Origin: Perna viridis
Taxonomy: Eukaryota
Assembly: GCA_037379345.1 (NCBI GenBank)
Contig: CM074513.1
Span: forward strand, 32,360,885 to 32,424,884
Direction of reading: 5' to 3'
Length of the DNA stretch: 64,000 nucleotides
In this document: positions 1 through 64,000 of the stretch, in pieces
Layout: each line of letters begins with the position of its first letter
How positions within the stretch are numbered: the stretch's first letter is position 1
Translations under genes and position numbers: made by a program
Notes under the pieces: generated by a model
What the model saw: only the letters and a program-made list of their open reading frames with translations
Database searches by the model: none
Told to the model about the DNA's origin: nothing

Positions 1-113
1 TCACAGACAATATACAAGCTTTTTTCAGTGCTGTGGCAAATGTAATTGTATTGTTTGAAAATGCATTACATTTATGTTCTTAGAAAACCTCTTTTTTTAT
101 ATTTGACTTTCAG

Positions 114-229
114 GTTGTCCCATAGGGGGAATAGGATGTGGTACTATTGGTCGTGGATATAGAGGGGAATTCTGTCGTTACCAAATAGTACCAGGAGTCT
201 ATGAACATACAGTTGTTCCTGCTAATGCT
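114..229 (+). CDS. GBA2: GBA2 exon ([28 protein letters not shown]...)
   Basis: tttcag acceptor, gtaaga donor; GH116 N-terminal glycine-rich motif. Confidence 0.95.
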
Positions 230-3200
230 GTAAGATAATTATAAACAACTTTTTAGCTCACCTAGCTAATGGCCATGTGAGCTATTGCCATCACCTGTGG
301 TCTGTTGTCATCTTCCATCATCATTAACATTTTTTCAAAACTCTTCTCTGACACTACTTGACCAATTGGAACCAAACTTGGTATGAATGTTCCTATGGGT
401 ATCTTGCATAGAACTTATGTGGGGATTTTTGATTCATTGAAAAACATGGCCTCTGTTACTAAAAATAGAACATAGGGGTCAGACAGTGGTTTTTCACATA
501 CATCTCCAAAATTGTACGGTTTAACCAAATTCTGACTGGGTAAAAGTGTTCAGCATGATTAAGATCTTTAGGTGTTCAAATTTTCATTTTAATCTGATAA
601 GCCATGTTGGCCTTATTACCCATTTTTGATGTTTTTTGCTATTTTTAATGTTTTTTGTTTCGAAAACTTGAGCAATTGGAACCAAATTTGGTATTAATAT
701 TCCTTAGGGTATTTTTCATAGAATGTACCGGTAGTGAATTTCGATCCATTGAAAAACTTGTTACTGTTTCTAAAAATAGTACAAAGGGGTCAGTCAGTTT
801 CTCATATATCTCCAAAATTTTTAGGTTTAGCCAGTCTTTTTATTGCTGAATTGATCCTTATTATAAGGCCTACAAAAGTCTTTAGGGATCAAAGTTATCA
901 GAGGACTCCTTGTAAGAGTTATTGCCCATGAAAGGTGAAAATTGTTTTTTTTTACAGTTTTTAGCCAAAAACTATGATAGGTAGAATGAAATTTGGAATT
1001 GCTGAAACGACCCTTATGATAAAGCTTTCAAAAGTTTACAAGAATCAAACTTGTTGGACGACTCCTTGTTAGAGCTATTGCCCTTGAAAGGCAAAAAATC
1101 ATGTTTTTAGCAGTTTTCAGCCAATATCTTGAAAACTATAATAGATAGAATGAAATTTTCAATTGATGAAATGATCTTTATGATAAGTCCTACTGAAGTC
1201 CTTCATTGTGTCAAAATTATCAGACAGAAAATTAATCAGTTGAGTGATTCAGACTCCTGGGAGTCTCTTGTATTTTTAAATTTGAAGATCATGTACAGAA
1301 ATTATAGAAAATTTCTAGTAGCCATGGGTTTTTAACATTTTTTGGTAAGAAACCCACATTGATTTTGTCTTTTTCATTTAAACACATGGTCTTGAATGCT
1401 CTGTTATGGAAACTCAATCAAACTGTATCAGTTTTATAATGGTATGTCATCGTTGTAATCAGATGGAAAAGCAAAATAGGAGGTGCACAATGGCATCTAT
1501 AATAAAGAATATATGAATGTTTCATTCAATTCCATTCAGGGGTTTTAGAGGGGTTGTGGATTAGAAGATGATCTTTCCTTGGTTGCCAATGACAAAGTCT
1601 ATCCTCCCCTTAAATCATGTAGATGAAAAAAAACAAAATAGGAGATGCACAATGACATCATCTGATAAAGAATGTGTGAAAATTTCTTCACATTCCATTC
1701 AGCGGTTTGAGAAGAGTTGTGGAATAGAACTGGTGACAGACTGACTGACAGATGAATAGAAGTTATTGCTTAGACCATATCTTTTATCCAGATATACTGA
1801 AATACTTAAAATGATGGTAAAAATCTTCAGACAGTTCAGTTAAAATATTTGGAGGTCAGGAATGGACTGAACACAAAATTATCTTTTAAAGAGGCATTTG
1901 GTTCGATATTAAAAAAATTTTTTTTTAGGTATTTTATTTTATTTTTATTATTCTTTTTGGTCAAGCATTCCTCAGACTTTTCATATACAGTAATTGTACT
2001 ACATCTACTGGGTATCAGCTGAAATCTAGTGTCTGTCTATTACTAATTAAGAAGATAGGATCATCAATGATCATATCAAGCTGCACCATGCAGAGCATTT
2101 GATAAAGTATGTTCTAAAAGTGAGCTTAACAAGCAAGTTTTACCAGTGCATTGTTTCTAGTTGATATAGCTTTGTTTACAATTACATTTTAAAGAGTCTA
2201 ATTCATTGATATATTCTATTCTAACTGTTTCATTTCTGTTCATTATTTCAGTTTATCCTCTGCATCAGGAAGAATAATAAAACTGTATACCAGAAAGTCC
2301 TGACTGGGAAAAAAGGGAAGCATCTGAAGTCATGGGAGTGGGGATTCCCTTTACATAATGCAACATATCATGCATTATACCCTCGGTCCTGGACTGTATA
2401 TAATATACCTGAATACAGCCTTAGATTAGTCTGTCGGCAAATATCACCTGTCTTTCCACATGATTATAAGGTACATCTTATCTGTCTTTCTTTGCTGCTA
2501 AATATGATAATTTTACTGTCAAGGTAGTTAAAATATAAAATTACTAGTCCCTGGTTTATTCTTAAACTGAAACATAGGAATGACAAAATGATCAGTTAGT
2601 AAATTTATTTTGAGTGGTCAATATTTTATGAAAACCTCTTGACTGGAAGCACCTTTCGTTTGTTCTTTGCAACATAACTTTTGTAAGTGCTGTCCTGAAA
2701 TCACAAACTTGAACTAGTCATAACTAGTGAAAAAATTACTTCCAAATAACTTTTCAAAAATATTATTCTTGATAGGAGAAATTATAAAAATCAATAGAAC
2801 TCATTCATTGCCCAATACATAGTGTATGATATAACTGTTTCAAGCAAATTATAATAAAAAAAAATTAAGGCTTCAGATATCTACAGTATTTATTGTGTCA
2901 CTTTAAGGTTTCTATTCTTCCCTGTCATTGTATAGTGTTCTTTGCTTTGTTTTTGTACCAGGACACAAGTTTTCCAATGGCTGTATTTGTATGGGATGTA
3001 GAGAACTTGGGACAGGAAGAATTAGATGTTAGCATCACTTTCACATTTAAAAATGGAAGAGGTGTAAAAGAGGACAGCTTTCCTGGCAACTGGAGTGAGC
3101 CATTTGAAAATGAAGCTGAAGGTCAAAAGGTTGCAGGGATGATGATTGGTCAAAATATACGAGATATGAAGTGCACTTATGGGATAGCTGGTGCCCTCAA

Positions 3201-6200
3201 GGTGTAAAATATATGTTTTGTTTTAAAGAATTCAATTATTTCTATCCTTTTTTATGTCTAACTTGGATTTACAGTAGCTTTATTTTGGTTTATTTGGTGC
3301 CTTGGATAAACCAAAAACACACCTAAATGAAATATACCAGATTTCCTTAACAATTTAACTGGAAGCAGATAGTTTTGGAAAAAAACAAATAGACAAAAAC
3401 TTAAAACACCATTCCTGTAAAATTTCCAAGAATATCCTGTTTTTTAATCATTTCTAAGTGATACTTTTTATCTACTCAAGGCACTGAGTTATTGTTGCCA
3501 AGCCACTAAATTGTCACCCAAAATAAATAGTTCTTCCAGTAAATTTAGGATTGGCAATGAAAAATTTAGTAATTTTCTAAATGTACCACCTGCCTTGTGT
3601 CATCATAACCTTCGATTTTCTAAACTTCATCAGAAACATTAATAGATAGAAATTAAACAAAGACTGTTATGCATTAAACTTAGGTTTTATGTCAATTATG
3701 AAATATCAGATTGATTTACCTATTATTCTATCTGTAATGATGATTTGTTTCACCATAGGATGGCATTGATGTGAGCACCAAGTCTCAATTCAATCCCAAG
3801 GGTACGGGACAAGAACTATGGGATGACCTATTGGAAGATGGAAAGCTTAAATCTGCTACAGGTACATTTTCATGGAACTTGTTTAAATTTAAAAGCAGAC
3901 ATTTTCAGTGGCATTTTAAACTTATACAAAAATCTTCAGAAATCTTTTGATAGTTCTTCCTTTTTATACCCCCTATCCAAAGGAGAGGGGGCATAGTATT
4001 TTATCCTTGTCTCTGTTTCCGTGTTGCACTGTTTCCTTCACAGTTTTCTCAGCAACTACTCATCGCATGGGTTTGAAATTTCAACACATTCTTCCTGTAG
4101 ATATGCCATATGGTGGGAGTCATTTTTGGAAAAAATTATACTACAACTTCCTGTTTACCGAGGACTGATTTTTTTTTTTATTATATTTTTGCAAGTTTAA
4201 ATTTTTGTCACACTTTTCTCAGCAACTACTCATCACAGCAGCTTGAAATTTTCCCCATTTACCCTGTGGGTATACCATATGGTACGATCCATTTTTGGAA
4301 AAATTCTACAACTTCCCGTTTACCGAGGACTTCATTTGTTTTCATTATATCATAATTGAAAGCGGGGCTATCACTTGTGAGCCATCCCTCACAGATTTCT
4401 TGTACACTTAGCATGTCTCCAGGGTAAAACTGTGTTGGCTTTTCATGCATTACATGTTGAACATAATTTATATAAATTATTAGAAAATATTTGAAAATTG
4501 TAATAAGCAAAATGAAGATGAGATTAAAGCTTTTTCTTTTCCTCCTATGTGGTTGGAAAGTATATGCCCTTTTGTTGGTCAAATTGTCTGTCCAAAATCA
4601 ATATCTTTGAAAAAAATATTACCGGTACAAATCATTATGCAATGGTTAGATGAACGTAGAAATTTTTCTTATATTGACTTGAATAAATGATACTGAAATT
4701 TCACATTTTTACCTTTCTGGCAAATTAATTACACATGTAAACTCTTTTTGTACACTTTTGTAGTTAATTACAAATATTATTTTGAAATTAACATTCTCAG
4801 CTTTACTTTGACTACTTTTGATCAACATACAAATTATGCACTTACAATACAATGATCTAGGTTCAGTGTGTTTTTGGTACTAAATACTTGTAGAAGGGTA
4901 ATTATTTAATTTGAATTGGTGAGATCTTTACTGTTTGAAGTTATGGACCTTTGCTTGTCAAAATTTTGGATTGGGGTATCACCAGATCAACTTAATAAAG
5001 TTTTGTAAAAATTTATACAGGATCAATATTTAACACTGAAACAGTTTTCCTTGTATGACTAAGAAATGAGTGAAGTAAAAAGTTGAGAAATCATGATATA
5101 AGTTGCAAAAGGTTTTTTTTAAACTTTAGATTTATATGATTTTCTTAGTTATTTAAAACCAAGTTGCAGAAGGTACATTTTGATAGCTTAACTTAAGCAT
5201 GGAATGTCAACAATATGAATGAAGAGTTTAAGATTGTAATTTAGGGATATTTCTCTCTGAACCTGGTTTCCCTGAACATTATACAACAGTAATTTTCAGT
5301 TTACCGGATTCAGTGAAATGTATATAGTTGCTTTCCTGCAAAATTTATTTTTGTATTTCCTCTATAAAGGGATTTTTGCTTCTGGAGAAAGATAGTTGTT
5401 CTGCCTGGTTTCAAAACCTTTTATGCATAGCTAGGCAACATTAAGATTTATATCACACTTCTACTTCATAACTTAAAAAAAATGTTAAGGTGGAGGGGTT
5501 AAAGGTTTTATTCTAGAAATTACTTTTGAATAAAATGCCTTATTGGAAGTTCATGTTAAATATGTGATGGTGTTTTGTCCTTAAGTGACATTTATAACTT
5601 TGTATTTACTTATTCTATTCACAGAGGGGTATGTAAGTTTCGAAACACGACTCTGTGATTTCATGAGAATTGGTCCTCATCTACCATTCAAATGCATGGA
5701 GATTCATCATTTACATAGTATTTAGTTCAATATGAAAAGCAATTTATCTTTTTTTGTAAAAAAGATTGATAAAAAGTGACAAATATCTAGTTTTACGGGA
5801 TAAAAATGTTAAGAAAAGCATAAAATAGAAGATTTTGCATTGTGATGCAGTGTTTCGATTTCCTGCAAGTAAACAATATAATGCAGATCGGTTTTTGGAT
5901 TTCAAAAGGTTTTACATTGGAAATTCTGGAACTATAAAGATACTTACCAACCCTGTATGTAAACATTGTTACTGAATAGATGTGACTTACAAAGTACATT
6001 TTTATACATGAAAATCAATTTTGATGGTTTTGTCAAAAGTAATTTAAAGAAACATACATTCATGGCTTTCTTAAGAAAATCAAATATTTTATGGAAATTT
6101 TACATTTCATGAGGATTTTGAATTTGTGGTTCGACCGAATCACCCCAAAAAACCTACAAACTAGGTACCTCACAAACTTTATTTTTTTCGCATTGCTGTT

Positions 6201-9200
6201 TATTTGTTTAGAATGAGATGCATTTTGTTTGTGTATGTATAACAGTGCTAACTTCCTTTACAATGTTTTCATTTTTTGCTCTGCATCAAAACGGTTTGAA
6301 ATCATAGCAGTTTGAAATTTTATCACAAATATTGAATAGAAAAGGTAAAGAAATGAGGTTGATGACAAAAGTTTTTATTTTATATTGTAGATCATAATAA
6401 AGATAGTCAGGTTGACACTCCCTTTCATGTAATAACACTCCGAGCTTTAATGAGCATTCTACAGTTTCTACTAAATCTCATCCTACCGTGCAAAGGTATG
6501 GTGTCTATCTAACATAATAACTTTCACTGTTGTTCATTTATAGAAGAGTTTTTACACCAACTTTTAGCATGTAGGTTGCTATGATTATTTTTCAATACCT
6601 AGCTTTATATTTTGAATTTTTTATTTAATGCAACATGTGTCTTGGGATTATTTAGAACTTTTTGATCAAACTGATTATACTGTGCATGTATATTCAGGAA
6701 TGATTTTTTTCAACTTTTTAGTGGAATTCCGCAAATTGAAATCCGGATTTTACTGTTACGATTCTTTTTTTTCTGTTTATTTATCTCTGATTTTACCAAT
6801 TTTTGCTTTGTTTGACTTCATCATAAAATCATCCCTGTATATTGTTCCTATAAATCATTTTATAGTACATTCAAAATAGTTCATAATTGATAATATGATA
6901 ATTAATTGAAAAAATGTGAATAACTAAAATATGATCATGAGTGCTGAAGAATGTCCAGATTTTAACATGTGGGGGAACTTGTTCCTAGCACAACTTAAAT
7001 CTTCAAGTGTTCTTGGCAAACATTATCAAATTATAAAAACAATTATTATCCTATTTGTTATATACATATATATATATGTTCTCCATATTTTTCTCTATTT
7101 TCAATATGAATTTGTGATCAGTAGATTGGCAGCAGAAGGTCTGAGAGCGAAATTAATTGCACAGGGAACTAACTTATGAAAAAAAATCACTGCCATCTAT
7201 ATGATAACTAGTGTTACTTCACTTCTCATTTTAGTTTTCATGAAACACCGGTAATCATAAAACATATTCTGCAGCTACAAGCTTATATAATGTATTATTA
7301 ATTCGAAGAAAAGTTCCTGTGATAAAAAAAAATATTTTTAATTTGGTTTTACATGCTTGCAATATTACCATATACAAGGTCATTTTAATGACAATTCGTT
7401 ACACTTGGTTATGGTAGGTTTTCTTATGTTTACATATGGGTAGCATTTGATATACTGGTACAAATTAACATATGATTAAGTTGCATGCCTCATTTGTCTT
7501 TATGTCTTTTGATTGAATCTTAATGAAGAAATGCATTGAAAATTACCCATTATACTTAACTAGGAAGTAGAATGTGTAAGTACAAGTCTCCATTAAATAT
7601 TTTCTACTTGTATGTACTAAATCTAGGTGAAACAGTTTAGTGGCACAGTCTTTGCAATTAGAACAAGATGAACAATCTTCACTTAGAAATTTGAGTTAAA
7701 ATTTTCAATTGATCATGAGAACTTGTTCCATTTATGAAACGAAAATGTACATTGTTTTGGATCATATGAATAGAGGTTCTGATTTTAAAAACTGTTTCTG
7801 TAATTTTCATATTTTAGTATGGCTGTGCTTATCAGTTTTTACTTCCCAAAACTGTTGTTCTATAACTTTGTGTGTCTAAATGACATTGTGAACTAATTGG
7901 AAGGGGATCAAGATTGTGTTAGTTTCACTAATATTTAGTTGTTTTTCATGTGTATTTATCTAGACTTGTAGTCAGAATCATAATGCAGAATTAATGGTTT
8001 AAACAGTGTGTCATCCATTGCTTATAAAATTGTTGACTCTTAAAACTTTATTTTCAACTGCTAATTGATAAAAGTGAACACACATGTATGTTCAGATACC
8101 ATCAATCAATTCTTAAGTATAAAATTTTCTTGGTGACTTAATTTGTACACATATTTTTTTCTCCTCATGAATAGCTTTGTGGAAAACTATAGTTACTGCA
8201 TCATCCCATTTATTACAATGTTAGTTTTTCTCTGTAATTTTGAAAAAAAGCCCCATAAGAAATTAGTATTAAATTTTCACACCAGTTTTATAAACTAGTA
8301 CCTGTTTTAGAATCCAACCCATTGTTTCAGTGTATATTGTTTGCTTATCTTGATTATTATATCACACAGAGAAAAGTGCAGCCACCACCAAAGGAACAGA
8401 GCTAGGTACTGCTGTGTGCTTGTTTACAACTGTCAAACCTGGAGAGAAGAAAGATTTAGAGTTCACCCTGACATGGGATATGCCTGTTATACACTTTAAG
8501 GCTAGAAAACATAAATACCTAAAGTAAGGGTGTAAAAGATGGTAGTGACTAGTTGTTACTGAAATTTTACATATTTTGGCAATTGGTGGTTTTAAAACAT
8601 TTTTCCAAGTATTTAAATTTGCTTTATGTTGAAACTTATCATAAGCAAAGTGCTTAATTTGCATATTCATAGGTACTTATTTTTGCAACTGATTACTGAT
8701 TGTGAATTTGGGCAAATAAATACACCATGGAAATGAGTGCAATTATATTAATGGATGTTATGGTACATGTAATATTACAAGTCTTCTATAACAAATCAAC
8801 TACATTTTTAATCATAATTTTTTTTACATAGCAATAAATTATTTTGAATTTCAGATAGTATGGTGTGCATTTTGTGTATAGATCAGGAGGCAGAAAAATA
8901 TCTTATTAGATTTTGAATTCAAAATACTAAATGCACCATACTGTTCAATTTTTTCTATCATTGTGACAGCTTTATCATTCTGAGAGTTGTTTATGCATGA
9001 ATGTCTACATCTATCATTGTTTTTATGTGTTTTATTTTTTGTTGTCTGTAGGCGATATGCCAGATGGTTTGGTAGTACTGGTGATTCATGCCCAAGAATG
9101 TGTAGTTATGCATTGAACAATTATTCAGTGTGGGAACAGAAGATTGAAGAGTGGCAAAATCCTATCCTAAACAATCAGTAAGCCTTTATATGTATATCTA

Positions 9201-12200
9201 TTACTCATGATTGTCTACATTTTAATGCCTTGTTACATTTGGAATCAGAAGAGACCAGTTTGACAATTTCACCAATCAAAATAATGAAATTCAAATATTT
9301 TTGGTGAACATGTTATTAACCTGTGTGTCATTAAAGCATGAACAATACAGTTTTTCATCTTGATCATTTATTTGAACTTGAGTACTGTGAAAGTACTATT
9401 GGGTACCAATTTTCGTGGTTTTTTTGTGGGTAGGTCAAACCACAAAATTTGGTTCCAACGAATAGTAGATTCCCATTGATGTGTATACTGAAGGAGTAAT
9501 CAAGGGAACCAAGGTTATAGTGGTAATCAAAAGAATGTAATCCAGGTACAAAGACCAGACATGGGAAACAGACATACACAACTAAGAACATGAAGTAACT
9601 AAAATCATACATACAAAGTAACAAAAGCAAATGAGCAACTCAGACTCCACTAATAAACCTAGGAGCATGGACCAGGTGCACTGGTAGGATAAGCGTCCTC
9701 TGTTTTTCTAGAAACACCCGCCGAATTGCTCATAAAAAGTCATATCCAGGGTAGACAAAGGAGGAAAGGAAAATTATGACACGAAAACTTCAAAACCATG
9801 AATTCAAAAACCCATGGACTTGTGTTTCTTCCCTGATCCACAAAAATTGGTATCCACAAATTAAAGTACTGTCACATTATAACTTCTGTTACATTTTTTT
9901 TTAAGATACATTGTACATTGAATTTAAAAACAAGTCTTTTTAAGTATTTGTGGGCTAATGTTCAGAAGTTAATATTGTTTTATTTTCAGAAATCTACCAG
10001 CATGGTACAAATCTGCTCTTTTTAATGAGCTTTATTTTGTGAGTGATAGTGGTTCTGTATGGCTAGATTTAGCTGAAGAGAAAGATGGAAAATATGTTAG
10101 AAAGATTAATGAAAGTGATCCAAAAGTTATTCAGGAGTTTGGAAAGTTTGGCTATCTTGAAGGTATCGTAATGATGAATTTGGGATGGGTATCTTTCCTT
10201 CACTATTGGGATAATCATATTAAAAAAAAAGAAAATCTAAATTAATATTGTACATGTACAGGTTGGAGGAGTAGTTACTTAAATAATTAAGGTTTGTCTG
10301 CTTGAAATTTTTAAAAGTCAGAGAGTTAATAGAAACTCCTAAATAAATAATCCTACTTTGTCAAATCACAAGAAGCCTCTGATAGACAGTAGAGGAATTT
10401 CTATTTATTCTACATGTAGTGCAATTTGACAATTCCTTAGAAAATGAACCATTATCATTTATCAAAGAAATGTAATACTACAGAAAACATATTTTATATA
10501 GCTCTTTTTATTTATTCTCCTTCAGTAATGAGTGGTTTAAATTATTTCTCCATGCTGTATGGTGAGAATTAAAGATTGCATGTTGAAAATCTTAATTTTC
10601 CAATCTCAGGTTAACAAGTTAGGTTGACATGGGTTGATTGCTGAAGATAAACATTTTGATTGTTTCAGGACATGAATACAGAATGATTAACACATATGAT
10701 GTCCATCACTATGCATCCTATGCTTTTATCATGTTATGGCCAAATATACAGATGTCTATACAGTATGATATGGGTAGGTTTCTGTTGTTCCGTAATGGAC
10801 TCTGAATCTGTCTTGCTGCATTATGTCAAAGTCTAAAGGACTGAAGAAAGAAATTGAGGTGTTGGTAGTTCAACTTAAATGAAGCCCAAGTTTCCATGTT
10901 TTGATATGCAAATAGATTATCAACACGGACTGTCTCAAACACCAGGAAGATAGATTATCAACACGGACTGTCTCTAACACCAGGAAGATAAGCTTTCATA
11001 TCTTAAATTTAATGCAGAATTTTGATTTTAAAAGTCAAAGAACACAACTTAGTTCAGTTGTGAAAGTTCGATTGGCTGACAGATTTCTTGTTGTTTCTAC
11101 TTATTATTTTCTGCTCCTATTGATTGACTTGCACTGCAGAAGTATTGGAAAGACATCTGTTTTAGTGTACTAAAGAAATTTTTTACTAGTTATAGCTTAA
11201 TGACACTTTAAATTGTAAATAAGGAAATCCTATATAGATGTGCATGTTATAAGGTTTTACATGTTTTGATGATACTTTCAACAAAATAAGTAATGTTTAT
11301 AGCTTGGTAGAGAGATGATATGACTTTCAATTTATCAAATTGTGTGATTCCAAGAGGTGCAGATGGTATTCTTTAATTGAGCTTACTCATAACAAAATAG
11401 ATGTATATAATTTTGAGATCTAATGTCTTAACAAGGGTAATGATTAAGGAAGATGCAAGCTGTCCTTTGATTTGTATACATTTTTCTACAAAAACTTCAT
11501 AGAAGTATTTTTTGCGACAAAATGAAAAAAGTGTTGGGGGCATTAAGCTATTGATATTGCTTAAAAATATCAACTTTGTTGTAATAACATGAAAGTTGTT
11601 TATAACAAAGTAAAATATATTAATATAAGGGAAAGATGATTATTTGTGGCATTAGTTCACTGTAATGATGTCATAATGGTTCACTAATTTTACATCATTT
11701 AGTGAAAACTGCTGAGAATTGTAAATTTTGTTGTTTTTCTGACATATTTTCATCCACACCCAAGAAATAACTTTAAATTTTTACATATGATAAACTATGT
11801 AATAATGAGTGTAGTCACTAAATATGATGAAGTTGTTTCTTGGGTGTGGACACCATTTCCTTGTCAAAAATATGACCAGAAAGTGACCAAAATGTACAAA
11901 GTTTGACAGTATATCTGAATATTGGTAAATTTTGAGTAATTTTTCATTCCTTTCAATGCAAGAATTATCAGAAGTCTTTATGTTTTCTCATTTGTGATGG
12001 ATTCAAGTATCTCAATTCACTATTAAATTATTTAACACTTTATGATTTATTTTCAGTTGAATTTTTGGCCAAAAAGACCCTTTATTGTCCCTTCTCCTTT
12101 ATTAGGACTTAGGTATAAAAAAAACTTATATATGGTGTAAAATTATAACAGAAAAAAACCTATATATGGTGTAAAATTATAAAAGTCATATATCAAATAC

Positions 12201-15200
12201 CTATATGTTTTGTTATTGTAGCTTCGTCAACGATGTCTGAAGATACTACGCCACTAGTTTACTGTATGGAGGGTAATACTGGTATCTACAAAACAAAGAA
12301 TGCTGTACCTCATGATCTAGGCGATCCAGGTATCTATTGGGCACATACTTCTTATTATTTTTCCATAGGTGTACATGCATGTATCTTTTTACCGACATTT
12401 TTTATTGCAGCTCTTTCCATATCATTGATCTGGGTATAAGGGACCACTCAAAATGTCCATATCAAAATTTTCACACTTCTGTTAGAACATGTTGGTAGGA
12501 AGTGTAGTTACATTTATTTTCTGTCTGTAACAGCTAAACCGAGAGGAAATTGGCATAATGTCTCCTTCACCAGCAAATAATCCCAGAAACTGTCATTCGG
12601 TCATTACTCTCCAGTGTGTTTTTCTTCAATGATTTTTTTTTCAATTATTCTAAAGATTTATAGCTTCAGATACATTTCACTTTCATTTACTAACTTTTTC
12701 TACAACCTGTATTAGTTAGATTATATTGTATGTGTAGTACTACTTTGTTGTTTGGCACAAGGTTCATTTATAATGTTCGTCAAACTGACAGAAATGTTTA
12801 TAAATTGTTTGAGTACAAGTATATATTTCTTATATAAAAGGAAGGGTATGTTGACTTTATACCATTTCCAAATGTAGGGTTTCATTAATAGTTGGAAAGA
12901 ATATTTGCATAAAGAAAAAAATGAAATGAATTGAAGTTTGTAACTACTAAATGTTTATAAAATTAATATCCCAATTAAACATTTGATACTACAAAACACA
13001 ATAATTATGTACCTGTACAATAAGCTGCATGAAGTATAGGATAAGAATGTGTTGTAGTAAAACAAGCAGAGAGGAAAGAATGAAGTTTGCATGTCAAATA
13101 TCGTATTTCTAATTTAAATAGCTATACAAGTGTCACATATATAACGATACATATGAATAATGTCAGTGACACACTGTGTAGCACTATATTTTTGACAGCA
13201 TCATTTTGTTTTTGCTGGTATCAAAGTTTATGAAATAAACAGTACATTATATGAATAATTCATTAAAGAATAAATTTCAGTATTTCTGTTTTTAAGATGT
13301 GATGCCTTGTTATATTTTCTATATGCAAGTTTTGTGTTTCCTTTTACAGAGGATGAGCCATGGGACAAAGTTAATGCTTACATTGTCCACCCTACTGATG
13401 ATTGGAAAGATCTCAATTTAAAATTCATACTTCAAACCTACAGAGATTATAGCCATCTGAAAGATGTACAGTATCTTAAAGACATGTACCCTGTTTGTCA
13501 GGTAAGGCATTACATTTGTTTGTAGATGTTGATAACATACCATGTAGCAGGAATTTTCAGAGGGTGCTGTCTCTTTAGTATTCTTTCTGAACATGCCAAA
13601 TTGAATTTTGCAAAATATTTCTTCTGGGCTTCCATACTAAGTGCACCAATTAGCATCCGTCAAAATTTCTTGTGTACTTTTTTGCCTCAAAACTGCCAAA
13701 TTTACATCAGCCAAAATACCCTGCCATATGGTACTAGATGATAGTGTACTAGATGGAAATGCATTATACATGTGTATTACATTTACCATATCAGTTTCTT
13801 AAGGTGTTGTGCTAAGTTAATTTATGATCTTAATTTACAGAATTAAAGATTTAAAAAAACTTGTTCATATAGTGGGATCTTCTATTGTTTTTGGAACAAA
13901 ATTATATATATATCATTTCCTAGAACACAAAACTTCTGTGAAGAAAGTTACTGTCTTTCCTTTATTACCTCCTGGTTACAAAGCTGTTCTAAAACCATGT
14001 TGTTCTTTTTTTTTAAATTGTGTTAAAAGTTTGCACTGTTGTTATACTGGTATTCAGGGTCTTATGGAGCATGCCAGATGGTGAGTCAAAAGTATGGAGA
14101 CTTTGTAAAAAAATTCTTCTTTAAAAAAAATTTACACGTAAAAATGTTGTTTGTTTGATATAATCAGGCTGTAATGGAGCATGCCAGACAGTGGGATAAA
14201 GATGGCGATGGTCTGATAGAGAATGGAGGGTTTGCTGATCAAACATTTGATGCTTGGACCATGACAGGGGTTAGGTATGTAAGAATAAACTTTGATTTAG
14301 AGTTTTGGAAATTTGGTCTCAGTAATCATCATTGGTTTAGTTAGTATGAAAATACAAGAAAAAAATATGGTTTTACAAACAAACAAAAAAAAACTAATTT
14401 TATTTTGAGACACTCACTTTTTGTTTACCAAATTTAACTTTTTATTTTGAAATTACTTCATTGCTGCATGTATGGTAATATCTTTATCAAGTAGTGGTCA
14501 TTTAGGACATATGCTGAAAAGTAATATGACACATATGTAGAACCACTGGTAGTAGGAATCTGATGAATTCTACTCATTTTGACACCATTGAAAACTGATT
14601 TTGCCAAGTATTTGAAATGCATTGAAAATATTGTAAAAAATGGAGAATTTATGAAGACATAAACAATAATTGAGAATATTTAGTATTTAACCTTCATGTC
14701 CTTTATATTTAGATTTACATAATCTGTAAGAAATGGCTAAATATAACACTCCCAAACCATGCTAATCACCTGCCAAAATGGATGCTGTTATATTTCCAGT
14801 GCTTACTGTGGTGGCTTGTGGTTAGCAGCTTTGAAGATGTATGTAGAAATCAGTAAAATCATTGGTAACACTGAGGAAATGAACAAATATACAGAAATAC
14901 TGGATAGGGGCAAACAGGCTTTTGATGCTAAATTATGGAATGGTTAGTAAGACATGTATGCACTATATTTCATGTATGGATTTTAAAATGTACCACAGGC
15001 ATCTATGTATTATAAAGAAAATATCTTTTTATGTATGCTGGTTTAAAGTGTGTTTTAAAATAGGTAGAAGTATTAAGATATTTTATATTTCAAATCATAC
15101 TTATGTTCATTGTATATTTACTCTTCTATGTACATTAGAATTTAAATGCATGCCCTTTAAGCATTTTAACATTTTTTGCAGGAAGTTATTATAACTATGA

Positions 15201-17424
15201 TTCCAGCACAACAAGTGGCCATGATGACAGTGTAATGGCTGACCAGCTAGCAGGACATTGGTTTCTCAGAGCTTCTGGCATGGAAGATTCTTCTGTACAT
15301 ATTTCTCCTTTTGCCTTGAGCACATATAACAATAATTTGTGTATTATTTTCCACTTGTATAACTTTTCAATGTGATAACTCACTACAAGTAAAATATAAT
15401 TAGTGTAATGCATGAGAATTATTTGCAGTAACATACATTAAAATATACTATAACAGCAGGGCCTAATCTACACATAGATGACAAAGAGAAGTTCTAGTAA
15501 ACTCTGTTTGAAAAATAATAAGATTGACAATTTTGTCTGTGTACTTTATTACAAATACTTTCCCTGTCTAAAACAAATAGGACAGTTGAGCACAAACAAG
15601 GAGAAGTTTTTCTCATTTCTTCCTTTAGATTAAGCCCTGGTTTTGTGTATAAAACTTGTTAAATTTTACCATTTTAAATTGGTATTAACAGGGAAATATA
15701 AAAATATACAACTTCCTTGGGACAGAAAAATACATTCATTTGCCATGCCTTGTACGCATGTACTTCAGGCATAAACATACATATAGATACCAATTCATTT
15801 CAGAATAATGTTTTACCTGTATTAACAAGTAAATATAACACAGGTTTCTGTGAGCTTATTGTCTTCTCTGTTATATATATTACATTTTTTTTCAGATCTT
15901 TCCACCAACTCATGTCACAACAGCTCTTAAAACAATATTTAAGAACAATGTTATGGGTATAGAGAATGGTAACATGGGAGCCGTTAATGGAACAAGGCCT
16001 GATGGGAAGATAGATATCAGTAGTGTGCAGAGTGAGGAATTCTGGGTAGGAGTCACTTACGCCCTTGCTGCTAGTATGATTCAGGAGGTAAGTGGTTCTT
16101 ATAATAATTTATATGAGACAGGATCTACTTCTAATGTTCAGGAAGAAGGTTTATACATTACACTAAATTTAGGAACAGTTGAAACTGATCCTGGTACCAT
16201 CCATCTTTGGTTAGACATCATATAATTCTATTTGTTTTGTGAATTATTTTTTGTGCAACTAACTTTGGGTTATGAAAAGTTTCCAAATCTCTTCATACGG
16301 ACTTTTTTTATATATTATTCACATTTATATTTGAATGCATTTAAATTTCAAAAATGCAATATTTGCTTGCAAACTACAGAAATTAGTAACTTCAAAGGAT
16401 AAATGGTTAAAGTTTGCATGTGTAGCAGGTGCAATTACTGCTTATGATTCAGCAGACTCAGATTACAATTCATATCAGCTTTAGATTGACTATAAGAGGG
16501 ATGACGAATGCAAAGCTTTATAGCGCAATGTGGGTCGAATGTAAAGGAATCAATACAATTAGCAATACATTTTATTTCCCAAGTACAAAATACTTTATTG
16601 CATACAGAAGTCATTAAAATGGAGCAATTTCATTTCAAGTGGGGTAGGTATGTGGCTAGGCTATTCGCAATGTTGGACTAGTAATTAGTCCTCAGACAAT
16701 TATGAAAAGTTGGCAAAGTTATCTTATTCAAATCTATAAATATTCATTGATGAGGTGAATAATAAATCATAATACTTCAATGTCTGAGAAAATCTGTTAT
16801 AAAATATATCAATCTGGATAAAGTTTATTTTCATTTTCAGTATCTTTAGATTATCTAAATAAATTATCAATGACTTAAATCTCAAAACACAACAAAATTA
16901 ATTAAACTGAAATAAGTTAATCAAGGGACATAAATCAAGCAGTTCTGCCACACATGATTGAATGTTGTTGATTTTCAAAGGGTTAGTAGAGAAAAAAATG
17001 AAAATTTCTACCATTAATTTCCTTTTGGGAGGGTAATAGGGAATTATTTTAGGTTTGGTTACTTGAAAAATTTTCACTATCATGTGAATGATATTTTATA
17101 TACTAACTGGAATCTTTGAAATGTGAAGCACTGCATCAAGTCAATACACAATTGCTTTCTTTATTAACATTAGAAAAAAAGGTTATCTGAAATATAAACA
17201 AAGATATCTCTTTTTATTTCCATTAGGGTATGGTAGAGGAAGGATTTAAGACAGCCTGGGGAGCATATCACACATGTTGGGAGTGGTATGGATTACAATT
17301 CCAGACTCCAGAAGCATACATGGTGAACAAACACTATAGATCTCTAGGTTACATGAGACCATTATGTATATGGGCCATGCAATGGGCTCTAGAAAAATTC
17401 CATCCAAAAATTATGAAATCTTAA
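114..17424 (+). CDS. GBA2: Non-lysosomal glucosylceramidase (GH116), 15 coding exons visible, 5'-partial; join(114-229,2252-2470,2962-3201,3759-3861,8370-8523,9052-9177,9990-10162,10669-10773,12222-12329,13350-13501,14168-14274,14800-14942,15182-15294,15896-16087,17227-17424)
   Basis: All exons have AG/GT boundaries and compatible phases. They join into a 2249-nt stop-free frame with GH116 motifs [101 protein letters not shown] and FQTPEAY...[10 protein letters not shown]. Confidence 0.96.
250..1271 (+). mobile_element. Non-autonomous Helentron-like (HINE/DINE-1-type) element in GBA2 intron
   Basis: 5' TTTTTAGCTCACC...GTGAGCTA short inverted repeat, internal ~310-bp tandem units, 3' GAGTGATTC + AGACTCCTGGGAGTCT palindrome + CTTGT; homologous to 29275-30803. 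Confidence 0.8.
1381..1755 (-). mobile_element. Degenerate Helentron-like fragment with ~150-bp internal repeat and GACT/GACA microsatellite
   Basis: aaaataggagRtgcacaatgRcatc repeated at ~1473 and ~1635; gacagactgactgacag at ~1735-1751. Confidence 0.5.
2252..2470 (+). CDS. GBA2: GBA2 exon (FILCIRK...[10 protein letters not shown]...[12 protein letters not shown])
   Basis: tttcag / gtacat; phase 0-0; conserved motif. Confidence 0.95.
2962..3201 (+). CDS. GBA2: GBA2 exon ([15 protein letters not shown]...GALK)
   Basis: taccag / gtgtaa; lies within ORF 2893-3207. Confidence 0.92.
3759..3861 (+). CDS. GBA2: GBA2 exon ([30 protein letters not shown])
   Basis: ccatag / gtacat; phase 0-1; FNP.G.G..LW.DL..DG.L motif. 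Confidence 0.93.
3961..4403 (+). mobile_element. Helentron-like non-autonomous element with two ~170-bp internal units
   Basis: 5' TTTTTATACCCCCT...AGGGGGCATA hairpin; ttttctcagcaactactcatc at ~4044 and ~4214; 3' GCGGGGCTATC...GTGAG...CTCAC...TCTTGT. Confidence 0.65.
8370..8523 (+). CDS. GBA2: GBA2 exon ([16 protein letters not shown]...[14 protein letters not shown])
   Basis: acacag / gtaagg; phase 1-2; WDMP motif. Confidence 0.92.
9052..9177 (+). CDS. GBA2: GBA2 exon (RYARWFG...[13 protein letters not shown])
   Basis: ctgtag / gtaagc; phase 2-2. Confidence 0.94.
9383..9879. mobile_element. Tc1/mariner-type MITE interrupted by a Penelope-like 3' end
   Basis: Imperfect TIRs TACTGTGAAAGTACT ... 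AGTACTGTCACATTA. Confidence 0.6.
9494..9782 (-). mobile_element. 3' terminal fragment of Naiad-type Penelope-like element
   Basis: Reverse complement matches ~55490-55770 and ~53390-53960, including the ...TTGGTTCCCTTGATTACTC terminus. Confidence 0.85.
9990..10162 (+). CDS. GBA2: GBA2 exon ([15 protein letters not shown]...FGKFGYLE); contains the predicted nucleophile Glu codon at 10159-10161
   Basis: tttcag / gtatcg; YLEG motif of GH116. Confidence 0.95.
10669..10773 (+). CDS. GBA2: GBA2 exon ([16 protein letters not shown]...IQYDM)
   Basis: tttcag / gtaggt; phase 1-1. Confidence 0.95.
10912..10990. repeat. ~39-bp tandem duplication
   Basis: atagattatcaacacggactgtctcWaacaccaggaag x2. Confidence 0.9.
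12222..12329 (+). CDS. GBA2: GBA2 exon (...[13 protein letters not shown])
   Basis: ttgtag / gtatct; PHDLG motif. Confidence 0.94.
13350..13501 (+). CDS. GBA2: GBA2 exon ([10 protein letters not shown]...[16 protein letters not shown])
   Basis: ttacag / gtaagg. Confidence 0.95.
13538..13733. mobile_element. ~196-bp Tc1/mariner-type MITE
   Basis: TIRs TACCATGTAGCAGGAATTTT / AAAATACCCTGCCATATGGTA with TA ends. Confidence 0.7.
14168..14274 (+). CDS. GBA2: GBA2 exon ([30 protein letters not shown]); contains the predicted acid/base Asp codon at 14237-14239
   Basis: aatcag / gtatgt; DQT(F/Y)D motif. Confidence 0.95.
14800..14942 (+). CDS. GBA2: GBA2 exon ([11 protein letters not shown]...LWN)
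   Basis: ttccag / gttagt. Confidence 0.95.
15182..15294 (+). CDS. GBA2: GBA2 exon (SYYNYDSS...[13 protein letters not shown])
   Basis: ttgcag / gtacat. Confidence 0.92.
15896..16087 (+). CDS. GBA2: GBA2 exon (IFPP...[10 protein letters not shown]...[20 protein letters not shown])
   Basis: tttcag / gtaagt. Confidence 0.95.
17227..17424 (+). CDS. GBA2: GBA2 terminal coding exon (GMVEEGF...FQTPEAY...[14 protein letters not shown]...KS*)
   Basis: cattag acceptor; TAA at 17422-17424. Confidence 0.95.
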
Positions 17425-18150
17425 CTATGTGCAATGGTAACTGTTTTATAATCCTGACATATGTGCAATGGTAGTAAAACAAATTAATAACATAACTACT
17501 TAAGCTTTAAGATGTAGAAATACAGGTGTAGCCAGACAATTACTGAATTCTGGGACCTATGGATGAAAACTTAGATATTTCTCTATATGGCTATAGTGAA
17601 ACCTGTTTAATTTTACATGTACCAGGAGTTGGTTTTTTTATGAAAAAGTATATTAATATATGAAAAGCATTGATAGTTAAGTTATTATATGTAAACTTTA
17701 TGTATTGGTTGTGTATTTTAGTCAAATTTCAGTATGATACCTTTTTGGTTGTTGTTATGTTTTGCTGTTCCACTGAGTGTGCTAGTTTTCTTCATATTAT
17801 TTTTTTATATAGTTTATCTCTTTTTCTTTTTTTCTTGTTATTTTTTGTTTCTCTGAACTTTTACTAGAATTTGATCAATGCCTCATTATTGCCCTTTTTT
17901 GTTATTTCATTGTTTAATGCATTAGTGTTTTGCTCCAGATGTTTGTGCAATTTTTAGTGTTCAACAATTTTGTGTCATGAAAGTTGTTTATTTTTTTATT
18001 GTACACAATTCTAATATGACATACTTCGAAGCTTACCACAGCCATGGTAAAATAGTGATAAACACATGACCAACATTTTGTGTGACACATAGACTTCATC
18101 TATTCAAAACTATGAAAAACTAGTCATATTAGAATTAAAACAAATCAGGA

Positions 18151-18280
18151 AACTCTATTTTATTATTGTTTTACCACAGCCTGGTCAATTATGTCGTTAT
18201 TTAACCCCTTGCTATTGCTAGTGGTAAAACAATGCAACATAAATGGCCGGCCCATGGTAAAACAATGATAAAATGGAGTT
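18151..18280. mobile_element. Short palindromic element in putative GBA2 3' UTR
   Basis: AACTCTATTTTATTATTGTTTTACCA... pairs with ...TGGTAAAACAATGATAAAATGGAGTT. Confidence 0.7.
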
Positions 18281-20109
18281 ACCATGGTTAATTTCTGAAT
18301 TATATAGTGAAATAAAAATTGTGTCCATTTATTTTAGCTTTACTATGAAATTTCTTAGTCTGTATTTAACTCTTAAGTTCTTTTATGTAAGTCCAAATAT
18401 TTTTTTTTTGTAATTTCCATTCTCTGTCTTACAATTATAGCTTTAAGCAGTGCTGTATTCAGTATTGTTTTTATTATGACTTAGAAACGTTAATTTTATT
18501 GTTTTGTACCATATTCAAAAGTTGTCGCAACAATGTTGTCAACTTTATAAGAACACAAAGTCAGTCTTCTGGCTTGCAGGCTGTGAATATATTAACTGTT
18601 TGTAATTTCATGGTTCTAATTGATGTGAAAAAGTGATAATATATCTCATATAGTTACATTAAAAAAAATTGTGACTATGTTCTTGTATGATGAAATTGAT
18701 AGTACATGCTATTGATGTAATTTTGTATGTTTTATACATTTATATCAATGTATTTATACAAGTAGAATTTTTGTATGTTTAATAGCTTAACATATAATCT
18801 ATGATAAACTGATGATTGTCCATGATAACTGTGAAAATTTGTTTTTCACTATAATTCACAAATAGCAATTTGTTATTAACAATTTGTGAGTATTTAAAAA
18901 GGTCAAAACTCTTGTAGTTTTTTTCTTTATTTGAAAATTTACCATCATGTGCAATTTTGACTGTGTATATTTTTTAATTGTTTTTATTGATTTGTGACTG
19001 TATTTAGAGCTTGTAAGTCTTCTTGTGTGGTATCGTGAATTTTAAAGAATTTGTTTCCAATTTAAAAGCAAAGTAACAGGTTGTGTATGGAGTCAAACAT
19101 TATTATCGTGTTTTCAAGCAATGAAACATATATACAAATAAACTTTTTCTACATGTTGATACAAAATTGAAACATTGAATCAAATGGAATAATTGGGTCT
19201 GGTTTGTATGGTACAACATAATAGTAGGAAATCAAATGTGAATTAGTCTTCAGTTTTAAATGCTTGGATTAGCAGAATTTAGTTTTAGTTAAAAAAAAAT
19301 AAACAAAAGCATCATACAAGGCTTATTGTGCAGTCAGTTATTGTTTTATATCTACGATTATGCAGAATTTGGTTTTTTCTGTGCTTCCTATCTGTTAAGA
19401 TTTTGTTATTGTCAATTTTATGTCTGATTTTTTTCATCTACTTTTTGGCTTAAAAAACTGTCCCTGAAAAACCAAACTTATACCACATTTTTACCTATGT
19501 GTAGTTAAATTGATTTATGACCTAAGTTTTCCTGGTTGTGTGAAAAATGTTCAGGGAATTAACATGTCAACTTATGATTTTTTTCCTTATTATGTATAAT
19601 AATTCAACTGAAGAAATCAAATACTTAGTAAGATATTGTGTTAAGAAGTGATCTTGAAAATACCAAGAGATCAGGGCAATATTAGGATAAATCATTTTTA
19701 TTCACATACTTATCTATATATATATATATATAAATTACAATTTACCAAAATTGTGAGAAGACTCTTTATTTAACAATATAGAAGTGTCTATCGGGAATAT
19801 ATCGAATTTGATAAGTCATCCTTATGAAAAAACAATCAGGTAAAGATCACTATTGATAATATGTTTGTAGCAATTTTGTCTGTTGTCAGTATTGAAAGCA
19901 TTCTTTGTCAAATGCCAGGAATTAGCAGTATTATCAAAGGTATTTAAGGAATGTTTCTAATTTTTTAACAGGCTACACTCAGTAACCCGGTTCTAGCCAG
20001 TTTGCACTTTTTAATGTAAGAAAGTTAACCCAAAAGATTGTTGCTAATTAATTATGAAGATTAAGATAAAAGGGACCAATTGATACCAAGCATAAACTAA
20101 ACAACACTT

Positions 20110-20412
20110 AGGCATAGACAGTTTTCTTTTGAGGGGCTGGGATTTTATGTTGAGTTACAAAATTTTTTTCCGCACAAGTGGGAAGATAATAAAAAATTTT
20201 CAGGAGGTGGATTTAAAAAAAAAGGTTATTTGAAAACCTACATTGCTAAGTAAAGGGAAATATTGAATCATATTTTTTTTCTGTCCATGGCTGAGTAATA
20301 AAATGTTTTGCTTAAATTTGGAATAATTTTTTTTTTTTTTTTTTCAAAATAATTCCAGCCCCCCCGACACCCCCAGTCCCCCTCACTATAAAAATAAATG
20401 GTTAGTGCCTTA
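20110..20412. mobile_element. Degenerate MITE with TAGGCA.../...TGCCTTA ends
   Basis: G-run near the left end mirrored by C-run near the right end; imperfect TIRs. Confidence 0.45.
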
Positions 20413-22045
20413 TTTCTTCAATTCCTACTTCATTATTGTGATGTTTCTTTTAAAATTTAAAACTGTAAAATCATTATGTTATTATGGAGGAACCTCTTCA
20501 ATATTTCACTGAAAGCCATATTAGAGTAAAATTGATTACAAGCAATGATGTCATAATTTTATTTCTGTTATGATGTCATTACTTATGGCCAATGTTACAC
20601 TTACATTTTTTTGTAAAATTAATCACTGGTGTTGATATGCTGTGATGGGTTCACAAACAAGACTGAGAAAATGCTAATTTCTGCCCTTTTCTACATTAAG
20701 TGAGTATTTAAACTATAATTAAAAATGTAACAAATACAATTTATTCTTATTAGTACATGTGTAAGGTATATTGACATATTGATTTATTATAAATTCTATT
20801 ATTTTGATTATGGTCTTGTGTGCTTCTGCATTAAAACAAAACAATAATATATATGAAATAGTTTGTTATGATTATTACCATGTTTTCTGAATTATGCCAC
20901 TATTTCATTTGAACCAAGGTTTTTTTTTCTGTTTTGTGAATTTGTTTTTTGTTGTATTCTTTAATGTTTAGCTTTGGAAGGAAGACTTAAGTCAACATCT
21001 TGTGTAGATGTGATAATTCATTATAGATTACTGGTACTACAATAGATTTGTGTGAATCATATGTCTACATTGGTCCCAAAATGTGCAGGGTTCAACCTGC
21101 TCCTTAGGGTATTAGTCCTGTTCAGGACAATGTCTAGTTTGAAATCATTTTTTAATTTCTTTTTTTTTAGGTGTATATTCTATTTACCTCAGTTGCTGAG
21201 TGGTCTAGAATAGTCATACATATGACTACTAAAGCGAATTACTCCATTACATATACATTGTACTAGAGTGCCACACATGAGAATCATATGTAATACTACA
21301 TGATTAACATATGAATTGAGCATATGATCATGTTACACTTGAGTTTACATAGCAAAATCATGACAGTTTTACTTATATATGATTATTATGTATGAGCAAG
21401 GTTATATTTACATACAATAGTCATACTTATCATGAGTGACACTTTCAATTAAGTAGATATACATGGAATCATGTAGTTCTACATATGATAAGCACATAAT
21501 TGAGCATGATATGATTGTGTGATATATGTACTTGATTTTACATATGAAAATTGTCATCAATTACATGTGATTTTCATAGTTAGAGGAATGGGATAGTTAC
21601 ATACTTTAATCACAAGTAAATAATATGATTATCATATGTAGATTTTTATGTGATTCACATACTATGGTAGTATATGATTTACACATGATTATTACTGCAT
21701 CATGCAAGCAATACATATCACTTTTGTACAGTGTGGATGTGCTATTCCAACCACAGGGGCTTGAGTTCATAAAATGTCATTTTAATGATTTTTTTTGCAT
21801 TGCTGTACTCTAAAATCCAAGTACATGGCCTGAACACAAAAAAATGTCATTATGTCTTTATGATGTTGATGGAAATCAGAATATTAATTTGGTATTCAGC
21901 TGAAATGTACATGTCAATGGTAGTCAAAATGTTTTTCATTGACACTGATCAGTAAGGTATATTTACCTATGACATTAATGTTAATGGTCACCAGAATATT
22001 TACTTATTATATAGATAGCTGTGAATTATGGAATATTCCATGTGT

Positions 22046-22051
22046 AATAAA
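22046..22051 (+). promoter_or_regulatory. Candidate distal polyadenylation signal of GBA2 (alternatives at 18311 AATAAA and ~20830 ATTAAA)
   Basis: AATAAA coinciding with the end of the CpG-depleted domain. Confidence 0.35.
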
Positions 22052-22260
22052 TTTTGATTGAATTCTGTAAAACGTCACAACACTTCTGTTATAAACTGTA
22101 TTTTACGTCACCGCTGATCACACAATTTGACATTTATTTAATGAAGGGTAATGATATAATTTACCGAAATGAAAAAAAAATCTACGCTGTTTGAAAATTG
22201 GAAACCATCCTTATGATCCTGATTTGGTACAGAAATTTTAATATGAAAGGCGGGTTAAAC

Positions 22261-22775
22261 TATGGAAGTGTATAAGGGTCATAAATAATGATTATTGTTG
22301 GTATATGTTGTCTTATCTCTTGTTGATAAGAAAGTTCTAACTGTATTATCTTATATCAAATAAATTGACATATTCAATTGAAATTTACAAATAGCACATA
22401 TGTAATATGACTTGTATTGTTTAATTCATCCTTCTACTGAGGAAGATTCTGACATATATTAAGTCGCAGTAAAAAAACTGATGACGCGTTAGATAAGGAA
22501 TTTAATATTTTTATGTTAATATAACATAGTTAACCTACCATTTTGTTTCAGATAAGGCGATTAATCTAAATTGAAATGTAGAGATTAAGTGTACAGTCGT
22601 TAAAAATATATCGACTTCTGCGAAAATTCAGATAGACATATGTGCTTTTTGTACATTCCAATTAAACATGTCCATTTATTTAATGTAAGATAATACAGTT
22701 AAAACTTACTTATCAACATGAGAGAAGTCAACATATAAAAAAAATCGTAATTTATGACCCTTATACACTTCCATA
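22261..22775. mobile_element. 515-bp MITE, 26-bp perfect TIR, 5-bp TSD
   Basis: TATGGAAGTGTATAAGGGTCATAAAT / ATTTATGACCCTTATACACTTCCATA; TAAAC at 22256-22260 and 22776-22780. Confidence 0.9.
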
Positions 22776-23392
22776 TAAACCAGGTTTTATAGCACCCTAA
22801 ATACGTTAATCATTTCTTGTATATTTCAACAAAAATGGGTAGCATAAAATTGCCACGAGTCGAGATCGGTTAAGTTAGGTGTTATGTAAATGAACGCCCC
22901 TAGCGGATTACGTGAAAGAAATAGGTAAAATGATTTAAAGCTGCACATATGTGTCTTGCCAAAGAGCTATACAAGAAGAAATAGTCATGAATAAGTACGG
23001 TTTATAACGATATACATATAAACATACAAAATTATTATTATTCACCGCCCTTTATAAGAATAATTATTAACCAACTATCCAAAATACCTTAAAATCAGTC
23101 AAAAACTGACCAACTGATATGAATTCAAACCAGTATACGGGGCCAAGATAGCTTAAACCATGGCCAATACGGCATCATAACTTCCGGTCGTTTGACACCG
23201 CAATTTTGGGTTAGAATTGGATTTCATGAGCTTTGATCGCCAGGACTAAAATCCGTAGAAACACAAAAAAAATTCCCATTTTATACAAAAAGGATATTTA
23301 AGACTGATTAATGCAAATAAACCTACATGCTTTTTGTAAGACACGAAAACAACTGTTCTACAAATCATCTAGTTGAGTTGGTCAATAAAAGT

Positions 23393-23566
23393 GTCAATAA
23401 ATGCGTAATTTCATATTGGCCCTGTTATAGGTTTCGGTCAATCATATTGGCTTCGACAGCCGTATTGGCCCTCGGCGATGCCTCGGGACCAATACGACCG
23501 CCTCGACCAATTTGACAGACCTCAAACCTATAAACAAAGCCAATATGAAGTTACAAATTTATTAAC
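23393..23566. mobile_element. 174-bp palindromic element (possibly Crypton-type non-autonomous) nested in the Kolobok-like element
   Basis: Arms pair from GTCAATAAATGCGTAATTTCATATTGGC to GCCAATATGAAGTTACAAATTTATTAAC; centre CCCTCGGC-GAT-GCCTCGGG. Confidence 0.75.
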
Positions 23567-24198
23567 ATATAATACGAGATTGAAAACCACGTGAACATTA
23601 ATGTCACGAAAGCAAATATATTTATGTGTGTGTAATACGAGAGGGGTGGATTCACAGATTTTGAAAAGTGGGTTCCAGATGGGTTACATGCTATTATTTG
23701 CTCACTTTTGCCCAAACACTGCATGAAATTTTTGAACCGACCTTTAATCCATCACTGATATTAGAAATCAGTCCGAAATAATATGGTAATCGGTTCAAGG
23801 AGAGGTCGAGAGAAAAAAAAACTTTAGTTAGTCCTTATGGTATGTATGATCATGTGTGTTATTCAGATTATCTCAAGAAATATCAAATGAGGGGATCAAC
23901 TAGAATTCGCCAATAAAGAATAAACGTGTTTCTGTAAACCGTACTTAAAGTGTATATATACAAGCATAAACTTTCATTATAGTACTTTTTTCTTTAATTA
24001 TTTTTATTTTACTAAATAATTTAACTATTTACCATTGATTTGATTTTTCTTCTTGTATTTTTTTTAACTTTTATTATAAATAAATTTATTTTAAAGCCCT
24101 CATAACTGGGTTGTCCGTGCGAGACTCTTTAAGAGTAGTCAAGGACGTTAAAACCCCTCTTAGTCATTATGGTATGTATGATCATGTGTGTTATTCGG

Positions 24199-26076
24199 AT
24201 TATCTCAAGAAATATCAAATGAGGGGTCAGATAGTAGTATGGCCGATGAAATATCAGTTGCCTTTGACGGGGGTTGGCAAAAGAGAGGAAGTGGACGAAG
24301 TTACAGTAGTTTGACAGGTATAATTATGTTTATATTATAATTTGTATTCAACAAGTGTGCCATGATCATCCATACGTCCCCCGCTGCCACAAAAAAAAGT
24401 TGACGTGCAAAAGTTTTATAACTTCTTTCAATTTGTCCCCCACCCCCCAACCAAAGACAAATCAAGTGGTTGCTCCCTAAACTCAAAATGGTAATTATAG
24501 AAGTAATAAATACATTTCATACTTTAAATTCATTTCCTGAAGATCTATGAAGCACACAATCTTTTACCTGGGAAATTTACTAATGAGAACACAATGAAAC
24601 TTGACAAAAAGAGAAAGATTAAGAGAGAAAATGCCAGTTTATCGGGAACTAACAAGAAAAGAGTACAAAAAGCAAACAAGGTCTTTGAAAATAAAAACGA
24701 AAAAAGAGGGTACAACACATGCCAGTGTTGTAGCGACTAGAGACGTTCCGCAAAATTATATCATCCAGATTCCGGATCCAGTACAGGAAATAATGGATAC
24801 CCATGTATGTATTAGAGATAAGAATTTCGTATTTTTTTATTTTGAAACTACAGGATTTGGTAAATTCAATTTAGTCTTTAAACCTTACAAATGAATAGCT
24901 AGCTTTCTTTTATTCTGAAAGTTACAAAATTCTCATTTTAACGTTCAAAGATAAAAATAAAGCCTTGATGAAGTGCGCGCAAATCAAAATACATATTACA
25001 TTCGCACATCGTTTTAATATATGATATCTGCACAATATATACATGTATGATCTGAGTACACCATAATTACTTTGCACATGCAAAAAATGTAATATGATGT
25101 ATCTTTTTTGCATGCATTCTTTTCATGTATGTTCCTTTTAAGGCACCGTAAATTAAAGTTGAAACAGGCTATCCTTGTTATACCTTTTATAGTAGTACTT
25201 ATAATTGAATATAAATTACGGTTACATGTATTAATACAAATGTATTGCTATTCACCAATTTGTTTATTATTGTCTTTTAGGGTTGGAATGTGATGTTGTA
25301 TAATTAGCTGCCATTCATCAGAAGACAGTTTTTAATAAATATGTAATACCGCAAAAGAAAATGTCCCCATCCGCATCTAAAGTAACGGGTTTTAAAAAAC
25401 CGGGCATATGTTGTTCAAAAATGGCGAAATAATGATCACAGATCCAAAACGTGACAGCTTCATGGATTTTGTATCTTGGTTACCGTATAATACAATATTA
25501 CTGGAGCACAATGGTAAAGCGTTCGACTCAAAAACCCTAGTTAAAGCCTTAGAAGAGGATGGGTTTTTAGAAAGTTTTAAGGAAAAGTGTGTAGGATCTA
25601 AAGATACTCTGCCACTTATGAAAGATTTTTAGTAAATCAGAAAATTGAAAAGAAAAGTTTCAGTCAGGTGGCGTTACTAGCCGATTTATTGGGCATTTCA
25701 TATGATGCTCATGATACAATCAGAGACGTGAAATCCTTGCAAATGCTTATAGAAAGTACCGATATCCCGAAAAAAAAATGATTGAAAATCACACTTTCAC
25801 TGTTGAATTCACCATAAATTCGTTCAGGCAGAACAGTGACATAATATCAAAAGTGAAACATTCTCATCTGTTCCGTCTGATGTAATTTCAAAGCCCTTAG
25901 TTAAGAAAATTGCGTCATCTGGATTAGAACTATCGCATTTGAGATTAGCCTATCAACGCGGAAATGTGGAAGGTGTTGAACAGCTACTCAGCGAAGAACT
26001 TTCTGACGGAAAGCCAAGAGTAACAAAAAATAAGAGAATTATTCGATCAATCGCTTCAATTTTTGACAAGGAATGA
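24199..26076 (+). pseudogene. Spliced DDE transposase remnant fused to DEDDh 3'-5' exonuclease with C-terminal helical domain (pseudogene)
   Basis: 24242-24317 encodes ADEISVAFDGGWQKRGSGRSYSSLTG|gt. ~24560-24859 encodes LLPGKFT...basic...KEGTTHAS...FFYFETTGFG|gt. From 25281: LECDVV*LAA, HNGKAFD, DTLPL, AHDTIRDV and KKIASSGL...KPRVTKNKRII to TGA 26076. Contains stops and frameshifts. Confidence 0.8.
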
Positions 26077-27590
26077 ATGACAAAAATGGCAACGATCATG
26101 TGTCCATTTTATGTTCATTTCTAAGAGATCTTATTTCGATACAAATACGTGTTATTAAATAAATGAATATGCAGAAAATGTTTTCGTAAAATATAGTTAT
26201 CTGAAATAGAAGGGTTAGATGGTTAGACAGTGCTACATGTATTTATAAATCGAAATAAAATATATAAATCGCCTGAAAAACTTTGTTTTTCTGCCCTTTT
26301 AGTATTTTAATTCCCTAGTCCATTTTTTTTAAAATTCATTTGAAACTGAAGAAAAAACTGTGTCCAAAGCCTTTCCATCACTTATTTTGCTACACACACT
26401 ACAAATGTAACAAGTGTCGTAGCAAGTCGAGCGTTTCATTCACAACCGTATGAACATGTAAAGATATGTGACGTCGCCGAAGTAAAGTTTGACGTTACCG
26501 AAAAAGATCCCAAAAAATGTTAAGTATTCCCACTTTAGGAGAGCATGACGGATTAACGAGACCCGTTGTCAAGTGATTTTTTTATATCGATATATTTCCG
26601 ATACCATATCATATGATTGCATTCGAGTCGATCTTTCCGCATGCAAAATTTTAGACAAATTCTAGGACGCGATAATTACGCATCTCCAGCCTTAAATAAA
26701 GTAATCAAAATATTATAGAAGATATGAACAATAAATAAGTAAAAATAAAAAGAATTAAATACAATAAAAATGTAAATCAATGCTCGAGTTGAACTCTGTA
26801 GCGAAGGTGCGTAAAGTTCAAGATGTAATGATAGCATACACTTTCAAGTAAAAACTGCAGAAATTTAATTTGTTGACACTATGAAAATCCATCACCTATA
26901 ACTCCTTTGTCCGAAACAGAATAATTTTCAATAAGACTGTATGGATGTAGGAAATATTTATATACGAAATAACTGTTCCAAATTGATTAGATTCCTTACA
27001 ATAAAATTTCTAAAAGATTCCAGCAAAAATATTAATAATGGCTTTGTTTCGGGTTATTTGAATCGCAGACAGCAGATATATCGACATAAATGACGTCACG
27101 ATACCAAACCATTTTATACAAAATAACATTGTTTACTCAAATAGAGGCCGTCAATCAGAAAGCTTTTTACGAGTTAAATGGATTTATTTGAAAATAGCAA
27201 GAAATTATTGGGAAAATCTATATCATAATCGATTGATTAATGTAATTAACAATTGTAATTAACAAATGTAATTAACAAAAATATATCAAACACTATCTAC
27301 TCATTGAAAATACAAACTACGATTTTGCAAGATGACAGAAAAGAATGCTCCATGCAAATGCATTGATCAAACTTAAATCGTACATGGAACAAGTTCTGCA
27401 CACTTATTTAATCATGTTTTTCGACACTCGTAATACTTTTCCAGATGATCACATAAATCCTTTTCTTTGAGAAAGCTAAATTTTTGTCAGTAGTAATAAC
27501 AATTTTGATACTACATTATTCATATTAAAGGTTTGACAAATTTGGATATCAGACTGTTTTAAATTATTGCTGTAAAAGAAGCATAATTCA

Positions 27591-27766
27591 AAAAGTAATC
27601 AGAATGATTATGTTTAACGTACCCCCTAAATGTACATGTTGTCAAAGGTAGTCAGAATGATTATGTTAACGTAGGCCCTAAATGTACATGTTGTCAAAGG
27701 TAGTCAGAATGATTATGTTAACGTAGGCCCTAAATGTACATGTTGTCAAAGGTATCAGAATGATTA
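27591..27766. repeat. 52-bp minisatellite, ~3.3 copies
   Basis: gtagtcagaatgattatgttaacgtaggccctaaatgtacatgttgtcaaag units starting at 27595, 27648, 27700 and 27752. Confidence 0.95.
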
Positions 27767-27960
27767 CTTTTCATTTGAATCGAAAGTTATCCTGTCCTGT
27801 TAAAAGTAACTAGTGAATAAATACCAAAGATTTTCATCTTAAATGTATAATGACAATGGTAATATAATGTTACCTTTTCCTTAAATTAATGCCAGCGCAA
27901 TGGTTAAGTATCGTCTTCATCTTTAACTAGATATTCAACTATAATGTTGTTTACCTACAA

Positions 27961-27989
27961 CGCGTTAAACCCCAACAATCAATCAATCA
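27961..27989 (+). mobile_element. 29-bp extreme 5'-truncated SINE/LINE tail with 8-bp TSD
   Basis: CGCGTTAAACCCCAACAATCAATCAATCA flanked by ACCTACAA at 27953-27960 and 27990-27997; same tail as the element ending at 29201. Confidence 0.85.
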
Positions 27990-28693
27990 ACCTACAAAGC
28001 GGGAAAATTGTAGCTTTAGCGAATGATTTTCACTTAAATTTTCGGATCGAGTTGCTAAATTAAATAGTTAAGAAATAAGGAATCATTACGTCTTCATTTT
28101 TCACCGTTCAGGTAAAAACAAAAACAAAAAAAAAAACAGCTGATTATTAGTCGTCATATAACGGTTCTTACTTTGGACCTTATCTTATTCAAAATAAGCC
28201 GTCTCTGCGAAATTACGCTTTTCATATCGGAACTTGGTTTTACGTCATACATCAACCAATACAATAATTGCTCCCGATTTTAGCAGTAAGTGGATCTAAT
28301 CTGCTGACTGAACACTCTACAATCACTCTGAAATCTAGAAATCAATTGAGAAAATTGGCAATAAAATATTGTCCTTTAGAAATAGGATCTTATCGAGAGT
28401 AATTTTTAATCATAACACGTTATTTAGAATTCCAATTATGGACTACCGATATTTTTTAATCTACAAAACAGGAAATGGTCGTTAATGGGGTGTATTATTT
28501 GATAAAAAATGTGCTCATATTACTTCAATACGGAGCACTGGTATTCACACTGTATATGACCCTTGGCTGTTTAATGTTGGCTTTGTTTTGGGCAGTCATA
28601 TATTGTCTTTTTGAATTAATGTAAAGTTGAAGAACAGTACGTTTAGCTTGCTCTTGGTCTAAATTTGTATTAGTTTTACTATGTATTCTCCAG

Positions 28694-29201
28694 CCCCGTG
28701 CAGGTCCGGGTGTTAAAAGAATAGGCCTGCAGCAGCGCTAAGCTTGTCGTATAAGGCGACTAAATAGTGCTCAGAAACCTAGCCGGGGGTTAGGCGCTCT
28801 GCCCACAGAGCAACTGGAATGTGTGCCCCAGGTGGTGGAATGAGGTACCCCTGGCGTGTTACATGCTAGGGTTGTCAGGCTATAATACGGAAAACCTAAC
28901 CGCAAACCATAGTGGTGCACCGTGTTGGGAAAGATGCCACGTTCCTCGCACGTTAAAGAACCCTGCTGTGGTATTCGATAGGAGTAGGAACCTTTGCGCT
29001 CCGCCACAGGAGGCTAAATTGCCCGACCTTACCCATCCCCCCTTTTTCCAGTGGCAATCAAAATTTGTCGACCCTATTATCGTTGTGTCCCATCTTTTTT
29101 TTTTCATTTCATGTTCATTTTATCATCCATTTCATGTTCATCGTCTGAATATAGCTGAAATATTGCTGCTCGGACGTTAAACCCCAACAAACAAACAAAC
29201 A
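28694..29201 (+). mobile_element. 508-bp SINE-like non-autonomous retroelement with structured non-tRNA head, Nin/Deu-like core and (CAAA)n tail
   Basis: TCCAG TSD at 28689-28693 and 29202-29206; GCACGTTAAAGAACCC core hallmark; tail GGACGTTAAACCCC(AACA)n; GC-rich relative to flanks. Confidence 0.85.
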
Positions 29202-29274
29202 TCCAGGCCGCAAATCCTCTCGGGAATCAGTGGTAAAGGCGTGCCAAAGGGTACTTATGTACATTTTTTAAATG

Positions 29275-30803
29275 TTTTTAGCTCACCTGGCCGGAGGTGT
29301 TATCATGCATACCCGTGCTTGTTACTTTTGCTTGTGCTGTAATCCGCGATGGATATACACTTGTATTTTTTTAAAGTACTGCTTGAAGAAAATTGTTAAA
29401 TATCTTGAATGTGTGGTTCTACTAACGGATTTTGTTTCCTTTATACATTTTTGTACACTTTTAAACTTTTATGATGCAGTATCATCTCCTCTGAAACTAC
29501 TTGACAAATTAGAACCAAACCGTGTATGAATGTTTTTAGGGGATTCTGCATAGAACTGCTGTGGGGAATTCTGATCTGTCGAAAAAACATGGCCACCGTT
29601 ACTAAAAATAGAACATAGGGGTCAGACAGAAATTCTTCGCATGTATCTCCAAAACCGTTAGGTTTACCCAAATTCAGACTGGAGTAAAAGTGTTCAGCAC
29701 GGTGATATCTATCTGTGGTCAAATTGTCGTTTTAATCTGCTATAAGTCATATTGGAGTTATTGCCCCTTTTCGACGTTTTTTTCCCTATTTTTAATGTTA
29801 TTTCTTTCAAAAGTCTTCTCTGAAACTACTGGACCAATCAAAATCAAACTTGGTATGATTATTTCTTAGGATGCTCTGCAAAGAAATGATGTGGGGTTAT
29901 TTGATCTGTCGAAAAACATGGCCGACGTTACTAAAAATGTAACATAGGGGTCAGACAGAAGTTTTTCGCATATATCTCCGAAACTGTTTGGTTTAGCAAA
30001 ATTCTGACATAGGATTAAAGTGTTCAGAATGATGAAATCTATCTGTGGTCAACTTTTCATTTAATCTGTTAAGCCATGTTGGAGTTATTGCCCTTTTTCG
30101 ACGTTTTTTTTCCATATTTTTAATGTTATTTCTTTCAAATATCGTCTCCTCTGAACCTACTGGACCAATCAGAATCAAACAGTATGAATGTTCCTTCGGA
30201 TGTTCAGCATAGAAATGAAGTGGGGATTTTTGATCTGTCGAAAAACATTGCCGCCGTTACTAAAAATAGGACATAGGAGTCAGACATAAGTTTTTCGCAT
30301 ATATCTCCAAAATCGTTAGGTATAACCAGATTGTATTAATGTTGATGTTCTTCATTATAAGGTTTACAAAAGTCAAAGTTGTCGGATTACTTCTTTCTAG
30401 AGTTTTTGGCCTTGAAAGGTGAAAAATGTGTGTGTGTGTGTTTTTTTTTAATTTTCAGCCAATATCTTGAAAACTGTGATTAATAGAAAGAAACTTTAAA
30501 TTGCTGAAATGATCCTTATGATAAGGCCTACAAAACGTTTGTGGAGATACAAGTTGTTTGACGGCTTTGTTAGAGTAATTGCCCTTAGCAGGCGCAAATG
30601 ATGTTTTAGCAGTTTTCAGCCAATATCTTGAAAATTATAATAGATATATAGGAAGAAACTTTCAATTGATGATATGATCCTTCTGATAAGTCCTACCAAA
30701 ATCTTCATTAAATCAAAATTGTGGGACAACTTGTTTGAGTTATTGCCCTTGAAAGGCAACAAATTAACCAAGTGAGCGATTCAGGCATCTGGGAGCCTCT
30801 TGT
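29275..30803 (+). mobile_element. Non-autonomous Helentron-like (HINE) element with ~330-bp internal tandem units
   Basis: TTTTTAGCTCACCTGG start; aaaaacatKgccNNcgttactaaaaat at ~29582, ~29912 and ~30241; end GTGAGCGATTCAGGC...GGGAGCCTCTTGT. Confidence 0.85.
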
Positions 30804-32194
30804 TTTTTTTGTTCGTGTGCAAAAACATCCCACTGTCTTTATTTTACGCAGATTTTGACTTAAACGTATGTGATTTCAGTTATTTGTCATGTTAACCCGC
30901 CTTTCTTGGTTTTGTTTTTCCCAGTATTGTTTAATATCTAAAATGGTCCCATTTCCACTTGGTACATGTATATTGTATTTATAACTTCTCGATTATCGAG
31001 GTTCAATCTAATAAAACTTGCTATAATCATTTTTTTTAATGTGTACACTTTTGTCGGATGTAAAATGAAAGAAAGTGTGATAGAAAATACCAGTTTTATT
31101 TTCCTCTTCACCTAAACTTTGTTAGGTCTCCTACCATACTTTTGATCTAGACTGTTATATTCTAGTATCACCGTTACATGCTGAAACCCATTACGTACCA
31201 CTTCTAAATATTGTGCTAGATTTGATATGGTTTGCCGATTACTCGACCGAAAACAGCGCTGTTCCTATCCCAGGTTCATTAGCGGCACAAGACAAGCACT
31301 GTTCAAAATAACGGTATAGAAACCTTTTCATAAATAACTTTGTTTTTTAATGATTTCGTATTTCACAGAATAAAACATAAGTGCTATATACAGAATTTAT
31401 CTGTAGAAAAACAAAACGTTTTTAATCCTGCAATTGTACCTGCTCAATGCATGTTCTCATTTTTTTAGGTTAATCAGGTCTTTTCTTACAGATGATATAT
31501 GTACTAGTATGTGTTTTATTTTTACTTTCTCCCATTTTTACGTTTGACAATTTTGAATATTAGTATTTTCAATATGATTTCCCGACGGTCTGACTTTTTC
31601 TTAGTTTAGCAAGTAACAAACGCCGGTATTCCATGCTGTAGTATTTTTTTTCTGTAGAGATATTGGTGAATAAATATAGCACTCAAATAAGAAATGGTAA
31701 AATATCGATAAAACAAAATGAAAATCCATTGACATAAAGTCAGGACTACCAAAGTGTCAAAAGCGTAAAAAAAAATAAACTCAGTTGTTCTAGGTTGAGC
31801 AGTTCCTGACATCCGTCGTACAGCTGATTGAAGACCATATTTGACTGGTGGGGCTAAATTGTTAATGATATTGGAAACGGAAATTCCTTATCACAGTGAA
31901 AACGAAATGCACATAACCAACCAGACATGACTAGTAAAGTCCTTCGGTCCGTTAAAATGGATTTTTAGATATATGATCAGGTAATTCTCGAAAAAAAATT
32001 TGTGTACACTGTGATATAGGTCAATCAAATCATGGCGACGATCGTAGAGCTTTTGAACTGTTGGTAATATATTTTTTGGTCAGTAGCTTTTGTATAAGAC
32101 GCTGAGCCCTATGTAGAAATTTAATATCTTGGGTCTTGATTTCTAGCAAAGCAAATGAGTTGAGAGACGAGGAAACTCTGTTATCACGCTTATT

Positions 32195-32800
32195 TCCTCA
32201 GTTATCGTTGATTGGATGGAAAAAACAAAAATGACAATAAGAGGTATTCAAATGACATTCACTGCTAAGATCGAAGGCCTTGACTTTGTCGGTGATGTGA
32301 GCCTTCTATCTAATCAACCAATATAACAAAAAAATCAGCTTTTACAACAGTAAAATTAAAGGCTTTGAAATCAATACCAACAGAACAAATCTCACAGGCT
32401 CGATGCTCAGAAAATATCCACCATGATTCCCGACTAAAGTGAATTAAAGTTGTCAGTAGCTTTCCTTACATTGAAAGTAGTGTCTTAGAGAACGACCGTG
32501 CTGATGAAGACATCCCGGCAAGATTAGGAAACTAAAGCTAGACATGTATTTGCAATTCAAAGGCTGTATTAGGGGAGTATAAACATTGCGTCAGAATCGA
32601 CTATGAACATGAAGAATCTTCAAAACAAATGTCAGGTCATTACTTCTCTATAAACCACAGACCCGAATATAAACCAAAGAAAACAAAACTTGATTTTCAG
32701 ATATTCATTCCATATCCTTAACATCAGAAGGCCAAAAATAGAATAATTCCAAATCTGTAACTTTTGGAGCACATTAATAAAACCGGTATATCTGATATCA
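32195..32800 (+). pseudogene. Highly decayed RTE-clade LINE reverse-transcriptase fragment
   Basis: VIVDWM...RGIQMTFTAKIEGLDFVGDVSLLS resembles RGIQW...LEDLDFADD; FPYIESSV...ADEDIPARLG and ILNIRRP also resemble RTE RT; many frameshifts. Confidence 0.7.
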
Positions 32801-34665
32801 TGAAGCACAACTTAAATCAAAGTACTAATGTACTGAATCAATTTATATCGATTGTTTGAATTTTTACGCCTCAAATAATCGTCAAATTGCATTCTGATTA
32901 CGAAGGACATTTACAAAAAGAACACACCAATTGCATAATGCATTGATGCAGTGTGCCACTACGTAATATCCAGGTTCAATGACGGTAAATACAGGGAACA
33001 CCTAGATAAATGAACACAAAACTCTCCAAAATACTACGTAATTGAACTACACACTACTAGTTGGCCTTTTCCGGTTTCTAAATATTTTCTAGTCGAATTT
33101 TAATTTATCGTCCTCCAGGTCGAAACAGTCTGTCGAATCATCCAAACTTAAGCCCCCACAATCATTGAAATAAATCGTGTCCTTAGATACATGTCCCTCT
33201 CCACTAGCTACATTCCTCAGTTGATGAGCTTTATAGCTCTAGTGCTACAAGTTATCGCATAGACATCTATGTGTCATTTAAAGTGCTTAGTTTCTTAGGC
33301 ATCTAGTTCCAGGCACACGTACATTGACATAAACGCCAAAGTCTTAGAATACAATTTCAACAATTATGTACGTTGCCCGACAACTCTAGACATGCACTGG
33401 AGCACCGGCAGCTCTATAATCTTGCTACATTACACATGGCCAAAATAGCCCAATAGAAGGATTATTAAAAGAAGCAATATCATCAGACCACAGACTGACA
33501 CCATTCCCGATAAATTCATCATCGAAATGCCTATGCCATCGTTTAAGCAAAATTTAATTTTTTATTTGTCATCTCCGGGCTTCCGATTTCACGAGGCGGA
33601 AACCGTAATAAAAATACATGACACTGTGCGTGATGGTTTCGGTGATTATGCTACTCTTTTGTAAAAGACAGCAAAAAAAAAATGAGTGGAAAATGATAGC
33701 ATGGAACCCCTTTCATTATAAAAGTTTCTTGATCGGAACCACTGCTCTCTTTTTGTAAGTATATTTGAATCCCAGGGCCTGGATGAAATATCAGAATGTA
33801 GCTAAAGCATTTCGACTATTTATAGTCTCGCAGGGTGTTCATTTCTATCTGTAGTATGCGTCGAAAAATAAATAGAAAACTTGAATATATTGACAGTGAA
33901 CAACTGATTGCATAGGAATAAACAGGTACTGATAAGAGATTAGAGGTCAACTATTTTTAATTGGATCGTTGTTAATACATATGTACAATCCTAATTACTA
34001 GTAATCAGCATAGTTAAGTTCGCAGAAAAAGTTGTTTATTGAGTGTTTATTGGCGTAAATAACGTGGAATTAAATTTTATATATTAGAAATACCTATAAA
34101 ATGGACCTATCGGTCTGCATTTGAACATAACTGAGGTATGCCAATGGGACTATTTTATTGCGGTAGTGTAAGATAATTGCAGATGCTATCAGGCTTTACA
34201 AATCTAAAGGCTCTGGCGACTGCTATATTAATTCTGATCTTCGATATAAATTGATAAAAAGCTGTGGAAATGGCACATCTTAACGTCACCCAGTTAATAC
34301 TACAAAAAAAAAGCAATCGGCTGGAATCCATGAATGAAGGGGAGAAATGTCGATAACCACCTGGAAATGGACTTAATAGACTTAGCTTAGAGCATCTTTA
34401 CCAAAATGGGGTGACACAAGTGTTGGATAGTTAAAGGAGTGTTGTGGAAACCCTACTATGTCTTTCTATGGTATAAATGAAAAACATTTGAAGCTGAGAA
34501 AATTCATGACTCAGGATAATACTTTAACAGCATCTAAGGTCCTATTAATATTTTTACATGAGTTTAGAATTGAAAACAGTATTTTATTATATTAAACAAA
34601 TATTGATAACATAGAACCAATTATACGTTAATACCCAATCACCAATTTTTTGACAAGACGAACCC

Positions 34666-35913
34666 TCATGGCATTAATTTATCATTTTCGGTCTCCCTGA
34701 GATGTGTATACAGTCTCATTTGGTCTTTAGCCAGTGTCACAATACCAGAAAGATCTATTCGATCGTCGGGGATACGAAGATACCGACATTTGTACATATC
34801 TTTCCACAACTCTCCCAACTTTTTCTGGTATGCCTCGTCGTTTGGAAATGCTCTCATTTCCAGTGGGGTTCTATGTGGAAGTAGCTTTTTTCTCTTTTTA
34901 GAATTAGCACTCTGCACTCGTTCCTCTAAATCTGGAGGCCCATCCAATGCATTTGAAACATTTATTATCGGTATCGCTTCTTCGTCTAAACGTGCTATTG
35001 GATTATCTTTAAGATAGTCTCTCAGTCTACCAAGGAAATCCTTGGTCTTAGATTCAATGTCTTGATATGTCACTTTTTCTTCTTCTAGAAGTTCCTGTCT
35101 ACGTTCCTCGAAAAGATCTTCACCCAAATTACTCTCAATATCATCTGACATAAACGGAGTTTTTATATCACTTTGTGGCGGATTACTTCTCTGTTCCTTC
35201 TCTGTCGCGGAATGAGATGAGTAAGGTGAGTGAGATGGCATAGAAGATTTTCCGCGCTGAGATGATTTAGTCTCACTCCTCGACACAGATTTTTCTCTCA
35301 CAATCGGATTTGCGGTTATTGCACGTTCTATTTTATTGTTTTCATTGTTTTCCCGATTCCTGTCCGGAACACATGTATGATTAGCAACACTAATCGGTCT
35401 CATTGCAGGACCACTTATGGAGTTTCTTCGTTCGCCGTTTGCGTCGTCTGGTATATCAATAAATACACCAGTGACGGAATTACTCCTTTTAAGAGTAAAG
35501 GGTACAGTTTGATGCCTTGTAAACGAAATTTCTGAATGTTCGCGTGACGGAAGTGCTGGTAATGTAGTTAATGGTCTAGGTGTTGACTGAAGTTTAAGTC
35601 TCTTAGCTGCCGCTGCTATTTTTAAAGCACTGCCAAGATTGACGGTATTGCTAGTGTTCTTTAATTTGCCGTCTGCTTCAAGTTGTTTTAAATTTACGAT
35701 TTCATCAGTTGTGAGATGAGATTTTATTCTTGAAACTTTGTCTTTTAATCTTTTATATGACAGCTTTATTCCTCTGTGGTCTAGGTTGATGAGTTTCATT
35801 GAGTATGTCTTTTCTAAATCCAATGTTTGCATATTCTTTTCCAGGCACCGTTTCTCCTTTACATTGTGGGCCATTGCCGTTACCTCTTTGTCTATTTTCC
35901 TCCGTCCTGGCAT
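34666..35913 (-). CDS. Uncharacterised 415-aa protein: N-terminal coiled coil, S/R-rich disordered middle, C-terminal LWKDMYKCRYLR motif (possibly CCDC190-like)
   Basis: 1248-bp open ORF with AAAATG start context; splice acceptor ttgcag at 35980-35985; minus-strand AATAAA at 34583-34588. Confidence 0.85.
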   Translation of the reverse strand: MPGRRKIDKEVTAMAHNVKEKRCLEKNMQTLDLEKTYSMKLINLDHRGIKLSYKRLKDKVSRIKSHLTTDEIVNLKQLEADGKLKNTSNTVNLGSALKIAAAAKRLKLQSTPRPLTTLPALPSREHSEISFTRHQTVPFTLKRSNSVTGVFIDIPDDANGERRNSISGPAMRPISVANHTCVPDRNRENNENNKIERAITANPIVREKSVSRSETKSSQRGKSSMPSHSPYSSHSATEKEQRSNPPQSDIKTPFMSDDIESNLGEDLFEERRQELLEEEKVTYQDIESKTKDFLGRLRDYLKDNPIARLDEEAIPIINVSNALDGPPDLEERVQSANSKKRKKLLPHRTPLEMRAFPNDEAYQKKLGELWKDMYKCRYLRIPDDRIDLSGIVTLAKDQMRLYTHLRETENDKLMP

Positions 35914-36800
35914 TTTGTTTGACAGTAAGATTGTATTAAATTTACATGTATATTAGAATTTCGTGTCACTTTATATTACCTGCAAATATACATTGAAGAT
36001 ATATTGACAACAGCGTATAGTATCATTACCTAGCATATGACATTCAGGTAACCATAATTTATCAAGAAAATAAAATCTTTTAAATCTGACACATATATAG
36101 AAAGAGTTTCTATATAATTACTTATTGTCCTTGCTCTAGAAAATTCCTTTAACAAATTTGAGAAAGATTCATTATGTCCCAACAAATAGTTAAATCCTAC
36201 GGATAGATTAGTGTGTCAGAACGGAAATATAGTTATTATTGGAACATATTGATCGATATGTGTCCCCTCTCGTGTAGATATGGACAATAAACACATTTCA
36301 AAATCATTATTACTTTCTCTTTTCTCTTGAGTGTGTGTCTTCAAAGGCTTTAACCGAAATTAACCCCTGTTTAAATAGTCCATGGTGCATTCTAGTCGAT
36401 ACAAATCAAACAGCCTAGATTTATCTCCGAGTGTGAATTTTAATATATGCCTCTTTTAGATAATAATGGGGTAATCCATTCCTTTATAGAAAATTCAATA
36501 ATTATTTTCATTTTGAACTTATACTTAAGCTAGACAAGTTCGTTTTGAAGTGCAACATCGTTAGTTACTAGATTATTAAGAAGTGGTGTTTTCTTGGTTT
36601 CTGTTGGTGGTTGACTAAATATTTATATAGATTATGAACTGGAATAACCCTCTCAAACTATTAAAGTGAAAGTGCTAACAGAACAGTCAACTTAAATAAA
36701 AGTTCATTCGAAACATTGTAAGTTTCTGATTACTTAGGCAAATCTGACTTGTAAGACCACGTCTTTAATTGAGTTGTTTGTAATGTCTGTTATGTTCGAA

Positions 36801-37017
36801 AGAGTAATCAAAGGAACCAAGGTTATAGCGGTAATCAAAAGAATGCAATCCAGGGACAAAGACCTGACATGGAAAACAGACATACACAACAAAGAACATA
36901 AAGTAACTAAAATCATACAAAGTAACAAAAGCAAATGAGCAACTCAGAATCCACTAAAAACTGGGAGCACGGACCAGGTGCACCGGTAGGATAAGCGTCC
37001 TCTGCTTGTCTAGGAAC
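36801..37017 (-). mobile_element. 3' terminal fragment of Naiad-type Penelope-like element
   Basis: Near-identical to 9494-9715 and the reverse complement of ~55550-55770. Confidence 0.85.
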
Positions 37018-40000
37018 TATTTGGTTTATTCAATACAACATGCGCTTGGAAAAAGAAACCCACAGCTCTGTCTCTCAGATAGACTTTTAAAAAGTTATGC
37101 GATAATGGGACACATATATCAGATAACAAAATGTCTAGAAACAATGCTTCCCAAGGAACACTCAGAATACAAGTGGTAAAAATCAAACTACTTTGGTATT
37201 TTATACGAGAAAAATACCACCTCAAAGGTTGTACAATGCCAACTTGAAGATATTCTTAAAGCATATTAAAATATTTGTATAATGTAATAAGAAAATAGGG
37301 AATTATGCTAAAGTTGATATTATTACTTTAATAGAAGCACCATCATTATTATTTTTTTTTTCAAACATTTTTTTAAATTTGAAATTTCAAGATTCTTGAA
37401 TAAATCTATTTTAGCTGGTTACATTAAATAGATCAATCATAATATACTTTTGGTTATCATGGTATTATTTTTTAATGTGCTACAATGTTGGTGTGATTAT
37501 AAAAATCTTTCCTTACCACTTTCATAACAATAGCAACCGAAACATGTCGACATTTCCCTCTTGAGATATATTTATTTCCACCTAGTTGCTACCGTACTCC
37601 CGAAAACAAAGTGTCTGAATACATTTTTAAGATAACACCTCAAATCTATGACGCTTCGTATGGACAGTTTTTGTTTGGAACGGGAATAGACGGGACAGTT
37701 ATTGATTCCCTATAATGCACGGCTTCCTAAGGGAGACGGTAAAGAAATAGACCTGCGGATGTATTGAGTTGTGATGATTAAATCAAAGCCGATTGAGGTA
37801 TTTACTTGCCTAATGATCTGGTTAAACAGTGGGAATCTAAGATTTATGAAAAGTTAAATCACATTCAAGATGTCAAACATGAATTTATTTCAGTTTTTAA
37901 ATCACGATGACTAAAATACATTGATTTTTAACGATGAATTTTGATGTTTTGCAGAGAGCTCTCTTGTTGCAAAGGAAAACAATCAACTCCAACCGAGATA
38001 GATCCGAAAATGGATTGAAATTCAATTTTGGTTGAAACTTATTGAGGTGTCCCATAAGCAGTTGTTATGGTTTTAAGCGCCCGTTAGTTGCTTGAGTTTT
38101 ATTTCTGGGCTTCAGACCATGGAACGTATCTGTATTAATGTTCAGATCAATTACATTGTATAACAACCTCGCATGCACAATAATTGCGACAATTAAACAG
38201 TCCTAACACATCGTCAAAAAATCAAATAACACAGTATTTCTGTTTTTTTTTTTTCTTTTCTTTTTTTTTACGTGTTCATTACTAGTGGTTTGTCGTTACA
38301 TGTAGCAATTTTACTGCAACTGCACAGTCATGTCTTTCAGTACCGAAACATGTTGTATGACATATGTGGCTTCTAAGAATGAAAATTTTACTTTTTTTTT
38401 CGTTACATAATGAGATACATGGTGGTTAACATAACCATTTCTTCTATTGAATAAAGCTATTGTCATTAAGTTCAAACTTGTGAAGTGGTATATGTTTATT
38501 ACTAACTAAATTGTATTGGTGGTATAAACTTTGATTTATTGGTGTCATCGAATAAAACTTGGTACCTAATAAACTATGGTTTAATCTTATATTGTACTAT
38601 CATAAACATTAAATTTTCCAATTTGAAGGAACGGAACGATTTACCCTGATAAAATATCGTTTTGAGTGGACTCGAAGTTAAATTGGATATTTTCCGAAAA
38701 AGTGTAATTCAGTCCCTTTCCGTCAATAAATATTCGACTGCGACGTTCGGAATTTATAAGAAAATCATAAATCTTATTCGGAAAAATTTCAATATAGTCC
38801 CCCCTTTTTTTTGTCAAAATACGACTTTTTCGTAATACCATAATACATTTGTATACGACTTGATAAAAATAAAAGTTTGTTTCTTTTTTATTTTAAATCG
38901 ACAGCAAATTTAATGAAATGCAAAATAAGCACAGAGCTTAGACTTGATAAATTTGTTTTAAAAGTGAAAGTGATATTTGTTTGTCAATAAATGTCTATCT
39001 GACAAAACCAATAAGCATCGGAGCTTGTAAAATGATGTTTGAATGAAGAATTTATAACAATACGTATATAAAAGATATAAAAATTCAACACAAATGTCAA
39101 TAGTGTGGCAAAGAGAGGTTAAATCTAGGCATTAAAAGAGAAGTGATGTTAACATCAGCAATTATTGAATTTTCCCCCCAGTTTTAATTAACTAATTTCC
39201 GATGGAATCTGATGTTTTAGAAGCTATCAAAACTGAATGCTGGTTAAATAAAGTGAAATAATGTCTCGATGTCTACACTGTTTGATTTACTATAATTAGA
39301 GTTTTTAGTTGGCAAAATTAAACAAAGTAAATTTTATTTTTATTTCTAATTAACCGATTCTATATTTGGGGTCCTGCATTTACAACGATCATAGTCATTT
39401 TTTTTTCTATTAAATTTCACATTTGAATTATATTTAAAAGAGACCTCGATTGAGTAGTCCTTGAATAAAACCGTATTTTTCTCAACGGGATAGATTATAC
39501 GCTTTACGTTAGAGAGTTAGGTCTCCCTTTTCAAAGACTCGACGAACGAACTCGCGGATCAACATTTAAATGTGTGCCAGAGGGCTGGGCTTTCAAAGGA
39601 AAGCAACCCACTTTTGTTTAAATAAGTCAAACTTTCTTTTTACAGTTGTTGATTCTGTCCTGATCTCAGTTTCTTTAAATGGGATATTTTTATAAAGGTT
39701 CAAAGAATTTCTTATTTACTGAACTATTTACCAAATGACAGTCAGACAATAATTGAAGGAATAATATTTACACACAAGGAGCACGCCTTTGGGTTAGAGC
39801 TATGTTTATTTCCAGGTACAATGTAGTATATATAGCATTGACTCGTAAAAGCTTTGTTTATTATAATATAATTTGTTGGAAATAAACTTAACAGGAACAC
39901 GTCATGAAGACAAAATCATCACAATAAAAATACAAATATCATTGGTTTAGGACTGAAAACTCTGAGAAAGATAGTTAACTAAAGACAGACATGTCAATCG

Positions 40001-40065
40001 ACACTGAGCACTAGTGGCACAATATTAATGATTACTTAAACTTGGATAAATAACACTGGGCATCA

Positions 40066-40262
40066 ATCCAACCAATATATGTGCTACACTTGAAACATCC
40101 AACCAACATATGTGGTAAACTTAAAACATCCAACCAACATATGTGGTACACTAGACACATTCAACCGAAATATGTGGCGCACTAGAAAAATCCAATCGAC
40201 ATACATTTTGTATGTGGCACATTAGAAACACTCAACCAACATATGTGGCACACTTGAAACAT
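40066..40262. repeat. ~30-bp degenerate minisatellite
   Basis: catccaaccaacatatgtggtacacttgaaa-like unit, about 6 copies. Confidence 0.85.
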
Positions 40263-41429
40263 AAATATCAGGAAACAATGTGGTATGTCTAAAACAGAAC
40301 AGACTAAGGAAATAACCTTGCCAACATCGAACCATCTGTAGATAGATTTTGAATTCATTATTCAAAATGCATGTATAATTTGCCTCTACAGAAGTTGTTT
40401 TTATTGAAATTCTAGCAGAAATTTTCAACATAATTTCTACAGTATTTTACTGCCAACTTGAATATTTACATACATATGTATTTTTAAAAAGCCATTTTAA
40501 TACATAAAATAACTGCGACATTTTACAGAAATTATTTGATCTAGCAATTATATTGAGTTCACCTGATTTCTACAAATATTTATCTATTGATGGGGTTTAC
40601 ATCGATTATATTTGACAGATTATTAGCTGTGAAAATGGTAATATAATCGATTACCATGAACATATACTGGCAGTTGATTGTTCTACTCCACTTGTTGATA
40701 GTTAAACAAGAAATTTTGTATTTAAATCCCAATCTGTGAAAGTTAAAATGAGAAACTGACGGCGCAGTAAAAAGTTAAATGTTTTATATTTTCAAAAAAC
40801 AAGTTTTAGCAAGTATTTGTAACACATCATTAAAGTAAAATCGTCATGTAATTTAAAAGTATACATGATTCATGTTCGGGTAAAATTTGGACTTGGTTAA
40901 GGAAGTTTCGTAAGAAAGTATGTTATTTTGTAAGCATGATAATGAAATAGTTTGAACCGATTGAAATTAAATCAAGACGAGACAAAAGTACATAACGTCG
41001 GTGTGTATTAAACAAATATTTTGTTACCAATTATTGTTGTATATATAATCGCAATATTTACATACCGGGGTAGTATAGACAACAATTGTACAGTTGTATG
41101 CATACCTGTTGCTCTTTATAATAGAATATTGATCACGGAACTTCGCTTAATTGTTTAAAATCGCGAGTAATTGTGTTCCTAATTTGATTGTTTCAAATTC
41201 ACTGCCGAAAACATTATGCGCATCTATACTATAGCAATAAAACCTTTTAAGTATTTATTCAAATAAGCTACTACATATCGAAGATAATTATGTGTTTTAG
41301 TACATATAACAATATGAATTTAAACCAAGCGTGTGTAAGTAGGTAACTTCCATTTTAAGTGTAGCAGTTATATATAAGTGTTAAAGGCATGTCCATTTTA
41401 TCTTTATTGCAAATGCATTATCAATCTCT

Positions 41430-41720
41430 TTTCTTTCATACATCCGCCATGCGGGAGGTATAACGCGATCATGGTGTCCGTATACAGTACGTCCGTCCGT
41501 CCACTACTTTTTCGATATAGTTTTCTCTGCATCTACTTATAGCAACCACATGATCTTTTGACATAAGCTATATAAAGTTATGCTTTATCGTGGGATCCGA
41601 ATTCAGACTGAAATGACACCAATTTCTTATTTGACAACGTCGTTTTAATTCTGATGGTTACTGGGACGGGGAGCGGGGGTATCATTCAGCGAGCTTTGTC
41701 CGCAGTTTTTTTTTCTAGTT
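41430..41720 (+). mobile_element. Short DINE-1/HINE-like element
   Basis: (GTCC)n microsatellite ~41490; 3' GCGGGGGTATCATT...GCGAG...CCGCAGTTT...CTAGTT resembles 4361-4403. Confidence 0.6.
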
Positions 41721-42208
41721 TTCATTTGGTAGATAAAGTTTTTCTTACAACAAATAGAGTCATTGCTGTATAATGGTCGTAGTTAATACCACTTACAGGC
41801 TGTATCGTATGCAATAAGAGGGGTTGAAATATGGTAAAAACTCACTGGTGCAAAGCATATTAATACGTATAATTAACATACTCTTGTTTCTTTTTCTTTT
41901 TTAAAATGTTTGAAACGTCATGTAAGAGTCAAAGAGTCACGCAATGCGGCTCGGTTCATATTTATTCTATCAAGTTATATAATATGGGTCGGTGTGATCT
42001 TGTCAACTGTAGAAGTTACTGGAAAAATATAACCGAAGTACACTATTTTCAAACGTCAAGGTATAACAACTCATATAAAAAGCCGAAATCTTCTAAATGA
42101 AAACAAAAACAAAAACAAAAAACAAAAAAAAACAAACATTTGTGGAAGGTGTAGGTACACGCATGAACTATACATGTAAAGACGATAGTTCGTTAACGCC
42201 TAACTATC

Positions 42209-42211
<3 letters not shown>

Positions 42212-42282
<71 letters not shown>
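42212..42282. repeat. (TA)n microsatellite
   Basis: About 35 perfect TA units. Confidence 0.98.
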
Positions 42283-42288
<6 letters not shown>

Positions 42289-43446
42289 GAAATATAGTAG
42301 AAAGCAAACTAAGGTATACCGATCATTTATAAATACTGAGGCAATTTTACAGTTTATAAAGTATAAAAAATAAAACATCTGCTTACCTTTATAGATACAT
42401 GTGGATATTATAACAAGAGTTACTGAAATTTTGTATTCTCATTAAATATTTCAGGTGGATTGGGGTGTTTGTTATTTGTATCAAATTTCTCGGTAAGTAG
42501 AAATAAAAATAAAATTTCGCTTGACGTTTTATTGACTTGAGTATAGGCATTATTAATGGACTATTATAATTGTGCGAGAGTGTATAATTTGTTGTGGCAC
42601 AGATATAGGTACTCGAATTATTTGCTTTTCTCTTTTACTTGTACTACACTTAATAATGCAATCTTTGTATACAAACAAAGTGTCACCTTAATGCATCGCG
42701 TATTGTAATTGATCATAGTACATTATTCAAGTGTTAACACCTTCATAATTGGAAATATTCTGTCTACAATCAAAATGGCCAATGTCTCCTTATCACTTAG
42801 GTAATTTTGAGAAAACTATTACATCTTGTTTTACTACGTAAACTATGTCATGAAAATTGTGCATAATTTGGAAAATGCGAACGAAATTGGCGCGAATAGT
42901 ATTAAACAAAGAACAATACTAGACTCAAGCAGAAGCAACAGGCAATTGATTATAATTGTATAATCTCATTTTATCAGGCTCAGTGAAAATGTGATTATCT
43001 GTATTATTGATCTTCGTGATTCAAATAAGGAATTTCGTTCATGTTGAAGCCATTTAAGCACACGTGCTCCATTATTTGTAATGACGACAGCCAATCACCT
43101 TAAAATAAGTCTCAATGTTTTTGTATACCGGTAGGTATTCTGCTTTCGAGTCATCTATTGCGACACTGGTTGACCTCATATAGATATAATCCTTATAACT
43201 TATTTTTTAGTGTTGGCGCCATCCAATCACACCAGTCGAAATTTGTATTTGCGTTCACGTACTAATATTATTAAGTGCTCCGAACTTAATTCAAAGAACA
43301 ACCCGACGTTTGTGGAAGATTATCGGTACTGTTTATGTGGACTGGTTTCGAGGTCCACTTCAGTTTATTTTATCAATATCAAGTGTTTGATGTTTGTTTC
43401 AAATTTTTGGTTTATAAGTAGTAGTAAAAATATAATTTCACATTAG

Positions 43447-43515
43447 AATTAACTGACTCTTACGACATAAACTGACTCTTACGACATTAACTGACTCTTA
43501 CGACTCTTATGACAT
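43447..43515. repeat. 19-bp tandem repeat
   Basis: attaactgactcttacgac x~4. Confidence 0.9.
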
Positions 43516-46500
43516 TAACTGACTCTTACGACATTAGTAAATGGAGACAACTTCTAACCCAGAATACGTACAGGGTCGCTTTCTTTTTTGCTACATATGC
43601 TTTCACACAGTATTTTTTTTGCTTGGTTTGGTTTTGTTTCCGCTTGCTTATAATATAGAACAATCAAAATGTTATATATACATAAGTATTAAATCTTGTT
43701 GCTTTGGAAAAAAAAATTAATAAAACGGTATACGATATTGCATGCATCTGTCTGCAAAATTGCCTACTAATATCACCACAAGCAACCGGTTGTTTCCGCA
43801 TACCAACATAAAACTTTATTGTCAGTCTCTTGCACTTCTGACGGCGAAAACGAATTTCTATTGAACGAAGTAAATTTACATTTTGATCAAGTCGCTACAT
43901 AGAAGCCGGATTAGTTTTCTAAGTGTAGGTTATTACAGTCAAGCCCATTTTCTCATTTATGCATTTTACAAGGAGAATTTTTACGTTGTCATAATCATCT
44001 GAACAAAAGATAAAATTCGCTCGAGATTTGTAAGGTTTACAATTGCATAGGTTTCCTAACGTCGCACAAAATCAATCCTAAATCGATTAGGATTTTCGTG
44101 CTGATACTATAACTTTACAAGGATTTTTTTATCTATGATATAAGTGAGCCATTGGAACGCAGAAAATCAGCGTAGCTTATGAACCAAATGATTTGCTTCT
44201 ATTTTCTCTAGGTGACTGGAAGTTGTTCATTAGCTGGTAGAGGCGAAACTTGAAAACCGTCTGCATGATACACTGTATATTGATCTTATTTATTTTACAA
44301 GATATATAATTAAGTCACCAGCTCCGATACCCACTTTTGTCAGCCGCTTTAATTATAAATTCTTTAGAATTGCTTTATGAATCCAATTTACATATGAAAT
44401 CTTTTTTTTGATATAATGTTACCACTGTTCTTAGAAAAGTAGCTAACACAAAAAAAAGTTTGACAGATAAATATTTAAAAATATTTGTTATAATATATTC
44501 TGATCACACCGTTCTTGCAACAAGTTGTACATCGTCCTATACATTACTGGTGTAAATATTTATGCGTAAGATGAGATACATTTATGCACTCTTAACAATA
44601 TTTGGTACTTACGGTATTCAGCATCGAATATAGGAAGATGTTTATTTGTTCAATAGAATGACCTAATGTACCTTCTTACGTTTATTAAGTGGAAGGGACT
44701 TTTATCAACAATACATCAACTATATAGGGCACATAAATTATAATATGAATTTTGATCAATTTGGAGTATGATCTCCTGAATAATTCGAACTAACCCTCTT
44801 TGATGCATGTAATTATATTCTACAGGAATATTTATATTGTCAAGAATAAAAGAAGTAAAATGGATAAACCGGTTTTCCTTTCCTTCATTTGAAAATGTTG
44901 GAAAGGAAATTAGCACATAGGATCATTGTTATGGATAAGAGAATATGTTCCGAGACCTTTTCAGAAGTAATAAGGCCTTATAATGCCTATTTTACTACCA
45001 AGACAAATTTAAATACATTAACAAAAGCGAAAATCGAAAAAAAAAGACAAAAAGATAGTTAATAACCACATAACAACTCAGTTTCGTTAAATTTGTAGTC
45101 AGTAAATCTAAATTATAAGCATTGGCATTATGCAGACGCGATTTACAATGTGGTGGTAATAGCAGAATAAGAAGGCAATTATTAATAACATCAGATCCGC
45201 GGTATTTTCAACTTTTCTTATACTTTATACCTGGTACAAATAAAGTTTTAGCCTTACCAGTGGTAATACAAGTCTCTAAAACTTTGTTCAAGACCATCAA
45301 ATAACTCAGTGTATAAACATTCAAGGCACGGTAAAATAGTGAGTGTAGTATCTACTTAAGGTATAGAACCTTGGATTAGATAATTCTGGTATTCATCGTA
45401 AAGTAATTTTTTTATAGAATTATTTATTTGCCTTTCCATGGCGTGATTCACCTTCACAAATTGAATTACTAGTTTCTTTAGACACTACTTGTATATAGGA
45501 CAATACATCAACTTCATAATCTCTTGAAATAAGACCTATATTGAAATCCAAGCCTATAAATTATGATATTAAAGTTATGAAATGAATGAAATTCAATTTG
45601 AGAATTTGATCGAATAAATCATGCATGATGTTTTTATGACCTAACTCGACGACATTTATTTTTGTTGTAAGGTACAAGTGTTAAGAAAATCCGTTTTGAT
45701 AATTATACATAATTTCAAAAGGATAGTAAAGATCTTATAGATGGACGAATTAAAGAAATTCAGCTAGTAAAATATGCAAATGTTTTCAATGAACATTTAA
45801 AGGTGATTAAATGTAATCATGTGTTGTTGGTGACATTTGAACTTTGATCAATGACACAGCTATTTTCTTTTTCAATCTTTGACGTTTACAATTTTTTTTA
45901 AAGAAAAAGTTATTAAAGCAAACATCACTTTGTTACAATTCATATGGCTTGTTTCTTGATTTTTATAGTGCATGTACTTAAGTTTAGAAGTACCACCAGC
46001 TGGTTTCTTATTTACATTTTTGCTGCTTTTTAATCTATACAAGTTTGCTGACCACATTAAACGCTGGATGATATTACATATGTACTATGTACGCGGAATA
46101 TTCCTTAAAACAGAATAAATCACCCGCAAGAACAAATTTAGCATCGGACGTAGAAATCTTACATGCTGTTTCTCAATTGCGTAGAGAGGCGAGAAAATCA
46201 ATCACAATCCTATTAGCTAATGTGATAAAATTCAAATATAATACACCCTAAAACAAAATGAAAATTCAAACAAAACTTACCAGCCATAAATCCGAGGTGA
46301 GAAATTCCTACGATAGACTATATCACTTCATTGACACCCTTCAGTAGTATGACGGGTAGATCATCTGTTCTGTCAATATTGACCCAGGGTTTACCTGACA
46401 GTTATTTTTACGTTAGATTATTATCAGCTATTGGTTGTTGGTTCTTCGAGATTCCCCCGCATAGCAACAAGACAAATCAACTTAAAATAACACGACAATT

Positions 46501-47334
46501 ATTCACTTTAAATAAAAAAACTGGAAAGTTATTCGCTTTATACTCCTATCCCGTAAATGTTTTTTTTTAAACATCCTCGCATGTGTAACTTGGTGTTTTA
46601 AATGTTTAAATCCGTGGATGTGATTTAATTAACAATTTTATTTTTAATGTTATGGTTCATTTTAAAATGTTTTAACACGTACTTTATCGCCCAATATCAG
46701 ATTTCTGAAAATCTCTCCTGTGAAGATTTATAATTTTGTTAAGGTTGTTTTTGTATATGTGGAAAAATGATAACCGCTTGTGCAGTCCTAAACAGAGTAC
46801 TTCATAGTTAAACTTATCTTTAAGTGTGAGTATAAGCATCCGTTGTGTTTTGGGTGGTTTGTCTTTGCATACAGAGAAAGAGAGAGAGAATTAAACACAA
46901 GTACAAGTACAGATCTTTTTCTATGCGTCGGACGGTAGTGCAGTTTTTCCTGCATGTTCCAAATATGTCCGTTGATTTGTGCAGCGTCGACCGGTATCAT
47001 GTAGCTTTCTATTACTGAGGTTCCTCTTTAGATTCAATATTTGTATATTTGATTTAGTAACTAGCCATTTACAACGGAGCACAATCCTATACGGTTTGAA
47101 CAGTGACGCGTCCATTACTTCATACATATAGTACGTGGGCTGAGATAACCCCGTGCACGCATCCACTCATCAACCAAAATATGATTTTTTTGGTACCCTT
47201 ATACTTCCCATTTACGAATCTTTTGGTCTCCAAAAAATAAACTGAAGCATTTTTGTATTTTTTGGCTACTTTTTATATCTCGTTGAGGCAAAAATCTATT
47301 TTTAATTTTTTTTTTATTCTACAAACTTCTTCTT

Positions 47335-49800
47335 TCTACAGAACGAAGTAAACTGACAAATGTATATGTAGCCCAATGTCTCAGCTTTACAATAGTACCA
47401 AGAAAATTGCGGTAACATTTAGAGTTTTGCGTAAAATGAAAAAAAAAAAAGTACCATACCCCTGCCATTCTTACCATGTTAATAATACTATATAAAGGGT
47501 GTACAATAGACATGTTGGGTACTACTGTTTTATTCATCGATGTATCCAACATAGTTTCTCATTTCATGGGCATATTTTTCAGTTTCAATGTGACAATAAC
47601 GAGTTTTTCATAAAAAAGGGGAATTTTCAGAATTTCACATTTCCTTCCATTTCACCTATAATTGGCATTTTTTCATATACGGTGCTTCACATAAGCTTTT
47701 GTAAATTCAAATACAATTACATATGGTCTTAGCTTTGTAATGTTAACCAAAATGTTAACTTTTAGCATATAATCGATGTAAAAAAGACATGTTGGTACTA
47801 TTATTTTAATTATTGATGTGTACAACATATCTTCTCAATTAAGGCGAGTTATTTTCAGTTTCAAGCTGATAATAACGAGTTTTTCTTAAAATAAGGAATT
47901 TTCGGATTTAAATATTTTCTTCCATTTCGCCTGTAATGGTGGCATTCATTATGGAGATCTTCTTATATCATTACATTGTCAAGCAAAATTATGCTTTTAT
48001 TGCCCCGAAGACGACAAAATATTACAAAAAGAGGAAATTTTAGAATAAAACAGATAATCACGCATTTTAGCACGTAAATTGTCTAGTTTTTAAATATCAC
48101 AGTTTTTACATGATTTGATTTTGTGTGCTATCATTATTTTTATACATATAAGGTTTCTAAGAACAACTACGATGAATGATTGGCATACATATAACCAACA
48201 CCATTTAAAAAATGCTAATCTACCACATACGAATTCTGGGTTTATCACGGAAATTTTAGTCGGTATGGGGTACCATTCTTTCGCCTTTATGGCTTGGGAC
48301 ATGTTAAAGTATGTGATGCCTTGGCCCATTAGAAAGCTTAGATGCTACATAGATGTGTGTGTGTGTGTGTATATACAAAAGTTTGTTTGATGTAGGGTGC
48401 TTGAAAAAAATGCCAATTACCGTTGAAATGGAAGAAAATATGAAAATCCGAAAATTCCCAATTTCATGAAGAACTCATTATTGTCATATTGAAACTGAAA
48501 AATACGCACTTGAAATGAGCAGGTGTTTTGAATACATCAATAATTAAAATACTAGAACACAACATGTCTATTGTACACCGTTTATTTGCCAAAAAAATAT
48601 AAAAATAACATTTTAGCTCATGTGGAGGCATTTTTTATCATGGGTAGGGGTGGCAATTTTCCACCTTTTTGGACTTGGAAAGATTCAAATATCTATTATT
48701 TGGACTCGTTAGAAAGCTAACACACTATATAATTGTATTTGAATATACAAAATCTTGTTTGAAGTACGGTGTATGAAAGAAATTGCCAATTATAAGTGAA
48801 ATTGAAGAAAATATGAAATTCCAAAAATCCCCCTATTTATGAAAAACTCATTATTGTCACATTAAAACTGAAAAATACGCCCCTGAAATGAGAAAATATA
48901 TTGAATACACCAATAATTAAAACAATAGTACCCAACATGTCTATTGTTTACCGTTTATATGCCAAAAATTAGAATTTTAGTGTATGTTGAGGGATTTTTT
49001 ATCATGGGTAGGGGTGGCAATTTTTCACCTAACTTGACTTGGAAAAGTTCAAATATTTATTACTTGGGCTCATTTTTAAGCTAAGACATTATATTAATGA
49101 ACCGTATCACACAAAAGCTTTTTTTTTAAACTACGGTATTCTAAAAAAAAAAAAAGACAATGTCGGGTGATATAGTAGAAAATTCTAAAATTCTGAAAAT
49201 TCCCATTTTTCCGATCTTATAGTAATAAAGGAAAATCTAAGCGCCTGAATTGATCAGATATATTAGGTACATCATTATCTGAATTCTGTTTGATACTGAG
49301 ACCAGTTTTCTAGGGGTAGGGGTAATATTTTTTATTTTTTTTTTAAATCCGTCCATGAAAATTAGTTTTTCATGGTTCATTTATGTAGGAAATTAAAATA
49401 TCTATCGAATGATACCAAGTTTGAGACATTTTATTTAAGTAATAACTTGTAGAGTCGAATTTTTGTGACTTTTGACCGAAATATCAAAAATCCAATTTTT
49501 CGCATTTTTTGATAAATTCTGACTACAAAAATCGCCAAAAGTTATCAAAAGAACCCCAGAAGTATAAAATGTGATAATACTAAACAGAAAATACCAAATA
49601 AGCTATTTTTTTTATCATAAATACTCTAGGGGTTTTGACATTGAAAAATATGTCAATTTAAGCGATTTTTCGGCGGTGGTAGGGGTACATTTTTTTTCTT
49701 CATTTTACCACAAAACCCTAAGTGTTACTGTTCTTGGTACCATTGTAAAGCTGAGACATAGGGCTTTACGATGATACCTGAGTTTGTTTAGTTTTTGCAC
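47335..49800. mobile_element. ~2.5-kb foldback-like element with internally repeated inverted arms
   Basis: 47368-47465 is the inverted copy of 49672-49768; a ~200-bp core occurs at ~47500 and ~47775, and inverted at ~48390, ~48760 and (partially) ~49130. Confidence 0.75.
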
Positions 49801-52574
49801 ATATGTTATCCCAGGAAGGCTAAGACGCTCAAACAATTAAGTCACAAAAATCTTGGCTTTTTGACTCAGTAGGGTACATATATAGGCTTATAACAAAAAA
49901 GAATCCGAGGATATTTGGCGACAAATTGATTCGGTAATAGGAGGTATAAAGGTACCTAAAAATCACCATGAAGTTGATGAATGTGTTGTGCACGGTGGAC
50001 TCTTCCAGCCCATGGACTAATAGCACAATAAAAATAATTCAATTCTTGCGCTTTTGGGTTTTATGCCACCTGAAACCATCCCTTGTAACACACCAACCCA
50101 TTAGCCGGACGTGTCTGACCATGAACTATACATCATATTTATAAGTATTTATCGAAGTTTGCCTTAGCACGAAATTCGAAACCGCTAATTGGCTAAAACA
50201 CTGAGGCTTTATCCGTTGTATTAAACACGGGGCTACAATAACATAGCTCCTTCGACATTCTCTGGTAGAATTTTAGGTTTTAGGCTCCTATTTCGATTTT
50301 TTTTTATTTTGAGTACTTGTACACAAGTAATTTCAGAATCTTGAACTTTCTAAGTATTTGGTTGTAAAGCTGCTGATGAGAGGTTTTTGTTTGAAACAGC
50401 TTACCGAAATTTACAAAATCTATATGATTGGTACTTTTGTAATAAGATTAATCATTGTGATATTGTAAATATTTCTGACAATTTCTATCCTTTACCTCTT
50501 CAATAGTTTATTAGCACCTATCTTTTGGTTTTCATGTTTCCTTACCACTCAATATTCCAATTATTTGCATTTTTATTGGATATTTGCAGTATAAGCTGAT
50601 CTTCGCCGAGGACAATTGTCGTCAACCAAAAAAAGCCGCCATTTTACAAGTCTTGAGACCACGTCAATGCCGATTCACTATTCTGCAGCATCTGGGCAAT
50701 ATCTGTTAAAGAGTAATAAAATGTATAGGGAATAAAACATTTTCTCTTCAATCCGGTCTTTTGTTCGAACCACTCAAAATAACTCAAAATTACCAAAAAT
50801 TAACACAATTTCGACCTTATTATATCTTTCATCAGTTAGGTGAGAACTAAAAAAATATCCTGCCGATTGTTATTTCGCTTATTTATTGCTCTATACAACA
50901 GTATTATTTTATATTTTTTATTATCATTTGATCGTAATTGAAAATTAAATAATTGTATTATATACTTGGCTTTTCGGGTTTTATAGATCGTAATACTATC
51001 CCCTTTTACAGCGGAACATGCGATTTTTTTAAAGCTAGTTGTTCGTTGAATTAGAATACTCCTTTGACAAATTCCCCATTTCTATGTCGTATTTCTATTT
51101 TAAACTGCTATGACATTACTCGAGGGAGTATATATCTTTGGAAATATGTGTGCATGGGGAAAACTTCCAATGTACGTATTACCACCGTGTCCAATTATTA
51201 AGGTAATTAATTGGGTACAACATTTTCCGAATTTGCGTATTCTTTAAGGAGAAGCGTTGGGTTATCATAAAACCAGGATTATTTTGTTTGATACAAAGAA
51301 CCTCCAAGAACATATTATTCCTGTTCTATACATACCATGTTCCAATGGCAAACTATATGCATATAATGACTAAGTATGTGCACGTTATATAGAAGTATAT
51401 GGATATGATGAAATCATTTGCACATTAAGCAGGAACGGCGTGCAATAGAAAACAATGACCAACATTTTTAGTCTAGACATAACACTGTCTTTGTGAATTT
51501 AATCAAATAACAAGTAAAAATTTTCATTACGTTTTTTCCTAACCTGCACTGTCGATGTAATATGAAAATATAACAATTTGTCACTTTTATTTTTCAACTG
51601 TGTCAGAAGTGTCGAGTTTGACAGAATTTTCCGATGATGTGGTTTCTATTGTTACTTGTGATGAATGAACTTACAATTTGGCTCACGATTCTTTTTTCAA
51701 ATGTCTTTGAAGTGGAATGTTTGCATTTATTTTGAGGGAGGAATGTATTATTTGAATCTAAAATATTTAGGAAGTTCATTTGTAAACTGAATGTCAAAGA
51801 GAATAATGTTATATGTATAACTTGTGTATGTGAACTCGCTCATGACAATAATCCAAAAATCTTATACTAGTAGCAAATATGGTACTGGAAATTCATTCAT
51901 GTGACAGTAACTCCCATTAATAACTTCAAGCAGGATGTGTTTATTTGATATATTCAATACAAAAAAAAATCGTCATATGCTTTTGAATTGCAGGAAGTTG
52001 TTTTCAAGATTACTATATTTGTAAACTTGTATTTCAATAGTTGTGATTTTCCTTTATCCCCATTTTAATACAGTTTGATACTGCACACTGATATTTACTG
52101 AAAACAGCCTTCTTTATTATCTTGACTGCTTTCTCTTTTTTGAAGCCATACCAGAGATGTTCGTTTCAAAACATCTTTAGAAAAGCAAATATCAATGGTA
52201 TACATGAACAAAAATCACGCCTTATGGTACTTTACAATACCAGCAGAATGATTACAAAATACAGCGATACATAAAGCGGGGTACGGGATAATTTTACAAG
52301 AACAAACCATTTTTATATGCAAACTTGTATCCATCAAAACGAACGTGATCGTTAGAATGAACTGGGGAGTCTTTCCTAATCATTTATTTTGCTTATCTTG
52401 CTTGTACCATTACATTCATTAGTTTCCTTTACATTTAAGATTTGTTATATTGACTATAATACAACAAGAACAAAATGAAGTGGACATAACTATATAATTG
52501 TTCCTGTTCACTGATTTCATTATTTATTTTTTTTTTTTTGGGGGGGGGGGGTAAATACAAACATAATGTTACTT

Positions 52575-64000: not shown

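Follow-up and report, generated by a model that had tools for sequence, protein, structure and literature searches.

The stretch of Perna viridis DNA analysed here (64,000 nt, hereafter the window) contains the exons of a GH116 glucosylceramidase gene of the GBA2 type (2225-16222, forward strand), as well as two open reading frames without a Pfam match, one of 428 aa on the reverse strand (34669-35952) and one of 482 aa on the forward strand (56733-58178), the latter starting with an N-terminal stretch that resembles a signal peptide. Two repeat arrays were also found, at 330-1200 and at 29473-30770, the second being diverged and composed of units of about 329 nt and 160 nt. Directly ahead of this second array lies a 509-nt copy of a non-autonomous retroelement on the forward strand (28693-29201), referred to below as LP-SINE, which consists of a structured head, a body with a Deu/Nin-like core and a tail of the Nimb type.

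Searches of the 723-Mb P. viridis genome retrieved 4,712 exact matches to a 25-nt piece of the head and 10,488 to a 25-nt piece of the tail, with none to either piece when reversed; the family has more than 10,000 copies in this genome. Among the first 30 copies anchored by their tails, 23 reached element position 1-4 and the other seven ended internally; flanks were shared by three copies of the first set and by two of the second. Copies were often inserted within other copies (L022, L045, L025, L047, L397 and L274), and the sites used recurred close to the tail and to the Deu-like core. Four heads with a period of 504 nt were present at G000:C1:9836030-9837566, and head-to-tail junctions likewise occurred in DNA contigs.

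The 5' end of the family is sharp, lying 0-2 nt upstream of the first stem of the head and almost without extra upstream letters. In 52 unbiased heads, a set from which the anchor copies selected by BLAST were excluded, G and C preceded the CCCG of that stem in 36 cases (about 70% of full-length copies with the G). Twenty of the 52 had (AAAC)n ends and target site duplications (TSDs) of at least 8 nt, the family's TSDs being mostly 10-14 nt, and the letters between TSD and CCCG in these 20 were GC (12), C (4) or other (4). Loose ends of DNA contigs numbered 279 before 28693, 157 before 28692 and 120 before 28694. Since these ends agree with the heads reading G-C-CCCG, the usual start of the family is G28693 rather than C28694. 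The first-pass annotation had placed the start of the element exactly after its TSD, which needs correction on two counts, as the usual start lies one base earlier and the copy in the window is flanked by a duplication of only TCCA(G), 4-5 nt in length (28689-28693, repeated at 29202-06), with none of 6 nt or more; this duplication is too short to be trusted. The first base was a purine in the families seen: G in that of P. viridis, G in 11 of the 13 copies of one metagenome group and A in 9 of the 16 copies of another.

Behind the head, a Deu/Nin-like body segment (28918-28990, edges approximate; core 28948-63) was matched by eye to BivaMD-SINE1 rows in the available part of the supplement of PMC4824008. 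A Meta domain had initially been assumed in the body; this was dropped, the match being to the Deu part of BivaMD-SINE1. The tail (29140-29201), with an AATATA hexamer at 29148-53 and an (AAAC)n end, is of the type common to BivaMD, BivaMeta and BivaV SINEs (matched to BivaMD-SINE1 by eye), and this tail type of bivalve SINEs has been assigned to Nimb LINEs in the accessible portion of PMC11481361.

The head begins with G28693 and C28694, followed by four stems, all of which are present in the sequence as first annotated. Stem 1 pairs CCCG (28695-98) with CGGG (28707-10) and encloses the 5' strand of stem 2, TGCAGGTC (28699-706), which pairs as a pseudoknot with GGCCTGCA (28724-31). The apical loop of 8-9 nt is almost wholly taken up by stem 2. 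Because the T28699-A28731 pair varies among sequences (U-A in 7, U-G in 4 and unpaired in 2 of 13), stem 2 may instead have 7 bp and a 1-nt loop. The linker between the two stems (28711-28723), which likely lies along stem 1, comprises a variable part of 5-180 nt among 35 parsed copies, and then AGAATA (28718-23), invariant in 13 of 13 sequences. Seven repeat families in animal DNA from metagenomes (L089, L100, L157, L161, L163, L164 and L207) had 128-180 nt in the linker with both stems kept. The second domain (28734-28771) is formed by an outer stem of AGCGCTA (28734-40) and TAGTGCT (28765-71), an internal loop, an inner stem of GTCG (28746-49) and CGAC (28757-60) and a 7-nt loop, then YAA. 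With a pattern of U-A-N-R-A-G-G, in which U1 and A5 are present, position 3 is free and position 4 was a purine in 119 of 123 copies, this loop is predicted to fit the T-loop as described in the available part of PMC12397905. Many unpaired bases of the head were conserved. A further hairpin behind the head (28778-28794, family base at 28790 being C) is specific to the family and was not kept in distant homologues.

The nested folding energy of the head was unremarkable (z of -1.56, 13 of 200 shuffles as good, pseudoknots being outside the folding model), and support for the fold therefore rests on covariation. In 13 sequences with an 8-nt loop, a set from which seven with 9-nt loops were excluded, 96.5% of 143 cells were paired and 40 had changed on both sides, compared with 12.8 +/- 2.6 after shuffling (0 of 500 shuffles as good); slid controls in the same set were 33-46% paired. 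Seven of the eight pairs of stem 2, whose covariation extends over animals and viruses, had changed on both sides, as had one pair of stem 1, which was paired in 100% of the 13 sequences. When 18 hand-picked sequences including those with 9-nt loops were considered, stem 2 strands from the same sequence formed 7.0 of 8 pairs and crossed strands 5.0, a difference reached by none of 100,000 permutations. The middle pair of the outer stem read T-A in 63 of 123 metagenome copies and A-T in another 42; beneath the hairpin, T.T was seen in 96 copies and G-C in 19. These counts reflect inherited subfamily changes and not events. The GTCG/CGAC stem was invariant (19 of 19), and the search patterns had partly fixed it. 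Compensatory changes were strong in stem 2, limited to one pair in stem 1 and present in the outer stem, with the inner stem lacking such support. On this strong covariation, we take the pseudoknot to be a real conserved RNA fold.

The suggestion that the head is not of Pol III origin was borne out. No tRNA gene was detected in the window, no A or B box was matched in the head, and no Rfam family matched the head at E-values up to 10, three sub-threshold matches falling elsewhere in the 3 kb searched. Internal runs of at least four T in the element also count against Pol III transcription. Nor did any Rfam ribozyme match the head or seven viral loci, although the blank on the head is weak evidence, because Rfam was equally blind to an HDV-like LINE head from P. 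viridis used as a control. A relaxed descriptor of the HDV-like ribozyme (nested double pseudoknot P1-P2-P3-L3-P4 with a catalytic C in J4/2) parsed this control 30 times (1 of 100 shuffles as good) and the SINE head on neither strand, and gave no parse in the homologous head of LINE L221, described below, or in six viral copies. The hammerhead ribozyme has a CUGANGA core, which was absent from the head, as was an Rfam match to this class. Twister, twister-sister, pistol and hatchet were likewise without an Rfam match, and their helix order did not fit the head; crude patterns for twister and pistol gave loose short matches that were not counted. The head accordingly remains as first described in fitting none of the HDV, hammerhead, twister and pistol consensus folds.

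HDV-like ribozymes and Pr77 at the 5' ends of LINEs (R2, RTE and L1Tc/Ingi) nonetheless share with the head the 5'-terminal slot, the sharp 5' end and the swapping between LINE clades, whereas the head lacks their nested double pseudoknot. Class 3 plant-virus xrRNAs, in the available parts of PMC12397905 and PMC6299227, resemble it in the pairing of an apical loop with a 3' strand, in a conserved motif at the linker end, in the T-loop and in their placement in viral 3' UTRs. In contrast to these xrRNAs, in which a T-loop in the apical loop docks a J1/2 bulge, the head has its T-loop-like hairpin downstream of the knot, a stem 1 without such a bulge and a linker that tolerates up to 180 nt, and it is found in retroelements; its exonuclease resistance is only predicted.

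The element as a whole is a new family of a published type. LP ('LINE promoter') SINEs of snails and bivalves were reported by Matetovici et al. 2016 (PMC4758252), where the first ~70 bp were matched to the 5' ends of Nimb-17_LMi, I-3_DR and RTE-9_CPB; the heads of LP SINEs, those of the scallop MESC SINEs among them, are LINE-derived stretches of ~70 nt that take the place of a tRNA. In the available part of that source the head was read as a promoter and a parallel drawn to Pr77 of L1Tc, which is promoter and ribozyme at once, promoter activity being proposed there and not assayed; its text does not contain the word 'pseudoknot', presents no fold and reports no viral copies. Supplementary rows of the same paper for scallop and Pan_3 contain, by eye, an identical hairpin string and the AGAAT linker, and in the scallop head other letters build an equivalent knot. 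The P. viridis family accordingly combines a ~70-nt head homologous to Nimb/RTE LP 5' ends (scallop and Pan_3 by eye, and LINE L221), no tRNA or 5S origin of that head and, at the level of the family, TSDs of variable size with a tandem-repeat 3' end. The Saccostrea LP family (PMC4758252, available part) likewise has TSDs, a tandem-repeat end, the AATATA hexamer and a partial Nin/Deu body; a point of difference from published LP SINEs is that the P. viridis body between head and Deu-like core was matched to no known part. BivaMD-SINE1, a tRNA-headed Meta/Deu SINE of bivalves (PMC4824008, available part), has the Deu-like core and tail in common with LP-SINE, yet LP-SINE has no tRNA head or A and B boxes and no Meta domain was seen, so that the order of tRNA-derived head and Meta domain typical of MetaSINEs and tRNA SINEs is not found. 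No tRNA-headed sibling occurred among the 30 tail-anchored loci. A possible link to AviRTE gave no string match in the accessible supplements of PMC5786205 or PMC4844689. Searches of the literature for LP terms turned up PMC4758252 alone, and those for the knotted head found no paper, the motif strings occurring in main texts only as unrelated primers; the head is apparently an undescribed RNA fold.

A scan of metagenomes retrieved at least 122 stretches with the motif, nearly all of them repeats in animal-like DNA. Of 12 matches in prokaryotic assemblies, five appeared to represent the motif in eukaryote-like DNA (judged partly by eye) and seven were chance-like. Eukaryotic-looking DNA was seen inside prokaryotic assemblies at L208, L210, L211 and L216, and an animal-type LINE (L218/L221, G001:C4), also among these matches, lay within a scaffold labelled as the genome of a gill symbiont. 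This LINE is intact and bears the motif at its 5' end, with a zinc-knuckle ORF1 and an ORF2 of 1,238 aa encoding endonuclease, reverse transcriptase (RT) and RNase H. Together with the scallop and Pan_3 LP SINEs and the animal-like metagenome repeats, it bears out the earlier suggestion that similar heads occur in invertebrate retroelements and, with the available part of PMC4758252, agrees with the proposed origin of the head in the 5' end of an I/Nimb-type LINE.

A LINE family of P. viridis has an ORF1 about 42% identical to that of L221 and a 5' UTR that aligns to the L221 5' UTR over the stretch between the motif and the start codon, but carries an HDV-like head where L221 has the motif. 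Because the 5' UTR of this sister LINE is homologous behind a different, HDV-parsing head, the motif, itself not HDV-like, appears to occupy the slot of a probable 5'-end-forming ribozyme. An intact 6.08-kb LINE with two ORFs (endonuclease, RT and RNase H) was identified at G000:C8:23537700, with an HDV-like head (L351:201-290) undetected by Rfam; its many copies are about 99% identical, and the family is likely an active one of the Nimb/I group. A cap-derived G at position +1 of the SINE was considered and not favoured, given the A in 9 of 16 copies of one metagenome group, although 9 of 25 HDV-headed LINE copies likewise have a G in front, which keeps a cap origin conceivable. Within the P. 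viridis genome, none of 30 ORF1 loci belonged to a LINE with the motif as its head, the 30 loci examined of 35 retrieved with variant patterns were all SINE copies, and 30 loci of ORF2 ends represented one LINE family without a motif head. The tail of the local LINE had a weak likeness to that of the SINE, with 8 of 1000 shuffles as good. Since no motif-headed LINE was found in the genome and this likeness is weak, the LINE is a candidate partner of the SINE, not a proven one.

Viral genomes were scanned with a 19-nt hairpin pattern that required neither AGAATA nor the knot. Ten viral contigs matched, of which eight had AGAATA and the knot upstream and two, both from phages, had neither; the eight represent seven viruses (L062 and L068 being the same virus). 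Five of the seven encode RdRp or RNA-virus capsid domains, one (L061) is a 6.1-kb unclassified viral contig without a Pfam match, and one (L063) is a 212-kb DNA virus in which the motif is intergenic, about 140 nt from each neighbour, these being an NAD ligase gene and an ORF without a Pfam match. Identification of L063 as a large insect DNA virus with an HDV-like ribozyme was set aside, as no paper was found and the flanking genes were unsupportive. In all six small contigs the motif was on the coding strand, 26-144 nt past the last stop codon, with the end of the hairpin 14-119 nt from the end of the contig, though these contigs may be incomplete. Viral copies were diverged yet fully paired. 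L061 and L067 each carried two tandem copies, and those of L061 showed compensatory changes between the two. Looser scans gave no new contig with a convincing knot and only re-found the second L067 copy; their additional matches look like chance.

The reading we favour, at a probability of about 0.4, is that the head works as RNA to define where the 5' end of the retroelement falls, likely through arrest of 5'-3' exonucleases (Xrn1/Xrn2) at stem 1, a proposal drawn from sequence comparison. LP-SINE copies would be transcribed by Pol II within longer RNAs, decay from upstream would halt at the fold to leave a unit-length RNA, and the protein of a Nimb/I LINE would bind the tail and copy back through the knot from its 3' side; in viruses, the RNA that the fold protects would be a short piece from the 3' end. 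According to the available parts of the literature, xrRNAs are located in viral 3' UTRs (PMC12397905, PMC6299227) and in those of class 3 a pseudoknot occurs together with a T-loop and a motif conserved in the linker (PMC12397905). Exonuclease arrest would fit the position behind the last viral gene, the tandem copies and the class 3-like knot and T-loop parts. The covariation of stem 2, the start of 23 of 30 tail-anchored copies at element position 1-4, the different 5'-end module in the same slot of the sister LINE and the T runs that count against Pol III also speak for this reading. Several observations weaken it: the topology is unlike that of any described xrRNA class, a tight ring is hard to reconcile with a linker of 5-180 nt in amplified families, viral RNAs protected in this way would be short (though the contigs may be incomplete), the purine at the first base fits a transcription start equally well, and the genome yielded neither a motif-headed LINE nor more than a weak likeness between LINE and SINE tails. 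That the element ends sharply where stem 1 begins would follow alike from exonuclease arrest, cleavage at that edge or a fixed start.

It is possible, though we think it unlikely, that the fold serves instead as a handle by which the ribosome, an initiation factor or some other host protein takes hold, aiding translation or stability of LINE and viral RNAs in the manner of a 3' translation enhancer and bringing SINE RNA to nascent LINE protein. The fold occupies much of very short viral 3' UTRs, its T-loop and pseudoknot resemble a tRNA elbow, the invariant GTCG/CGAC stem suggests sequence read-out, LINE 5' structures can be IRES-like (reviewed in PMC6765202, available part) and the motif also lies between genes of the DNA virus. 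Binding by itself, however, would leave the family ends 0-2 nt before stem 1 unexplained.

HDV-like ribozymes free elements from read-through transcripts, and a new self-cleaving class with its cut site on the 5' side of stem 1 would do the same for LP-SINE. The slot shared with the HDV-like head of the sister LINE, the coincidence of the sharp 5' end with the fold boundary, the many conserved unpaired bases, the tolerance of a long linker and the occurrence of ribozymes in the UTRs of linear RNA viruses (PMC13725137, available part) all accord with cleavage. We nevertheless consider it doubtful, because the motif is sense-oriented near viral 3' ends, where a cut at its 5' edge would sever the last 100-250 nt of the genome; the viral ribozymes described in the same source are moreover mostly upstream of ORFs or paired, and the head lacks both HDV parses and Rfam ribozyme matches.

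The published LP reading, in which the head acts mainly as DNA, as an internal Pol II promoter, is consistent with its 5'-terminal position in LINEs and SINEs and the purine at +1, and a dual role is conceivable, as for Pr77 of L1Tc, a promoter that is also a ribozyme. A promoter alone is improbable, however, since base-pair covariation and upkeep in RNA viruses, which have no DNA stage, require a function at the level of RNA. Host SINE RNA that was captured neutrally by viruses, or joined to viral contigs during assembly, would also account for the viral copies and make them uninformative on function. This is very improbable, for although the SINE is very abundant in contigs from runs guessed to be RNA, the viral context is identical in two records (L062 and L068), the copies are diverged but fully paired and the tandem copies compensate.

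Taken more broadly, we lean slightly towards regarding the LP head as an undescribed class of functional RNA, either exonuclease-blocking or self-cleaving, that passes among SINEs, the LINEs of the Nimb/I and RTE groups, RNA viruses and one large DNA virus, can be exchanged for HDV-like ribozymes and allows thousands of SINE copies to arise with no Pol III promoter. SINEs as a rule begin with a Pol III RNA; LP-SINEs do not, and since 2016 a promoter role has simply been presumed for their head. The covariation and the viral copies point to selection on it as RNA. Should the head stop Xrn1, it would count as a cellular xrRNA with a new fold, carried by retroelements; should it cleave, as a new ribozyme class. 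Either activity would explain the exact 5' ends of promoter-poor retroelements and would make the head a module common to animal retroelements and viruses.
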